NCBI GenBank assembly: GCA_035636595.1
Contig: DASPYU010000017.1
Coordinates: 64,040 to 128,039 of the forward strand
Source of the DNA: Thermoplasmata archaeon
Lineage (GTDB): Archaea; Thermoplasmatota; Thermoplasmata; RBG-16-68-12
DNA length: 64,000 nt
Direction: 5' to 3'
The position numbers and the translations under genes are program-made. Of the stretch, positions 1 to 64,000 are shown piece after piece; positions within the stretch are counted from its first letter, which is position 1; the number at the start of each line of letters is the position of its first letter. The notes beneath the pieces were generated by a model, which did no database searches, was not told the DNA's origin, and saw only the letters and a list, made by a program, of their open reading frames with translations.

Positions 1-8
1 GGACCCCA

Positions 9-662
9 TTGCTTCGGCGGCTCGAGGTCGCAGGCAACCCCTACGTCGGGGTTTTCAGCGCGGCGAACGATGAGCGTCTCGTCGTTCCGCCCGAGATGCC
101 GAAGTCCGCGATCAAGCACATGGACGAGGCGCTCGGGACGACGCACGTCGTCACGCTCGTGGCCCATTCCACGGTGGTCGGCTCGTTGCTCGCGATGAAC
201 TCGAAGGGCATCCTGGCGTCTCCGTTCATCGAGGATTCGGAACTCGATGCGATCGGCGAGGCCGTGTACCCGCTGCCGCATCGCCTCAGCGCCGTCGGGA
301 ACAACGTGCTCTGCAACGATTACGGCGCCGTTGTCCATCCGAACTACGACGACGAGGCGGTCGCCTTCATCCAGGAGGCGCTCGGCGTCCCCGTCGTCCG
401 CGGCACCGTCGCAGGCGTCAAGACGGTCGGCTCCGTCGCGGTCGCGACGAACAAGGGCGCGCTCTGCCATCCGCACGCCCGGCCCGGAGAAATGGAGGTC
501 CTCAGGTCAGCCCTCAGGGTGCCGGTGCAGATTACGACCGCGAATTACGGCGCGGCGCAGGTCGGCGCGTGCATGGTGGCGAACGTCCACGGGGCCGTCG
601 TCGGCTCCCGGACCACACCCATCGAGCTCGGTCGGATCGAAGAAGGGCTCGGACTGTTCTAG
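9..662 (+). CDS. eif6: translation initiation factor 6 (aIF6/eIF6)
   Basis: The N-terminus MLRRLEVAGNPYVGVF matches the aIF6 start (M-I-R-L-x-F-x-G-N-P-N-I-G-V). The product is 217 aa with internally repeated segments. Start is TTG at 9. Confidence 0.8.
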   Translation: MLRRLEVAGNPYVGVFSAANDERLVVPPEMPKSAIKHMDEALGTTHVVTLVAHSTVVGSLLAMNSKGILASPFIEDSELDAIGEAVYPLPHRLSAVGNNVLCNDYGAVVHPNYDDEAVAFIQEALGVPVVRGTVAGVKTVGSVAVATNKGALCHPHARPGEMEVLRSALRVPVQITTANYGAAQVGACMVANVHGAVVGSRTTPIELGRIEEGLGLF

Positions 663-680
663 TCGTGGCGCTCACAGCCG

Positions 681-700
681 CTAAAAAAGATTGATATACG
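681..700 (+). promoter_or_regulatory. putative archaeal BRE/TATA promoter (aaaaaagattgatata) about 25 bp upstream of the ATG at 724; transcript probably leaderless
   Basis: An A-rich BRE-like run is followed by TTGATATA in an otherwise GC-rich context, at the canonical distance from the first ATG. Confidence 0.3.
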
Positions 701-723
701 ATGGGCCGGCTAGAGTAGTTCCT

Positions 724-1830
724 ATGAAGACCCTGGTCCTGTGCGTCGACCGGGACGACGACATCGGGGTCAAGACCGGCATCAAAGCTCCGCTCATCGG
801 ACGGGAGCCGAACCTGGCCGCCGCGACGAAGCTGGGCCTCGCCGATCCCGAGGACTCCGACGTCAATGCCCTTCTCAGCGCAGTCTCCATCTACGACGGC
901 CTGGTCAAGGAGGGTCAGGAGCCGGAGATCGCGACGATCTGCGGCGACATCCGGGTCGGGTCCATCTCGGACCTCCGACTCACGGAGCAGCTGGACCGCG
1001 TCCTCGCGGAGGTCCGCCCGGATCGCGTCTTCCTCGTGACGGACGGCGCCGAGGACGAGGCGTTCGCGCCAATCGTCAGCTCGCGGATCCGCGTGGACCA
1101 CGTGCGGCGGGTGTACGTGCGGCAGACGCCGACCGCGGAGTCGATGTACTACACAATTGGTCGGCAACTCAAGAACCCGCGGGTCCGCCGGAAGATCGTC
1201 GCCCCGCTCGGGTTCGTCCTCCTCCTGTTCGGCGCGATCTACCTGTACAATCCGCTCGTGGCCCCGGCCCTCGTCCTGATCTTGGCCGGGCTCTACCTGA
1301 TCCTGATCTCCCTGCCGTTCAACAGCGTGAGCGATGTCTTCGCTAAGGCGAATCAATATTACGAGGGGGTGCGGGATTCGGTCGGATCGGGCAACGTCTC
1401 GATTTTCTTCAACATCACGGCCCTGATCCTCCTGCTCGTCGGCATTTTCTTCGGCATGGACTACACGGGCCGCACGGGGGGACCGTACGTCGTGCAGTTC
1501 CTGTCATTCGTCTTCGCCGCGGTCTGGTGGTTCGTCCTTGCGGCGCTCTTCTTCGAAGGCGGGAAGGTCCTCAGCGCCTACTTCCGACATGGGCGCGCCC
1601 CGAAGCACGCGCTCGCGGTCGCGGTGAGCTTCGTCGCGCTCGGGCTGCTGGTCCTCGGGATGACCCAGATCCTGCAGACGATCTTCGGCGAGTACAACGC
1701 GCAGTCCTCCCTGCCGCTCATCTACCTCACCATCGGCCTCGCCCTCTTCCTCGTCGCGGTCACGGGCCTCTCGTATCGAGCCAGCGAGCCGCGGCCTCCG
1801 GAGCCGGTCGACGAAGGCTTCCGTCACTGA
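724..1830 (+). CDS. DUF373-family archaeal integral membrane protein
   Basis: Soluble N-terminal domain (MKTLVLCVDRDDDIG...) followed by about 6 predicted TM helices. The ATG at 724 is preferred over the TTG at 691. Confidence 0.5.
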   Translation: MKTLVLCVDRDDDIGVKTGIKAPLIGREPNLAAATKLGLADPEDSDVNALLSAVSIYDGLVKEGQEPEIATICGDIRVGSISDLRLTEQLDRVLAEVRPDRVFLVTDGAEDEAFAPIVSSRIRVDHVRRVYVRQTPTAESMYYTIGRQLKNPRVRRKIVAPLGFVLLLFGAIYLYNPLVAPALVLILAGLYLILISLPFNSVSDVFAKANQYYEGVRDSVGSGNVSIFFNITALILLLVGIFFGMDYTGRTGGPYVVQFLSFVFAAVWWFVLAALFFEGGKVLSAYFRHGRAPKHALAVAVSFVALGLLVLGMTQILQTIFGEYNAQSSLPLIYLTIGLALFLVAVTGLSYRASEPRPPEPVDEGFRH

Positions 1831-1846
1831 CGCGCTGAGGTTCCCG

Positions 1847-2494
1847 ATGGACTTCGAGGCGTGGGAGCCGTTCTACGTCCAGATCCTGAAGGACTTCGGG
1901 TTCTCGCGCGCCCAGGATGAAGCGGTCGCGGCCGAGCTCGACAAGGTCCTCGGCGGCACCCGGGCCTCCGATGCCGACCTGAGGCGGCTCCTCCGAGGGA
2001 AGGAGGTCACCGTCGCGGGTAACGGGCCTAACATCGGCGAGGAGATCGACGACGTCGCGGGCGTGCTTCTTACTGCGGACGAGGCCACGTCGGTGGCTCT
2101 CGCGAACGGGAAATTGCCCGCGATTCTCGTGACGGACCTCGACGGCACCGTGGCCGATCAGGTGAAGGCGAACCAGGAGGGGACCGTGGCCGTCGTCCAT
2201 GGCCATGGGGACAACGGGCCCGCCATCCGGGAATGGGCGCCCCGGTTCGGCGGCATGACCGTCGCGACGACACAGTCCCGACCGATCGGCGGTCTGCGGA
2301 ACTTTGGCGGCTTCACGGACGGGGATCGCGCCGTTTTTCTCGCGGATCACTTCGGCGCTCGACGGATCCATCTGGTCGGCTTCGACTTCGAGCGTCCGAA
2401 CAAGAAAGACCTCGACGCGCGGACGAAGCAACGTAAACTCGATTGGGCGTACATCCTGCTCAGCAGCATCGAGCGGGACGATCTCGAGCTATAG
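1847..2494 (+). CDS. MptE-like 6-hydroxymethyl-7,8-dihydropterin pyrophosphokinase (DUF115/PF01973 family)
   Basis: 215-aa soluble protein with the HGHGDN motif and a VGFDF(E) segment typical of archaeal MptE/DUF115. Confidence 0.5.
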   Translation: MDFEAWEPFYVQILKDFGFSRAQDEAVAAELDKVLGGTRASDADLRRLLRGKEVTVAGNGPNIGEEIDDVAGVLLTADEATSVALANGKLPAILVTDLDGTVADQVKANQEGTVAVVHGHGDNGPAIREWAPRFGGMTVATTQSRPIGGLRNFGGFTDGDRAVFLADHFGARRIHLVGFDFERPNKKDLDARTKQRKLDWAYILLSSIERDDLEL

Positions 2495-3934
2495 TCGAGG
2501 GTCGCGGGCTTTTGCGGTCCGCCAGCTCAGGATCGGCTCCCGCGCGGCCTGGACTTCGTCCACCCGGGCGACGGCGGTGTTGTGCGGCGCGCCCCTCAGC
2601 GTGTCCGGGTCCTCTTTGACGATCTTCGTGAGGGCGTTCACGAACCCATCGAGCGTCTCCTTCGTCTCCGTCTCCGTGGGCTCGATCATGAGCGCCTCCT
2701 CGACCAGGTGCGGGAAGTACACCGTCGGCGGATGATAGCCGAAGTCCATCAGCCGCTTCGCGAGGTCGACCGTCCGGACACCTCGAGCCCCGAGCGCCGC
2801 GGCACTCGCGACGAACTCGTGCTTCCGGAGGCCGCCGAACGGCACGTCGATGACGCCTTGGAGGCGGTGCCGAACATAATTCGCGTTGAGGACCGCGTGG
2901 TCCGAGACCTCCCGCAAGCCATCGCCGCCCATCCGGAGGATGTACGCGTATGCGCGGACGAGGAGCGCGAAGTTACCGTACCACGCGCGCACCTTGCCGA
3001 TCGACTTGGGATGGTCGTAATTGAGGTGATATCCGCGTCCGTCGAGGGCGATTCGAGGGACCGGGAGGAACGGTTCGAGTGACTTCTTCACGCCGACCGG
3101 CCCGGCCCCGGGTCCGCCGCCGCCGTGCGGCGTCGTGAAGGTCTTGTGAAGATTGAAGTGGACGATATCGAAGTTCATCTTGCCCGGCGAGGTGCGTCCG
3201 AGGATCGCGTTGAAGTTCGCGCCGTCGTAGTACAGGAGGCCGCCTGCGTTGTGCACGACCTCCGCGATGTCGAGCACGTGGTCCTCGAAGATGCCCAGCG
3301 TGTTCGGATTCGTCAACATGAACGCGAGAGTCCCGTCCCCTGCCGCCGACTCGAGGGCCTTCAAATCGACGCGTCCATCCTTCGAGGGGATCTCGACGAT
3401 CTCGAAGCCGAGCATCCCCGCGGACGCGAAGTTCGTCCCGTGTGCGGTGTCCGGCAAGATGACCTGGTGCCGCTCCTCGCCGCGATCGCGATGGTACGCC
3501 TGCGCGAGTAGCAGGCCCGTGTGCTCTCCCTGCGCGCCCGCCGCGGGTTGTAGGGTCACCGCGTCCATGCCGGCGATGCGACCCAGCATGTCCTGCAGCT
3601 CGTACAGGAGGCGCAGCGCGCCCTGTATCGTCGTCTCGTCCTGGTCCGGGTGGATGCGGGCGACCGTCGGGAGGGCCGCGAGTTCCTCGGTGAATTTCGG
3701 GTTGAATTTCATCGTGCACGAGCCGAGCGGGTAGAACCCCGTGTCGATCCCGAAGTTCATCTGCGAGAGGCGGGTGAAGTGCCGGACGACGTCGTGCTCC
3801 GGGAGGTTCGGGATGGCGAGGCGCTCGCGCCGGAGTTTCGCCGGGACGAGGTCCTTGAGGTCGACGTCCTCCTCCGGGGCCGATCGCTTGTCCAGGAGGA
3901 GCGGCTCATCCCAATAGGCCTGGCGGAAACTCAC
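2489..3934 (-). CDS. gcvPB: glycine dehydrogenase (decarboxylating) subunit 2, GcvPB
   Basis: Strong motifs FYPLGSCTMKFNPK...HFNLHKTF (PLP-lysine region). The GTG start at 3934 overlaps the gcvPA stop as GTGA. The upstream 178-aa extension of the raw ORF has no similarity. Confidence 0.85.
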   Translation of the reverse strand: MSFRQAYWDEPLLLDKRSAPEEDVDLKDLVPAKLRRERLAIPNLPEHDVVRHFTRLSQMNFGIDTGFYPLGSCTMKFNPKFTEELAALPTVARIHPDQDETTIQGALRLLYELQDMLGRIAGMDAVTLQPAAGAQGEHTGLLLAQAYHRDRGEERHQVILPDTAHGTNFASAGMLGFEIVEIPSKDGRVDLKALESAAGDGTLAFMLTNPNTLGIFEDHVLDIAEVVHNAGGLLYYDGANFNAILGRTSPGKMNFDIVHFNLHKTFTTPHGGGGPGAGPVGVKKSLEPFLPVPRIALDGRGYHLNYDHPKSIGKVRAWYGNFALLVRAYAYILRMGGDGLREVSDHAVLNANYVRHRLQGVIDVPFGGLRKHEFVASAAALGARGVRTVDLAKRLMDFGYHPPTVYFPHLVEEALMIEPTETETKETLDGFVNALTKIVKEDPDTLRGAPHNTAVARVDEVQAAREPILSWRTAKARDPRL

Positions 3935-5256
3935 GCGGCCACCGCCTCGAGGGCCTTTAGGAGCCGGGAGACGTCCGCGTCCTTCTGTCGTTCCGTCGTC
4001 GCGAACAGCGCGGCATCCTTCAACTCCGGAAGCTGACGCGCAAGGGGCATCCCTCCGTGCACGCCTCGCTCCAGTAGTCCGCGATGGACTTGGGCGTAAT
4101 CCCGTTTTGACCGCACGATGAACTCGTTGAAGTGGGCCCCGTGGAAGACCGGCGCGGTGAAGCCCGGGATCTTGTCGATCGCCGCCGCAAGCTCCTTCGC
4201 CCGCCGGATGTTCTCCGCCGCGAGTTTTCGCAGGCCGTTCGAGCCCATGACCGCGATGAACGTCGCCGCCGCGACCGCCAGGAGGGACTCGTTCGTGCAG
4301 ATGTTGGACATCGCCTTCTCTCGGCGGATGTGCTGCTCCCTCGTCTGGAGAGTCATGCAGAACGCGCGATGCCCTTTCGCATCCCGGGTCAGGCCGATCA
4401 CCCGACCGGGCATCTTGCGAATGTGCTCCTGTCGGCACGCGAAGATCCCAAGGAGCGGTCCGCCGCAATTCACGGAGGTACCGAGGGACTGCCCCTCTCC
4501 GATGACGATGTCCGCGCCGAAGTCCCCCGGTGGACGGACCACTGCTTGCGCGATCGGGTTCACGCCGACGATCAAGACGGCGTCCGTCATCTGGCGGATC
4601 TCGGCGAGCTGTTCTTCGAGCCGACCGAAGAAATTCGGGTTCTCAACGTACACACCACATACGTCCGCGGACAGGGACCCCTTGAGCTTCGCGAGGTCGA
4701 GCATCCCGGTCTTGCGGTCGTAGTCGACCTCTTGGATTCCGATCCCCGTCCCGACGAGGTAGTTCGCGAGGACCGCTCGGCGATTGTGCCGCAACGCGCG
4801 TGGGATCAGGAAGACGTTGCCGCCATGGATCCGATGGGCCATCCGCGCCGCTTCGCCGAGTGCGGTCGAAGCATCGTACATCGAGGTGTTCGCGGCGTCC
4901 ATCCCGGTGAGCTCGCAGATCAGGCTCTGGTATTCCCAGAGGGTCTGGAGGAGACCCTGGCTCAGCTCCGCCTGGTAGGGCGTGTACGCCGTGTAGAATT
5001 CGGAGCGCGAGGTGATCGCCCGAACGCTGGCGGGGACGAAGTGGTCGTAGAGGCCGCCTCCGAGGAACGTCGGCATGTCCGCCATCGTCCGGTTCGCGGA
5101 GAGCAGCGAGGTCACGTGCCGCACGACGGTCAGTTCCGGGAGGCCATCCGGCAGGTCCAGTTTCGGGATGCGGACCGCAGCGGGGATGTCCGCGAAGAGG
5201 TCGTCGATGCTCCGCAAGCCTATCGCCCGGAGCATCTCGTCCTCGTCCGAGGGCAT
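3931..5256 (-). CDS. gcvPA: glycine dehydrogenase (decarboxylating) subunit 1, GcvPA
   Basis: 441 aa. Contains MPSDEDEMLRAIGL...YTPYQAE and GTSVNCGGPLLG, conserved P-protein N-terminal-subunit motifs. Confidence 0.9.
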   Translation of the reverse strand: MPSDEDEMLRAIGLRSIDDLFADIPAAVRIPKLDLPDGLPELTVVRHVTSLLSANRTMADMPTFLGGGLYDHFVPASVRAITSRSEFYTAYTPYQAELSQGLLQTLWEYQSLICELTGMDAANTSMYDASTALGEAARMAHRIHGGNVFLIPRALRHNRRAVLANYLVGTGIGIQEVDYDRKTGMLDLAKLKGSLSADVCGVYVENPNFFGRLEEQLAEIRQMTDAVLIVGVNPIAQAVVRPPGDFGADIVIGEGQSLGTSVNCGGPLLGIFACRQEHIRKMPGRVIGLTRDAKGHRAFCMTLQTREQHIRREKAMSNICTNESLLAVAAATFIAVMGSNGLRKLAAENIRRAKELAAAIDKIPGFTAPVFHGAHFNEFIVRSKRDYAQVHRGLLERGVHGGMPLARQLPELKDAALFATTERQKDADVSRLLKALEAVAA

Positions 5257-5308
5257 GCGGTTCCTGCTGAGAGAGGTGCCGGCTTAAAGGGTTTGGCATC
5301 GACGCCGA

Positions 5309-5875
5309 TCAGGCGACGGCGCGGCCGTACGCCGCGAACTCCCGAACCAGTCGGAGGCCGGACCCGGCCTCGACGATGGCGGCATTCCCGAAGCCGATCG
5401 AGTCCTTGTACGCCTCATCCAGTCGCGAGCCTTTGATTTCCGAAAGAACCAGCGAGAACAGGGTGCCGTGTCCGGCAATCGCCACCGTACGGCCCTCGTT
5501 CTCAGAGCCAATCATCTGGAGACAATCTCGACCGCGGACTGCCGCCATGGACAGCGATTCCTTCACTGGCGGAACGAAGTCCAGGTCTTGCCAGGCGCGC
5601 ATTTCGAGTGCCTTGTACTCCGGTTGCGGGATGCCCGAGTCATCGGCGGACCACTCGCGCAAGCACGGGCGTTTCATGATCTGCGCTTTGAACCTCTCGG
5701 AGAGGACGATCGCCGTTTCAATGCTCCGTCGCAACGGACTCGCGTAGACCCGCGTCGGAGGATTCACGGGCCATGCGGCGGCGAGCGCCTCGATCTGCCG
5801 GCGGCCGAGGTCCGAGAGCGGGGCCCGATCGAAGTTCGACGTACCGATGGGCCGGACGATCTCCCCATGTCGCAC
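5309..5875 (-). CDS. histidine phosphatase (phosphoglycerate-mutase-like) family protein, lacking a canonical start and beta1 strand
   Basis: RHGE catalytic motif at the extreme N-terminus, with a downstream AGHG motif. The only start is GTG, giving M-RHGE. The upstream in-frame sequence PRRSVLVRHGE is separated from the preceding ORF by a single TGA. Confidence 0.5.
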   Translation of the reverse strand: MRHGEIVRPIGTSNFDRAPLSDLGRRQIEALAAAWPVNPPTRVYASPLRRSIETAIVLSERFKAQIMKRPCLREWSADDSGIPQPEYKALEMRAWQDLDFVPPVKESLSMAAVRGRDCLQMIGSENEGRTVAIAGHGTLFSLVLSEIKGSRLDEAYKDSIGFGNAAIVEAGSGLRLVREFAAYGRAVA

Positions 5876-5892
5876 GAGAACGAGCGTCGCGG

Positions 5893-6105
5893 TCAGGCCG
5901 ACCCTCCCGATACGACCCCAATCACCCGGATGCGCTCGCCGTCCGCGAGGGGCTCGTCGATCGGGATCGGCGTACCGCCGCGGACGAGCAGGTGCGCGTT
6001 AGGTGGCAACCGTAGCGCACGAAGGAGGTCGAATCCTCTCGCACCCGGTTCGAGGGTCACGGTCTCCTCTCCCCGGCGCGGCACAAGCTCGGCGATGATT
6101 TGCAT
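5893..6105 (-). CDS. MoaD/ThiS/SAMP-like beta-grasp protein, ending ...VIGVVSGG-SA
   Basis: 70 aa. The pattern MQIIAEL...GETVTLEPGA..DLL..L......LLVRGGTPI..DEPLADGERIRVIGVVSGG fits MoaD/ThiS (a diglycine near the C-terminus, plus 2 extra residues). Confidence 0.45.
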   Translation of the reverse strand: MQIIAELVPRRGEETVTLEPGARGFDLLRALRLPPNAHLLVRGGTPIPIDEPLADGERIRVIGVVSGGSA

Positions 6106-6196
6106 GCGCTGTCGAGCGCGCGAGGCGGCTTAAGCGTTCGTCCATCGACTCGCCGTCGGAACTCTTATGCGGAGCCTTGTTCTCAGGAGAACCGCT

Positions 6197-6278
6197 GCCC
6201 AGGTCGCCTAGTCCGGTAGGGCGGCGGTCTCGAAAACCGCTGGGTTACCCCTCGCAGGTTCAAATCCTGCCCTGGGCG
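6197..6278 (+). tRNA. tRNA-Ser (anticodon CGA)
   Basis: The acceptor stem GCCCAGG/CCTGGGC, the anticodon stem GCGGT/ACCGC with loop CTCGAAA, and the T-arm GCAGG-TTCAAAT-CCTGC all fold by hand, and a long variable arm is present. CCA is not encoded. Confidence 0.8.
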
Positions 6279-6816
6279 CTCCACTCAGGGACGAAACGCA
6301 CTTTGGGGAAACCGGCACACCGCAGAATCGCGTCGGGAAACGCGATCTCCGAGCCCTTGTCGCTCCTGACGGACCACGCGGCCCGGCCCTTTCCTTTTAT
6401 CTTCCAATTAACATGTGAACCGAGGCGGGCATCTCTTGGCTTCGCGAATTCGCCTTCAGGTTGCCGGGATTGCGATAGTGCTGGTGGCCTGGTTGGTCTT
6501 CTTGGTGGCTTCGTCGCCACCGGTGCAGGGGGAGTGTTGCTTCCGGGGGACTTTTCACTATTGGCTCGCGCTTCCCCAGGGCCAGGACTTCGTCACCGCT
6601 TTCGAACTGGTGTCGGTGATTGTTCTTTTGTATTGCTCTGCAAGCATCGCTATTACGTGGTTCGAGGATAGGCGGCAAGAGAGGTCCGAAGGTGAACATA
6701 AGTAGTTTCGCGCTCCACCGGAGTGTCAATCGGTGGATTGCTTCACGCTTGATTAGAGAAAGGTTGATTCCCTAGGAATCGCGTCCCGCATCGGCGTCCT
6801 AAGCAGAGGTGGTTCC

Positions 6817-7167
6817 GTGGTCCAGATCATCAAGCGCGACGAATTGAAGGCCAAGCTCGACCGCCGAGAACCGCTGCAGCTCGTTATGGCGATGGACGAA
6901 TGGCACTACGAAGCATGTCGAATCCCCGGGTCGATCCTGTTGTCGAACAAGCGCGATGCCGGCAAGGTCCTCCTCAAGAACCGGGAAACCATCGTCTATT
7001 GCTCCGACGACGCGTGCTCCGCGAGCCGCGCGGTCGCGGATTTCCTCGAGCGGTCCGGCTACGAGAAGGTCGGGCACTATCCAGGCGGACTTCATGACTG
7101 GATGGATGCCGGATACCCTCTCGAAGGGACGATGATTACCGCCAACGCCCAGTCGTCACGTACGTGA
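6817..7167 (+). CDS. single-domain rhodanese-like sulfurtransferase
   Basis: 116 aa. The rhodanese fold signature is present, with a catalytic-loop Cys (VYCSDDACSASR). GTG start. Confidence 0.6.
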   Translation: MVQIIKRDELKAKLDRREPLQLVMAMDEWHYEACRIPGSILLSNKRDAGKVLLKNRETIVYCSDDACSASRAVADFLERSGYEKVGHYPGGLHDWMDAGYPLEGTMITANAQSSRT

Positions 7168-7204
7168 TGTAATAGCCTTTGGATGAAGCACCGTTCCGGT
7201 TCAC

Positions 7205-8623
7205 TCAGCCGGGTTTGACATTCTGGTTCACCTGGAAGAAGTTCGTCGGATCCCACTTCGCCTTGATCGCCGCGAGGCGTCGCAAGTTCCCGCGATACGC
7301 GTCGGGGATTCGGTCTTGAACCTCATCTTCTGTGAGGAAGTTCACGTACACGCCGCCCGTCGAGAACTTGCGGATCGCTTGCCATCCCTCACGTGCCCAC
7401 GCGATTTTCGGCTCGGGCGGACCCGAGTCCCACCCGGCCTGAATCGTAAGATTGTACGCGGCGTCGCGGTTCCCCACGGCGGTCGCATCGGCCGGTCGCT
7501 CGCCAATCGTACCGTTGACTTGGAAGAGCAGTGTGAGCGAGAACGGCGAGGGCAATTGGCGGGCGCGCGCGAGGAACGTCTCGAGGAGCTCGTCCGGAAG
7601 GCTGGCGAGCCACTCCGACTTCCAATAGTAGTGACGCCCGTTGGGCTGCGTCGCATCGAGCATCATCTGCTGCTCGCAGTAGGTCTTCTCCATGACGCTG
7701 TCAGCCACGGGCTTGCCCCACGCCTTGATCGGCGCGAGATCGCGGCGCGCCTGCTCCAGGCTCCCGGAGTGGCAGAGCACGAGCGCCACCACGGGTTTTC
7801 CCTGCCAGTCACGTGGGACCCACGGCGCATCCGGTGCGATGCGGCAGATGAGGACCGAGGTGAGCTCCCGCGGCGCGGTCGCGGTGTACTCCCGGAAGAA
7901 TTGGAGGACCTTCGCGGCCTCGCTCATCGGATGCAGGATGATGCCGCCCATGATGCGGGGGCCGACGGGATGCAGCTGATATTCTAGGGACGTCACGACG
8001 CCGAAATTGCCACTCCCGCCACGGAGGCCCCAGAAGAGATCGGCGTTCTCGCGCTCGCTCGCGCGGACCACGCGCCCTTCCGCCGTCACGACTTCCGCGG
8101 ACACGAGGTTGTCCGAGGCCCAGCCGAACCGTCGTGTGAGGTAACCGAATCCTCCGCCTAGTGTCAGCCCCGCCGCTCCCGTGAGCGAGACGAATCCGAA
8201 AACCGCCGCGAGCCCGTGGACTTGCGTCTCCCGATCGATCGTTCCGAGCAAACACCCGCTCTGCGCAATCGCGCGCTTTGCCGCGGGATCGACGGACACG
8301 CCCCTCATCAAGGTGAGATCGATCATCAGCGCGTCATCGGCGACCGCGAGCCCCGCGATGTTATGCCCACCTGCCCGTACGCAGAGGAGGAGATCGCGTT
8401 CGCGCGCGAACTTAACCGCCTCGACGACGTCGGCCGTCCCGGTGCAGCGAACGATGAGGCCGGGTCGGCGATTGGTCATCCCGTTCCAGATTGCGCGGGC
8501 CGTGTCGTAGGCGGCTTCTCCGGGCAGGACGACTTGCCCACGGACGTGGGACCGTAGCAATGCGAGGGCAGCATCGTCGAGGGAGATTCTCCCGCCCTCC
8601 CGTTTCTTGACCTGCACGTCCAC
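7205..8623 (-). CDS. FAD-linked oxidoreductase (PCMH-type FAD-binding domain plus berberine-bridge-enzyme-like C-terminus)
   Basis: FAD-binding motifs are present (VRAGGHN, GGGFG). A BBE-like C-terminal motif WDPTNFF is also present. Confidence 0.75.
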   Translation of the reverse strand: MDVQVKKREGGRISLDDAALALLRSHVRGQVVLPGEAAYDTARAIWNGMTNRRPGLIVRCTGTADVVEAVKFARERDLLLCVRAGGHNIAGLAVADDALMIDLTLMRGVSVDPAAKRAIAQSGCLLGTIDRETQVHGLAAVFGFVSLTGAAGLTLGGGFGYLTRRFGWASDNLVSAEVVTAEGRVVRASERENADLFWGLRGGSGNFGVVTSLEYQLHPVGPRIMGGIILHPMSEAAKVLQFFREYTATAPRELTSVLICRIAPDAPWVPRDWQGKPVVALVLCHSGSLEQARRDLAPIKAWGKPVADSVMEKTYCEQQMMLDATQPNGRHYYWKSEWLASLPDELLETFLARARQLPSPFSLTLLFQVNGTIGERPADATAVGNRDAAYNLTIQAGWDSGPPEPKIAWAREGWQAIRKFSTGGVYVNFLTEDEVQDRIPDAYRGNLRRLAAIKAKWDPTNFFQVNQNVKPG

Positions 8624-8757
8624 GACGAACCATCCTGGAGCGGAGAGCTCGGGACCGGCCTCGACCGGATTTAAGGCTGATGTCGGCCGACCGCGGGAGC
8701 CGCCAGCGTAATCGCGGACCCCACAACGATAATCGCCTCCGAGGCCCTCTCGGTCCT

Positions 8758-9174
8758 ATGTCCGCGCCGTTGGGGAAGCTCACGTTCTTGTACGTCGGCA
8801 CCTCCGACCTCGACCGCGATCTCGAATACTACACGAAGGTCCTCGGGGCGAAGCTCCTCTGGAACTATCACGAATTCGGGGCGAAGGTTGCATCCGTGCG
8901 GCTGTCCGATGGCCCGCAATTCATCCTCGCCGACCACCGGAAGGCGCCATCCGTGCTCCCGATTTTCGAGGTCAAGGACCTCAAGGCAACCGCGAAGGAC
9001 CTCCGGTCCCGCGGGTGGAAGGCCGAGGGCCGCTCCTTCGAGATCCCGCCCGGTCCGTGCCACGTCTTCAAGGATCCCAGCGGGAACGAGCTCGCGTTCT
9101 TCGAGAACGCACGGCCCGGCTTGATGGAAACATCCTTCGGGGATGCCGACATTCGGCGCTCTAGGCGCAAGTGA
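8758..9174 (+). CDS. VOC/glyoxalase-bleomycin resistance family protein
   Basis: The start is taken at the internal ATG (MSAPLGKLTFLYVG...). The upstream 26 codons of the raw ORF are R/N-rich and unsupported. Confidence 0.55.
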   Translation: MSAPLGKLTFLYVGTSDLDRDLEYYTKVLGAKLLWNYHEFGAKVASVRLSDGPQFILADHRKAPSVLPIFEVKDLKATAKDLRSRGWKAEGRSFEIPPGPCHVFKDPSGNELAFFENARPGLMETSFGDADIRRSRRK

Positions 9175-9186
9175 CGGAGATCCGGG

Positions 9187-9630
9187 ATGTTCGAGCACCC
9201 GAACGTGACGTTGGTCACGCACCTCTACGACGCCTTCGATACGAAGGACACCGAGCGCCTGAAGAGGCTGATTGCCGAGGACGCGATCTGGTACGTGCCC
9301 GGCTCCACCCCGATCTCGGGGGAGCACAAGGGCCAGGCGGCGATCCTCGCGTACTTCGCGAAGCTCGGGGAGCTGAGCGGCGGCACGTTCCGCGCGGAAC
9401 TCGTCGATATCCTCGCGAGCGACATGCACGCCGTCGCGCTCGCGACCGCGACGGGGACGCGGGGCGACCGCACCTTCGAGGGCAGCTACCTCCTCTTGTT
9501 GCGGATCGAGAACGGCCGGATCGTTGAGGCGCGCCTCTTCAACGACGACCCCGCGGCGTTCCAGGCGTTCTGGGCCGAGGGCGACACGCCGGTGTCGGAC
9601 CCGTCTTCCGCCGGCGAGAGCGACGTGTGA
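9187..9630 (+). CDS. SnoaL-like / NTF2-like (ketosteroid isomerase-like) protein
   Basis: 147 aa. The pattern LVTHLYDAFDTKD...IAEDAIWYVPG is typical of SnoaL_2/NTF2-like domains. Confidence 0.55.
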   Translation: MFEHPNVTLVTHLYDAFDTKDTERLKRLIAEDAIWYVPGSTPISGEHKGQAAILAYFAKLGELSGGTFRAELVDILASDMHAVALATATGTRGDRTFEGSYLLLLRIENGRIVEARLFNDDPAAFQAFWAEGDTPVSDPSSAGESDV

Positions 9631-10622
9631 CCACGCCCCACGGAACCCGCTCAACATACACCGCCGAGGCGTTGGGAGGGCCCATGTTGGCAGATTTGCA
9701 GAATGCGTACATCCAGGCGGTGGAGCGAGCGGGCGAGAGCACGGTCAACGTCAGCACGGCACGCGGCGCCTACGGACCGCCGTACGGACCCTGGCCGCGG
9801 CGGGGCTTCGGATCCGGCGTGGTGCTCGACGCGAACGGCCACATCCTGACGACGCATCATGTGGTGGACGAAGCGGAGAAAGTCATCGTGACGTTCAACG
9901 ACGGGCGAGTGCTGAGCGGCACGGTGGTCGGCGGGGACGAGGAAGCGGACATCGCGGTCGTGCGGGTGGAAGGCAAGGACTTCCACGTCGCGGACTTCGC
10001 GAACTCCGATGAGTTGAAGGTGGGCCAGCCGGTCCTCGCGATCGGCAATCCGCTCGGGTTGCCGGGCGGACCGACGGTCACCTCGGGCGTCGTCAGTTCC
10101 CTGCACCGGAACCTCGTCCGGTGGCCCGGAGACGGCCTGCCCGTGATCCAGACCGATGCAGCGGTGAATCCGGGCAACAGCGGCGGACCGCTCGTGGACT
10201 TGCGCGGCCGCGTCGTCGCGATCAACACGGCGACGATCCCGTACGCAGAAGGAATCGGCTTCTCGATTCCCATCAACGCGGCGTTGGCGGTGGCCCGTCA
10301 GATTCTTGAGCACGGCCACGTGCAGCGGCCCTGGCTCGGAATCGCCGGGTACGACGTGAACCGCCGACTCGCGGGATACTACGGGTTCACAAGCCGCAGC
10401 GGCGTCTTCGTGGCGGAGATTACCCCGGGTTCACCGGCGGAATCCGCCGGCCTCCTCGTCGGGGACGTCATCACGTCGATCGGAGGCCGTACCCTCTCGA
10501 CCGTTGCGGACCTTGTCGAGGCCCTGCGGGAACGCGCGATCGGCGACAAGATTGACGTTGCCGCGGAACGCCGCGGACAGTCCGTCCGCGCGACCGCGAC
10601 CCTGGGGAGCCGGCCGTACTGA
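9627..10622 (+). CDS. HtrA/DegP-family trypsin-like serine protease with C-terminal PDZ domain
   Basis: The S1C catalytic triad context is present: HILTTHHVV, DIAVVRV, GNSGGPLVD. A PDZ segment follows (VFVAEITPGSPAESAGLLVGDVITSIGG). The true start may be the ATG near 9684. Confidence 0.8.
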   Translation: MTTPHGTRSTYTAEALGGPMLADLQNAYIQAVERAGESTVNVSTARGAYGPPYGPWPRRGFGSGVVLDANGHILTTHHVVDEAEKVIVTFNDGRVLSGTVVGGDEEADIAVVRVEGKDFHVADFANSDELKVGQPVLAIGNPLGLPGGPTVTSGVVSSLHRNLVRWPGDGLPVIQTDAAVNPGNSGGPLVDLRGRVVAINTATIPYAEGIGFSIPINAALAVARQILEHGHVQRPWLGIAGYDVNRRLAGYYGFTSRSGVFVAEITPGSPAESAGLLVGDVITSIGGRTLSTVADLVEALRERAIGDKIDVAAERRGQSVRATATLGSRPY

Positions 10623-10673
10623 GTCGGATACGGAGCCCAACAACTTCAAGACCGGGGGCCTCATCGCGCCTTC

Positions 10674-10862
10674 GTGATGCGGCCCTCCCACCCCGAGGTT
10701 TGCCCGAATTGCGGCAAGCTCACGTGGAACTGGCGGTACCTGTCGGTCCGCGTGTGGATCGAGTGCGAGCATTGCGGCTACAAGGACAGCGTGAGCAACA
10801 CGCCGGTGAGCGGGGCCATGACGGACAGCACGTCCCGTAAATCCCCGTTCTCGAAGGCGTGA
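10674..10862 (+). CDS. small zinc-ribbon protein (CPNC...CEHC)
   Basis: 62-aa ORF with two CxxC pairs. Coding status is uncertain. Confidence 0.3.
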   Translation: MMRPSHPEVCPNCGKLTWNWRYLSVRVWIECEHCGYKDSVSNTPVSGAMTDSTSRKSPFSKA

Positions 10863-10887
10863 TCCGTCCTCACGGCCGGTTGTGCGG

Positions 10888-12051
10888 TCATAATCGTCGG
10901 AACGTCGCCTTTAACGTTCGGACCGTGTGCGGGCGCCAGTACAGCGCGTCGAAGAGCGCGGGGTCGCCGTCCATCTTCAGGTACTGCTTGCGGATCATCG
11001 CCGTGCCGTACCAGTAGCAGAACGCGTACGAGGCCCACGTCCGGTGCGCGGCATATCGGACGTCCCTCACCGCCTGCCGCCAGTCGACGAGGCCCGAATG
11101 CATCGCGTATCGCAGGAGCTCGCGCCGGGGCTCCTCCCGGTGGACCATCCAGGCGAGGTTGACTTCCGTCCCCCAGCGCAGGCGGTTCAGGAGCAGCGTC
11201 ATGCGGTCCTCGGGCGTCCGGTCCCAGCGGATGAACCACATTCCGTTCTCGCCGATCCCCTCCTCCACCGGGCCCATCGGGCACGCCGCCAGGGAGACGG
11301 CTGCCTCCCGCGGGAAGTCGCCGTGGAGGTACTCCCACTCCCGCGTGGCCTGGTGGACGTGATGGCCCGGATACGCCTCGTGGGCCGCCATATCCCGCAG
11401 TGCGGGCCAGGTCCACGGGAGGTCCACGTTTAGGTTCACGTCGCTGCGGTAGTCGTGGGTGTAATTGCAGATGCCGGAGATTGTGCGGCCGTGGGTCGGA
11501 CTCAGCTTCACGCGTTCCGTCTTCGGGAGTTTGAAGAGCCGTCGCGCATCGCGCCGCGCCAGGTCCAGGAATCGCCGCATCGTCGGGAGGACGGCGGCCC
11601 GCGCGACCCCGTGGTCTCGCTCCCACTCCTTGACCGCACGCTGGAGTCCGTCCCCGCCGCCGACGTGCAAGATGGACCGGACCTCCCGCCGCAAGGATTC
11701 GAGTTCCGACTCGGCGGCGGGCCGCGCGGGGAGATCGTAAAAGTCCCGCACCTGGTCGGGAAGGCGCGGGGACGGCCCTCGCACTTGACGGACGAGCGCC
11801 CGGAGCGTCGGGACGTGATCCTCGAGCCAATCCCGGCGAAATCCGCGGGGCTCCTTCCGAGTCAAGGTCGCTAGGCGCTGGACGGCGTCGACGATCTCGG
11901 GCCAGGTTCGCAGCGGCGCGAGCCGGACCGGGTCCAGGTCCCACGGCGTTAGCCGCGTTCTGTCGCGGGCCTGCGCGCGTCGATCCAACGCGTAGGCGAT
12001 CCGAAGGAACGTCCGAGCGGTCTCGTCCTCCACGGGCCGGCGCGGCGGCAC
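10888..12051 (-). CDS. DUF885-like putative metallopeptidase-fold protein (HEAYPGHHVHQ motif)
   Basis: 387 aa. The HE-x-x-PGHH-x-Q motif is characteristic of DUF885/COG4805. The protein is shorter than typical family members. Confidence 0.45.
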   Translation of the reverse strand: MPPRRPVEDETARTFLRIAYALDRRAQARDRTRLTPWDLDPVRLAPLRTWPEIVDAVQRLATLTRKEPRGFRRDWLEDHVPTLRALVRQVRGPSPRLPDQVRDFYDLPARPAAESELESLRREVRSILHVGGGDGLQRAVKEWERDHGVARAAVLPTMRRFLDLARRDARRLFKLPKTERVKLSPTHGRTISGICNYTHDYRSDVNLNVDLPWTWPALRDMAAHEAYPGHHVHQATREWEYLHGDFPREAAVSLAACPMGPVEEGIGENGMWFIRWDRTPEDRMTLLLNRLRWGTEVNLAWMVHREEPRRELLRYAMHSGLVDWRQAVRDVRYAAHRTWASYAFCYWYGTAMIRKQYLKMDGDPALFDALYWRPHTVRTLKATFRRL

Positions 12052-12102
12052 TCCAGCGGTATCGAGGGCCGCATCAAAAGGCTTCTCTCAGGAGCGCGGA
12101 CC

Positions 12103-12285
12103 TCAGAGAGGCCACTGATACGTGACGTACAAGACGACCGCGGACAGAGCGATGCAGAAGACCACGACCACCCAGGGAGGCACCTTGAGCGCCTTCTCGT
12201 CCTCCTGGTCGAAGTATCGGATCAGGCCTGCGGCCGAGTGGAAGCCGCTGTCGCGATCTTTCGCCATGTGCTCGGACGTGTCCAT
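12103..12285 (-). CDS. preprotein translocase subunit Sec61beta (SecG-like)
   Basis: 60 aa. [19 protein letters not shown] is followed by a single C-terminal TM helix ([16 protein letters not shown]), the archaeal Sec61beta signature. Confidence 0.7.
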
Positions 12286-12392
12286 GGCGGCCCGGCATTA
12301 AAACGTTTTCGCGCGGTGGGTGTACGCACCCGTCCTCCGAGGAGAGGATTAATACAAGGACTCGGATGGCGCCTCCCTCGCGGTCGCGCGTC

Positions 12393-12665
12393 ATGACAGA
12401 GGCCGGCGTCGTCTACATCGGGAAGAAGCCGACGATGACCTACGTCTTGGCGGTCGTCACGCACTTCATCGACGGCACGCGCGACGTTGTCGTGAAGGCC
12501 CGCGGCCGATCGATCTCCCGTGCGGTCGACGTGGCCGAAATCGTCCGAGGTCGCTTCGTCCCGGAGGCGAAGGTGCGGGACGTGCGCATCGCCACGGAGA
12601 AAGTGGCCGGCGAGGACGGCCGCGCGACGAGCGTGAGCAGCATCGAGATCGTCCTGTCCCGCTGA
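12393..12665 (+). CDS. albA: DNA/RNA-binding protein Alba
   Basis: Conserved Alba motifs are present: [20 protein letters not shown]...[24 protein letters not shown]. The start is taken at the internal ATG (MTEAG...). Confidence 0.8.
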
Positions 12666-12714
12666 CATTGTACGCGCAAAGACATTTATCGCCCTTGATG
12701 CTAGCCGACGCCGG

Positions 12715-13575
12715 ATGTCGCCGATTGACGTGCTTTTGCTCCTTGCGCTGGCGGCGTTCCTCGCGGGCATCGCGGGGTCCTTCCTCGGGATCGGCGGCGG
12801 CGTCTTCCTCATCCCGTTCATGACGCTGGGCCTGGGGATCGACATCAAGGTCGCGATCGGCACGAGCCTGATCGGGGTCATCGCGACGTCGACCGGCGCC
12901 GCCTCCGTGTATGTGCGAGACCACCTCACGAACCTGCGGCTCGCGATGTTCCTCGAGATCGCGACGACCTTGGGCGCAATCGTCGGAGCGCTTGCCGGCC
13001 TGTTGCTCCCGTCGCAATATCTGTTCATGGTCTTCGGAATCGTGGTGCTGTACGCGTCCGCCTCGATGGCACGAACGAGGGAGACCGCGAAGGACCGCGC
13101 GTACCACGCGGGCGAAGAGAACCCTCTCTCCAAGCGCCTCAACCTCGGGAGCGTGTACTTCGACCGCGAAGACCAGGGCGTCTACCGCTACCGCGTCGAG
13201 CGGCCGGGAGCCGGGTTCGGCGTCAGCGCGGCCGCCGGCCTGTTTTCAGGACTCCTGGGCGTCGGAGGCGGCTTCATCAAAGTCCCCGCGATGAACATCC
13301 TGATGCGCGTCCCGATGAAGGCCGCCGTCGCGACGAGCAACTTCATGATCGGGGTCACGGCGGCCGCGAGCGCGTTCATCTATTACTCCCAGGGGCTGGT
13401 GAACCCAAGTCTCGCGTCGATGGTGATCGTCGGGGTGTTCACGGGCACGAACCTTGGGACGCGCGTGCTCGAGCGGACGAAGGCGCAGCAGGTGCGCTTC
13501 CTCTTCGCGGTGTTCCTCGCGATCATCGGCGTCCTCATGGCCTTGCGGGCGACCGGATTCGGGGTGCTCGTGTGA
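12715..13575 (+). CDS. TauE/SafE (DUF81) family anion exporter membrane protein
   Basis: 286 aa, polytopic. GIGGGVFLIPF and GVGGGFIKVP repeated half-domains are typical of TauE/SafE. Confidence 0.75.
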   Translation: MSPIDVLLLLALAAFLAGIAGSFLGIGGGVFLIPFMTLGLGIDIKVAIGTSLIGVIATSTGAASVYVRDHLTNLRLAMFLEIATTLGAIVGALAGLLLPSQYLFMVFGIVVLYASASMARTRETAKDRAYHAGEENPLSKRLNLGSVYFDREDQGVYRYRVERPGAGFGVSAAAGLFSGLLGVGGGFIKVPAMNILMRVPMKAAVATSNFMIGVTAAASAFIYYSQGLVNPSLASMVIVGVFTGTNLGTRVLERTKAQQVRFLFAVFLAIIGVLMALRATGFGVLV

Positions 13576-13976
13576 TCTATCCTCGGGTCGGACTGCGAAT
13601 CATCCAAGACCGCATCGGAGCGTTGCGGCGCGCCGTCGTCGCCGAGGTCGAGGACATCAACCGCCTCATCTACCACGTGCTGCGGGGCGGCGTCCTCGTC
13701 TCCGTGTCGTTCATCCTGTTCGGGTTCATCCTCCGCGGACTCGGAGGGCCCGACGTGCCCGATTCCTCGATCCCCACGCGGAGCCTCCTCCCGGCGCTCA
13801 TCCACTTCACTCCCGCCGGATTCCTGAATCTCGGGGTCCTGCTGATGATCTTCACGCCGATGGCCCGCGTCGTCCTGAGCCTCGTCTCCTTCGGGGAGGA
13901 GGGAGACCGGACGTACACCGCCTTGACGGGCATTGTGTTCGTGAACCTCCTCGTGAGCGTGTTCCTCCTCGCGTGA
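13572..13976 (+). CDS. DUF1634 small membrane protein (commonly paired with TauE/DUF81)
   Basis: 134 aa with 3-4 TM helices. It overlaps the TauE stop by 4 nt. Confidence 0.55.
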   Translation: MIYPRVGLRIIQDRIGALRRAVVAEVEDINRLIYHVLRGGVLVSVSFILFGFILRGLGGPDVPDSSIPTRSLLPALIHFTPAGFLNLGVLLMIFTPMARVVLSLVSFGEEGDRTYTALTGIVFVNLLVSVFLLA

Positions 13977-14007
13977 ACCTTTAAGCGCGGCGCCCCATGG
14001 GGAACCC

Positions 14008-15213
14008 GTGGACGAGGTCCTCGCCGCGGCCCAATCGGTCGACTGGTCCGGTCTCGGCGAGCGGACGCTTTGTGATGCGTGTCTCGGCCGGCTGTTTGGG
14101 AAGGTCGGACACGGACACACGAACGTCGAACGGGGCCGTGCGATTCGCGCCAGCAGCCCCGCGGAAGGCGCATGTTGGGTGTGCGCGGGCCTCACGGATC
14201 GGTACGATGACCTCGCGGAGCTGGTCCACCGCAAGCTGGGGCCCTGGGAGTTCGACACCTTCCGGATCGGATCGAAGATCGACCCCGAAGTCTCGGCACG
14301 CGAAGAGTCCCTCTGGTCCGAGCTCGGCCTCGCGAACGCCGAACCGCTCAAGGCCGAAGTGAACCGCGAGATCGGGAAGCGCGTCGCCGACCTGGTGCGC
14401 AAGGAACCGGATCTCGCGAATCCGGATGTCGTGGCCGTCGTCGATACCGCGTTCGACCACGTCGATCTCCAGGTGAATCCGCTGTACCTCCGGGGCCGCT
14501 ACCGCAAGCTCGTCCGCGGCGTGCCGCAGACCCGCTGGCCCTGCCGGCGGTGCATGGGCAAAGGATGCGCCCGCTGCGGCGGAACGGGCAAGATGTACCC
14601 GACCAGCGTCGAGGAAGTGATCGCCGCGGAAGTCATGCGGGAGGCGGGCGGCACCGCCCATGCGTTGCACGGCATGGGCCGCGAAGATGTGGACGCGCGG
14701 ATGCTCGGCCGCGGACGCCCGTTCATCGTCGAGATCAAGGAACCGCGAAAGCGTCGCATCGACCTCGCCGCCGCGGTCGATCGGATCAACGCTTCGGGAA
14801 TGGTCGAAGTGGACGGACTCGTCCCTGCGAAGGGCGCGGACATCGTCGGATTGAAAGAGGACCGCGCCGCGAAGACGTACCGGGTCCTCCTGAGGACCAT
14901 CCCTCCCGTGGACGAAGCAAAGCTTAAGAGGACCCTCCCGGTTTTGGTGCCCGAGCCGATCGCTCAACGCACCCCCGAACGGGTCGTTCACCGGCGTGCG
15001 GATACCATACGGCATCGACGGGTCTTGGCGGCGGAAGTCGTCGGGACGGACGCCGACCGCGCGGAGATCCGCGTGACGGCGGAGGCGGGGACCTACATCA
15101 AGGAGTGGGTTCACGGGGACCGCGGACGGACGTCGCCGTCCCTCGCGGAACGACTCGGGGTGGTGTGCGAGGTGCTCGAGCTCGACGTGCTGGACGTCCA
15201 CGACGACGGGTGA
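14008..15213 (+). CDS. pus10: tRNA pseudouridine(54/55) synthase Pus10
   Basis: N-terminal Zn-binding cysteines (CDACLGR...CWVC), a second Cys cluster (CRRCMGKGCARCGG), and a RTPERVVHRRADTIRHR segment typical of Pus10. It sits immediately upstream of L21e, the canonical archaeal position. Confidence 0.7.
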   Translation: MDEVLAAAQSVDWSGLGERTLCDACLGRLFGKVGHGHTNVERGRAIRASSPAEGACWVCAGLTDRYDDLAELVHRKLGPWEFDTFRIGSKIDPEVSAREESLWSELGLANAEPLKAEVNREIGKRVADLVRKEPDLANPDVVAVVDTAFDHVDLQVNPLYLRGRYRKLVRGVPQTRWPCRRCMGKGCARCGGTGKMYPTSVEEVIAAEVMREAGGTAHALHGMGREDVDARMLGRGRPFIVEIKEPRKRRIDLAAAVDRINASGMVEVDGLVPAKGADIVGLKEDRAAKTYRVLLRTIPPVDEAKLKRTLPVLVPEPIAQRTPERVVHRRADTIRHRRVLAAEVVGTDADRAEIRVTAEAGTYIKEWVHGDRGRTSPSLAERLGVVCEVLELDVLDVHDDG

Positions 15214-15219
15214 TTCGGA

Positions 15220-15510
15220 ATGGTGAAGGCCTCGAAAGGGATCATGGAGAAGACGCGGCAGAAGTTTCGCCGCAGTCCGCGCGAGCGCGGGCTCTCTCCG
15301 ATCACGCGATCCTTCCAGGTCTTCGCGGACGGCGAACACGTCACGATCGTGATCGATTCGAGCGTCCAGAAAGGCTGGCCCCACCACCGATTCCACGGCA
15401 TGACCGGCAAGGTCGTTGGCCGCCGCGGGGGCTCGTTCCTCGTCGACGTGCGGTTTGGCGGGAAGATCAAGCACGCCGTGGTCCGCCCCGAACACCTGAG
15501 GCGCGCCTAG
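15220..15510 (+). CDS. rpl21e: 50S ribosomal protein L21e
   Basis: 96 aa. The KTRQKFRRSPRERG...GMTGKVVGRRG pattern matches L21e. Confidence 0.85.
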   Translation: MVKASKGIMEKTRQKFRRSPRERGLSPITRSFQVFADGEHVTIVIDSSVQKGWPHHRFHGMTGKVVGRRGGSFLVDVRFGGKIKHAVVRPEHLRRA

Positions 15511-15520
15511 GAGGGAGACG

Positions 15521-15841
15521 ATGGAGGAAGCGTTCGTGTCCCTCACGGAACTGAAAGTCATCCTCGAGAAGGAGAAGGCGGCCCGCGGCGAGCTGAATCC
15601 GGAGCAGCAGTACTCGTTCTCGCATGCGTCCCTCTTCGCCCGCGTTCCTCCGGAGAAGGTCCCGCCGATCGTGAAGGAGCTCATGGAGATCCCCATGATG
15701 TCGCCCTTCAACGCGGTGAAGATCGTCGACCTGATGCCGACGCACATGGACGACGTCCGCGCGATCTTCGCGAAGGAACGATTCGCCTTGTCGAAAGAGG
15801 ATGCGGAGAAGGTCATCGAGATCGTGGGGAAATACCGCTGA
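15521..15841 (+). CDS. rpoF: DNA-directed RNA polymerase subunit F (Rpo4)
   Basis: 106-aa helical protein lying between L21e and DUF655, the conserved archaeal gene order. Confidence 0.6.
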   Translation: MEEAFVSLTELKVILEKEKAARGELNPEQQYSFSHASLFARVPPEKVPPIVKELMEIPMMSPFNAVKIVDLMPTHMDDVRAIFAKERFALSKEDAEKVIEIVGKYR

Positions 15842-15854
15842 CGAGGCGATCCGT

Positions 15855-16403
15855 ATGGAAGATTACGCCCGCATCCTCGATTACCTACCGCAAGGTCATC
15901 CGGACCAGTCGAAGTTCCATCGCGAGCCCCTCGCCTACGCGCTCGGCGTGGACGAGTTCAAACTCTTCGAGCTCGTGCCGAAGGAGGGAGCGGCCCTCGG
16001 CATCGGGCAGCGCGTGTACATCGGCAAGGAGATCGACCAGCGGACGGAAGTCCTTCATGTGAAGCGCCGCGTTGGCCATGAGGAGCTCACGACGGCGGCG
16101 CAGAAGGAGCTGCCCTTCGTGATCCAAGAGACCGTCAAGGAGAAGGAGGCGAAGTTCGTCGACTTCTTCAACCGCGCGCAGGCGATCACGACGCGGTTCC
16201 ACATGCTCGAGCTGCTTCCCGGCCTCGGCAAGAAGACGATGTGGGCGATCCTCGAGGAGCGGAAGAAGGGGCCGTTCACGTCGTTTCAGGATCTCGACCA
16301 GCGTGTCCCGAGCATCCACCACCCAGAGAAACTCGTCGCGAAGCGGATCGAGATGGAGATCTCCGACCCGACGCAGAAGTACCGGCTGTTCGTCGCACGA
16401 TAG
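15855..16403 (+). CDS. DUF655-family predicted RNA-binding protein (OB-fold plus HhH)
   Basis: The start is taken at the internal ATG (MEDYARILDYLPQGHP...). An HhH-like segment LELLPGLGKKTMWAILEER is present. It lies downstream of rpoF, as in most archaea. Confidence 0.6.
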   Translation: MEDYARILDYLPQGHPDQSKFHREPLAYALGVDEFKLFELVPKEGAALGIGQRVYIGKEIDQRTEVLHVKRRVGHEELTTAAQKELPFVIQETVKEKEAKFVDFFNRAQAITTRFHMLELLPGLGKKTMWAILEERKKGPFTSFQDLDQRVPSIHHPEKLVAKRIEMEISDPTQKYRLFVAR

Positions 16404-16512
16404 CCCGAACAGCTCAGGCTGCTCCGTGGCCGAATCGGTCGCTTGCGCGCTTAGATCCTAAAATGAACGAATCGTAGACCGTTTGCGGCGTCGCAGTTCC
16501 AACGCTGGCAAG

Positions 16513-17109
16513 TTAAGTTCTTACAGGGAAGAGAATCGGATAACCAGCTTGTTTCGCGGCCCGTAGAAATTGCTTAAGCATCAGCCGATAGGCGCTCCAG
16601 AGACCGATCAGGGAGGCAAAGTACAGGGGGAAGAAGGACCAGCTGTTCTGGCTGCCGCTTATCCGCTCGAATTCAACCGCCACGAAACCCCACCCGAACA
16701 TGGCCGCCAGATAGGCAAAGCTAACAAGATTTGCTTGCAGCCAGTGGCCTCCTTGAGCAAGCGATCGGAGATATCCGGCAACCAATCTTGCGTTCTCGTC
16801 GCTCTTGTTCATGCCGGTGCCGATACTAGCTTCGAGAACGGTGGCGCTCGCGATCGGCGTCCACCACGCGTCGACAAGGGCAACGAAACTGAACGCGACC
16901 ACGAATATTCTCAAGAACGCATCAGTCGATTGCGCCGAGGACACTACCAACAAGGTGATCACGAAGATCCCCCACCAAAGTGGGCACAGCAAGAAGAAAC
17001 GTTCCCACAAACCGCCCGCCGACCAGATCACTCGAAGCCCCTCGAATCCGCTCGCGGTACCGGTCGATTCGGGCACACCAGAGAAGGGTGTTGGCGTGGT
17101 CATCTTCAC
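16513..17109 (-). CDS. hypothetical polytopic membrane protein (lower-GC segment)
   Basis: 198 aa with about 5 hydrophobic helices. Local GC is about 54%, against a background of about 66%. Confidence 0.4.
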   Translation of the reverse strand: MKMTTPTPFSGVPESTGTASGFEGLRVIWSAGGLWERFFLLCPLWWGIFVITLLVVSSAQSTDAFLRIFVVAFSFVALVDAWWTPIASATVLEASIGTGMNKSDENARLVAGYLRSLAQGGHWLQANLVSFAYLAAMFGWGFVAVEFERISGSQNSWSFFPLYFASLIGLWSAYRLMLKQFLRAAKQAGYPILFPVRT

Positions 17110-17120
17110 GGCCTATCTGG

Positions 17121-17924
17121 TCAGACCTTGACGAGATCCGCCTCGATCTCGCGGCAATCATGGGACGACAATCCGAGCTTCTTCCGCAACGCCTCGAGCA
17201 GTTCGCGTTCGTTGTCCGTGATCGGACCCCCCTCGAGCGCCTCCGACGCGACCGCCCGGTAGATGCCGGTCCGGTTCTCGAGGACTTCCTCGAGGACCTC
17301 ACTCTCGATGCGGTCCTGCTCCTCCCTCGAGATGCCGAGGTTCTCCCGGAGCTGCTCGACCAGGAGACGTTCGGTCGCGGTGACGCGACCGTCCTTCCAG
17401 GCCGTCATGACGGCGCGCGTGTAGTCCTCGAGTCTCTTGACGCGTTCGTCCATCGCCCGCTTGCGTCGGTCATCAATGCCTTCGAGGTACTCCAGGTCGA
17501 GTTCGTTCACGTTCATCGCCTCGCGGATGATGTCCGAGAACGTCAGGTGGACCGACGTCGCGCGGTCGATCTCGTCGAGGCTCATCTCCTTCGTCACGCC
17601 GGCGATCTTGATCGGGACGCGGACTTTCGCGATGCGTTCCTTGATTCCCATCGCCCGCTCCCACCCGCGGGGCGCGAGGTAGTATGCGAGCATGCGCTGT
17701 TTCTCGCCTTCGATGTGCGCCTTCGTCTCGACCAGGAAACCGTCCCGCACCATCTCGTCGAGGTAGCGGGAAAGATGTTTGCGTTGCACGCCGGCCGCGA
17801 AGGCGATGCCTTTCTGGGACAGGGCCTGCGGCATCACGTACCGTTCCTCCATGTTCCGGAAGTCGGAGAGGTACAGGAGGATTCGATCCTCCGTCCCGAG
17901 CGTGAGCGGCGAGTCCTGTTTCAC
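17121..17924 (-). CDS. winged-helix DNA-binding protein with two tandem TerB-like helical repeats
   Basis: A wHTH segment (ILLYLSDF...MPQALSQKGIAFAAGVQRKHLSRYLDEMVRDGFLVE) is followed by a duplicated motif TxxERxLLExLRxxLG(I/L)SxxE. The start is either GTG at 17924 or ATG at 17852. The upstream 600 codons of the raw 873-aa ORF are antisense of the next gene. Confidence 0.5.
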   Translation of the reverse strand: MKQDSPLTLGTEDRILLYLSDFRNMEERYVMPQALSQKGIAFAAGVQRKHLSRYLDEMVRDGFLVETKAHIEGEKQRMLAYYLAPRGWERAMGIKERIAKVRVPIKIAGVTKEMSLDEIDRATSVHLTFSDIIREAMNVNELDLEYLEGIDDRRKRAMDERVKRLEDYTRAVMTAWKDGRVTATERLLVEQLRENLGISREEQDRIESEVLEEVLENRTGIYRAVASEALEGGPITDNERELLEALRKKLGLSSHDCREIEADLVKV

Positions 17925-18026
17925 GCCTTCCGGGAACGCCGGGCGGGGCGGATAATCCTTCGCCCCGGCGATTCGCGCACCCTGCCCGCATGTTCTTAAG
18001 GGCTCCTCGGCCTCGGACGGTGTGGG

Positions 18027-19376
18027 ATGATGGCCCTCCCGGTCCAGCTGCCAGTGCAACCTCCGCCCCAAGGGTTCGGCGCGCTCTTCGACGCGGACAC
18101 GCGCGCAGCGATCGCGAGCGGACTGTGCATCTCGTGCCGCGGCGCGAAGCTGTTGTGCGGCAAGGCCCGGTGTCCCATCCTCGTCCGATGGGACTCGATG
18201 ATGAAGACCGCGCCGATGATTGACCGGGTCGACCTCGACGGCTCCTCGCCTCCCGGCGTATTCGTCGGCCGATTCGGATATCCGAAGGTCTATGTCGGCC
18301 CTCTGGTCCCGCCGATCCACGGGGACACGCAGATCCTGGATTCGCCGGAGGAATGGGTCGGCCACTCGATGGAGGACATCGTGAGCTTCCGCTCGCAGCT
18401 CGTCCGCGGGATGCATCGCGTGCATGTGATGGACGTGGACCGCGGCGGCCGGCTCGTCGATCAGACGAGAGAACTCGCCCTCGCCACGTCGCCCGCGGAG
18501 GTCGAAGCGGGCTTCTCCCGGAGGCCGCAGGGTCGCGTCGTCCTCGACGACAACGTGCAGCCCTTCGGACCGTCGGCGCCACTTCAGCGGCTCGACATCG
18601 GCACCGTGAAAGCGGACCCGCAACTGGTCCGCGCGTACTCGGACACGGACCTGAAGGCCAAGGACGCGGTCCTCGGCTTGTTCGACCGCGGGCTTCCGGT
18701 CTCGAAGATCCAGCGGGCCTTCAGCGTCGGCGCATTCGGGATCGAGAAGAACCGACGATTCGTCCCGACCCGATGGTCCATTACCGCGGTCGACGACACA
18801 ATCGGGAAGACGTTGCGGGAAGAGGTCAAAACGTATCCGCTCGTCAACGAGATCCGCGTCTACGAGGCGATCGGGTACGATGACCGATTCCTCGTCGTCA
18901 TGATCCCGCGGCCGTGGCGGTACGAGCTCATCGAGGCCTGGTATCCGAACACCCTCTGGAATCCCCTCGGCCGCGAGGTCGTCATGTTCGGGGACCACGA
19001 GGGCCTCGCCGGTCGTACGACGTACGCGAGCATCGGCGGCTGCTATTACGCCGCGCGTCTTGCGGTCGGGGAAGCGCTTGTCCGCGAACGCCGCCAAGCC
19101 GCGACCGTCATCCTGCGAGAGACGCACCCGGGATACATCATGCCCGTGGGCGTGTGGAACGTTCGCGAGCATGTGCGGGCCGCGCTGCGGGGGCGACCGG
19201 CATCGTTCCCAACGATGGCGGCGACCCTGGCCCACCTCACGACCCGACTCGACATCCCCATGGAGCGGTACGTCCGAATCAGCGAAGTCCTGAAGCACGT
19301 GATCTATCAGCGGACATTCGACGAATTCGTACTCCTCGAGGCAGGCCGACTCGTCTTGCCGTCGTCGCAGGCTTGA
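18027..19376 (+). CDS. Nre-family (COG1602, DUF650/DUF651-like) putative DNA-repair protein
   Basis: 449 aa. An N-terminal C4 cluster CISCRGAKLLCGKARCPIL is followed by a large conserved-looking globular domain. The assignment is from memory of the family signature. Confidence 0.4.
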   Translation: MMALPVQLPVQPPPQGFGALFDADTRAAIASGLCISCRGAKLLCGKARCPILVRWDSMMKTAPMIDRVDLDGSSPPGVFVGRFGYPKVYVGPLVPPIHGDTQILDSPEEWVGHSMEDIVSFRSQLVRGMHRVHVMDVDRGGRLVDQTRELALATSPAEVEAGFSRRPQGRVVLDDNVQPFGPSAPLQRLDIGTVKADPQLVRAYSDTDLKAKDAVLGLFDRGLPVSKIQRAFSVGAFGIEKNRRFVPTRWSITAVDDTIGKTLREEVKTYPLVNEIRVYEAIGYDDRFLVVMIPRPWRYELIEAWYPNTLWNPLGREVVMFGDHEGLAGRTTYASIGGCYYAARLAVGEALVRERRQAATVILRETHPGYIMPVGVWNVREHVRAALRGRPASFPTMAATLAHLTTRLDIPMERYVRISEVLKHVIYQRTFDEFVLLEAGRLVLPSSQA

Positions 19377-19403
19377 AGCGCACCGCCACAATTCTCCGAT
19401 GCC

Positions 19404-19832
19404 TTGCCGTCGCGAAGCGAATTCCCCAAATATCCGGTACCGGCCGTCGGTGCAGTCGTGTTCCGCGGCGACGCCGTGCTCCTCGTGAAACGGGGCTCGG
19501 AGCCAAACAAGGGACGCTGGAGCGTTCCTGGGGGCGGCCTCGAAGTCGGAGAGACCGTGGAAGTCGGCGTGGTGCGAGAGGTCCGCGAAGAGACGGGCGT
19601 CCAAGTGCGTGCGATGCGCGTGATCGAGGTGCGAGACTACATCGAGATGGACGGCGACCGCGCGCGGTGGCACTACGTCCTCATCGATGTGCTCTGCGAG
19701 TACATCGCAGGAGAGCCGTTCCCCGCGAGCGATGCGGACCACGCTCGATTCCTCCCGCTACGCGAGCTCGGAGAATACGACATCGCCTCCACCGCCTTGG
19801 AGGTCGTGCGGGCCGCGGCCGCGAAGCGCTGA
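19404..19832 (+). CDS. NUDIX hydrolase
   Basis: The Nudix box GGGLEVGETVEVGVVREVREETGV is present. Confidence 0.75.
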   Translation: MPSRSEFPKYPVPAVGAVVFRGDAVLLVKRGSEPNKGRWSVPGGGLEVGETVEVGVVREVREETGVQVRAMRVIEVRDYIEMDGDRARWHYVLIDVLCEYIAGEPFPASDADHARFLPLRELGEYDIASTALEVVRAAAAKR

Positions 19833-19868
19833 CCGACTCGCCCCAATCCTCTTGCATCTGCGCGGCAT

Positions 19869-20438
19869 GTGCGCGATGTGGCTTCGCCTCCCCGGATTGC
19901 CGCCAAGCTGCGTTCCATCCTCGACGTTCAGGACATTCCGATCGATCGGCCCGCGCGACGATCCGGCCGAGCCTGGCTGCTCAATCCGCGCCGCCTCGAG
20001 ATCGTCCTCACGGCGGCCGCCTATCCGGGCGTGCACCTGCGATCCGCCTCGCGTCTCCTCCTTCAGCCACTGCCCTCGCTGCGCTACCACGTCCTGCGGC
20101 TGGAGCGGGAACGATTCGTTGCGACCCGTCGATCGGGCGGCCGGACCTCCTTGTTCATCCCCGGGATGTACCCGAAGAATTTCGAGACGCTGCTCGTGGC
20201 ATGGGAAGACCGAGACGCGGTGCCCGAGGGCACGCCGGCGCGGATGCGGCACGCGTTTGAGCGTCTCTGTCACGACAAGACCGCGGCGCGCCTCGAGACG
20301 TTCCTCGGCTTGCTCCGCCGCGACGACTTGCATCCGGAGGCGGAGCCGCTGGACCGCGGCCGTTTTCGCGTCACGGTCGACGGACCGCGTGCACGAATCC
20401 GGTTCGTCCTGCCGCTCGACCCGATCGCCCGGGGATAG
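19869..20438 (+). CDS. hypothetical winged-helix (ArsR/MarR-like) protein
   Basis: 189 aa. The segment RLEIVLTAAAYPGVHLRSASRLLLQPLPSLRYHVLRLERERFVATRRSGGRTSLF has HTH plus wing topology. Confidence 0.4.
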   Translation: MRDVASPPRIAAKLRSILDVQDIPIDRPARRSGRAWLLNPRRLEIVLTAAAYPGVHLRSASRLLLQPLPSLRYHVLRLERERFVATRRSGGRTSLFIPGMYPKNFETLLVAWEDRDAVPEGTPARMRHAFERLCHDKTAARLETFLGLLRRDDLHPEAEPLDRGRFRVTVDGPRARIRFVLPLDPIARG

Positions 20439-20492
20439 CTGCGCGCCAAACAAGTTCGATACGTTTATCGAGTCGCCGACGAGTGCGGACCT

Positions 20493-21524
20493 GTGGCCTC
20501 TCCGGTTCCGTCGCCACCGCCGCCGATCCCCTATTGGCCATCCATCGTGGTGAAGCCCGAGACGGTTCGCGGCGTGCAGACGTATCACGTGAACCTGATC
20601 CTCGACATCGTCTTCGGCGTGTTCGCGCTCCTCATCGGACTCACATCGATCTATGTGGCGACCGCCACGGACCCGGCCACGGCGATCGCGATCGCGGCGA
20701 TCACCGGATCCGCCGCGTGCGGCCTCCTGATCGTCTTCGTGATCAACTTCATCGTCAGCCTGATGTCCGTCCTCCGGATGCACCACGGCGCGGACGAGTA
20801 CGGCCCGGACCACGGGAAGAACGCGCGACGCGGCATCCTGTTCAAGTGGATCGGGACGACCCTGTCCACTCTCGCGGCGATCCTGGTTGTCTACCTCATC
20901 TTCGCGGGCACCTCCGCACTCTTCCTCGGCGCGTCCGTATCCGCGACGGTGTACGTGCCTCTCCTCGTCACGGTCTTCTGGACCGCGGGCGTTGGAGCCA
21001 AGGCCCAGATGTACCGCTACATGATTCGGTCCCTGCAGCCGCCGGAGACCCGGCGGTGGTCCGACATCGCGAGCTTCCTCATCCCCTCGCTCGGCGCGAT
21101 CGGCATCGTCGTGGTCGGCTACGTGACGGTCCGAATCGTGGACCTCCTGTCGTCGCCGAGCTCGCTGTCGTCCCCGGAGGCGGGGCGCCTCTTTCAACTC
21201 ATGATCGGCGGCGTGTTCCTGCCGCCGGGCTTCGCGCTCATCGGATACATCGTCTTCTTGACGATCTACGCGAAGACACGCGAGCGTCTCAACGCGGGAT
21301 TGGCCGAATTGTACCGCGCGATGCCGCCGGCGCCCGCCTGGGCTTGGCCGGCGCCGGCGAATCCAGGTCCGATGAACCCGATGGCTTCGGCTGCTTCGTC
21401 TGCGGTTGCTACGCCGCCTGCGGCCACCGCAATTGCCGTCGGATCCTTCTGTCCGAGGTGCGGCCATGCATTGCCCGCCGACGCGCTGTTCTGCCTGAAC
21501 TGCGGAACGCAAGTACGCACCTAG
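20493..21524 (+). CDS. hypothetical polytopic membrane protein with C-terminal zinc ribbon
   Basis: About 6 TM helices, then an A/P-rich linker, then CPRCGHALPADALFCLNCGTQV. Confidence 0.45.
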   Translation: MASPVPSPPPPIPYWPSIVVKPETVRGVQTYHVNLILDIVFGVFALLIGLTSIYVATATDPATAIAIAAITGSAACGLLIVFVINFIVSLMSVLRMHHGADEYGPDHGKNARRGILFKWIGTTLSTLAAILVVYLIFAGTSALFLGASVSATVYVPLLVTVFWTAGVGAKAQMYRYMIRSLQPPETRRWSDIASFLIPSLGAIGIVVVGYVTVRIVDLLSSPSSLSSPEAGRLFQLMIGGVFLPPGFALIGYIVFLTIYAKTRERLNAGLAELYRAMPPAPAWAWPAPANPGPMNPMASAASSAVATPPAATAIAVGSFCPRCGHALPADALFCLNCGTQVRT

Positions 21525-21575
21525 GAAGGCCGGCCGCGAACCTACTTCATGTAGGGGCCGTCCCATGGCGGTCCG

Positions 21576-22256
21576 ATGCGAATCGGGCTACGAATCGCGG
21601 TAGTCCTCGTGGCCCTGGGGCTCGTCGTGGTGTCCATCGTCGCGGCATTCTTGGCCTTGCGCCCGAGTTCGCTACCGGCTGCAGGTGAACAGCCGCCACC
21701 ACCGCCACCATCGCCGAATCCCTCGGCGTGTCCCAACTCCGTCGGCCTGTGCCTCGAGACCAACGTGACGCGCGTCGTCGACGGCGACACGCTCGACGTC
21801 GAAACGGGTCTCGCAATCCGCCTCGTGCTCGTCGACGCGCCGGAGCTGAGCGAAAGCGGCGGGCCTCTGGCGAGGGACTACTTGACTTCCCTGTGCTCGG
21901 GGAAGCCCGCGCTCGTGGACGAGGACGACTGGCAGATCGGCGCGGACCCGTACGGTCGGGTGCTCGCGGTCGTCTACTGCGACGGGACGAACGCCAACGC
22001 CGCGATGATCGCCTCGGGCTATGCCCAGACCTACTACGCATTTTGCGCGGCGAGTGAATTCGGAAGTGCCGCTTGGAGCGGATGTTCCACCCCGCCCCCT
22101 CCGGGCGACTGCGATCCCTCGTATCCGGACGTGTGCATCCCGCCGCCTCCGCCGGATCTCGATTGCGTAGACATCCCCTACCGCAACTTCCGGGTACTTC
22201 CGCCCGACCCGCACAACTTCGACGGGGACCACGACGGCATCGGGTGCGAGACCTGA
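21576..22256 (+). CDS. secreted thermonuclease (SNase-like) with C-terminal Excalibur Ca-binding domain
   Basis: An N-terminal signal/TM segment is followed by SNase motifs (VVDGDTLDV, RLVLVDAPE, DPYGRVLAVVY). An Excalibur motif (DxDxDGxGCE) occurs twice in the P-rich C-terminus. Confidence 0.7.
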   Translation: MRIGLRIAVVLVALGLVVVSIVAAFLALRPSSLPAAGEQPPPPPPSPNPSACPNSVGLCLETNVTRVVDGDTLDVETGLAIRLVLVDAPELSESGGPLARDYLTSLCSGKPALVDEDDWQIGADPYGRVLAVVYCDGTNANAAMIASGYAQTYYAFCAASEFGSAAWSGCSTPPPPGDCDPSYPDVCIPPPPPDLDCVDIPYRNFRVLPPDPHNFDGDHDGIGCET

Positions 22257-23267
22257 TCGTCGACGGACTCTCGCTTTCCGGACGCGGTGACGTCCTCCGC
22301 GCTGTTCGTCTCTCAGAACGCTGAGTGCACGCAGCGTGATCCACTTGCTCGGCCCATGACGTCGTTCGAGCGCGAAGGGCTGGACCCCTTTCTCCCGGTC
22401 GTAGTTCGCCCCACGCGCGAGGTCCGGATGGACCGATTCCAGAGGCCACTTGCCGTCCGGCCGCCGCTTCTCTCGGAGAAGCGCCTTGGCCCGCCGTGTC
22501 CGTGAGTCGTCGCCGTACCCGAGGCGTGCAAGCGTCTCGAGGCCGACCAGGACGTCGTAGTAGTAGTGGACCGGATAGTGCAGTCGCCACCAGGAGGCGT
22601 ATCGCTTTCTCCCTTCGTGGAGGAGTTCACGCTCGAGATAGAATTCGGCCCCGCGTTCGACCGCGGCCTTCCGCTTGCGGGTCCACCGGGATCGGCCGAT
22701 TGCGGCGTATGCGGCCAAAGCCTCCCAGCAATCGAGGGTGCCTTTCGGTCGGCCGAAACAATCCCACCCGCCGTCGTCCAGTTGCTGATCCGCGAGCCAG
22801 TCGAGAGAGGCCCGCGCGCGTCGATCCGACCCGAGGCCAAGGAGGATCATCATGCGCGCCGTGTTGCTGACGAAGCAGAAGTGCGGTTCCCCTCCGACGC
22901 GGCTGAACGGTCCGTCGGAGCTGCCGTAGTCCGCGAACATCAGGTCGACCGCCTTCCGTATGGCCGGGTGACGCACGGTCAGGCCCAGCTCGGCGAGGAC
23001 GAGGAGCCGCCAGTTCGTCGCCACGTACTTTGGTCGGTAGAGGCTCTCGCGTCCCACCCAGAAGCCACGACGATCCTGCTGCCGGAGAATGTCGGCGGCC
23101 CAGCCGCGACGCGCGATCGCAACGAGTGCCTCACGGGCCTCCCCGGAATGAGGGGACTCCCCCTCAACGTCCACGAGATACCGAAAGCGAGCGGCCGGTT
23201 GACCGGGATTCCCCAGCCACGTGCCCAGGTCCGAGGCGGACACAGCCCCGAAACCGGGTTGGGCCAA
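21672..23267 (-). CDS. prenyltransferase/squalene-cyclase-repeat (alpha-alpha toroid) protein
   Basis: The N-terminal ~335 aa (22263-23267) carry QxxDGGW-type repeats (QQLDDGGWD). There is no in-frame stop until 21672, so the raw ORF runs about 590 bp antisense over the nuclease gene. That tail is R-rich and probably not genuine. Confidence 0.4.
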   Translation of the reverse strand: MAQPGFGAVSASDLGTWLGNPGQPAARFRYLVDVEGESPHSGEAREALVAIARRGWAADILRQQDRRGFWVGRESLYRPKYVATNWRLLVLAELGLTVRHPAIRKAVDLMFADYGSSDGPFSRVGGEPHFCFVSNTARMMILLGLGSDRRARASLDWLADQQLDDGGWDCFGRPKGTLDCWEALAAYAAIGRSRWTRKRKAAVERGAEFYLERELLHEGRKRYASWWRLHYPVHYYYDVLVGLETLARLGYGDDSRTRRAKALLREKRRPDGKWPLESVHPDLARGANYDREKGVQPFALERRHGPSKWITLRALSVLRDEQRGGRHRVRKARVRRRSGLAPDAVVVPVEVVRVGRKYPEVAVGDVYAIEIRRRRRDAHVRIRGIAVARRGRGGTSAPSGTSEFTRRAKCVVGLGIARGDHRGVGVRPVAVDDREHPTVRVRADLPVVLVHERGLPRAQGSQVVPRQRPAAFAQLRRVDEHEADCETRFDVERVAVDDARHVGLEAQADGVGTRRGIRRWWRWWRLFTCSR

Positions 23268-23297
23268 TAAGCCTTGACAGTCAGGGGCAGCTCGCCG

Positions 23298-23669
23298 CTA
23301 GTCTTGCTCGCGCCTTCGTGCTTCGTCTTCCGACCGTCCAATCGGTCCCTCGTTGCCCGCCAGGGCCGAATAGGAGCCTCCGCCGGAGACTCCAATGATC
23401 GGCGCGACCACGGGAGAGTGAGATCGAATTTCACGGTCCTCGAGCGATCCGGAGGGCGGAAGGGAGGCCGAGGATCCGCGGGAAAAGAGGAGGACCAAAC
23501 CGAGGATCGAGAGGATAACACCGAATCCGATGACGATCGCCGCAACCTCAAGCATCGGATAGTCTCGGACGACAATCGGGACGTACGCGACAGCGCCGAT
23601 CGCGACCAGGATTAATCCCGCCGCGAGGACCGCCGCTCCGGAGAGCCGGTCCCTCACCGGTCTCCCCAC
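23298..23669 (-). CDS. hypothetical small two-TM membrane protein
   Basis: 123-aa ORF with two strongly hydrophobic helices. There is no homology cue. Confidence 0.25.
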   Translation of the reverse strand: MGRPVRDRLSGAAVLAAGLILVAIGAVAYVPIVVRDYPMLEVAAIVIGFGVILSILGLVLLFSRGSSASLPPSGSLEDREIRSHSPVVAPIIGVSGGGSYSALAGNEGPIGRSEDEARRREQD

Positions 23670-23754
23670 ACCGGATGACAGCTGACCGTGACGTTTACAC
23701 GGAGGCCGGTCCCAGGCCTTCGGAAAGACCGGAACGCAGATTCAAAAAGGACCG

Positions 23755-25269
23755 ATGTTTCGGGAGGCGCCAACCGCCGATACGGAGAGGGCCCCATTGC
23801 CGAGAAACGTACCAGACCAAGATGTTGAACGGGACGCGGTCGGGACCGGCGCAGGCTCCCGCGCCCGGATGATTCTCGCCGTCGTCATCATCGCCGCTTT
23901 CCTCGACGTCGTCGACTTCTCGGTCGTCCAAGTCGCGCTCCCAACGATCCAGCGGGAGTTCCTCGCGCCGCTCGCGGAGAGCCAGTGGGTGACCGGCGTG
24001 TACGGTCTCACCCTCGCCGGATTTCTGATGGTCAGCGGCAGGGCCGGAGACGTGTACAGTCAGAAACGCATCTTCGTGACCGGAATCGTCGTGTTCACGC
24101 TCTCGTCTCTCTCGGCCGGACTCGCGCCGTCCCTCCTGTCGCTGGTCGTCTCGAGGGCGATCCAGGGCATCGCCGCCGCCATGACGAGCGCGACGGCCTT
24201 CGCGATCCTCGCCGCCACCTTCCCGGAGGGGCCCGTCCGGAACCGGGCGATCGGCGTCCTCGTATCGGTCCTGTCGGCGGGCTTCGCGGCCGGCTCCATC
24301 GCCGGCGGCGTGCTCACCGCGGCCTTCGGGTGGCGCTCCGTGATGTTCGTGAACGTGCCGATTGGAACGTTCGCCGCGTTGCTCGCCTACCGGTTCGTTT
24401 CGGGAGATCGCCGTCGAGCGGTCGGAGGACGCCTCGACCTGCCCGGCGCGGTGACCGTCACGGTCGGCCTGATCCTCCTCGTCTACGCGTTCACGATCGC
24501 CGCCACGGACGGATTCTTCACCATGCAGACCGCGATCCCGCTGAGCCTTTCGGCCCTCACCTTGGCGGGTTTCCTGTTCATCGAACGTCGGTCGAAGGCG
24601 CCTCTCGTGCCCCTCGCGTTCGTCCGACGGAAGACGATCCTAACCGCGAACGTCCTCTCGTTGATCATGACCTCCTCGTCCGGAGCTCTCATCGTCCTGA
24701 CCGTCTACCTACAGCAGGTCCTCGGGTTCTCACCCCTCGAGGCGGGCCTCGCGTTCCTGCCGGCGGCGGCAATCTTCTTCGTCGTCGGCGGCTGGGGGTC
24801 CTCGTGGCTTCTGGATCGGCTCGGGCTGAAGCCCGTGCTCGTGGTCTCGACCGCCCTCGTCACCGTGGGCCTGGCGCTCCTCGCGCCCCTCTCGGTCGCG
24901 GCGGGCTATCTCGGCATCTTGCCCGGCAGCATCTTCTGGGCGCTCGGGGCGAGCATCGGGTTTCCTGCCCTTGCGATCGCCGGCCTCGCCGGTTCAAAGC
25001 GGGGGGAGGAGGGCCTCGCGTCGGGATTGATCATGACCTCTCAGCGGCTCGGCTTTCCGCTCGGCCTGGCCGTCGTGCTGACGATCGCCAGCGCCTTCGA
25101 TCCCAAGCTCGGGCTTGGCGGCTTCCGAGACGCCTTCGCAGCGGCAGCGCTCCTGAGCGCCATCGGATTGGTCATCGCCCTGCGGTTTCGAGCGGATCAT
25201 CCGGTCTCCGTCGAGGAGGCCATCGCGGCCTCGGCAGGACTGCTCGGGGAACAAGAAGAGGCCCCTTGA
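23755..25269 (+). CDS. MFS transporter, DHA2 (EmrB/QacA-like, 14-TM) family
   Basis: About 14 TM segments. Motif A-like GRAGDVYSQKR lies between TM2 and TM3. The start may be the internal ATG near 23866 (MILAVVII...). Confidence 0.75.
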   Translation: MFREAPTADTERAPLPRNVPDQDVERDAVGTGAGSRARMILAVVIIAAFLDVVDFSVVQVALPTIQREFLAPLAESQWVTGVYGLTLAGFLMVSGRAGDVYSQKRIFVTGIVVFTLSSLSAGLAPSLLSLVVSRAIQGIAAAMTSATAFAILAATFPEGPVRNRAIGVLVSVLSAGFAAGSIAGGVLTAAFGWRSVMFVNVPIGTFAALLAYRFVSGDRRRAVGGRLDLPGAVTVTVGLILLVYAFTIAATDGFFTMQTAIPLSLSALTLAGFLFIERRSKAPLVPLAFVRRKTILTANVLSLIMTSSSGALIVLTVYLQQVLGFSPLEAGLAFLPAAAIFFVVGGWGSSWLLDRLGLKPVLVVSTALVTVGLALLAPLSVAAGYLGILPGSIFWALGASIGFPALAIAGLAGSKRGEEGLASGLIMTSQRLGFPLGLAVVLTIASAFDPKLGLGGFRDAFAAAALLSAIGLVIALRFRADHPVSVEEAIAASAGLLGEQEEAP

Positions 25270-25381
25270 GCCGAACGACTACCATGGCGGGGTTCGCGAG
25301 CGTTGACCTGCGCGACTCCGCGGCCTTAAGCCGGAGGAACGCCTGACGGAGATTGGATCCGCTGACGAATGGGAGAATTGA

Positions 25382-25939
25382 ATGAGAAAAGTCGTCATGT
25401 GGAATCTGGTCACGCTCGACGGCTTCTTTGAAGGACCGAAGAGCTGGGACATCGACTGGCACGAAACCGTCTGGGGCGAGGAACTCGAACGACTCTCGCT
25501 CGAGCAGTCAAAAGAGGCTGGGGCCCTCCTCTTCGGCCGCATCACCTACGAGGGGATGGCCTCGTTCTGGCCCTCGGAGAAGGGGGCCATCGCCGATTTC
25601 ATGAACTCGATCCCGAAGGTGGTCTTCTCCAAGACGCTGAAGGAAGCGAAGTGGAACAACAGCCGCGTCGTGAACGGGAAGCCCGAGGTCGAAGTCGCCA
25701 AGCTGAAGCGTCAAGCCGGCAAGGACCTGTTCATCTTCGGCAGCGCAAATCTGTCCTCAACGCTGATGCAACACGGCCTGATCGATGAGATCCGTCTGGG
25801 AGTGACGCCCGTCATCCTGGGCCGAGGGAACCCGCTCTTCAAAGCGAGTCCGGACCGGATGCGGATGAAGCTGATCGAAGCACGACCGACCAAGTCCGGC
25901 TGCGTGATCCTTCGGTACGAAATCGAACCGAAGAAGTGA
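25382..25939 (+). CDS. dihydrofolate reductase-like (RibD C-terminal domain) family protein
   Basis: 185 aa. MRKVVMWNLVTLDGFFEGP...LLFGRITYEGM is typical of the RibD_C/DHFR-like family. Confidence 0.7.
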   Translation: MRKVVMWNLVTLDGFFEGPKSWDIDWHETVWGEELERLSLEQSKEAGALLFGRITYEGMASFWPSEKGAIADFMNSIPKVVFSKTLKEAKWNNSRVVNGKPEVEVAKLKRQAGKDLFIFGSANLSSTLMQHGLIDEIRLGVTPVILGRGNPLFKASPDRMRMKLIEARPTKSGCVILRYEIEPKK

Positions 25940-26005
25940 GCGCGAGGTCATCTCGTTTTTCCTGGGGCGGGGTCTCAACCGCCGCCCCAAGGTAGGTTCT
26001 CGCGA

Positions 26006-26362
26006 CTACATCTGATGGGGCACGTTCGGATTCTGCTGCCACAAGGCCATGCGGGTGCCCGTGGGATCCTCGAACACCGCGAACCAGCCCTGGCCCATGA
26101 CCTCGGCTTTGGGCGAGATGATCTTCCCGCCCGCCTTCTTGACCTTCTCCACGTACTCGTCGACCGAGTTCACGGAGATGTAGTTGATCACGCCCGGCTG
26201 CCAGTTTCCCGGTTGCAGTCCGCCCACGCCGCCGCCCGGGCCGCTCGGCGCCTCGAACAACGAGTAGTCGATCCCGGGGACCTCTTGGAACTTCCATCCG
26301 AAGAGACTTCCGTAGAACTTTTCGGCTTTCTTGCGATCCTTCACGTGGAACTCGACGTGCAC
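26006..26362 (-). CDS. VOC/glyoxalase family protein
   Basis: The glyoxalase-like core (HVEFHVKD...AEKFYGSLFGWKF...ISPKAEVMGQGWFAVFEDPTG) begins at a GTG preceded by GGGAG. The longer 247-aa raw ORF upstream is R/S-rich junk. Confidence 0.55.
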   Translation of the reverse strand: MHVEFHVKDRKKAEKFYGSLFGWKFQEVPGIDYSLFEAPSGPGGGVGGLQPGNWQPGVINYISVNSVDEYVEKVKKAGGKIISPKAEVMGQGWFAVFEDPTGTRMALWQQNPNVPHQM

Positions 26363-26425
26363 GATGCTCCCGTGTTTCGGTGTTCGGCCATGCTCATTCC
26401 CCTTTGGGAAGCCTTCGAATACGCT

Positions 26426-26449
26426 CGCGTATATAACGATATTCGGCGG
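26426..26449 (-). promoter_or_regulatory. putative TATA box (minus strand reads cgTTATATAcg) upstream of the VOC gene
   Basis: An AT-rich TATA-like octamer in a GC-rich intergenic region, about 70 nt upstream of the GTG start. Confidence 0.3.
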
Positions 26450-26513
26450 GGGTCGCAGAAAGTACGGACGCCTCGGGATGTTTCTGGTGGCTGGTGCCGA
26501 TCCATGTGCCGGA

Positions 26514-26906
26514 TCATGGTGCGCTGGGCCGGAACTTGAGGGAGGCCGAGTTGATGCAGTACCGCAGGCGCGTCGGCTTCGGACCGTCGTCGAACACGTG
26601 ACCCAGGTGCGAACCGCAATTCGCGCACTCGACCTCGGTCCGCCGCATGAACAGACTGCGATCCTCCTTCTCGAGGACGCTTCCCTCCTTTGCTGGCGCC
26701 CAGAAGCTCGGCCAACCGGTCCCCGATTCGAATTTGGTCGTCGAGGCAAAGAGCTCCCGACCGCACACGACGCACGCGTACAGGCCGGGATCGTGATTGT
26801 CCCAGTATTCTCCCGTGAAGGGCCGCTCCGTTCCCTTGTTGACGACGACGTCGTACTGCAACGGCGTCAGCTCTTGCCGGAGCTTCGGCTTGTCGAATTT
26901 CTGCAC
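26514..26906 (-). CDS. msrB: peptide-methionine (R)-S-oxide reductase MsrB
   Basis: Two CxxC zinc pairs (CVVCGREL...[12 protein letters not shown]) and the catalytic RYCINS motif are present. Confidence 0.85.
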
Positions 26907-26975
26907 GAGGATCTACGAACCCTCGAACGGTTTAAGGTTTTGGCTGGCCGGTCTCACCCGGACTCGGGCGTCGCC

Positions 26976-27242
26976 TCAAGGCACTATCTTGACTTGAGAG
27001 CCCAAGGCCTGCGGGGGGAACCCGCGCCTCCACCGCACGCGGACCGCCCCGCTCGAACCGTGGGTGGCGACGACCCGGCCCAGGATTCGAACGCCGTCCG
27101 CGCGAAGCCAAACCGCCCGAGCCCCGACGACCTTTCTCGCATCCTCGACGCTGGCCATCTGAACGATCGTTTGGTAGCTGTCTTGCTTGAACTTGCTCTG
27201 GCGGAACGAGGTGACCGTCCCGGACAATTCGGATTTCGGCAT
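26976..27242 (-). CDS. rpl35ae: 50S ribosomal protein L35Ae
   Basis: The C-terminal pattern GRVVATHGSSGAVRVRWRRGFPPQALGSQVKI matches L35Ae. The start is taken at the internal ATG (MPKSE...). Confidence 0.7.
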   Translation of the reverse strand: MPKSELSGTVTSFRQSKFKQDSYQTIVQMASVEDARKVVGARAVWLRADGVRILGRVVATHGSSGAVRVRWRRGFPPQALGSQVKIVP

Positions 27243-27333
27243 GCGCGCCGCGCTACCGTCCCGTGCCGTATAAGCGCTTCGCATGCCCTGCCACGGGAAA
27301 CGCGTCGACGCCTCCTGGGTCGGCCTTCACGGA

Positions 27334-27903
27334 TCAGCGGAGGAGTCCGGCGGATTTCAACTCGGCCGTGACCTTCTGGACCGCCTGCTCGACGTCCGAG
27401 GGCTTCCGGGCGCCCGTGCAGACGAGCTTCCCGCTGCCGAACAACAAGACGACCACCTTCGGCTCGTCGATGCGGTAGACGAGGCCGGGAAATTGCTCCG
27501 GTTCGTACTCCACCTTTCCGCCGCCGAGGGAGATCGCGACCGCATTCAGGTCGATCGGCGCCTCGAGGTCCGAGGTCGCGACGATGTTCTGGACCTCGAT
27601 CTGCAGGTTCTTCTTGACCGGTATGCCCGCGGCCTCAATCTGCTTCGCGACGAGGTCGATGGCGATCTTCACGTGCTCCGGGCTCTTTGCACCCGTGCAC
27701 ACGACCTTGCCGCTGCGGAACAGGAGGATCGCCGTCTTCGGTTCCTTCAGGCGGTAGATCAGTCCCGGGAATTGCTCCGGCTCATATTCCGCGCCGCCGA
27801 GGGCGAGGGCGATCGCCGGCAAGTCGAGCGCGTCCCCTAGGGAAGTCGAGGCGACCACGTTCTCGATCTGGATTTTCGCCGAAGAACCACCTCCGAGGGC
27901 CAA
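27334..27903 (-). CDS. tbp: TATA-box-binding protein (TBP)
   Basis: Two direct TBP repeats are present (IENVVASTSLG...EQFPGLIYRL / VQNIVATSDLE...EQFPGLVYRI). Confidence 0.9.
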   Translation of the reverse strand: MALGGGSSAKIQIENVVASTSLGDALDLPAIALALGGAEYEPEQFPGLIYRLKEPKTAILLFRSGKVVCTGAKSPEHVKIAIDLVAKQIEAAGIPVKKNLQIEVQNIVATSDLEAPIDLNAVAISLGGGKVEYEPEQFPGLVYRIDEPKVVVLLFGSGKLVCTGARKPSDVEQAVQKVTAELKSAGLLR

Positions 27904-28010
27904 GGGCCTGCGTCGCGGCCGGTCCGCTCGGAGGGAAGTCAGCTGGTGCCCTAAATAGTTAGGTCACGTACGTGGCGTCTTTCCGAGCAGGCGCGAACGA
28001 GGACGACGCG

Positions 28011-28036
28011 GGTACGGGCCTCCCGGGATTCGAACC
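28011..28036 (-). repeat. tRNA-3'-end-like fragment (minus strand reads GGTTCGAATCCCGGGAGGCCCGTACC), direct-repeat copy A
   Basis: A T-loop-like GGTTCGAATCC is followed by a GC-rich acceptor-like strand. No complementary 5' half is present. It is similar to copy B (28881-28907). Confidence 0.45.
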
Positions 28037-28061
28037 ATTCCCTTGGAATGCCTGTCAATCA
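28035..28061 (+). repeat. left terminal inverted repeat (ccattcccttggaatgcctgtcaatca)
   Basis: 24 of 27 positions match the reverse complement of 28856-28882. Confidence 0.5.
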
Positions 28062-28521
28062 AGCGGGATTGAATTTCGGGACCCGTGGCATCTTTCCCTC
28101 ATGTCCGCCCTCAGGGGTGGGCGCCTTACCTTTTTGCGCTCCGGCGTCATGGCGGGCGCGCATGGCACCCGTGGACATGACCTATACGGCCCGATGCCCC
28201 AAATGCGGCTCGGGATACGAAGGCACGGACGCGCAGGCGTTCACGGCCTTCACGCAAGAGCACGACCGGCATGGTGTCGAGATGCGTAGCACGGCCCGAT
28301 GCTCTGGATGCGGGGCTAGTTACGAGGGAACGGACAAGAGCGCTTGGACGGATTTCATGACGGAGCACGCGGTGCACGGGGTTCGTTGTGCCAAATGTGG
28401 AGAGCAGCTCTCGTTCGTCGGTCAGGTAGGGACGTGTCCACGATGCGGTAAGAAAGAGACCGTCAGGGTCACCCTGCACGTCGAAAGGCGGAAACTCGGA
28501 CACACCTTCTTCGGACGATAG
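28048..28521 (+). CDS. zinc-ribbon protein with an internally duplicated ~40-aa CxxC module
   Basis: The motif ARC(P/S)xCG(S/A)xYEGTDxxA(F/W)T(A/D)F(T/M)xEH.(R/V)HGV occurs twice. A third CxxC...CPRCG ribbon follows. The start is probably an internal ATG (MAPVDMTY...). Confidence 0.4.
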   Translation: MPVNQAGLNFGTRGIFPSCPPSGVGALPFCAPASWRARMAPVDMTYTARCPKCGSGYEGTDAQAFTAFTQEHDRHGVEMRSTARCSGCGASYEGTDKSAWTDFMTEHAVHGVRCAKCGEQLSFVGQVGTCPRCGKKETVRVTLHVERRKLGHTFFGR

Positions 28522-28858
28522 CACCGTCGGCCGGATCTCGGCCTGGACCCGTCGAAGGTCGAAGCTCTCATTCCGAACGAGAGCGGCGCGTGCTTACTCG
28601 GAAGCGGGATGGAGACGGAGACGAGCAAAGACTTTCGCGGAAGCCGGAATCGAGCGCGCGAATTTCCGTTTCCTGAGGCCGAGCTTCGCGCAATGGCTCA
28701 AGGACCGCGGCGCGCCCATCGAGGCCGTGAGCAAGGCCCTCCGACATAGCTCAACGGCAACGACGGAGCGATTCTACGCAGGCATCCGCACGGAGCGCGC
28801 CTGGGACGATCTAGAGCGCGTTTGGGAGACTCCCATCGTGCGACTCAATTCCCCGTGA
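28430..28858 (+). pseudogene. tyrosine recombinase (integrase) C-terminal catalytic-domain fragment, degenerate
   Basis: In frame +2 (no start codon): ...FRFLRPSFAQWLKDRGAPIEAVSKALRHSSTATTERFYAGI aligns to the integrase box II consensus HDLRHTFAT-LL-G-I-V-LLGHSS-TTERYAH. Catalytic His/His are replaced, Tyr is retained, and the N-terminal domains are missing. Confidence 0.5.
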
Positions 28859-28882
28859 TTGACACGGATTCGAAGGGAATGG
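28856..28882 (-). repeat. right terminal inverted repeat (plus strand tgattgacacggattcgaagggaatgg)
   Basis: Its reverse complement matches 28035-28061 at 24 of 27 positions. It abuts the stop of the integrase fragment. Confidence 0.5.
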
Positions 28883-28907
28883 TACGGGCCTGCTGGGGTT
28901 CGAACCC
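28881..28907 (-). repeat. tRNA-3'-end-like fragment (minus strand reads GGGTTCGAACCCCAGCAGGCCCGTACC), direct-repeat copy B
   Basis: The T-arm folds perfectly (CTGGG-TTCGAAC-CCCAG) and is followed by an acceptor-like CAGGCCCG. No 5' acceptor partner is found upstream. Confidence 0.45.
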
Positions 28908-29030
28908 AGGTCAGAGGCTCCGGAGGCCTCCGTCCCACTCCCCGGAGCCATATGGATACTGCCGTTTTCGAGGCTGCGGAAGACGGTGTTGGGACCTTGG
29001 AATGCCCACGATCATGCCTGAGGGGAGGGA

Positions 29031-29777
29031 CTATTCAGTATCCCATCGATCTTTCGCAGCCCACCGAATCACGATGCCACCGTCTGGTAGCGCTTTGTTC
29101 CAGTGTCCAAACCGATTGAGGTCGCGGAGATCGGCCCGACCGATCAAGCCCTCCCCGATGAAAACGAACTCGTTCGCAAGCGGAAACTTTCCGTCGAGCA
29201 GGCGGTCGTATGACATGTCGGATGAATTCGTTTCATCGTCCATCCACCCGAAGTACGGCTTCACGTGGTTGTAGATGCTCTCCGCGAGCGCCAGGATTCG
29301 TTGCAAGTTCCGCTCGTGCGTTTCGTTCTTGCCGTACATAAGCACGAACTCTTGGAACATCGTGATGTTGATGCAGATGCGGCGACCTATCCTCGGATCT
29401 TCCACCGGGCCGAAGCGTAAGCAAATCTCGTTGGCCTCTTCCAGAAGGTCCCCTCCATGTTGAGATATCTTGTCGCGAACCTCCGGGTCGAACTCGAACG
29501 GGTAAGAGAAAATGAGTTGAACATCCGGCCATGCCACTTCCAGCCTAGCGGCGGCATTGGTTGCGAGTTCTTGCGCGCGCAGCAAGTCCAACACCCGGTC
29601 CTCTCTCGTCACGCGCTGGTGCATGTGGTCCTGCATTGTGTCCTGTGTCGTGAACAAGCGGACGCGCTTGTATCTGCAGCCTGAGTCCAACAGCGCGTGC
29701 ACTGATTCCGCGACTACGTTCGCCGATGACGCGAGCGCGGGGTCAACGTAGAATTCGATCCAGTAAAGCGCGGGCAT
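29031..29777 (-). CDS. hypothetical protein (within the lower-GC island adjacent to tRNA-Arg)
   Basis: 248-aa ORF with mixed composition in a segment of about 52% GC. No recognisable motifs. Confidence 0.4.
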   Translation of the reverse strand: MPALYWIEFYVDPALASSANVVAESVHALLDSGCRYKRVRLFTTQDTMQDHMHQRVTREDRVLDLLRAQELATNAAARLEVAWPDVQLIFSYPFEFDPEVRDKISQHGGDLLEEANEICLRFGPVEDPRIGRRICINITMFQEFVLMYGKNETHERNLQRILALAESIYNHVKPYFGWMDDETNSSDMSYDRLLDGKFPLANEFVFIGEGLIGRADLRDLNRFGHWNKALPDGGIVIRWAAKDRWDTE

Positions 29778-30077
29778 GACTCCATTCTAAATGTCCACGC
29801 GTCTCATAAAAGGAGGTATCTGTTCATCAAGCGGAGCCAAGTAGAGAGCACGGAGGTGATTTCGCCCTGCCCATCGTGTCCGGCAGCAAGCGGGTGGCAG
29901 TCTCCAGCTACCGCTCGGAGCAATGGCATGCAACCCGAGTCGGCGTGTATCGCCATCCAATCTACTGCCAGCTTCGTGGACTAATTATCACTCTGTTCGG
30001 AGCTTCGGCCCTTACCATTTTGAGGGCGGATTAATCGAGAGCGCCCTGACCAAGAGGTACCTGACGCCCCGAGGAAA

Positions 30078-30151
30078 CGCCCCCGTTGGGATTTGAACCC
30101 AAGTCCACAGGTCCGGAGCCTGTAAGTCTATCCAAACTAGCCTACGGGGGC
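30078..30151 (-). tRNA. tRNA-Arg (anticodon CCG)
   Basis: The acceptor GCCCCCG/CGGGGGC, anticodon stem ACAGG/CCTGT with loop CTCCGGA, and T-arm TTGGG-TTCAAAT-CCCAA fold perfectly. The D-arm has one mismatch. CCA is not encoded. Confidence 0.75.
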
Positions 30152-30341
30152 GCGAGCCTGAATTGGGAGGGGGATTAAAGACCCTCGGGGGACCGCGCCC
30201 GCGGCCTGACCGCCCGTAGATGAGGAGGTCTGGCTCATGATACTGTCCTATCCAAGCTAGACGACAGGCCCTGGCGCCGCCGAAAGATTGCCGCGGGTTA
30301 AGGCTTTCCCTCCAAGGCCCAGACTCGACACACGTTTAGGC

Positions 30342-31097
30342 TCACGGCTGCGGAGGCGGTACGGTTTTCTTTCGGCGGGCTACCAAGATGATTGCCGCAA
30401 CAATCGCGAGGACCACCGGGACAATCGCGAGCCAGATCCAGCTCGGAAGGACGCCGGGACTTGGAGTCGGAGTCGGAGACGATCCTGGATTTCCGGGCAC
30501 TTCCCAGCCGAAGTCCTCGTACGTGTACGTCGGCCCGCGCTGGGTCGCCGTCGCATCGATGTTCCATGCGCTGATCGTTCCGAGGAGGGACTTCGCGACA
30601 TTGATCTGCAAGCGGTTCTGCACGGTCGGGTTCGGACCCGCCGATGTGATTGCGCTGTTGCCGCTGATGTTGATCGGATTGAAGCCGGTCGCGTTCGATG
30701 TGAGGACTGTCGAACCATTCACATACGTCACGACAAAGTGGCTCGTGTTGTCGGCGCGGGTGAAGAGGCGCATCCGGTACGACGTGTTGTCGAGGTTCGA
30801 GATGCTCCCCTTGACCTCAAGCGTCAAGGTGACGTTCGCGGATGCGTTCGCGGAACGAACCCAGAGGAGGTTGACGGTGTCCGGGAACGGACTCATCGTC
30901 AGGTTTCCGGTGGGCGAGGGCACCGGAGTCATGTTCAGGGTCCACAGCTTCACGACGTCGCTCGCCGGATCGCTATAGTTCAGGTAGAACGAGATTCCCG
31001 AAGGCATCGGCGCCACGGGAGCGGCGGAGACCGAGATGGCGGCGGCCGCAAGCGATACCAATCCCAGCGCGAGGAGGAACGTAGCAACGGCCTTCAT
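30342..31097 (-). CDS. secreted sequon-rich surface (glyco)protein with C-terminal TM anchor, paralog 1
   Basis: Signal peptide MKAVATFLLALGLVSLAAAA, at least 12 N-x-S/T sequons, and a C-terminal GVLPSWIWLAIVPVVLAIV plus basic tail. About 60% identical to the next gene. Confidence 0.55.
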   Translation of the reverse strand: MKAVATFLLALGLVSLAAAAISVSAAPVAPMPSGISFYLNYSDPASDVVKLWTLNMTPVPSPTGNLTMSPFPDTVNLLWVRSANASANVTLTLEVKGSISNLDNTSYRMRLFTRADNTSHFVVTYVNGSTVLTSNATGFNPINISGNSAITSAGPNPTVQNRLQINVAKSLLGTISAWNIDATATQRGPTYTYEDFGWEVPGNPGSSPTPTPSPGVLPSWIWLAIVPVVLAIVAAIILVARRKKTVPPPQP

Positions 31098-31222
31098 GCC
31101 TTCCCGTGGAGGCGCCTCGGGAGTTAAGCCAAATTGAACGCTTATCGAAAGTTGAAATGAGGGCCGGAAGACCCGGAGGGCGACGAGCGAACGACTGCGA
31201 GGTGCTCGCGCCAATCCTCGCA

Positions 31223-31954
31223 CTATTTCGCGGGCGGCTCCCGCCCACTCCGCTGGTGACGGACCAGCACGAAGATGACCACCGCGATCGCGATGACGAC
31301 GGGCGCGACCGCCAGCCAGATCCAGTCCGGCAGAACGACTCCGAACTGGGATGCGGGCGGCCCAGATCCGGGACTCCCCGAGACGGCCCAGCCGTAGTCG
31401 CGATATGTGTACGTGAGGCCGCGCTGGGTCGCGGTCGCGTCGATGTCCCACGAGGTGATCGGCCCGAGCAGGGACTTCGCGACGGTGAGGACTAGGGTAT
31501 TCAGCAGCGCGGGGTTCGAGCCGGTCGACACGATCGCGCTGTTCCCGCTGATGTCCACCGGGTTGAACCCGGTCGCGTTCGACGTCAAGACCGTCGAGCC
31601 GTTGACGTAGGTGACAATGAAGTGACTCGTATTGTCCACCCGGGTGTAGAGCCGCATCTCGTACGTCGTGTTGTCGAGGTTTGCGATCGACCCCTTCACC
31701 TGGAAGGTCACGTTCACGCTCGCCGAAACGTTCGCGGATCGGATCCGGAGCAGGTTCACGCTGTCCGGGAACGGGGTCAGCGTCAGATTGCCATCCGGCT
31801 GCAGGACGGGCGTCATGTTACTCGTCCACAGTTGCACGACATCGCTCGCGGGGTCGCTGTAGTTCCGGTCGAACGACACGGTGGACGCGGCCCCCGGAAT
31901 CGCCGCGGAGGCGATTAGGGCGAGGAGGAGAAGACCTGCGGAAAAAGCCCTCAT
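31223..31954 (-). CDS. secreted sequon-rich surface (glyco)protein with C-terminal TM anchor, paralog 2
   Basis: Signal peptide MRAFSAGLLLLALIASAA, a GGGAGG Shine-Dalgarno upstream, many N-x-S/T sites, and the same C-terminal VLPDWIWLAVAPVVIAI anchor. Confidence 0.6.
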   Translation of the reverse strand: MRAFSAGLLLLALIASAAIPGAASTVSFDRNYSDPASDVVQLWTSNMTPVLQPDGNLTLTPFPDSVNLLRIRSANVSASVNVTFQVKGSIANLDNTTYEMRLYTRVDNTSHFIVTYVNGSTVLTSNATGFNPVDISGNSAIVSTGSNPALLNTLVLTVAKSLLGPITSWDIDATATQRGLTYTYRDYGWAVSGSPGSGPPASQFGVVLPDWIWLAVAPVVIAIAVVIFVLVRHQRSGREPPAK

Positions 31955-32030
31955 GACCTCCCTTTCCCCGTATTTCCAGCGGATAAGGAAGACGGGCCGA
32001 TTATCGGAAACCTGAATTGTGCGCTGATGC

Positions 32031-32219
32031 TCACTTCTTGGCGAATTCCGTGTAGCCGCAGCGGCCGCACGACATTCGGTCCGCGTGCTTCGCGAGGAAC
32101 ACCCCGGCGCCGCACTTCGGGCAGTTCGCGCGGTCCCGGAAGATGCGGGTCCCGTCGATCCGGTAGAATTTCCGCTTGAGGCCGGCGGTCCCCTTTTCTT
32201 TCTTCGCTTCCGCCATCAC
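32031..32219 (-). CDS. rps27ae: 30S ribosomal protein S27ae
   Basis: 62 aa with the zinc ribbon [27 protein letters not shown]. Confidence 0.8.
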
Positions 32220-32755
32220 TTCGCCTCTTTCTTCTTGCCCTCGGCCTTCTTCTCCTTTGGCTCCGCCTTCTTCTCGTCCTTCTTTTCGTCTTTCTTCTCG
32301 GCGGGCTTCTTCTCGTCCTTCGCCGGCGTCTTCTCCGGCTTCGCCTCGTGCTTGGGCTCAGGCTTGGTCTCGGGCTTCGGCGGCTCGGCCTTCGGGGCGG
32401 CCGCGGGCTTCTCGGCCCTCGGCGCGGGTGCCGGCTTCTCCGGTTTCGCCGCGCCCTCCTTCTTGACCTCGGGTTCGATGAGTTTGTTGCGGACCAGGAT
32501 GTGCTTGCGCTCCACCGCGAGCGCCTCTTCTTTCGACCGGTACACCTTCGCGTAACCGTGGGTCTCGTACCGGCCGAACGTTGATGCCTGCGAGTCGATC
32601 ACGACGATGTCCTTGGTCGCCTTCAGCTCGCGTGCGAGGAACGCGCGCAGCGCGTCCCGGGTCGGCGTCGGCTCGGCTTTGTGCACCGCCTTGAACGTGA
32701 CCTCGACCCGCTTCAAGAGCGCGTTCTCTTTCCGCGCGAGGACCTGGAGTTCCAT
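32216..32755 (-). CDS. rps24e: 30S ribosomal protein S24e with ~80-aa K/P/E/A-rich C-terminal extension
   Basis: The N-terminal ~100 aa match S24e ([21 protein letters not shown]...GYAKVY). The tail is low-complexity KPE/KAE repeats. Confidence 0.75.
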
Positions 32756-32758
32756 CGG

Positions 32759-33304
32759 TTACCGTTCCATGCGCCGGAGGATGTCGAGCACCTTCGATTT
32801 CGCCGTCGGGTCTGCCCGCACGACCACGACGCCCTGGGACGGCATGCCATACAACACGGCGGCCGAGTCGGGCGCGAGGGCGAGGCAGACCAGGGTGAGA
32901 AGGTCCTCTTCGCCCCGGACTTCGACGCGTACCCGCTCGTTCGATTTAAAGGCTTCGCCGAGTGCGCTCCATGCATCGGGCATGATCGTCGCGGCGGGAT
33001 TCGTGACGCGCAGCACCTTCGAGCCGATCCGTTGCAACGCCTCGCGGAGCTCCGGGTCCTCCTGGCGTTTCGTCTTGAAGTCGACGACGCAGATGTCCGG
33101 CGTGCGGCCGCGCGCGACGAGGTCGAGCGTGCAGAAATCCCCGACCGTCACGACGGGCGACGCGCGCCCGATCGTCGGCAGGATGTCCGGCCCGTGGACG
33201 AGCGGGCCCATCGGCCACCGGAGGAACTCGCGCAGCGAATCGGGAAGGCGCAACGTCCGGCCCGCGAACTCATCGAACGCGGAGCGCGAACTTCCCGTTG
33301 ACAT
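32759..33304 (-). CDS. DUF359 family protein (archaeal GTP-dependent dephospho-CoA kinase-like)
   Basis: 181 aa. The conserved neighbourhood spt4-DUF359-rps24e-rps27ae is present, along with a TVGDFCT...DICVVDFKTKR motif. The start is uncertain because it overlaps the spt4 stop by 35 nt. Confidence 0.5.
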   Translation of the reverse strand: MSTGSSRSAFDEFAGRTLRLPDSLREFLRWPMGPLVHGPDILPTIGRASPVVTVGDFCTLDLVARGRTPDICVVDFKTKRQEDPELREALQRIGSKVLRVTNPAATIMPDAWSALGEAFKSNERVRVEVRGEEDLLTLVCLALAPDSAAVLYGMPSQGVVVVRADPTAKSKVLDILRRMER

Positions 33305-33461
33305 GGATGCCCATCTTCTTCGCGATCTCGGACCGCGGATGGTCCACGATGATCACGTAGCCCTGCCAGTCCTTCGAGGTCTCGCCGCCGCACAGGGGGC
33401 ACTTGTCCTCGTCCGTCACGTGACCGCAGTTCTTGCACGCCTTGGGGATCTTCACGACCAT
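33270..33461 (-). CDS. spt4: transcription elongation factor Spt4 (RpoE2)
   Basis: 63-aa zinc ribbon CKNCGHV...CPLCGG, downstream of rpoE'. Confidence 0.7.
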   Translation of the reverse strand: MVVKIPKACKNCGHVTDEDKCPLCGGETSKDWQGYVIIVDHPRSEIAKKMGIHVNGKFALRVR

Positions 33462-33464
33462 GGC

Positions 33465-34043
33465 TCAGCCTTTCCTCTTCCTCACGCGGCCTTCCGCCCT
33501 TGCCCGGTCCTCTTCGATCCAGTCGAGCTTGCCGAGCGCCGGTTGGCGCATCGTCAGGCCGATCTTCGATTCGCGCGGGGCCCGTTCGTTCAGGGAGACG
33601 GCGACGATGCGGGTGCGGAGCTTGTCCCCGATCCGCAGGTCGCGCTTCGTGTCCTTGCCGATGAGCCGCTGGCCCTCCTCGTCGACGTCGACGCGATCGT
33701 CCATGACTTGGGAGATGTGCAGGAGGCCGTCCAGAGGACCGAATCGCACGAAGGCGCCGAACTTAAGGATTTCCACCACGGTGCCCTCGACGATCTCCTG
33801 GAGGGCCGGCGCGAAGACGAGGGCGTCGTACCGCACGCGCTGGTACACGGCGCCGTCCCCGTGGACGATCCGCCCTTCCCCCACGCGCTCGATGTTGCTC
33901 GCGACGAGGGTGAGGGTCTTGTCCGCGCCGATCTTGCCTTCGAGCGTCGTCCGGGTGAGCTCCCGCGCGACCGCGTCGATGTCCTCGCCGAGGCGTTCCG
34001 GCGGGATTCGGACGGTGTCCTCCCGCTGGACCCTCTGGTACAT
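33465..34043 (-). CDS. rpoE: DNA-directed RNA polymerase subunit E' (Rpo7), S1 domain
   Basis: MYQRVQREDTVRIPP... followed by an S1-like C-terminal domain. The start is an internal ATG. The upstream 30 codons of the raw ORF are unsupported. Confidence 0.75.
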   Translation of the reverse strand: MYQRVQREDTVRIPPERLGEDIDAVARELTRTTLEGKIGADKTLTLVASNIERVGEGRIVHGDGAVYQRVRYDALVFAPALQEIVEGTVVEILKFGAFVRFGPLDGLLHISQVMDDRVDVDEEGQRLIGKDTKRDLRIGDKLRTRIVAVSLNERAPRESKIGLTMRQPALGKLDWIEEDRARAEGRVRKRKG

Positions 34044-34258
34044 GAGAACCGACCGGCGGCTGTACCGCTCCCCCGTATTTAGGGCTTTACGTGCCGCGCG
34101 TCCCCGCGCGGTCCGATGCGGCGATGACCGCACGCTCTCCGGATGGTCGGAGCGAGACCTGCCTCTAGGTTATTATGGCCATTGCGGCTTTACGGCATGG
34201 GTTGAGCGCGGTCCGGGCCCCACCGCCAATGTCACGGGGCCGAGGGAGGTGAGGGTTC

Positions 34259-35278
34259 GTGGGTCGTAACAACAGCGACCTGATCCTGTTCGTCGGGAAG
34301 CGCCTCCTGCAGCTGCTCCCGGTCGTCCTCGGCGTGATCGTGATCACGTTCTTTTTCACGCACGTCGCCGTCCAGAATCCTTGCGCGATCTGGGCGGGGC
34401 CGCACGCGACGCAGGACCAGATCCAGCAGTGCATCGTGCGCTTCGGCCTGGACCGGCCGCTGATCGACCAGTTCGGGACGTATCTGTCGAGCCTCGTCTC
34501 GGGCGACTGGGGGAACAGCCCCCGTGGCGTGCCCGTGCTCCTCTCGATCTCCTCGGCGTTCCCGGCGACCCTCGAGCTCGTCCTCGCCGCGCTCCTGATC
34601 ATGACGGTCATTGGGATCCCGCTGGGCGTCATCGCGGCGAACGGCTCCGGGCGATGGGCCGACCATTTGGTGCGGACCTTTTACTTGAGCGGCTGGGCGA
34701 CTCCGACGTACCTGGGAGGCGTCGTCCTCGCGATTGCGATCGGCCCCGCGCTCGGACTCCCGACGAAGGGCGACTTCACGAGCACCCCGACGTTCGCGAC
34801 GCCCACGCATATGTCCGTCCTCGATGCCCTCCTGGCGCTGAACTTCCCCGCCGTGGCCGACGCGATCGTCCACCTCATCCTGCCGGCGTCCTCCCTCGCC
34901 TTCCTCAATCTCGGCATCGCGACGCGCATGACTCGGACCTCCATGCTCGAGGTCCTCCCGCTGGACTTCGTCAAGACCGCGCGGATGAAGGGGCTCTCGG
35001 ACTTCCTCGTCCTCTACAAGCATGCCCTTCGGAATTCCCTCATCTCGACGACCACGATCTTGGGGCTCACCGCCGGCGTGCTGCTCTCGGGGACCGTCGT
35101 CATCGAGGAGATCTTTCAGTGGCCGGGGATCGGCGCGTACGCGTTCGACGCGATCACCGGGTACAATTTCAACGGCACGATCGCCGTGGTCATCGTCTTC
35201 GCGATCGCCGTCGTCGTCTCGAACCTGATCTCGGACGTCCTGTACGGCCTCCTCGATCCGCGGGTGGAGTGGCGGTAG
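34259..35278 (+). CDS. oppB: oligopeptide/dipeptide ABC transporter permease (OppB/DppB-like)
   Basis: About 6 TM helices. A BPD_transp_1 EAA-like loop region is present. Confidence 0.8.
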   Translation: MGRNNSDLILFVGKRLLQLLPVVLGVIVITFFFTHVAVQNPCAIWAGPHATQDQIQQCIVRFGLDRPLIDQFGTYLSSLVSGDWGNSPRGVPVLLSISSAFPATLELVLAALLIMTVIGIPLGVIAANGSGRWADHLVRTFYLSGWATPTYLGGVVLAIAIGPALGLPTKGDFTSTPTFATPTHMSVLDALLALNFPAVADAIVHLILPASSLAFLNLGIATRMTRTSMLEVLPLDFVKTARMKGLSDFLVLYKHALRNSLISTTTILGLTAGVLLSGTVVIEEIFQWPGIGAYAFDAITGYNFNGTIAVVIVFAIAVVVSNLISDVLYGLLDPRVEWR

Positions 35279-36289
35279 ATGGCATCCAAGGACTCAGCGC
35301 AGCCTTCGACGCCGCGCGCCGACCCGCTGAAGGAGTTCCTTCGGAGTTTCTTTCGAGTCCTTCGGGCCAACCCGCTCACCCTGATCGGATTCGTGCTCGT
35401 CGTGATTATTTCTGTCACGGCCCTACTTGTGGTGGCGGTCCCCGCGGTGACGTCCCTCGTCCTGGGCCATCCCGTCCTCTTCACGCCGTATGATCCGAAC
35501 GGCCTCTCGACCGATTACGGCCAGCCGCCGTCGGGATCGCATCTCCTCGGGACCGACAATCTCGGACGCGACATGCTGTCCCGCATCCTCGCCGCGCTCC
35601 CCCTCGATTTGGCGATCGGGTTCGGGATCACGGGATTCGCCCTCCTGGTCGGATGTGGCCTCGGGCTCGTCGCGGGCTACTGGGACAAGCCGCGGACCCT
35701 CGGCGGGATCGTGAGCGTGATCATCCTCCGGGTCACCGACATCTTCCTCGCGTTCCCGTCGCTCGTCCTCGCGCTCGCGATCGCGGCCTCCCTCGGGCGG
35801 GGGACGGGCCCTTCGATGCTCGCGGTCCTCCTGACGTGGTGGCCGTATTACGTCCGCCTGACCCGGGGGGAAGTCCTCGCGATTAAGCACCAGCCGTACG
35901 TCGTCGCGGCGCGCGCCGCCGGCACGTCGGAGACTCGCATCCTCTTCCGGCACGTGCTCCGCAACCTCATCGAGCCGCTCCTCGTGTACTACACCTTGGA
36001 CATCGGCACGGTGATCGTGACGTTCTCGACGATCTCCTTCGTCGGCATCGGCGTGCCCCTGGACGTGCCGGAGTGGGGGACGATGGTGGAATCCTATGAG
36101 CGATTCCTGCTCACGCTCCCGTGGACCGTCCTCTCCGCGGGCGCCGCGATCTTCGTGACCGTCCTCGCCTTCAGCTTGTTCGGGGACGGCCTGCGCGACA
36201 TCCTCGATCCCCGGAGCCGCCGCGCCCTCGTGTCAGCGGCCCTTCCCACCACCCTGGCGGCGAAGGCCGCCGTCGCGACGGAAGCGTGA
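35279..36289 (+). CDS. oppC: oligopeptide/dipeptide ABC transporter permease (OppC/DppC-like)
   Basis: Permease fold with the conserved signature ARAAGTSETRILFRHVLRN (typical OppC EAA loop). Confidence 0.8.
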   Translation: MASKDSAQPSTPRADPLKEFLRSFFRVLRANPLTLIGFVLVVIISVTALLVVAVPAVTSLVLGHPVLFTPYDPNGLSTDYGQPPSGSHLLGTDNLGRDMLSRILAALPLDLAIGFGITGFALLVGCGLGLVAGYWDKPRTLGGIVSVIILRVTDIFLAFPSLVLALAIAASLGRGTGPSMLAVLLTWWPYYVRLTRGEVLAIKHQPYVVAARAAGTSETRILFRHVLRNLIEPLLVYYTLDIGTVIVTFSTISFVGIGVPLDVPEWGTMVESYERFLLTLPWTVLSAGAAIFVTVLAFSLFGDGLRDILDPRSRRALVSAALPTTLAAKAAVATEA

Positions 36290-36293
36290 GGGC

Positions 36294-37430
36294 ATGGCCG
36301 AGCCGCTGCTCGACGTCCAGGGCCTCTCCATCGACTACGAGGCGGGCGCGGGGCGATTCCACGCGCTCACGGATGTGTCCCTCCAGCTGAACCCGGGTCG
36401 CGTCGTCGGGATCGTCGGCGAGACGGGATCCGGGAAGAGCACGCTGGCCCACGCGATCCCCCGTCTGCTCCCGGAGCCGCCGGCGCGAATCCGATCCGGC
36501 CGGATCGTCTTCCGCGGCCTGGACATCCTGCAACTCCCGAAGTGGAAACTCCCGCACCTCCGGGGGACCGGGATCGGGATGATCTTCCAGGAGCCGATCA
36601 ACTCCCTGAATCCGGCGTACCGGATCTTCGACCAGGTCGCCGAGGCGGTCACGGTCCGGAAGATGCGCGAGTCCGGCGAGGCACCCGCGTTGTTCCCGGT
36701 CACCGAGCCGCACGACTACTCGCGCGGTGCGCCGCCGGTGACGACCGGGGACGCGCTCCTCCACGCGGTCGTGCCGTCGCTCCCGCGGCGGTTGCGGTCC
36801 GCGTCGAGACAGGCGCTCATGAAGGAGGTCCTCGACTATCTCAACCTGGTGCGGATCAACGATCCGGAGACGATCCTCGATCTGTATCCGCACGAACTGT
36901 CCGGCGGCATGCGCCAGCGGATCATGATCGCCATGGCCCTGAGCGCGAAGCCGTCCCTCCTGATCGCCGACGAACCCACCAGTGCCCTGGACATCACGAT
37001 CCAGGCGCAGGTCCTCACGCTGATGAAGGAACTCATGGACGAGGTGCGCACCTCGATCCTGTTCATCAGCCACGACCTCGGCGTCATCGCGGAAATGGCC
37101 GATGACGTCGGCGTGCTCTACGCGGGCCACCTCGTGGAATTCGGGCCGGTCGAGGAGGTGTATGCGAACCCGCGACACCCGTACACGAAGTTGCTGATGC
37201 GTGCGATTCCGAACAGCCACAAAAGCGCCGGTCCGCTCCCGGCCTTGGCCGGCTCGGTGCCAAGCCTCGCGCGCGTCCCACCCGGCTGTCCGTTCCATCC
37301 CCGGTGTCCCCTGGCGAAGAACGTGTGCTCGTCGGATCCGGGCCCGGTCCTCGAGGCCGCGCCGGGCGCCTCGGTCCGTCGGCATCTGGCCGCATGCTAC
37401 TTCAGCGAGGAGGTCCCGAAGATGCCATGA
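36294..37430 (+). CDS. oppD: oligopeptide ABC transporter ATP-binding protein (OppD-like)
   Basis: Walker A GETGSGKST, signature LSGGMRQR, and the oligo-HPY C-terminal motif ANPRHPYTKLL with CxxC. Confidence 0.85.
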   Translation: MAEPLLDVQGLSIDYEAGAGRFHALTDVSLQLNPGRVVGIVGETGSGKSTLAHAIPRLLPEPPARIRSGRIVFRGLDILQLPKWKLPHLRGTGIGMIFQEPINSLNPAYRIFDQVAEAVTVRKMRESGEAPALFPVTEPHDYSRGAPPVTTGDALLHAVVPSLPRRLRSASRQALMKEVLDYLNLVRINDPETILDLYPHELSGGMRQRIMIAMALSAKPSLLIADEPTSALDITIQAQVLTLMKELMDEVRTSILFISHDLGVIAEMADDVGVLYAGHLVEFGPVEEVYANPRHPYTKLLMRAIPNSHKSAGPLPALAGSVPSLARVPPGCPFHPRCPLAKNVCSSDPGPVLEAAPGASVRRHLAACYFSEEVPKMP

Positions 37431-38491
37431 CGGCCCCTCTCATCGAGGCCGACCACCTGGTGAAACAGTTCCCGCTCTCGCGGTCCCTCGCGGGGGTCCT
37501 CCTCGGCGAGCCGGAAGAGTTCGTGCACGCCGTGGACGATGTCTCCCTTGAGATCCATCCCGGCGAGACGCTCGGGCTCATCGGCGAATCGGGGTCCGGG
37601 AAGACGACGCTCGGCTGGCTCTTGGCGAAGTTGCTCGACGCGACGGGCGGGCGCATTCGATTCGAGGGGTGGGACATCACGGGCCTCTCCGGGCGCGATC
37701 TCCTCGCGTGGCGGCGCAACGTCCAGGTCGTGTTTCAGGACCCGGTCGGATCCCTCGATCCCCGCTTCCGCGTCTGGCAGGTCGTCGGCGAGCCGATCCT
37801 CGCCCAGGAGGACGTGTCCCGCCCCGAGCTGAAGGCCCGCGTCGCCGAGCTCCTGCCGCTCGTAGGGCTCCCCGCCGGTGTCCTGGACCAATATCCGCAT
37901 GAGTTTTCGGGCGGCGGCCGGCAGCGCCTCTCCCTAGCCCGCGCCCTCAGCGTGCGGCCGAAACTCCTGATCCTCGACGAGCCGACGAGCGCCTTGGATG
38001 TCGCCGTGCAGGCGCAGGTGCTGAACCGCCTGGTGGAATTGCAGCGGCAACTCGGCCTTTCGTATCTTCTGATCACGCACAACGTGGCGGCGGTGCGGTA
38101 CGTCGCGGACCGTGTGGCGGTGATGTACCTGGGACGCATCGTCGAGGTGGGCCCGGTCGAGGACATCATGGAGCGCCCGATCCATCCGTACACGAAAGCG
38201 CTCCTCGCCGCGCTTCCGGTCCCGGACCCGCGCCGACGCCGCGCGCGGTACCGCATCGGCGGAGAAGTCCCGACCCTCGTCCACCCGCCGCCCGGGTGCC
38301 GCTTCGCCCCGCGCTGCCCGTTCGTCATCGACCGCTGCATCGCAGAGGACCCGCCGCTGCGGCCGATCCCGGGCCGACCGGGTCGATTGGCGGCCTGTCA
38401 CCGCGCGGAGGAAGTCGGCGACGTGCCGCCGGAGCAACTGCTCGTCAGCCCCGAGACGCCGTCAGGCGCGGAATCGACGAGCGTCGGTTGA
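37427..38491 (+). CDS. oppF: oligopeptide ABC transporter ATP-binding protein (OppF-like)
   Basis: The start ATG overlaps the oppD stop (ATGA). Walker A GESGSGKTT, signature FSGGGRQR, and a HPYTKALL C-terminal domain are present. Confidence 0.85.
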   Translation: MTAPLIEADHLVKQFPLSRSLAGVLLGEPEEFVHAVDDVSLEIHPGETLGLIGESGSGKTTLGWLLAKLLDATGGRIRFEGWDITGLSGRDLLAWRRNVQVVFQDPVGSLDPRFRVWQVVGEPILAQEDVSRPELKARVAELLPLVGLPAGVLDQYPHEFSGGGRQRLSLARALSVRPKLLILDEPTSALDVAVQAQVLNRLVELQRQLGLSYLLITHNVAAVRYVADRVAVMYLGRIVEVGPVEDIMERPIHPYTKALLAALPVPDPRRRRARYRIGGEVPTLVHPPPGCRFAPRCPFVIDRCIAEDPPLRPIPGRPGRLAACHRAEEVGDVPPEQLLVSPETPSGAESTSVG

Positions 38492-38497
38492 TTCGAT

Positions 38498-40450
38498 TCA
38501 GCCGCCGCGCCTCGCGTAGGCCGTGTTCTGCGTCACGACGAACGGGATCGCCGCGCCCATCGGGTTGGCGACGAAGCCCAGGAGGTGCGTGTTCACGACC
38601 TGGAACTGCGTCGGCACGACGAGCCACGCGACGGTCGCGTTGTCGTACATCGTCCGCGTGATCGTGGCGTACTCGCTCCGCGCTGTGTTCGAATCGGTCT
38701 GGGTCGCGGCGTCGAGGACGAGCGTGTCGATGTTCGGATCGTTGTATCCGGCCATGCACGCGTTCGCGCTGCCGTAGCTGATCGCGTTGTTCTGCGTCCA
38801 GTCGTCCGGCGAGATGTAATCGGACGTGTAGAACTCCTGGCCGATCGGGAAGGGCCCGCCGTTCGCGGTGGTCTGGGCGATGCAGTTCCCGTTCGCGTCG
38901 GTCGCCTGGAGCTCGTACAGCTTGTCGATGTTCGCGATCCCGACGGGATTGATATGGATCCCGATCTGCGCCAGGTCGTCCTTCAGCAGATTCGCGACGT
39001 CGGCCCAATCGCCCAGGTTGACGTACTCGTAGTTGATGGTGGGCGAATAGCCTCCTCCCGAGGCATACGGCCACGGCGATTGATCCATGTACTGGCGCGC
39101 GAGCGTCACGTTGTACTCGTACGGCGATAGGCTATCCGGGTTGTAGTACGGATATCCCGGCGGCACGGGTCCGACCCACCGCTCCGCGTTGCCACCGAAC
39201 GCGACGTCGATGATTCGTTGGTAGTTGATCGCATGGACGACGGCCATGCGTACGGACCAGTTCGTGAACGGGTCGCTGGCCTGATTCATGTAGATCCACC
39301 AGCCGCCTGCCGTCGAGCCATACACCGTGTCGAGCGCGTTCACGGAGACGCAAGCGACGCCTCGCAAGGTGTTCACGGTCGACGGACCGATGTACGCGAA
39401 CGACGACGCGACGACCTTCCCGGTCTTCATGTCGTTGACCGCGATCGCCGGATCGCCCTGGAAGTCCACCTGGATCGAGGATTGCGCGGGCTGGATGATG
39501 TTGTTCCACGGTTCCGCGGTCGCATCGGCGCGGCCCCAATAGTTCGGGTCCGGGTTGATGGTGTAGCTGGGCGCGCTCGGATCGAGGAAGCCGCCGCTGA
39601 GCACGTGGGGCCCGGTCCCGAGCATGTGGGTCGACATCCACGTGTTCGAATTGTCCGCCTCGACGCCGCCGTTCGCCTGGATCACGGCCGGGTCCACGGC
39701 GCTCGCGATCGGCCCCGCGATCGAAGCGAGGAGGAACGCGTACGGGAACGTGCCGAGGTATCCGGCGCCCGTTTTCAGGACGAGCGTGAAGTTGTCGAGG
39801 GCCTGGAAGGAGTTGTTGTCCGCCGCCATGATCGCCCGCTGGGCCGCGGTCGGGTTGAAGAAGTCCCACGTGTTGAGCGCATTGGTCACCCAGGCCGACG
39901 CGTTCGCGCTGTCGTTCGCGTCCGAGTAATAGTTGACGCCGGGGTACCAGAAATTCTCCTGAAGGATGAAGCTCCCCGCTTGGTTCATGACAATCGCGCG
40001 GTTGAGACTGAACCACATGACGTACGCGTTGAACGCGTCCCCGTTCGAGAAGTGGACATCTTGCCGGAGCACGAACGTGAAGTTGAAGCCGTCCGAGGAG
40101 ACGGTCCAACTCTTCGCGAGCACCGGGACGAATGTCGTGTACGAACTCTGGTTGTAATTTACGAGACTCTGATAGATCTGCTGGACAATGCCCCATCCGG
40201 GCGTCGAGAACGTGACATGCGGGTCGAGCGTGTCCGGCCGTTCCGGCTGGTCGAAGATCAGCGGATTCGTCGAGGTGAAGTTGCATGCCGAGCTCTGCAG
40301 GAAGAAGACGTAGTAGGCGGTCGCGGCCGACACCGCCAAGATCAGCACGACGAGGATCACGATGATTCGGATCGTCCGCGGATTCCGGCGACCCCCCTGC
40401 ATCGGTGACGGAGACGGCGCACTACCCGGTTGGTCCTGAGAGGGCTCCAC
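38498..40450 (-). CDS. ABC transporter extracellular substrate-binding protein, family 5 (OppA-like)
   Basis: 650 aa with an N-terminal TM/signal anchor, many N-x-S/T sequons, and SBP_bac_5-like organisation. Convergent to oppBCDF. Confidence 0.7.
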   Translation of the reverse strand: MEPSQDQPGSAPSPSPMQGGRRNPRTIRIIVILVVLILAVSAATAYYVFFLQSSACNFTSTNPLIFDQPERPDTLDPHVTFSTPGWGIVQQIYQSLVNYNQSSYTTFVPVLAKSWTVSSDGFNFTFVLRQDVHFSNGDAFNAYVMWFSLNRAIVMNQAGSFILQENFWYPGVNYYSDANDSANASAWVTNALNTWDFFNPTAAQRAIMAADNNSFQALDNFTLVLKTGAGYLGTFPYAFLLASIAGPIASAVDPAVIQANGGVEADNSNTWMSTHMLGTGPHVLSGGFLDPSAPSYTINPDPNYWGRADATAEPWNNIIQPAQSSIQVDFQGDPAIAVNDMKTGKVVASSFAYIGPSTVNTLRGVACVSVNALDTVYGSTAGGWWIYMNQASDPFTNWSVRMAVVHAINYQRIIDVAFGGNAERWVGPVPPGYPYYNPDSLSPYEYNVTLARQYMDQSPWPYASGGGYSPTINYEYVNLGDWADVANLLKDDLAQIGIHINPVGIANIDKLYELQATDANGNCIAQTTANGGPFPIGQEFYTSDYISPDDWTQNNAISYGSANACMAGYNDPNIDTLVLDAATQTDSNTARSEYATITRTMYDNATVAWLVVPTQFQVVNTHLLGFVANPMGAAIPFVVTQNTAYARRGG

Positions 40451-40546
40451 GTTCCTCCTCCGGCGCGCGGAAGGGTGGTATCGGATATAACGCTTGGCAC
40501 GCGGGCGTCACGCGATATCCGAGTGATCCCGCTCGAATGAACCGTC

Positions 40547-42688
40547 CTAGATGAGGAGCGGAGCGATCACCAGGGTAATCGTCGAGAGCAACTTGACGAG
40601 GATGTGCAGCGACGGTCCCGCGGTGTCCTTGAACGGATCGCCGACCGTGTCGCCGACGACGGCGGCCTTGTGCGTCGAGCTGCCTTTGCCTCCGAGGTTC
40701 CCCGCTTCGATGAACTTCTTCGCGTTGTCCCACGCGCCTCCGCCGGTGTTCAGCGTGAGGGCCATCAGGATGCCCGCGATCGTCCCGACCATGAGCGTTC
40801 CGCCGAGCGGCTCGCCCGCGGGGATCGGGCTTCCCGCGATGTACGTGATCTTGACGAACCGGAAGACGAGGCCGACGGCGACCGGCGTGGCGACCGCGAG
40901 GACGCCGGGGACGATCATCTCCCTGAGCGCGCTGCGCGTGCAGATGTCCACCGTACGGCCGTAGTCCGGCTTCGAGGTCCCGGCCATGATGCCCGGGTTC
41001 TCGTGGAACTGGTCGCGGACGTCCTTGATGATCGACCATGCGGCCCGGCCGACCGCGCGGATCGCGTAGGCGGTGAAGAGGAACACGAGCGCTGCGCCCA
41101 TGAATGCGCCGACGAACGTCTCCGGGTGCGCGAGGTCCACGGAGGCCACGCGGGCTTCCGTGAGGAATGCGTTGAAGAGCAGAAACGCCGCGAGCGCCGC
41201 GCTGCCGACCGCGTAACCTTTCGTCAGGGCCTTCGTCGTATTCCCGGCGGCGTCGAGCTTGTCCATGTTCTTCCGGGCGCTCTCCGACATTCCGGACATC
41301 TCGATGATCCCCGCGCCGTTGTCGACGATCGGACCGAACGTATCCATGGCGAGGATGTAGGCGGCGGTCGCGAGCATCCCCATCGTCGCAATGGCCGTCC
41401 CGTAGACGCCCCCGCGGGGGATTCCCGTCGCCTCGCCGAGGGCGTACGAGACGAGGATCGCGATCGAGACGACGACCGCCGGGATCGCGGTCGCCTCCAA
41501 GCCGACGGCGAAGCCGGAGATGATGTTCGTCGCGGGGCCCGTCTCCGAGGCCTTCGCGATGTCCCGGACCGGCCGGTACCTTGCTTCCGTGTAGTACTGG
41601 GTGACCCAGACGTAGACGAATGCGGTGATCATCCCCGTGATTCCGCAGAGCCAGTAGAACGCCCAGGTCCACGCACCTGTCGACGTCGGCAAGGCGGGGT
41701 TCAGCATCGCCCACGCCGCGAACCCGAACAGGAGCGCAGCGAGAACGGTCGCGACGAGGTATCCGCGGTTCAGCGCGCCCATCGGCGACTCGTCCTCTCG
41801 GGCCTTGACGACGAAGACCCCGACGATGCTTGCGAACACCCCGAAGCCCCGCGCGACGAGCGGGAAGATGACGCCCGCCAGACCGAAGTACTGGAAGAGC
41901 GCGACGCCGAGGATCATCGCCCCGATGTTCTCCGCGGCGGTCGACTCGAAGAGGTCCGCGCCGCGGCCCGCGCAATCTCCGACGTTGTCGCCGACCAAAT
42001 CCGCCACGACCGCCGGATTGCGAGGATCGTCTTCCGGGATCCCGGCCTCGACTTTCCCGACGAGGTCCGCGCCGACGTCCGCGGCTTTCGTGTAGATGCC
42101 GCCCCCCAGCTGCGCGAAGAGGGCGACGAGGCTCGCGCCGAATCCGAAGCCGACGATGGAGAGGACGAGGGAATCCTGCGTCAGCCGATCGGGAGCGGCG
42201 AGGGCGCCGGAGAGGGAGCCGTATCCGTAGTAGAGGATGGCGACGCCGGCGAGGGAGAGGCTGACGATCGAGAGGCCGGACACCGCGCCGCCGCGAAGCG
42301 CGATGACGAGGGCGTCGTTGAAGGACGTCAGGGATCCGGCGGCGGACCGGACGTTCGAGCGTATCGCGATTTGCATGCCGATGTACCCGGAGAGCGCAGA
42401 GAACGTCGCACCGAGCGCGAACGCGCCCGCCGTCTCGAGTCCTGCGACGTATCCTCGTTGGAGACCGAGGGCGACCGCGAACACGATGGCCAGGGTCGTC
42501 GCGATGAAGGCGATCGTCTTGTATTGCCGTCGCAGGAACGCCCGCGCGCCTTGCTGAATCGCGACCGCGATCTCTTGCATCGCGCTCGAGCCGGTGTCTC
42601 GCCGCAGGATGTCGCGCGCAAGGACCGCCGAGAAACCGAGGCCCGCAAGGATCGCAATCGGGATGACGAGGGTCAGGTCAAGGGCCAC
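40547..42688 (-). CDS. hppA: membrane-bound proton-translocating pyrophosphatase (V-type H+-PPase)
   Basis: 713 aa with about 16 TM helices. Conserved motifs are GGG(I/A)YTKAADVGADLVGKVE and DNVGDNVGDCAGRGADLFES. Confidence 0.9.
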   Translation of the reverse strand: MALDLTLVIPIAILAGLGFSAVLARDILRRDTGSSAMQEIAVAIQQGARAFLRRQYKTIAFIATTLAIVFAVALGLQRGYVAGLETAGAFALGATFSALSGYIGMQIAIRSNVRSAAGSLTSFNDALVIALRGGAVSGLSIVSLSLAGVAILYYGYGSLSGALAAPDRLTQDSLVLSIVGFGFGASLVALFAQLGGGIYTKAADVGADLVGKVEAGIPEDDPRNPAVVADLVGDNVGDCAGRGADLFESTAAENIGAMILGVALFQYFGLAGVIFPLVARGFGVFASIVGVFVVKAREDESPMGALNRGYLVATVLAALLFGFAAWAMLNPALPTSTGAWTWAFYWLCGITGMITAFVYVWVTQYYTEARYRPVRDIAKASETGPATNIISGFAVGLEATAIPAVVVSIAILVSYALGEATGIPRGGVYGTAIATMGMLATAAYILAMDTFGPIVDNGAGIIEMSGMSESARKNMDKLDAAGNTTKALTKGYAVGSAALAAFLLFNAFLTEARVASVDLAHPETFVGAFMGAALVFLFTAYAIRAVGRAAWSIIKDVRDQFHENPGIMAGTSKPDYGRTVDICTRSALREMIVPGVLAVATPVAVGLVFRFVKITYIAGSPIPAGEPLGGTLMVGTIAGILMALTLNTGGGAWDNAKKFIEAGNLGGKGSSTHKAAVVGDTVGDPFKDTAGPSLHILVKLLSTITLVIAPLLI

Positions 42689-42757
42689 GCGGCTCGGTCC
42701 TCCGGCGTTTTCGCGGCCGCAAACTCCTCATGGTATATAGGCTTTGATTGGTCCGCC

Positions 42758-43987
42758 TTACGCGCCGTACTTCTCCGATCGCCCTGCGAGGTCCATCAGC
42801 AGGTTCATCACATCGAGGCCACGCACGCGGCCGATGGCTCCGTGCGCGACGCTGCGCTCATCGAAAGCGTTGACGCCGTCGACGCGGACTCCTTCACCGA
42901 AGATCGTGAGCGGGACCGGATCGCCCGAGTGGTCTTTGATCGCGACGGGCGTCGAGTGATCCGCGGTCATGGCGACGACTACATCGGAGGGGAGTTTCGC
43001 CTTCAGGTGGCCCATCATGGCGTCAAGGCGCTCAATCACGCGGATCTTCTCCGAAGCCTTGCCGTCGTGGCCGCACAGGTCCGGCGCCTTGACGTGGAGG
43101 ACCACGAGGTCGTATGACTCCATGGCGCGGAGGGCGGCGTCCGCTTTCGCAATCATGTCCGTGTCGAGGCCTCCGGTCGCGCCCCGGACATCGAGGGGCT
43201 CGATGCCGACGGCGCGGAACATCCCGCGAATCAAGGCGACTCCCGCAATCCCCGCCGCCTTCAGGTGCAGCCGCTCGGTGATCGGCACGAGATCCGGGTA
43301 CACGCCAGCGCCGCGGAGCACCACCGCGTTTGCGGGCGCCTCGCCTTTCGCGATGCGGGCGCGGTTCACCGGATGGGTCTTGAGGACCTTGAACGCCTGC
43401 TTCGTGAACGCGTTCACGGCCTTCGCGGTGGGCTTCGCCGCGGACTCGAGCGGCTCCGCCTGACGGATCTCCTCGCCCTCCTGATGCGGGTCGGTGTCCG
43501 TGACTTTCGGTGAGAGGCCCCGGCCCCGCAGCACCAGCGCGGTCCGATGTTCCGTCCCCGCGCGAAACATCACTTTGACCCGGCCGATCTTCATGCCGTC
43601 GAGGGCCCTCGCGAGTTCCTCGGTCCCTTCGCGGATGCGACCTGCGCGCCGGTCGGTGAGACGCATGTCCTCGTCCACCGTCGCGAAGTTCCCGCGGAAT
43701 GCGATGTCTCCCGGCTCCAAATCGATGCCCACGCCCGCGGCCTCGAACGGCCCGCGGCCCGTGTACACCTCGTGCGGGTCGTATCCCAAGAGAGCGAGGT
43801 GGCTCGTGTCGCTCCCCGCGGGGATGCCCGGCGCGATCGGATCGACGAGCCCATTCACGCCGTTCGCCGCGAACCAGTCGAGGTTCGGCTTCGGCGTCGC
43901 CTCGAGGGGCGTCTTGTGCCCAAGCTCCGTGAGCGGGCGATCGCCGAGCCCGTCGAAAATCACGAAGAGAATCCTCCGCGCTTCCAT
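42758..43987 (-). CDS. apgM: 2,3-bisphosphoglycerate-independent phosphoglycerate mutase, archaeal type
   Basis: ILFVIFDGLGDRP...GSDTSHLALLGYDP...TADHSTP, with the archaeal iPGM metal-binding motifs. Confidence 0.85.
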   Translation of the reverse strand: MEARRILFVIFDGLGDRPLTELGHKTPLEATPKPNLDWFAANGVNGLVDPIAPGIPAGSDTSHLALLGYDPHEVYTGRGPFEAAGVGIDLEPGDIAFRGNFATVDEDMRLTDRRAGRIREGTEELARALDGMKIGRVKVMFRAGTEHRTALVLRGRGLSPKVTDTDPHQEGEEIRQAEPLESAAKPTAKAVNAFTKQAFKVLKTHPVNRARIAKGEAPANAVVLRGAGVYPDLVPITERLHLKAAGIAGVALIRGMFRAVGIEPLDVRGATGGLDTDMIAKADAALRAMESYDLVVLHVKAPDLCGHDGKASEKIRVIERLDAMMGHLKAKLPSDVVVAMTADHSTPVAIKDHSGDPVPLTIFGEGVRVDGVNAFDERSVAHGAIGRVRGLDVMNLLMDLAGRSEKYGA

Positions 43988-44099
43988 TCCATCGCGCGCA
44001 ACGGACCGTGTCTAGATATGCCTTTGGTGCGCGGTTTCCCGGAGGTTCTTCTCGGCCGTATGGGTCGGCTTCAATCGTTGGGAAGCCCCGGTCCCCGAA

Positions 44100-44759
44100 A
44101 TGTATTTCATTCGAGGACCCCTTCCATCGCGCGGAGGGATCTCCTCGTCCGGACCGGTCTTCTGTACCCGCTGCGGTTCGCAGAATCCTCCCGACCACCG
44201 CTTCTGTTGGTCGTGCGGAAACCCGCTAGCAACGCCTTTCGGCGGTGTGCCGCCGCCGGCCTATCCGATGCCTCCGCCGCAAGGAGTGTGGGCGCAACCG
44301 GGCCCCGCTCGGCCCGCGTCGAGCGAACGGACGTTGATCATCCTGGTCCTTGTCCTCGTGATTCTCATCGCACTGCCGGCCGTGGCCGTCTTTGTCTTCG
44401 TGGGCCCGTTGTTGCAGCAGGGCCCCACGAACAATGGGCCGCGAGCCATCGGCCTCATCGTCGGGCGCTCCTCCGACGGGACGAATTGGACGCTCACGCT
44501 GACGAGCGTGCCGTCGGGCTTGTCCACGTCCGTGACGCGGCTGACGCTCATCAGCCCGGGCGGCCAGACCGCTCTCGGTCCGACGGCATTCGCCGTCCTC
44601 AGTTATTCCGCGGACCGCGTGGCGTACTACCAAACGCAGCCGAGTAGCACGGTCGGCGTGGGCGATCGCCTTTTGATCAGCGCCGCAACGTATCCGACCG
44701 GCTACACCTACCAGATCTCGGACGGCACCTCGATTCTGGCCAGCGGCGCGCTGCAGTGA
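44100..44759 (+). CDS. membrane-anchored protein with N-terminal double zinc ribbon
   Basis: CTRCGSQNPPDHRFCWSCG, then a P-rich linker, one TM helix, and an extracytoplasmic S/T-rich domain. Confidence 0.4.
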   Translation: MYFIRGPLPSRGGISSSGPVFCTRCGSQNPPDHRFCWSCGNPLATPFGGVPPPAYPMPPPQGVWAQPGPARPASSERTLIILVLVLVILIALPAVAVFVFVGPLLQQGPTNNGPRAIGLIVGRSSDGTNWTLTLTSVPSGLSTSVTRLTLISPGGQTALGPTAFAVLSYSADRVAYYQTQPSSTVGVGDRLLISAATYPTGYTYQISDGTSILASGALQ

Positions 44760-44801
44760 GGATTGTGGAGTCCGCGGTCCGGGAGGGCCACGCCGTCCAT
44801 C

Positions 44802-45596
44802 CTACGATTTCGGCTTCACGACCGCGACCGGCATGCCCGGCGTCGCCTCGAGCTGGCCCGCGGCGCTCGTCTCCCGCTTCGAGATCTCGACGAACCCGCT
44901 CGAGGACAGCGTCGCGAGGAAGTCCCCGAGCGCCACGAGCGCGTACGCGCGGACGAACGGGACGGTCATTTCGTAGCCGCCTACTGTCACGTGCAGCCAA
45001 TCCCCGAACGACCACGCTTTCTCCGCGAGCCCGCGCGCGATGTTCGTCACGATGTTGCCGAAGCGGTCGTGGGTGATCACGACGCCCTCGAAGCCGCCCG
45101 TGCGTTTCTTCGGCTGCCCGAAGTCCAGGTCGACGAAGTCGCGGATCACCGGCCCGACGTCCTTCACCTTCGTGCCCGTCATCAGGTGCGCGGCGACCGG
45201 AGCGAAGAGGTCGCGCCCGTGGAATGTGTCCGAGAGCTCCGCGCGTCCGAGCTTGCGGTTCGTGATCTCGCGCACCTCCTTGAGGCCGAGGCGCCGCCCG
45301 GCGGGGATCAACAGCCCGTTGTCCGGGCCCACGAGGAGCGCGCCTTCGCACACGCACACGATGCCGCGGCGCTTCGTTCCGACGCCCGGATCCACGACGC
45401 CCACGTGCGCGGCAAACGGGTAGAAGGGCACTGCAGAATAGAGAACGTAGGCGCCGTGCCGGACGTCGTGGGGGCGCACGTTGTGGTCGAGGTCCACGAC
45501 CGTGAGGTCGGGGTCGACCGCGAGGATCGCGCCTTTCATCGCGCCGACGTATTCGCCGAGTCCGAAGTCCGTTGTCAGAGTGACGATGCCGCCCAT
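44802..45596 (-). CDS. SAM hydroxide adenosyltransferase (DUF62) family protein
   Basis: 264 aa. The TDFGL..YVGAMKGAIL...VDPGVGT motifs are characteristic of DUF62/SAM-hydrolase-like proteins. Confidence 0.7.
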   Translation of the reverse strand: MGGIVTLTTDFGLGEYVGAMKGAILAVDPDLTVVDLDHNVRPHDVRHGAYVLYSAVPFYPFAAHVGVVDPGVGTKRRGIVCVCEGALLVGPDNGLLIPAGRRLGLKEVREITNRKLGRAELSDTFHGRDLFAPVAAHLMTGTKVKDVGPVIRDFVDLDFGQPKKRTGGFEGVVITHDRFGNIVTNIARGLAEKAWSFGDWLHVTVGGYEMTVPFVRAYALVALGDFLATLSSSGFVEISKRETSAAGQLEATPGMPVAVVKPKS

Positions 45597-45610
45597 GCCT
45601 TCCCTCCTTG

Positions 45611-47905
45611 TTACCGGATGCGCTTCAGGCCTTCCTTGATCCGCGAGAGTTCGCGCTTGCGCCGCTCGAGGTCGGCCTGCGCTTTCGACGCCCGGGCTTC
45701 CATCTCCTTGGCCTTCGCCTCGCGCGCTTTCAGTTCGGCGCGCTCCTGCGTGACTGCGGCACGCTCGGCGACGAGCCGCTCGCGTTGCGCCGCCAATTTG
45801 GCGGCACGATTGTCCAACGTCTTGCGTTGCGTCGCAAGGGATTGTTCGCGTCGCTTCGACGCGGCCTCGAGGCGGGCGGCCACCTTCGGCAACTCCGCTT
45901 CGCGGTCATCGAGCTCGTCCGCTCGTCCCTTCGCGGCCCGCTCCATCGCCTCGGCGTCCTCGGAAAGTTCCTCGACCTCGGCCTCGCGCGCCTCGATCGC
46001 ACTCTCGCGTTTCCGGAGGGATTCCTTCGATCGCGCTTCTTGCGTCGAGACCGCCTCGGAGCGCTTCTCGAGTTGGGCCTCTTGTTTCGCGAGATCCGCT
46101 TCGACGTTCTCCAGACTCGCCTTGCGTGCCTCGAGGTCCTGGAGGTCGGCCAGGATGGCGTCCTCCTGCTCTTCGAGCGTTGCCTTGAGGGACTCGAGCG
46201 AGTCCGACTCCTTGGCGACGATGCGCTCCTTCGCGGTGAGATCCCTCTCCCGGCGCTCCAACTCGGCGCGGCTCGCGCTCGCTTCGCCCTCGATGGACGT
46301 GCGCCGGGCCTTCAGGTCTTCCTCCGCGACCTCGATCGCGTCCGCTCGTTCCGCGACCTTCGCGGACTCCGCGTCGATGGCGCGCTCGCGCTTTCCGCCG
46401 GCGGCTTCTTGGCGCTTCACGGCCGCCTCGCGCTTCGCAAGGTCTCCCTCCAGGGCCTCCACGGCACGCAGCCGTTCTTGCCCTGCCCGTTCGGATTGGA
46501 GGAGTTTCGTGGCCTGGTCCTTCAATCGGTCTCGCGCGCCCGAAAGCTCGGCATCGAGTTGCGTGAGCTGTCGATCGCGACGTTCGGCCTCGTTGCCTTT
46601 CGCCGCGAGTTCTCGCTGGTGGCGTCGGAGGTCCACCTGCCGTTCCCGCGCCTCCCGCTCCTCCGCGGCGACCCGGCGATCCTTTGCGACGAGGTCCTTC
46701 GTCAGCTTCTGCGTGCGCTTCGTCGCGCGCTCGAGTTCGTCGCGTCGATTCTCCAGGCTCGCGTCTTCGGCCTCCAGCGCGTCCCTCCCTTTCGCGATCT
46801 GCGCGGCCTGAGCGAGGAGTTCCGATTCCCGACTGTCCGCTTGCGTCAGCCGATCCGCGAGGCCTTTCTCCCGATTGATGATCGCCGCCTCACGTTCCTC
46901 GACCGAAGCGTCGTGATGACGGAGTTTCTCCTCCCACTCCCGCGCGGACTGCTCGCGGAGGTTCAGCTCCCGCTCCCGTTGCTCCGCCTCCTCGAGCCGC
47001 GCATCGAACGCCTTCCGGGCTTCGGAGATCTTCTCCGTCTCCGCCTGGAGGCTCGCGTACAGGTCGTTCATCTGCTTCCGTTCGCGTTCGACGGAGGCCT
47101 CTTGGTTGCCGAGGGCCGCCTCCCGATCCTGGAGGAAGGCCGCGTTGGCCGCATGTTCCCGCTCGAAGGAGGCCATCCGCGACTCCCGATCGGCGAGCGC
47201 CTTGCGCTGTCCTTCGAGCTCGGCCCGGGCCTTTTCCAAGTCCATCGAGGCGAGCTTTTTCTGGGACTGGACCTCCACATCTTCCGAGGCGCGACGCTCT
47301 TCGAGGCGGCGCATCAAGACGGCGCTCGCCTCCTTGACCGCTTGGAGTTCCGCCCGGAGGGATTCGAGTTCCCGCTGCCGAAGCGCGCTGCGTTCGAATT
47401 CTTGTTCGAGCTCCCACTTGCGGCGGTAGAGTTCCTCCTCGCGCTCGACGAGCTTCTGCTCCTCGCCCCGGTGGATGGCGGCGTCTCGGGTGTACGCCTC
47501 GCGTTCCGCGGCTTCCTCTGCGCTCACGGCCGCGAGGGCTTGATCCGCGTCGCCGATCCCGTCGACGCTCGCGTCGGGGTAGCTGCGTTGCAGCTGGTCG
47601 ATGCTGATCGACGAGTGACCGTAATCGTAGGTGCGGACCTCGAGCTGCGCCTTCTCGCTCGTCGCATCCTTCAGGATCTCCGGCAGCGCCTTGCGCCCGG
47701 CGAGGTCGACGTTCGAACGATGCTCCGCGAGGACGCCCTCGCCGTCTCGCAACACGAGAACGCCTTGGGCCGGCACGTCCCCTCGGAAGACGGACGTCCG
47801 CAACAGCCCGTTGAACTTCATCGCCCGCAAGTCCACGAGGATCGCGCGGATCGTTTCGAGTCCCCCGTCGGCGATTCGCTCCACTCGACCGGGAGGGACC
47901 TCCAT
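45611..47905 (-). CDS. large coiled-coil protein with ~110-aa N-terminal globular domain
   Basis: 764 aa. After the N-terminal domain, about 650 residues are E/R/A/L-rich with heptad periodicity. No TM segments. Confidence 0.5.
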   Translation of the reverse strand: MEVPPGRVERIADGGLETIRAILVDLRAMKFNGLLRTSVFRGDVPAQGVLVLRDGEGVLAEHRSNVDLAGRKALPEILKDATSEKAQLEVRTYDYGHSSISIDQLQRSYPDASVDGIGDADQALAAVSAEEAAEREAYTRDAAIHRGEEQKLVEREEELYRRKWELEQEFERSALRQRELESLRAELQAVKEASAVLMRRLEERRASEDVEVQSQKKLASMDLEKARAELEGQRKALADRESRMASFEREHAANAAFLQDREAALGNQEASVERERKQMNDLYASLQAETEKISEARKAFDARLEEAEQRERELNLREQSAREWEEKLRHHDASVEEREAAIINREKGLADRLTQADSRESELLAQAAQIAKGRDALEAEDASLENRRDELERATKRTQKLTKDLVAKDRRVAAEEREARERQVDLRRHQRELAAKGNEAERRDRQLTQLDAELSGARDRLKDQATKLLQSERAGQERLRAVEALEGDLAKREAAVKRQEAAGGKRERAIDAESAKVAERADAIEVAEEDLKARRTSIEGEASASRAELERRERDLTAKERIVAKESDSLESLKATLEEQEDAILADLQDLEARKASLENVEADLAKQEAQLEKRSEAVSTQEARSKESLRKRESAIEAREAEVEELSEDAEAMERAAKGRADELDDREAELPKVAARLEAASKRREQSLATQRKTLDNRAAKLAAQRERLVAERAAVTQERAELKAREAKAKEMEARASKAQADLERRKRELSRIKEGLKRIR

Positions 47906-48208
47906 GTTGCGTGAACCCAGACTGTTATCACGTTAAGAAACTTACCACGAGATTCTACTCCATGAAACCGGAATGAGGTTTGGATCGCGTGAAGGCAGGA
48001 CCGTGGCATCCTCGATCCGAGTTTGTGGAACGCAACCTTAAACAAGGTTAACTCGCCTGGACCGCGCCAACGACTTTCTAGGCCTGCGCCCTTTGCGCTC
48101 GCGCGTTTGTGATGACAAGAGGGTCAGCCGATTCTTCGTGACGACCCCTATGAGTGCTGAAACGCCATCGGTGCGGCTGCGTTTCGCGGCGCTGCCGCTC
48201 CCTCGACC

Positions 48209-50497
48209 TCACTCGGGGCGGCCGCGTCGCCTTCGACGTACGATCGCGTATCCGGCCAGTCCTGCTACCAAGATGCCGAGGCCAACGCCGACGATCCTGA
48301 AGGGTCCGGATGGGCCGGAGAGGCTCAGGACCGACGTATCGACGACGAACGAGACTTCGACGGTCGCGGTATTCCCCGCACGATCGCGCGCCTCGATCGT
48401 GGCGGTGTGCGGTCCATCGGTGAGTCCGGCGATCCGCACCGACGACGAGCCGATCGCGATGGGAATCTCCGCCCCGCCGTCAATCCGTGCGACGAGCCGA
48501 TCGAGTCCCGACCGCGCATCGGCGGCGCTGACCATGATGTCGACGTCCGATGTCGTGACGACGGCGCCCGACCGCGGGGAGAGAACCGAGACCGTCGGCG
48601 GGGTGGTGTCGACCATGAATGACCCCGTCGCCGCGTAGGCGTTGCCCGCGCTGTCGATCGCGGTGACCACGACGATGTGGCTCCCGTCCTCGACCCCGGT
48701 GAAGGAATACGCGGTGGCGGTCGGACCGAGCGTCGCGACCGGCACACCGTCCAGGGCCACCGTGACGCGATCGAGTCCCGAGCCGGAGTCGCCGGCGGTC
48801 CAGGCGACGTCGACGCGGTCCGTTGTGAGCGGCGCGGTCGGGAGGGCCTTCAGCGAGACGAATGGCGCCACGGTGTCCACGCCGAACGCGACGTCCTGGA
48901 CGGTGGTGAAACCGCCACGGTCCGCGACCTGGAGCCACACGGAGTGGGGTCCGTCGGGAACGCGTGCGAAGACGTATTCGGTCGCCGTCGGGTCGAGGTT
49001 CTGTTCGGGCCCGCCGTCGAGCGAAATCGCGATCTCGCCAACTCCCCAGCCCGCGTCCGAGGCCGTCCAGGCCACACGGACGTCGGCGGTATTCACGAAC
49101 GACCCCGATGCCGGCGACGTGATCGAGACGCGCGGCGCCTCCATATCCACGAGGATCGAGTTCGTGTCGGCCCCGACGTTCCCTCCGCGATCGACGGCGC
49201 GGACCTCGATGTCATGGGGCCCGTTCGAGAGGCCCGAGAGGTTCGTCATCTCCGTCTTCGCCGGGAGGGTTTCGACCGTCTCGCCGTCGAGCCGAACCTC
49301 GAAGTGGTCGAGGCCCAGCCCCACGTCGGACGACTCCCACCGGACTCCCGTCGAGTTAGTCCCGAGGACGGTACCGTCCGTCGGCGCGCGGATCGTCACC
49401 GTCGGCGGGGTGCTGTCGGGGCTCAAGATCAGGTCGCCGTACAGCACGAGCTTCAGGAAATATCCGTACTCCGGCCAGGCGCTGTACCCGTCCGCGGACA
49501 TGTCGTACACGCCGGGCGACGCCTGGCTTCCGCCAAAGAATCCGATCGTGCCGCCGGGCTGGACTTTGATCAGGGCGAAGGGGATCGCCAGCTCGTATAT
49601 GCGGTGGTCGGCCGCGCTGTAGTCGCTCGTGCCGAAACCCCATGCGCCGAAGAGACCCTTGTGATCTGGGAGGGAGCGATCGAAGGGACAATCGTGGAGG
49701 ATCCAGAATTCGAACTCGGACGAGTAGACGAGGTGGGCTTGCTCTCCACAGATGTTGCCCCCGAGGGCGAACTGATCGTCGTGGCCGTCCCTCGGAATCG
49801 CATCGTTGAAGGTGTCGAACCCGATCGCCGCGGTGTCGTACGCATCTCGCGTCACGTCGCCGGTGACGTCGTACGCCACGTAGAGGCGCTCGTTGTCGTC
49901 CTTCACGAAGAGCAGTCCCGGGACGAAGTTCGCGCTGATCGCCGAGAGGTTCTCGATGTGCGCGTCGGCCCATTCACCGGGCGACATCGCCCCGTCGATG
50001 GTCGGCACGGTCGTCGTGAAGGGCGAGCTGATGGCGGGCGGTTCGAAGTCGATTCCGCGGTACGGGCCCGTCGTGTAATTGTCGAAGTCGATAATCTCAA
50101 AGCTGGCCCAGTCGTACAACTCGAGGCGGAGCGTGTACGGCCCGTCGCGGCCGGTCGCCGCCACCCTCGCTCCGCTGACGGTGAGCCGGACCGTATGCGC
50201 GCCCGGATCGAGCTGCGTCCGGTTGAATGAGGGAGAAATGACGAATTCGTACCGATCCTGCATGTATCCCTGGAGATAGTACGTCTTGCCGACATCAACG
50301 GAGATGCTGACGTCGAACACGATGTAGTTCAGCTTGCCGTTTCCGTCCGGATCGATACCGAGGTGCGAGTGGGGAGGGGCAAAGTGCGCGTCCGTGGTCC
50401 CGACCGGCGCGTGGACCGATGAGACAGATTGAACGGTCGGGGCCGCGGTCACCAACGATGACGCGACCAGGATCGCCGCAATCGCGGCGGCCACCAC
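48209..50497 (-). CDS. cell-surface protein with four tandem Ig-like (Big/CARDB-like) repeats and C-terminal TM anchor
   Basis: Signal peptide. Four ~90-aa repeats (DTxPPxVSI.SP..G..V.T.DV.V.W.A.D..SGL....V.LDG). The C-terminus is SGPFRIVGVGLGILVAGLAGYAIV-RRRRRGRPE (PGF-CTERM-like architecture). Confidence 0.6.
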   Translation of the reverse strand: MVAAAIAAILVASSLVTAAPTVQSVSSVHAPVGTTDAHFAPPHSHLGIDPDGNGKLNYIVFDVSISVDVGKTYYLQGYMQDRYEFVISPSFNRTQLDPGAHTVRLTVSGARVAATGRDGPYTLRLELYDWASFEIIDFDNYTTGPYRGIDFEPPAISSPFTTTVPTIDGAMSPGEWADAHIENLSAISANFVPGLLFVKDDNERLYVAYDVTGDVTRDAYDTAAIGFDTFNDAIPRDGHDDQFALGGNICGEQAHLVYSSEFEFWILHDCPFDRSLPDHKGLFGAWGFGTSDYSAADHRIYELAIPFALIKVQPGGTIGFFGGSQASPGVYDMSADGYSAWPEYGYFLKLVLYGDLILSPDSTPPTVTIRAPTDGTVLGTNSTGVRWESSDVGLGLDHFEVRLDGETVETLPAKTEMTNLSGLSNGPHDIEVRAVDRGGNVGADTNSILVDMEAPRVSITSPASGSFVNTADVRVAWTASDAGWGVGEIAISLDGGPEQNLDPTATEYVFARVPDGPHSVWLQVADRGGFTTVQDVAFGVDTVAPFVSLKALPTAPLTTDRVDVAWTAGDSGSGLDRVTVALDGVPVATLGPTATAYSFTGVEDGSHIVVVTAIDSAGNAYAATGSFMVDTTPPTVSVLSPRSGAVVTTSDVDIMVSAADARSGLDRLVARIDGGAEIPIAIGSSSVRIAGLTDGPHTATIEARDRAGNTATVEVSFVVDTSVLSLSGPSGPFRIVGVGLGILVAGLAGYAIVRRRRRGRPE

Positions 50498-50679
50498 GAG
50501 GACACGGGGCTGCGCGGGGTGCTGCCTCCTCCGGGTTCGGAAGGGAGTCTGCCACGATAAAAGCTGCGCCGAATCTCGGGCCGGTCGAGCGGGTACACGT
50601 GCGGACGGAATCAGGGCTGATACGCGGCCCGTAACGGACTTAGGAGGGGACGGGCGTCGGAAGAATTCCCGAGGTCAGC

Positions 50680-52122
50680 ATGGACCGCTCCGTGCGATTC
50701 CGTCCGATCGCGATCGTGATGGCCGCCCTCGTCCTCGCCGGCGTCGCCTCGATCGCTCCGGCGCCTCCGGTCGCGGCGGGGACCGCGGTCATCTTCAGCG
50801 AGGACTTCGAGAGCGGGATAATCTCATCTTCCTGGGAAGTCCGGGACACAAACCCACTGGCCGGACTCGACACCTGGGGGATCTCGGACTACCGCGCGAA
50901 CAGCGGCAACTACAGCGCCTGGTGCGCGGAGGTCGGCACGCAGTCGATCGGCGGCCAGAACAACACGGCCGTCCAGGAGTACGACGACAACATGCAGGCG
51001 GACCTCATCGTCAACCTGAGCGCGAACGGCTTCACGAGCCTCACCCTCTCGTTCTACTATTACTCGCACACGGAGAACGGCGGCGGCGACTGGGTCCAAG
51101 CATGGTATGAGGCCGGTGGCGTGCAGTTCGCGATCTTCAACAACACCGGCGGCACCGGTAACAGATTCGACCTCGCGTCCGTGGCGGTTCCGACGAACGT
51201 CGAGCGCCTCATCATCCGGTTCCACAGCGACGCCGCGAACCACGGGTTCGAGGGCGCATACGTGGATGACATCGTGCTCACGGGATCAGAGAGCGTCCCG
51301 CCGACCTCGAGCGTGTCGGCCTTGGCGACCTTCTCGAATGCCGTGCCGACGATGATCCCCTACACCGCGCAGGACAATGCGAATGCGAGCGGCGTCGCGT
51401 ACGCCGAGCTCTGGTACCGCCCCGGGACCTCCGGGAACTTCACGCTCTACACGACTCCCGCGGATCCATCCGGCCAGTGGATCACACGGTCCATCCCGTT
51501 TGATGCGAGCCTCGCGGCGGGCGACGGATACTACGAGTTCTACACGATCGCGGTCGACCGCGCCGCGAACGTCGAGTCGCCGCCTTCCACCGCAGATGCC
51601 TCGACCACGATCGACACCGTGGCTCCGACGCTCACGATCACCTCCCCCACGGCGGGTGCCCAGATCGACGGGTCTGCGGTTGCGGTGGCATGGAACGCGT
51701 CCGACAGCCTTTCTGGAATCGATCATTTTGAGGTGAGCGTCGATGGCGGCGCGTTCACGAGCACCGGGACGATCGCGTCCGCGTCGATTGGCGACTTGGC
51801 GGCGGGCAACCACACGATCACCGTGCGCGCATACGACCGAGCGGGCAACGTCCGGGAAGCGACGATCGGCGTCGCCCTCCTTGGCGGGGCGGCGTTCCCC
51901 TGGCTCTGGGTTATCCTTGCGATCGCAGTGATCCTCGGACTCCTCCTGTTCTTCGTTTGGTGGAAGCGCCGCAAGGACGAGGAAGAAGAGGCGGCGATTG
52001 CGGCGGCGGGAGCTGTCGAACCCTCAACGCCGTCTGCCAAGGGCGATGCCAACGAGCCGACACCCGATGAGAAATCCAACCCGGACCAAGCACAGGCCAA
52101 GCCACCCGCTTCGCTCCCGTAG
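50680..52122 (+). CDS. cell-surface protein with N-terminal beta-sandwich domain, Ig-like repeats, TM anchor and acidic cytoplasmic tail
   Basis: Signal peptide. The repeats resemble those of 48209-50497 (DTVAPTLTITSPTAGAQIDGSAVAVAWNASDSLSGIDHFEVSVDGG). A single TM segment is followed by a 70-aa E/A/P-rich tail. Confidence 0.6.
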   Translation: MDRSVRFRPIAIVMAALVLAGVASIAPAPPVAAGTAVIFSEDFESGIISSSWEVRDTNPLAGLDTWGISDYRANSGNYSAWCAEVGTQSIGGQNNTAVQEYDDNMQADLIVNLSANGFTSLTLSFYYYSHTENGGGDWVQAWYEAGGVQFAIFNNTGGTGNRFDLASVAVPTNVERLIIRFHSDAANHGFEGAYVDDIVLTGSESVPPTSSVSALATFSNAVPTMIPYTAQDNANASGVAYAELWYRPGTSGNFTLYTTPADPSGQWITRSIPFDASLAAGDGYYEFYTIAVDRAANVESPPSTADASTTIDTVAPTLTITSPTAGAQIDGSAVAVAWNASDSLSGIDHFEVSVDGGAFTSTGTIASASIGDLAAGNHTITVRAYDRAGNVREATIGVALLGGAAFPWLWVILAIAVILGLLLFFVWWKRRKDEEEEAAIAAAGAVEPSTPSAKGDANEPTPDEKSNPDQAQAKPPASLP

Positions 52123-52191
52123 CGGCGCGACCGCTCAACCCAACCGAAAGAGAGAAAGGGGCGGTCCGGCGAGGACCGCCATGTCACGTTC

Positions 52192-54525
52192 CTAGAGGTT
52201 CGGGTTCGTGCCCGTCATCTCGGCGACGAGTTCGCTCGGCATCGCGTCGACGTCGGAAAGTCCACCGTGGAGGTTCCCGTTGAGGCCGCCGTTGCTCCGC
52301 TGGACCCCGACGAACCAAGGTGCCCTCAGGGTCGTGCTGCCGCAACCCGCGACGACGTCGCCGAAGAAGAAGCCCGTCCCGATCGACTGGCCTCCCGAGA
52401 GGGTCACGGTGGCCCAGGCGGTGCCGCCCGACGGAACCGACAGCGTGGCCGGAGACACGGAGACCCAGGTCCCGGACGTCGCGCTCACGACGCTCAAGGC
52501 GCACGTCAGCCCGCTCCCGGTCTCGTCGTGGAACGCGACGGACATCGCACCGTTCACGGGTTTCCCGCCGGTGAAGACGCCGAAGCTCACCGAGGCGGGA
52601 TACAGAGTCGCCGGAGTGTTGTCGGCCGACCAAACGTTGATGCGACCTCCACCGCGGGACAGCGGGCTCGCGAGGGCCGCGCCGTTGCTCGGACTCTTGA
52701 CGGGCCGGTCGGCGTTGTTCACGAGGGCCGACTTCACCTGCGCCGGCGACCAGTCCGGGTGCGCCGCGAGCAGGAGCGCCGCGGAGCCGGTCGTGTGCGG
52801 GGTCGCCATCGAGGTGCCCTGGAAGAACGCGTACGAGGGCGCGTACGTCCCGTCCGGGTTGATCGAGAAGACGCTCGAGAGCACGTTGACGCCCGGCGCG
52901 GTCACGTCCGGTTTGATCAGGAACGTGTACGGCGTCGGCCCGCGGCTCGAGAATCCGGCGAGGTAGTCCGAGTTCGACGTGACGACCTCGACGATCGTGG
53001 TGCCGTCCGCGGTGATCTGCGCTCCGTCGTGGGCCGCCAGCGTCGCTCCGTCCGTGTTCGAGACCATCGCGGCGGGGATCGTCGGGTTGTGCACCCCATC
53101 GGCCCCCATCGAGATTGGGTCGCCGAACACGTTGTTCACGATGATCGCGCCGGCCGCGCCAGCATCCTGCGCGTTCTGGATCTTCGTCCCGAAGGTGCAG
53201 ACGCCGCGGTTGATCACCGCGATCTTTCCCGAGACGTCGTTCGTGATCGCCGTGCAGCCGTTCGCCGGGACCGTGTTCGCGATGTTGCCGGTCATCGCGG
53301 GATCGTAGTTCGCGAACTGTCCGACCGCAGCTCCGACGGTCGTGCCCTGGAGGCCGCCGAACGCCGCGTCGTCGAGCTTCACGGAGATCCCCATGTAGTG
53401 GGGGTCCGTGCTCGCGCCCGCGGTGATGACGTTCGCCGCGGAGCCCGGCGACTCGATGGTCAGGGTCCCGGGTCCGGAGTTACCGGCGGCGACGGCTGCG
53501 ACGACGCCCGCATCCACGGCCGCGTTCAGCGCGTCTGCGAGCATGTCGTGCGGGCCCTGGACGCCTCCGCCGATGCTCAGGTTGATGACGTCCATGCCGT
53601 CGATGACCGCCTGCTCCACCGCCGCCGCGATGTCGTGGCTGAAAGCGCTCCCTTGCAGTATGTAATAGCCGACGCCCATCCCGGGGAACACGTTGTAGTC
53701 GTACAGGGTCACACCGGGAGCGACGCCGCTCAGGAACCCGAGGGTGGTCCCGCTCGCCGGGGCGAGGGCCAGGTTCGTCGATCCGACGTTCACCGGGCCT
53801 TCGATCTTGCAGCCGCCGATGGTTCCCGCGACGTGGGTCCCGTGGTCCGCGACGATCGTCGTCCCGAACGGCAGGCCGCTGAAGTAGGGCCCGCGGTGAA
53901 CGACGGGGTTGTCCGCGCGGCAACTCGCGATGAACGGATGCGTGTCGAGCACCCCGGTGTCCACGACGCCGACCTTGATGTTCGCGAGATTGCCGTAGTC
54001 CGGCGTCCCGGAGAGATCGACGCCGAGCGTCGACCACACGGCGGGCGCATGGATGAGCGGGACCGAGACGTCCATCGAGGGTTGGTAGAGCCAGTCTGGG
54101 GCGACGTCGACCACGCCGGGTGCACCGCGCAAGGTGTCGGGGGCGACGCCGTTCAGCTGGACCGCCATTCCGTTGAAGACGACCGAGTACTCGCGGACGA
54201 CCTCGACCAACGCGACGTTCGTGTGCATCCAAGCGCGGAAGTTCGCGTGGGAGTTGGAGAGGAAGTTGTCATACGCCTGCGCCGCGGGCGACGTCAGATC
54301 GAGATGCTTGCCCGGGTCCGCTTTCGTCTTCAGATACCCGGGGATCCCGCCCGCATATTCGGACACCGACGGGTCCGCGAACTGAATGATCGCGAAGTTC
54401 GGCACTTGGTCCGGGCCCCCACGGTTTCCGCCGCGATCCGCGGCTGCACCGAAGCTCAGGGGCGCGACCAACAGGATCAGTAATCCAATCGCTAGCACGT
54501 ACGGTATCACGCTTCGATTCGACAT
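52192..54525 (-). CDS. secreted subtilisin-like serine protease (peptidase S8) with PA-domain insert and C-terminal beta-rich domains
   Basis: Asp-His-Ser triad motifs VGVVDTGV, HGTHVAGT and GTSMATPH. An N-terminal signal anchor is present. The start is probably the ATG at 54525 (MSNRSVIPYVLAIGLL...). Confidence 0.85.
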   Translation of the reverse strand: MSNRSVIPYVLAIGLLILLVAPLSFGAAADRGGNRGGPDQVPNFAIIQFADPSVSEYAGGIPGYLKTKADPGKHLDLTSPAAQAYDNFLSNSHANFRAWMHTNVALVEVVREYSVVFNGMAVQLNGVAPDTLRGAPGVVDVAPDWLYQPSMDVSVPLIHAPAVWSTLGVDLSGTPDYGNLANIKVGVVDTGVLDTHPFIASCRADNPVVHRGPYFSGLPFGTTIVADHGTHVAGTIGGCKIEGPVNVGSTNLALAPASGTTLGFLSGVAPGVTLYDYNVFPGMGVGYYILQGSAFSHDIAAAVEQAVIDGMDVINLSIGGGVQGPHDMLADALNAAVDAGVVAAVAAGNSGPGTLTIESPGSAANVITAGASTDPHYMGISVKLDDAAFGGLQGTTVGAAVGQFANYDPAMTGNIANTVPANGCTAITNDVSGKIAVINRGVCTFGTKIQNAQDAGAAGAIIVNNVFGDPISMGADGVHNPTIPAAMVSNTDGATLAAHDGAQITADGTTIVEVVTSNSDYLAGFSSRGPTPYTFLIKPDVTAPGVNVLSSVFSINPDGTYAPSYAFFQGTSMATPHTTGSAALLLAAHPDWSPAQVKSALVNNADRPVKSPSNGAALASPLSRGGGRINVWSADNTPATLYPASVSFGVFTGGKPVNGAMSVAFHDETGSGLTCALSVVSATSGTWVSVSPATLSVPSGGTAWATVTLSGGQSIGTGFFFGDVVAGCGSTTLRAPWFVGVQRSNGGLNGNLHGGLSDVDAMPSELVAEMTGTNPNL

Positions 54526-54688
54526 CGAAATGCACTCCTCCAAGATCCCCGACGGAACCCCCGCCGAGCGGTTCCTGATGCGCGTGACCGTAGAAAAAAC
54601 TTGGCCCGCACGGGAGAAACCGCTATCGAATCTGATAGGACGACGCGATGCGAATCCAATTTCGTTTCGTCATCGGGTCGCGCGAGAC

Positions 54689-55210
54689 CTAGGGAGCCGG
54701 TGGTTCCGGATCCGCAATTCGTCGAACCTCGACGACGACGCCGGGTGCACCGTAGTCCTTCGTGGCGGAGATGTCGACAACTTGGCTGTCGTCCGCGAAG
54801 ATGACGTACGTGAGTGAATCTAAGACGCTCCGGCAAAGTTTGTCTAAATCGGGCCTTTTGTCCGGCCATACCCGCCGTCTCTTCGGAGCGGATTTCGGTT
54901 TCGGGATTCCGAAGTGCAATTCAATCCCAACCGGACCTTCCCAGGGCTCATCCGGGGCGAACCGCTGCGCGACGTCGGCCACGATTCGTCGCCAACTCGA
55001 GAGGCCCTTCGCCGTCGAGGTGATCACCGGCTTCCCCTTCACGACGAAGGCCCGAGTGGAGCCCTGCGGGACGGGGAGACCGTGAACTCGGAACGAGATG
55101 AGCGAGTTCGTCCGGACGCCTCCCGAAACCGGGAAGACGGACCGATCGGCCGAGCGCACCGCATGGTCCGTGGGGACCGGATCCTTGCTCTTCGGCATGC
55201 GGGTCGCCAT
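54689..55210 (-). CDS. RusA-like Holliday-junction resolvase (crossover junction endodeoxyribonuclease RusA family)
   Basis: The C-terminal core PDKRPDLDKLCRSVLDSLTYVIFADDSQVVDISATKDYG matches the RusA catalytic Asp cluster (PD-DNL-K...DAL...DD-QV). An N-terminal extension of about 40 aa is present. Confidence 0.55.
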   Translation of the reverse strand: MATRMPKSKDPVPTDHAVRSADRSVFPVSGGVRTNSLISFRVHGLPVPQGSTRAFVVKGKPVITSTAKGLSSWRRIVADVAQRFAPDEPWEGPVGIELHFGIPKPKSAPKRRRVWPDKRPDLDKLCRSVLDSLTYVIFADDSQVVDISATKDYGAPGVVVEVRRIADPEPPAP

Positions 55211-55355
55211 TTCCCATCCTCACCCCCGTGGCGGCGGCGGTGTCTGACGTCCAGCGGACAATGCCTCGCGCGGTATTAACATTTCTCCGGGCTCGGCTCG
55301 CTAACTATCTTCGGCGGGTATTTAGCCGCTTCCCTGGGATCGGTAACTCCGGCGC

Positions 55356-55733
55356 CTACTTGATTGCTGTCCTCGCGCGGTCGATGTTGTCCACGACAAG
55401 CGCGATCTCTGTCCGACCGTTCTTCGACCCGAGGATGTAGATCGAATGGACGTTGATGCTCGCGCGGGCGAGACGCCGGGCGACCTTCGCGAGTTCGCCG
55501 GGTCGATCCATGAGCTCGAGGTTGAGGATGTCGCTGAGCTCGTACTTCATGCCCGCGGTCGCGAGAGCCTTCTCCGTCGTCTGGACGTCCTGCGTCACGA
55601 CCCGCAGGAAGGAGGCATCGTGCTTCGATTCGCTGGCGATCGCCCGGATGTTCACCGCCGCACCGGCGAGCGCCTCCGTCACGCGCGCAAGCTCTCCGGT
55701 TTTGTCGGCCACGAAAACCTTGAACTCTTTCAT
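55356..55733 (-). CDS. tandem ACT-domain protein
   Basis: About 125 aa with two betaalphabetabetaalphabeta-like halves (FKVFVADKTGELARVTEALAG... / LELMDRPGELAKVARRLA...). Confidence 0.6.
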   Translation of the reverse strand: MKEFKVFVADKTGELARVTEALAGAAVNIRAIASESKHDASFLRVVTQDVQTTEKALATAGMKYELSDILNLELMDRPGELAKVARRLARASINVHSIYILGSKNGRTEIALVVDNIDRARTAIK

Positions 55734-55815
55734 CGAACTCCCCACCTAGGCGCGGTGGTGAATCGCTTCCGAGCATAGAAAAGTCTTGCTCACGGCAGGT
55801 GACGACGCGAGCGCG

Positions 55816-57129
55816 TCACGGAACCAGTCGGTTCCGGTCCCGTGGGAACAGGATCGCTTCCCGGATGTTCGGCAGGTCGAGCAGCTTCTGGACGAACCGG
55901 TCCAGGCCGAAGCCCCAGCCGCCGTGCGGGGGCATCCCGTACCGGAAGGCCTTCAGGTAGAACTCGAAGCTCTCCGGGTTGAGCCCTTTCTCTTTCATCT
56001 TCGCGACGAGCGTCTCGTATCGATGTTCGCGCTGGCCGCCCGAGGCCATCTCGTCCCCCCTGTACTCCAGGTCGAACGAATACGAGTACTCGGGTTCGTC
56101 GGCTTTCGACATGACGTAGAACGGCTTGATGTCGCTCGGGTATTCCGTGATGAAGAACAGGTCGTGGCCCTCCTGGCCGAGGGCCTGTCCCAGGAGCTTC
56201 TCGCCCTCCGTGTCGATGTCGTCGCCGTCGCGCACGCGCTTGCCCCGGCCCCGGAGGATCTCGAGGGCTTCCGGGTATGGGACATTCCGGAGCGGGATCT
56301 TCGGTCGCTTCGGATCCGCGTGGAGGAGCTCGAGCTCGGCTCTCGCGTCGGCCCGCACGCGCTCGATCGCATGGTCCACGGCGCCCGCGAGGACCCGCAG
56401 CACATCCTCTTGGTGCGCAATCCACGCCACCTCTCCGTCGAAGGACGTGAATTCGGTGACGTGCCGCACGGTGTCCGAGGGCTCCGCGCGAAACGCCGGA
56501 GCGATCTCGTAGACGCGGTCGAAGCCGGTGGCCATGAGCATCTGCTTGTACAGCTGCGGGCTCTGACTCAGGAACGCGCGACGGCCGAAGTAGTCCGTCT
56601 GAAACAGCGTCGCACCGCCTTCCGCTCCCGCGCCCGCGAGCTTCGGCGTCTGTACTTCGACGAACCCCTCCCGATCGAGGTACGCGCGCAGCGCCGCCGC
56701 GACGAGTGCCCGCACCCGGAAGATCGCCCGCCGCTCCGGCTTCCGGAGGTCGAGGACGCGGTTGTCGAAGCGGGTGTCCATCTCCGCACCGACTTTGTCC
56801 GCGACGGGGAGCGGCAGCGGCGCGGCGGCGGGACTGATCACCTCGGCGGCGGAGGCGACGAGTTCCCAGCCGTTGCGGACCTGCGGATTGGGCTGGATCG
56901 TCCCTCGCGCGACGACGACGCTCTCGCGGACGAGGTGGGCCGCGGCGTCGAAGAGGGCCTCGTTGACTTTCTTCTTCACCGTGACCTGGAACGTCCCGGA
57001 CCGCTGTCGCACGATGAGAAAGGCGATCCCGCCGAGGTTGCGCACGTCCTCGACCCAGCCCGCGAGGGAGGCCTCCTTCCCTCCATCTCCCGGTCCGATC
57101 GACTCGATCGACCGGAGGGGGTTCGCCAT
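55816..57129 (-). CDS. aspS: aspartate--tRNA ligase (archaeal/eukaryotic type)
   Basis: An N-terminal OB anticodon-binding domain is followed by class II motifs (FRAEPS, GGWGFGLDR). Confidence 0.9.
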   Translation of the reverse strand: MANPLRSIESIGPGDGGKEASLAGWVEDVRNLGGIAFLIVRQRSGTFQVTVKKKVNEALFDAAAHLVRESVVVARGTIQPNPQVRNGWELVASAAEVISPAAAPLPLPVADKVGAEMDTRFDNRVLDLRKPERRAIFRVRALVAAALRAYLDREGFVEVQTPKLAGAGAEGGATLFQTDYFGRRAFLSQSPQLYKQMLMATGFDRVYEIAPAFRAEPSDTVRHVTEFTSFDGEVAWIAHQEDVLRVLAGAVDHAIERVRADARAELELLHADPKRPKIPLRNVPYPEALEILRGRGKRVRDGDDIDTEGEKLLGQALGQEGHDLFFITEYPSDIKPFYVMSKADEPEYSYSFDLEYRGDEMASGGQREHRYETLVAKMKEKGLNPESFEFYLKAFRYGMPPHGGWGFGLDRFVQKLLDLPNIREAILFPRDRNRLVP

Positions 57130-57184
57130 GGAGGCGCGGAGAACGGCGAGGTCTATTAAAGGAATCGGTGAAGGCGAAAAGATT

Positions 57185-58255
57185 TCAGCGGGCGACCGCG
57201 ATTTTTTCTTTCGTCCGCGCGACCTCTTTCTCCCGGTCGGCCTCGCTCGGCACGAACTGGACGTGGGGGTACGCGAACTGGACCCGCGGCTCCGCGAGGA
57301 ACCTCTCGTAGATCCGCTTGACGAGGCGCGTGCGGTAGGAGCCCTTCGCGAAGACCGGGCAGAAGTAGACGAGGCTCAGGTCGATCGAGGACGCGCCGAG
57401 GCTCCAGCCGACCTTTGGCTCTTCCGCCATGTAGTCCGCGAGGTCCGCGAACTCGTACTTCGCGCGGAGGTGCGCCCGGTTCTCACGCATCATCGGTCCG
57501 ACGATTTCCTCCGCGGCATCGAGGAGGATCTTCTCCGCGAGCTTCATGTCGCTCTCGTAGGTCACGTTCACGATGAGCTGATCCCAGACGAACGGGGTGT
57601 CCTTCGTGTAGTTGAAGACGTTCCCCTTCAGGATCTGGCTGTTCGGGATCGTCACGTATCGACCCGTGAAACTGTCGCCGTACAGGAGGCCGCCGAACTC
57701 GCGGAGCGTCGTGTTCATCGGCGAGATCTCGACGACATAGCCTCGCGTATTGTTCATCTCGATCCGGTCCCCGAGCTTGTAGAGGCCCATCGAGACACAC
57801 ACGATCCAGCCGACCACGTTGAGGAGCGGCTCCTGCATGACGTAGATCAGCGCGGCGGACACGAACGCAGTGCCGAGGAACCCGAACTGCTGCGCGCCCC
57901 CGCCGATCACCACGAAGAAGACGAGCGCAATGACGACGCCCCAGACGACGTAGGAGACGAGCTGGAAGTGCGCGAAGATGTCCGCCTCGTATCGGACGTG
58001 GCTCTTGAGCGCGGCGCGGAACACGGGGCGCAGGACCTCGAGGAGCGCCTTCGTGGCGACCAGGAGGGGGATGATGAAGACCCACGGCTCGAAGGACGCC
58101 AGGTATTCGGGGGAGCCTTGGGGGAATCCGGGGATTTGCACGACCCCGGCGAGGGCCAGGATGAACGTGAGCACGATCGCCGCGATGATGACCCAGAGGA
58201 GGGCTCGCGCTTTCCGCCAGTCGTTGACCTTCACTGACATCAACGACCGGCTCAC
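57185..58255 (-). CDS. mechanosensitive ion channel, MscS family
   Basis: The TM region is followed by the MscS beta-domain signature (PLLNVVGWIVCVSMGLYKLGDRIEMNNTRGYVVEISPMNTTL). Confidence 0.8.
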   Translation of the reverse strand: MSRSLMSVKVNDWRKARALLWVIIAAIVLTFILALAGVVQIPGFPQGSPEYLASFEPWVFIIPLLVATKALLEVLRPVFRAALKSHVRYEADIFAHFQLVSYVVWGVVIALVFFVVIGGGAQQFGFLGTAFVSAALIYVMQEPLLNVVGWIVCVSMGLYKLGDRIEMNNTRGYVVEISPMNTTLREFGGLLYGDSFTGRYVTIPNSQILKGNVFNYTKDTPFVWDQLIVNVTYESDMKLAEKILLDAAEEIVGPMMRENRAHLRAKYEFADLADYMAEEPKVGWSLGASSIDLSLVYFCPVFAKGSYRTRLVKRIYERFLAEPRVQFAYPHVQFVPSEADREKEVARTKEKIAVAR

Positions 58256-58374
58256 GCGTTATTTAATCCCGGTGGCGAGGTTATCAGGGATGAAAGGCGA
58301 CGCGCCACGATCGCGGCCGGCCACCGAAAAGTCCTTTGAGACGGGGCGCTTCGGCGAGGCGCGGTGGGCGGGAG

Positions 58375-59310
58375 TTGGCGGAGCCGATCATCGATGTCCG
58401 GGGGCTGAAGAAGGCCTACGGGGACATCAAAGCCGTCGACGGTATCGACTTCGCGGTGCGCGCGGGGGAGATCTTCTCGCTCCTCGGGCCGAACGGCGCC
58501 GGCAAGACGACGACGGTCGAGATCCTGGAGGGGCTGCGGGACCCGACCGCCGGGCAGGCGCGCGTCTTCGGCCAGGACGTGCGCACGGGATACGGCCAGA
58601 TTCGCGAGCGGGTCGGTGTGCTCCCCCAGGACTTCGAGCCGTTCGACCGCCTCAAGCCTCGGGAGGCGATCCGCTACTGGGCCGCGCTGTTCGGGCGGGA
58701 CATCGACCGCGAGCGGGTCGACTTGCTCCTCGACGTCGTCGGCCTGAAGGACCGCGCGGACTCTCTGGCGATGACCCTGTCCGGCGGCGAGAAGCGTCGC
58801 CTGGGCATCGCGATGTCCCTCGTCGGTCAGCCGGACCTCGTGTTCCTCGATGAGCCAACAACGGGACTCGATCCGGCGGCGCGGCGCGAGCTCTGGGCGC
58901 TCATCCGAGACCTCAAGGCCCGCGGGAAGACCGTCGTCCTGACGACCCACTACCTGGACGAGGCCGAGCAGCTTGCGGACGAGGTCGCGATCATGAACCA
59001 CGGGCGGATCATCGCCCGTGGGACGCCGGCCGATCTCATTGCGCGGATGGGCAGTGGGACGACGATCGTCCTGTCCGGCGCGGGCCAGGCTGCCGTCGAC
59101 GCGCTTGCGGCCGTCGGGATCAAATCGGAGCTCGAAGACGGCAACGTACTCGTCCACGTGCAGACCGCGACCGACCTTCGTGGCGTCTTGGCGCGCGTCA
59201 CGGCGATCGACGTGCCTCTCGGCGAAGTCTACACGAAACGGGGAACCCTCGAGGACGTCTTCCTCAAGCTCGTCGGAGCGCGCATGCGGGAGGGGGAGCT
59301 CGCCTCATGA
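58375..59310 (+). CDS. ABC transporter ATP-binding protein (ABC-2 exporter type)
   Basis: Walker A GPNGAGKTTT, signature LSGGEKRR, Walker B LVFLDEPTTGLD. A TTG start at 58375 gives the canonical MAEPIIDVRGLKKAYG N-terminus. The raw ORF starts at 58336. Confidence 0.8.
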   Translation: MAEPIIDVRGLKKAYGDIKAVDGIDFAVRAGEIFSLLGPNGAGKTTTVEILEGLRDPTAGQARVFGQDVRTGYGQIRERVGVLPQDFEPFDRLKPREAIRYWAALFGRDIDRERVDLLLDVVGLKDRADSLAMTLSGGEKRRLGIAMSLVGQPDLVFLDEPTTGLDPAARRELWALIRDLKARGKTVVLTTHYLDEAEQLADEVAIMNHGRIIARGTPADLIARMGSGTTIVLSGAGQAAVDALAAVGIKSELEDGNVLVHVQTATDLRGVLARVTAIDVPLGEVYTKRGTLEDVFLKLVGARMREGELAS

Positions 59311-60410
59311 ATCGCGTCGTCGCGGATGTATGGGCGTTCGGGACTCAGTTCATCCGATCTCGGGTCGGTGCCTTCTTCGCCCTTGCCTTCCCGCTGATCC
59401 TTATTCTCCTGTTCGGCGCGATCTTCAGCGGGAGTGGGACGAGCGTCGTTCCCATTTACGTGCAGGATTTGGACCGGACCAACGAGAGCTTCCGGTTCCT
59501 GGACACGCTGAACCAGACGTCCATCGTCCAGTATCATGCGATTCCCACGAACTTCCTCATCACGGACTACATCCGCTCGAACTCGATCAACACGGCGCTT
59601 CTGATCCCGGCAGGCTTCGGGGATGCGGTACGGCGCGCGCAGGCCAACGACACCACGGCCCACGTCAACGTGACGCTCTACGGGGATCCGACCCAGGCCA
59701 CCTATGGGATCGCGGTGGGTGCGGTCAGCGCCGCCGAGACGCAGCTGAACTTCGAAATCGCGCGACGGCCCCCGGTCGTCGGCACGGAGTCGGAACGGAT
59801 TTCCGTTCGCACGCTGACGTACATCGACCTCTTCCTTCCGGGTGTCATCGGCTTGACTGTCCTGACCAACCCGCTGTTCGGGATGACGAACGTGTGCGCG
59901 GAGTACCGCACGCGAAAATTCTTCAAGTTCCTCGCGACGACGAAGCTCTCGAAGGGCGAGTGGCTTGCCTCGAAAGTCATCTGGTACTCGATCCTCATGC
60001 TCGCCTCGACCGCGATAATGTTCGTCGTCGAGCGTGTGGCCTTCGGCGGCTCCGTGGAGATCACGCCTCTGTCAATCGCCTTGATCCTTGCTGGGACGTT
60101 CGAGTTCACGAGCATGGGGATGATCCTCGGCCTCTACGTCCGGGACACCGAGACGGCCGCCGCCGTTGCGAACGCGATCGGTTTTCCCATGATGTTCCTC
60201 GCGGGGTCCTTCTTCCCCGTCGACACGATGCCGCCAGCGCTGCAGTCCCTCGCGCGGGTGCTACCGCTCACGTACATCAACGAGGGCTTGCGGGCTACGA
60301 TGGTCTTTGGCAACGACGGGACCGCGTTGCAATACTTGCTCATCACGCTGGTAATCGGGCTGGCACTGTTCCTCGTGCCCGCAAAGGCTCTGTCTTGGAA
60401 AGCGAAGTAG
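59307..60410 (+). CDS. ABC-2 family transporter permease
   Basis: 367 aa, 6-TM ABC-2-type permease. It overlaps the ATPase stop. Confidence 0.7.
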   Translation: MNRVVADVWAFGTQFIRSRVGAFFALAFPLILILLFGAIFSGSGTSVVPIYVQDLDRTNESFRFLDTLNQTSIVQYHAIPTNFLITDYIRSNSINTALLIPAGFGDAVRRAQANDTTAHVNVTLYGDPTQATYGIAVGAVSAAETQLNFEIARRPPVVGTESERISVRTLTYIDLFLPGVIGLTVLTNPLFGMTNVCAEYRTRKFFKFLATTKLSKGEWLASKVIWYSILMLASTAIMFVVERVAFGGSVEITPLSIALILAGTFEFTSMGMILGLYVRDTETAAAVANAIGFPMMFLAGSFFPVDTMPPALQSLARVLPLTYINEGLRATMVFGNDGTALQYLLITLVIGLALFLVPAKALSWKAK

Positions 60411-60461
60411 GGTGCATCGGATTCCCCGCCACACCGCACCGTCGGCGAGAACCAGGACCGT

Positions 60462-61661
60462 CTAGATGAATTCCGCAAACTTAGCGACGAGTTCCGGCCG
60501 CGTCTCCTTGAGCACCTTGAGGATCGCGCGGACGCTGAGCTTGTGCACGCCGACCTTCGCGAGGATCTCGATGATGTCGTCGAACTCTTTGTCGGAGAGT
60601 GTCACGAGCTTGTTCTTCGCGAGCCAGTTGCGGTACAGATTCTCCTCGAGCTTCGCGCGCCATCCCTTCTCGTACTCCATGAGCGCGGCTTCGGCGAAGT
60701 CGCCGGATTCGTTGCACTTCGCGAGGACGTTCCCGAGGATCATACCTGCGACCATGCCGTTCCCGATGCCCCCGCCCGTGATCGGATCGATCATCCGCGC
60801 CGCGTCGCCGACGAGGGCCATCCCGTTCCCGACGGACTTCTTGATGGGCGGGGCGGTCGAAACGCCTCCCGTGACCATGTCGAGCGGCTGTGCATGTTCC
60901 ATCCGAGGATCTTGCTCAATCCAGCGGTCGAGGAATCCTTTGATGTCCATTCGGCTCTTCAGGCGGTCGAGGGAGACGCCGATCCCGACGTTCGCGGTGG
61001 ACTCGTCCTTCGGGAAGACCCAAATGTAGCCTGCGGGCGCGCACTTACCGAGCCAGAACTCGCAGTAGTCCGGAAAGTCGTGACCCTCGCCGATGTTCGT
61101 GAGGCGGTACTGTAGTGTGCCCGTGATGTCTCCGGCCCGCAGGAGGGTCTTGAACCCGGCCCAGCGGCCCACCTGGCTCTCGTAGCCGTCCGCCGCGACG
61201 ACGCATTTCGCCTCGATCGTCAGCTCGTCCTCGAGGCGCTTCGCACGGATCCCGCGGACCCAGCCGTCGTCCTTGACCACCGCCGTGGCGGTCGTCTTGA
61301 GCCAGATGTCCGCGCCCGCCTTCGCGGCTTCCTTGGCCACGGCCTTGTCGAACGCGTCCCGCTCGAGGACGATGCCTACCTCATTCCCCGCGTGGGCCTC
61401 CTCGATCGTGAGCTCCGTGCCGTTCGGGGAGAAGATCTTCGCACCCTTGACTTCGCGGCCCACCCACTTCCGGTCAAAGGGGAGCTTCGTGTCCTCGACG
61501 AAGTGGCGGGCCAGCCCTTCGCCGCACCGAACGGGGGAGCCGATCTCCTGGCGCTTCTCGATCAGCAGGGTCTTGCAGCCGCCCATCGCGGCGTAGCGTG
61601 CCGTCATCGAGCCGGATGGACCGGCGCCGACAACGACGACATCGTACTGGTACGAAACCAT
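60462..61661 (-). CDS. geranylgeranyl reductase family (digeranylgeranylglycerophospholipid reductase-like) flavoprotein
   Basis: FAD dinucleotide-binding motif DVVVVGAGPSGS. The conserved Cys (RCGEGL) and C-terminal helices are typical of archaeal GGR. Confidence 0.85.
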   Translation of the reverse strand: MVSYQYDVVVVGAGPSGSMTARYAAMGGCKTLLIEKRQEIGSPVRCGEGLARHFVEDTKLPFDRKWVGREVKGAKIFSPNGTELTIEEAHAGNEVGIVLERDAFDKAVAKEAAKAGADIWLKTTATAVVKDDGWVRGIRAKRLEDELTIEAKCVVAADGYESQVGRWAGFKTLLRAGDITGTLQYRLTNIGEGHDFPDYCEFWLGKCAPAGYIWVFPKDESTANVGIGVSLDRLKSRMDIKGFLDRWIEQDPRMEHAQPLDMVTGGVSTAPPIKKSVGNGMALVGDAARMIDPITGGGIGNGMVAGMILGNVLAKCNESGDFAEAALMEYEKGWRAKLEENLYRNWLAKNKLVTLSDKEFDDIIEILAKVGVHKLSVRAILKVLKETRPELVAKFAEFI

Positions 61662-61828
61662 CCTAGCACCGACAAAGGCGGCGGTTCATCGACTTGCGAT
61701 ATAAGAAATTACCTCGGCGCTCGGCCGCTGGCACCGAGTCGTAACCCGGAGGATACTTTGAACCCGCCCGAGGTGTATGAGCGCGCCGGAGGGGACGTCG
61801 CATCCGCCACGAACTGCCACGATGCGCC

Positions 61829-62242
61829 GTGTGCGGGGACATGGACATTCTCCTCCTCGGGAAAGGCATGGTGCGCTGCCGGACGTGCGGCGTGGTGCCG
61901 GGACCCGCGAAGGCAGCCTGGACGACGGCGATCGGTCACCTCGCCGCGCGGATTCTCATTCTGTCGGCCGCGGTAGCGGTCGCCGATGTGCTCGTCGCCG
62001 TCATCGTCGGCCGAGGGAATGTAGCCGGAGCGTACTCGACGGTCGTGTTCGTCTCGGGCGTGGCGATCCTAATCCTTGGCGGCGTGAAGGGCGGCGCTCC
62101 CCGAGGGTCTGGGGTGTACACATCCGGTAGCGAGGTGCGCGCTCGGTTCGGGCGGACGAGTCCGAGCCTGGATGCGGCGTTGCTGCTCGGAGGGCTCCTG
62201 CTCATCGCTGTGGGTCTGATTGTGCACTACACGATTGGCTAG
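61829..62242 (+). CDS. hypothetical membrane protein with N-terminal CxxC
   Basis: 137-aa ORF with three hydrophobic helices. Coding status is uncertain. Confidence 0.3.
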   Translation: MCGDMDILLLGKGMVRCRTCGVVPGPAKAAWTTAIGHLAARILILSAAVAVADVLVAVIVGRGNVAGAYSTVVFVSGVAILILGGVKGGAPRGSGVYTSGSEVRARFGRTSPSLDAALLLGGLLLIAVGLIVHYTIG

Positions 62243-62244
62243 GG

Positions 62245-62487
62245 CTACTTCATCGTGTGGAGCTTGTGGCCGCGGGGGTAGTCGATCGCCCCGACCGGGC
62301 AGACCTTGACGCACATGCCGCACTGCGTGCAGTCCTCGTTGAACGTCAGGTAGACCTCGTTCAGGAAGATCGCGTTCGTCGGGCACGTGCCGACGCAGGC
62401 TCCGCAATGCATGCAGAGCATGTCGTCGATCGCCATGATGCCGTTGTCCCGGACCGAGGGACGGATCGACACCACTTGCTCAGGCAT
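62245..62487 (-). CDS. 2x[4Fe-4S] ferredoxin
   Basis: Two CxxCxxCxxxCP motifs are present (CMHCGACVGTCP and CTQCGMCVKVCP). Confidence 0.8.
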   Translation of the reverse strand: MPEQVVSIRPSVRDNGIMAIDDMLCMHCGACVGTCPTNAIFLNEVYLTFNEDCTQCGMCVKVCPVGAIDYPRGHKLHTMK

Positions 62488-63913
62488 GCCGCGACCGCCA
62501 CTCCTCGATCGGCACCGCGAACTTCTTCTCGATCTCTTCGCGGAAGTTCGGCCCCGTGTTGTACGCGCAGAACGGGATGACCTTGCCGTCGGGCGTGGCG
62601 TAGTGGATGACGCAGCGCTTCACGCGCTCGATGTCGTAGTTGTAGTTGTCCTGGAAGTGCATGCCGCCCACGTACATCGTGGACCAGGAGAACTCTGCCG
62701 CGCCGGCCTTGTCGCCCTTCGTGAACATCCGGTTCAGGATCTTCAGCATCTTGGCGAGGCCCATGCCCTCGGGCGCCTCCTCCGGCTTGAAGTGCCGCTT
62801 CAGGAGCTGCAGCGCCTTGAGCTTCGACGTGAACTTGATCTTCTTGTCCTTCGTGTCCTGCGCCAGGAGCCAGAGGTCCTCCATGAGGCCCTCGACGTCG
62901 ATGAACCGCGTGATCGGCACCGGGTCCTTCCCGTTCTCGAGGAACAGGTACGACGCGAGGCCGCACGCCGGGTGCGACGTGAAGGAGGGCTTCGCGGTGT
63001 CCGTGAGGACACTCACGAGCTCCGAGATCGGCGACACGAAGGGCACCGGGTACCAGTCGTCGCGCGTGAGGTAGCCCGTCTGCTCCTCGAGGTCGTACGC
63101 CAGGTCGCTGAGGGTGTATCGCAGCTTCCGGCGGTCTTCCTCGGGGATGCGGCCCGTCAGGCTGACCGGCTGGAAGTTGACGCCCTTCACGACGTCGCGG
63201 TTCTTGATCGCGTAATTCAGGATCTCGCCGGCCTGGTCGTCGTTGAAGGAGTTGACCATCGTCGGCACGAAGCAGATTGTCGGGGTGATGACGCCGCGCG
63301 CCTTGCGCTCGCGGACGCGCTCGATCACCTTGAGTTTGATGTCCAGGAGCGGCCGGCCGCGGGCCTTGATGTAGTTCTCTTCGCGCAGGCCGTCGAACTG
63401 CAGGTAGATCGTGTTCAGCCCGGACTCCGCGACCTTGTCGAGGAATCCGTCCTCGGTCGCGAGCCGGATGCCGTTCGTGGCGACTTGGACCTGGGCGAAG
63501 CCCATTTCCTTCGCCGCCTTCACGATCTCGGGGAACTGCGGGTAGATCGTCGGCTCGCCGCCGGCGAACTGGATCGCCGCGACCGGGATCGGTCGCTGGG
63601 CGCGCAGCACCGCGAACTCGTAGACGATCTGTTCGAACGTCGGCTCGAACACGTACCCGGCCGCGTTCGCGTTCGCGAAGCAGATCGGGCACTTCAGATT
63701 GCATCGGTTCGTGAGGTCGATGTTGCAGAGCGACGTGGCGGAATAGTGGAGGTTGCACAGGCCGCATTCGTACGGACACACCTTCGCGTCCACGATCTGC
63801 GGGTTCGCAAGCCCGACTCCGTCGAAGGCCCAGTTCTCGGCACGGAGGTACATCTCCGCATCGGACCAGCACACCTCGTCGAATTCGCCGTGCTCCTTGC
63901 ACGTCTTCTTCAT
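62480..63913 (-). CDS. radical SAM protein with auxiliary N-terminal Cys cluster
   Basis: The CxxxCxxC radical SAM motif CNLKCPICF is preceded by extra cysteines (CPYECGLC). 477 aa. Adjacent to the ferredoxin and GGR. Confidence 0.75.
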   Translation of the reverse strand: MKKTCKEHGEFDEVCWSDAEMYLRAENWAFDGVGLANPQIVDAKVCPYECGLCNLHYSATSLCNIDLTNRCNLKCPICFANANAAGYVFEPTFEQIVYEFAVLRAQRPIPVAAIQFAGGEPTIYPQFPEIVKAAKEMGFAQVQVATNGIRLATEDGFLDKVAESGLNTIYLQFDGLREENYIKARGRPLLDIKLKVIERVRERKARGVITPTICFVPTMVNSFNDDQAGEILNYAIKNRDVVKGVNFQPVSLTGRIPEEDRRKLRYTLSDLAYDLEEQTGYLTRDDWYPVPFVSPISELVSVLTDTAKPSFTSHPACGLASYLFLENGKDPVPITRFIDVEGLMEDLWLLAQDTKDKKIKFTSKLKALQLLKRHFKPEEAPEGMGLAKMLKILNRMFTKGDKAGAAEFSWSTMYVGGMHFQDNYNYDIERVKRCVIHYATPDGKVIPFCAYNTGPNFREEIEKKFAVPIEEWRSRHA

Positions 63914-64000
63914 CTTGAGGGCGCCGTCGCCGATGTAGAGTGTGGCGGGGATGACCTTGAGGCATTCCGGACACAGCGATCCGGTGCGGCGGGGTAGGCC

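Follow-up and report, generated by a model that had tools for sequence, protein, structure and literature searches.

The segment at 28011-28906 of the 64-kb window (the whole stretch of Thermoplasmata DNA analyzed here, to whose positions all coordinates refer) is very probably a decayed, non-autonomous copy of a family of small integrative elements found in uncultured Thermoplasmata. A first, sequence-only reading had taken it for a decayed integrative element with direct repeats (DRs) derived from a tRNA gene, and this was corroborated by intact relatives at three loci (L015, L069 and L147) with the same anatomy. From that anatomy we concluded that the family consists of site-specific integrative elements, in which the direct repeats are the att core and the terminal inverted repeats (TIRs) are the element's own arms. 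The alternative of a transposable element, offered in the same reading, was dropped, as the direct repeats are att core rather than a target-site duplication. Marks of tRNA-targeting integrative elements were found, namely direct repeats of tRNA sequence, one copy of which completes the tRNA, and different insertion sites among genomes. Features of the window element and of the neighboring tRNA-Arg(CCG) genes are listed in Table 1.

Table 1. Features of the element remnant and of the adjoining tRNA-Arg(CCG) genes, in window coordinates.
Feature	Position	Strand	Remarks
DR1, distal att core copy (attR-like)	28011..28036	-	Aligns to the L015 and L069 left ends
TIR-L, 42-nt left terminal inverted repeat	28031..28072	+	Kept in L015, L069, L147
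Conserved left-end region	28073..28135	+	Homologous to L015 5951-6067, L069 105-228, L147 4653-4756
Zn-ribbon gene, 119 aa	28162..28521	+	Four CxxC pairs, internal duplication
Integrase remnant	28534..28858	+	Residues ~210-317 of a 317-aa tyrosine integrase
TIR-R, 42-nt right terminal inverted repeat	28845..28886	-	Kept in L004, L007, L010, L015, L069, L084, L107
DR2, tRNA-side att core copy (attL-like)	28881..28906	-	T-loop-to-3'-end of damaged tRNA-Arg(CCG), plus TACC
Pseudo-tRNA-Arg(CCG) #1	28885..28949	-	Rfam tRNA model, 26.9 bits
Complete tRNA-Arg(CCG) #2	30078..30151	-	Rfam tRNA model, 51.4 bits; 100% identical in L133
Orphan 5' piece of tRNA-Arg(CCG) #1	30243..30271	-	Acceptor 5' strand, D arm, positions 1-27

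The two direct repeats were identical at 23 of 26 positions, and a degenerate pattern fitting both occurred at these two sites only in the 64 kb, with none expected from 100 dinucleotide-preserving shuffles. On the minus strand DR1 read GGTTCGAATCCCGGGAGGCCCGTACC, corresponding to the T-loop, 3' T-stem, 3' acceptor strand and discriminator of a tRNA, followed by TACC. Inside the direct repeats, the 27-mer at 28035-28061 matched the opposite strand of 28856-28882 with three mismatches, for which 100 dinucleotide-preserving shuffles gave no match. Scored against shuffled sequence, the similarity of each repeat pair was thus above chance (0 in 100), and the imperfect direct repeats stood outside the inverted repeats as originally described. 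The inverted repeats, first reported as 27 bp alike at 24 positions, were likewise real, but their true length was 42 nt, over which the two were 83% complementary. TIR-L overlapped DR1 by 6 nt and contained the sub-palindromes CCATTCC-CTT-GGAATGC and TCAAT-N8-ATTGA, and TIR-R took in the final codons of the integrase gene together with its stop; no further copies of the inverted repeat were found in the 64-kb window. The conserved region next to TIR-L, a G+C-rich hairpin followed by a T-run, occurred at one end only of the family's elements, the integrase-distal one. A derivation of the element's ends from a tRNA gene applies to the direct repeats but not to the inverted repeats, which are the element's own arms. 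The left junction of the window element may have had a more complex history, since the direct repeats differed at 3 of 26 positions and DR1 carried an extra TACC that was absent from the distal repeats of L069, L015 and L147. Two descriptions of the setting needed correction: G+C content within the element was only marginally below its surroundings (0.60-0.63 versus 0.63-0.66), the real dip (0.54-0.59) lying at 28800-30150, and the element was not immediately upstream of tbp, as 107 bp separated DR1 from the start codon of tbp (27903). A third 12-mer, CCTTGGAATGCC at 28995-29006, was considered and rejected, as chance can account for it (2 of 100 shuffles) and it was not kept in L133.

The tyrosine-recombinase sequence noticed in a second reading frame of the element was upheld by an HMM search, in which the frame-2 peptide matched PF00589 with a score of 31.6 bits (E=1.7e-7), above the cut-off of 27.1, the alignment being confined to model positions 81-166 of 172. 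About 108 C-terminal codons were left, with no start codon and with a +1 frameshift through an extra T at 28594/28595. The remnant retained Arg-II (RFLR), His (LRHSS) and Tyr (RFYA), but Arg-I and Lys both belonged to the deleted part, leaving the catalytic set incomplete, and a near-invariant position was altered (R293G). Over residues 230-315 the remnant protein shared 91% identity with an integrase reconstructed from L004, and by eye it was almost the same as the C-terminal part of the intact L069 enzyme. Homology of the window to the intact elements was limited to 28015-28135 and 28534-28907. Having lost the N-terminal two thirds of its integrase, including Arg-I and Lys, and having acquired a frameshift, the window copy is a non-autonomous remnant that cannot move by itself; at most, it would be movable in trans. 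No second integrase copy was found in the 64-kb window.

The integrase belonged to a family of at least 114 protein clusters at E<1e-10, in which the only name given to named clusters was 'site-specific integrase [Thermoplasmata/Thermoplasmatota archaeon]'; a search with the C-terminal integrase peptide matched only short proteins. Alignment of 105 full-length members gave the conserved set R151, K176, K/R/Q255-x-x-R258, H281 and Y291, with K (49 members), R (30) or Q (19) at the His position of the HxxR box. As these residues recur across the family, the substituted His is a family trait. The catalytic His residues of the window copy had been described as substituted, which does not hold in that form: the HxxR position is K/R/Q throughout the family and the second His (LRHSS) is present. 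A basic residue at this position is also part of the consensus of SSV-type integrases, R..KxxR..Y (PMC8371274). The intact L069 integrase matched PF00589 at E=8.8e-14. Escherichia coli XerD aligned over the whole length of the integrase, R255 falling at the HxxR histidine, and XerC/XerD/XerA recombinases provided the best matches among solved structures (XerD, 1a0p, E=1.6e-7) and in NCBIfam, all scores being far below the equivalog cut-offs (37 bits versus 279). No relatives of the integrase were found in IMG/VR, and GenBank phages and PLSDB plasmids yielded nothing that exceeded 29% identity across most of the protein.

Metagenomes scanned with a DNA pattern gave 119 loci, of which only L010, L015, L069, L084, L107 and L113 were relatives, the remaining loci being chance matches. 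At L004, a 315-codon integrase pseudogene with one frameshift and one stop ended 25 nt short of a tRNA-Arg(CCG) gene that was itself intact. Uninterrupted integrases of 317-318 aa were encoded at L010, L015, L069, L084, L107 and L147; the first five were 82-84% identical to the L004 reconstruction, and each ended beside an intron-containing tRNA-Lys(CUU) gene. Targets of the family thus comprised tRNA-Lys(CUU) (five loci), tRNA-Arg(CCG) (L004, L147 and the window) and, at L113, a third tRNA distinct from both. In all integrated copies the att core lay 20-25 nt past the integrase stop codon, and in the six with uninterrupted integrases the gene was whole after integration and beside the att site, whereas the window copy was truncated. 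Both ends were available for L015 and L069, whose left ends aligned with window positions 28015-28135, and the same 42-nt inverted repeats were present at both ends of L015, L069 and L147. The direct repeats outside them matched the 3' end of the adjoining tRNA gene at all three loci and were perfect in L069 (23/23) and L147 (22/22); the L069 23-mer was its T-loop-to-discriminator part. Element size ranged from 1.5 kb (L015) through 5.5 kb (L069) to 6.3 kb (L147). L015 contained the integrase and a possible small membrane-like ORF (by eye, in six-frame translation), and the cargo of the larger elements included HTH, MazE-like and serine-recombinase genes and others without an assigned role, the small serine recombinase of L069 and L147 being of the resolvase/invertase type. 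For an integrase of 32% identity beside tRNA-Asn, at L006, a search within 6 kb revealed no further att copy.

Across the family, the element body was found facing either way with respect to the core. At L147/L148, the intact tRNA-Arg(CCG) was followed by the integrase-distal end (the arm and the end-specific hairpin region) and the integrase-proximal arm abutted the distal 22/22 direct repeat, an orientation opposite to that in the window, in L004 and in all tRNA-Lys copies. It could have arisen through inversion between the arms or through a flipped core in attP. The outer half of each arm might go with the core and the inner half with the body, but the arms showed few differences by which to tell. 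Thermoplasmata MAGs of several samples included contigs (L001, L002, L127 and L128) that were 99.6-100% identical to the window and collinear with it, with the same arrangement and orientation, and L130-L131 had the same gene order. Neither a circular form nor an excision junction was observed, no empty site was found among the same-species assemblies, all of which carried the window arrangement, and the aligned assemblies (L001, L002, L127 and L128) gave no sign of inversion at this locus. The suggestion of a formerly invertible segment therefore finds no support in these four, but gains limited support, at the level of the family, from the opposite body orientation in L147/L148.

The Zn-ribbon protein with a duplicated CxxC module was present as described, the longest version of its ORF beginning at 28048, with profile matches to Zn-ribbons that were all sub-threshold. 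The segment carrying it (28136-28533) had no counterpart in the intact elements and stood in place of about 1 kb, made up of the region upstream of the integrase gene and ~210 of its codons, those of Arg-I and Lys among them. Its protein family was very small, with 7 matches in 1.8 billion representatives. Two homologues, P0019 (55% identity) and P0020 (68%), were both outside any element; the former adjoined L7Ae/S28e, and homology with the latter ended at 28535, exactly at the junction with the integrase remnant. Every other element copy examined was without the gene. With homologues in non-element contexts, the Zn-ribbon gene is not ancestral to the element and represents an unrelated replacement of about 1 kb, which may have come about by capture or by illegitimate recombination. 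The L7Ae/S28e neighbors of the homologue were absent from the window, where hints from tblastx were not upheld by tblastn.

On the other side of the element, DR2 continued into a damaged tRNA gene. Alignment to the Rfam tRNA model at 28885-28949, just below the gathering score of 29, identified DR2 as the 3' end of this gene and not an isolated fragment, so that the likeness of the direct repeats to a tRNA 3' end, seen at the outset, was correct, but DR2 was continuous with the anticodon and T arms. The anticodon loop, CUCCGGA, is that of Arg(CCG); the anticodon arm, variable loop, T arm and 3' acceptor strand were intact, and the 5' acceptor strand and D arm were degenerate. This tRNA-Arg(CCG) #1 is the integration target of the window element, and intact orthologues of it were found in L004 (3459-3534) and L147 (4581-4654). 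Neither direct repeat had been credited with a 5' partner; in fact, DR2 has the upstream part of the tRNA beside it and the missing 5' third 1.3 kb away, preceded by a conserved promoter-like box, AAAGCCTTAA. When joined in silico, the two pieces formed a perfect cloverleaf. Between them lay tRNA-Arg(CCG) #2 and a conserved ORF, ORF248 (29031-29777).

The same broken arrangement was found in a sister species (L133/L135, ~79% nucleotide identity), in which the 1.3 kb was bordered by a 9-nt duplication of tRNA positions 22-30. There, the pseudo-tRNA was followed only by a degenerate arm and then by different genes, the element at the orthologous site of L133 being reduced to a degenerate solo arm. 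As L133/L135 share the arrangement and the tRNA is uninterrupted in L004 and L147, the disruption of tRNA-Arg(CCG) #1 is old. Its pieces were 90-95% conserved between the window species and L133, compared to flanking non-coding DNA that was 45-55% alike. Selection might maintain them, perhaps in the role of a split tRNA or of signals for RNA processing, instead of their being debris. When the pieces were co-folded with their flanks, neither the window nor L133 showed a bulge-helix-bulge motif, the only complementarities being of 6-7 bp and within chance, and folding z-scores near 0 gave no structure signal in 30150-30280 or 28880-28960. With introns allowed, ARAGORN called a 'tRNA-Pro(GGG)' at 28885-29151, which we rejected as spurious, as its 178-nt intron fell inside the anticodon stem and its 5' half in ORF248.

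Intact members of the family carry a gene for a 317-aa tyrosine integrase with its 3' end against the attachment site. In the circular form, to judge from the anatomy of integrated copies, attP would consist of arm(42) - core(~22) - arm'(42), the core being the T-loop-to-discriminator part of the tRNA gene and the arms being mutually inverted, so as to make a near-palindrome around an asymmetric core. Recombination of attP with the tRNA gene would insert the element just after the tRNA, rebuilding the tRNA 3' end at one junction and leaving a direct repeat of 22-26 nt at the other, and the arms would become terminal inverted repeats just inside the direct repeats. The 42-nt arms, far longer than usual core-type sites, would be integrase-binding sites. 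A crossover within the 7-nt T-loop, flanked by the T-stem, would fit the start of the direct repeats at the T-loop, which is the classical tRNA sublocation for crossover (Williams 2002 and Campbell 2003, as cited in PMC8371274); the center of symmetry of the arms was in the T-stem/acceptor part and not in the T-loop. The window element sits at a tRNA-Arg(CCG) gene, and the N-terminal two thirds of its integrase have been replaced by the Zn-ribbon gene.

A more far-reaching version of this account is that the near-palindromic attP lets the body lie either way around, flipped between the arms by the integrase or by the serine recombinase of larger members; we consider it rather unlikely, as we do the separate idea that the tRNA #1 pieces are under selection. 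The former, if true, would set these tyrosine-recombinase elements, with their TIRs and tRNA targets, apart as a new class specific to Thermoplasmatota and able to shrink to an IS-like 1.5 kb. It is unlikely that the window copy is instead a living mini-element with intact ends and a Zn-ribbon cargo, excised, integrated or inverted in trans by a full-length integrase elsewhere in the genome. Both inverted and both direct repeats were preserved as well as in intact elements, the Zn-ribbon ORF was intact with the left-end hairpin and T-run stopping 26 nt before its ATG, and a minimal relative of 1.5 kb does exist (L015). Against this, no second integrase was found in the 64-kb window, arrangement and orientation were unchanged in the aligned independent assemblies, the Zn-ribbon gene was private to this copy, and the direct repeats were imperfect (23/26).

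It seems very unlikely that the 772-bp segment enclosed by the inverted repeats serves, or once served, as an invertible switch altering the expression of tbp or the Zn-ribbon gene. Long inverted repeats do bound it, the body in L147/L148 faces the opposite way to that in the window, L004 and L069, and a resolvase/invertase-type recombinase is part of the L069 and L147 cargo; however, no active recombinase is encoded in the window, a single orientation was seen in all same-species contigs, orientation differed between lineages and not within a population, and the TATA-like box and start of tbp (by eye) were outside the element. The layout of inverted repeats just inside direct repeats also resembles an IS- or MITE-like transposon with a target-site duplication, yet the 22-26-nt direct repeats were the 3' end of a tRNA in every copy, the sole recombinase was a tyrosine integrase, and the window had no further copies, making a transposon extremely unlikely. 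We attach next to no probability to the idea that integration split an SSV-type 'suicidal' integrase and left the window fragment as its Int(C) half, marking one border of a much larger provirus. The basic residue in place of the HxxR His agrees with the SSV-type consensus (PMC8371274), but the integrase of integrated relatives was uninterrupted and ended 20-25 nt before the att core, the window fragment reads toward the att site and not away from it, and its breakpoint at 28534 adjoins the Zn-ribbon segment and not the att site. The preferred reading remains that of a degraded integrative element.

As a remnant, the window copy is ordinary genome debris of a commonplace kind. It nevertheless marks the tRNA-Arg locus beside tbp as a recombination hot spot and provides an entry point to an uncharacterized integrase clade of soil and sediment Thermoplasmata. 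This clade is distinguished by the combination of an SSV-like K/R/Q-x-x-R box with a non-suicidal gene arrangement, by unusually long inverted-repeat arms around the att core, by a minimal size comprising only the integrase, and by a body found in both orientations. Should the arms prove to be a recombination substrate, the family would offer a compact archaeal integration module, possibly usable either way round.

Among known systems, the type II (pNOB8-like) archaeal elements (She et al.; PMC8371274) are similar in having a tyrosine integrase with attP outside the gene, which stays whole after integration, and in integrating into tRNA genes with tRNA-sequence direct repeats at both borders. 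However, the pNOB8-type consensus R...Y-x-x-R...Y (PMC8371274) does not describe the Thermoplasmata family, in which the position of its first Y is K/R/Q; the Thermoplasmata integrase is convergent with the tRNA and not on the same strand, and its elements have 42-nt inverted arms around the core and sizes down to 1.5 kb. With the type I, SSV1-type 'suicidal' elements the family shares the basic residue for the HxxR His and the targeting of the downstream half of the tRNA gene, but its attP is outside the integrase gene, which is not split on integration; the window copy was truncated by a secondary deletion or replacement and not by an SSV1-type split. SNJ2-type haloarchaeal modules (PMC5861418) likewise have a short att core at a tRNA 3' end near the integrase 3' end, and P and P' arms conserved among related elements. 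The Thermoplasmata family differs from them in integrase clade, in arms that are long mutual inverted repeats, and in that no Orf2/Orf3 accessory genes were seen. Recombination sites made of inverted repeats around a central region also recall XerC/XerD/XerA and dif; unlike that system, the Thermoplasmata element is mobile, has tRNA targets and variable cargo, and does not resolve chromosome dimers. The broken tRNA gene has a parallel in tRNA-Thr(GGU) of Caldiarchaeum subterraneum (Sugahara et al. 2012, PMC3293823), where an orphan 5' tRNA fragment upstream of inserted DNA accompanies a second tRNA of the same specificity and the disruption was ascribed to mobile-element integration at the 5' part of the tRNA (PMC3293823). 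In contrast to that case, the 1.3-kb insert in the window, which two species have in common, brings a complete replacement tRNA along with a conserved ORF but no recombinase gene; the broken tRNA with its replacement copy represents a second natural example for the disruption of tRNA genes by mobile elements.

The first of the tRNA-Arg(CCG) genes in the window (tRNA-Arg(CCG) #1) was broken into two pieces, its 5' third lying ~1.3 kb away from its 3' two-thirds, with a second, complete tRNA-Arg(CCG) gene and the conserved ORF248 situated between them (see table). The same split arrangement was found in the sister species of the window (L133/L135), in which tRNA positions 22-30 were duplicated (9 nt) at the borders of the 1.3-kb insert. 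The gene was uninterrupted in the related loci L004 and L147. Both pieces were far more conserved than the flanking DNA, and if joined, those of the window would still form a perfect cloverleaf. ORF248 belonged to a small conserved family of Thermoplasmata proteins (7 clusters, 37-100% identity) that had no match in Pfam, NCBIfam or PHROG, and its more distant relatives (L137, L139) were found in differing gene neighbourhoods.

Of the decayed integrative element at this tRNA (element A), sister species L133 kept a solitary degenerate arm (5899-5945), positioned after the pseudo-tRNA, and nothing else. Next to this arm came SnoaL, thiolase, Band_7 and DUF1801 genes, where the window carried element A and the tbp, L35Ae, MsrB and glyoxalase genes. 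The two arrangements meet again at a RibD_C gene, which makes the att site a breakpoint of rearrangement. At the left end of element A (28011-28040), the distal copy of the att core (DR1) was followed by the motif TACC. All copies showed this motif at their tRNA-side junction, and it was missing after the distal repeats of L069, L015 and L147. A tRNA-side junction may have given rise to the left junction of the window copy, for example via tandem elements or recombination between copies.

Other repeats were also present in the window. The 12-mer CCTTGGAATGCC of the left terminal inverted repeat had a third exact copy at 28995-29006, which was within chance expectation (two matches in 2 of 100 shuffles) and was not conserved in L133. 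A 128-nt direct repeat (73% identity; 27410-27537 and 27689-27816) was most likely the two-domain repeat of TBP, with no relation to the element, since it is located inside tbp, whose protein has two stretches that matched the TBP domain of Pfam. A further direct repeat, with 884-nt spacing, corresponded to two tandem paralogues encoding secreted or membrane-anchored proteins that were 61% identical; L133 had a single copy, and the homologue in L004 was a 325-aa protein with CarboxypepD_reg domains.

Coordinates of tRNA genes and neighbouring ORFs in the window and in related loci
Feature	Location	Position	Strand	Remark
tRNA-Arg(CCG) #1, 3' piece	Window	28885-28949	-	Separated piece
ORF248	Window	29031-29777	-	Between the pieces
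tRNA-Arg(CCG), second	Window	30078-30151	-	Complete; between the pieces
tRNA-Arg(CCG) #1, 5' piece	Window	30243-30271	-	Separated piece
Tandem paralogue	Window	30342-31097	-	251 aa
Tandem paralogue	Window	31223-31954	-	243 aa
tRNA-Lys(CUU)	L007	501-608		Intron-containing
tRNA-Lys(CUU)	L015	7460-7568		Intron-containing
tRNA-Lys(CUU)	L069	5581-5697		Intron-containing
tRNA-Lys(CUU)	L084	6837-6942		Intron-containing
tRNA-Lys(CUU)	L107	3444-3560		Intron-containing

Every tRNA-Lys(CUU) gene targeted by intact elements of this family contained an anticodon-loop intron of 30-41 nt, differing in length and sequence by locus, and the exons were identical. A related 6.3-kb element was found at an intact tRNA-Arg(CCG) in L147 (4581-10998), and likewise in L148, its orientation relative to the tRNA being the reverse of that in the window: the acceptor side of the tRNA was joined to the integrase-distal end, and the distal direct repeat to the integrase-proximal arm. 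The cargo of the L147 element included a full 208-aa serine recombinase of the resolvase/invertase type.
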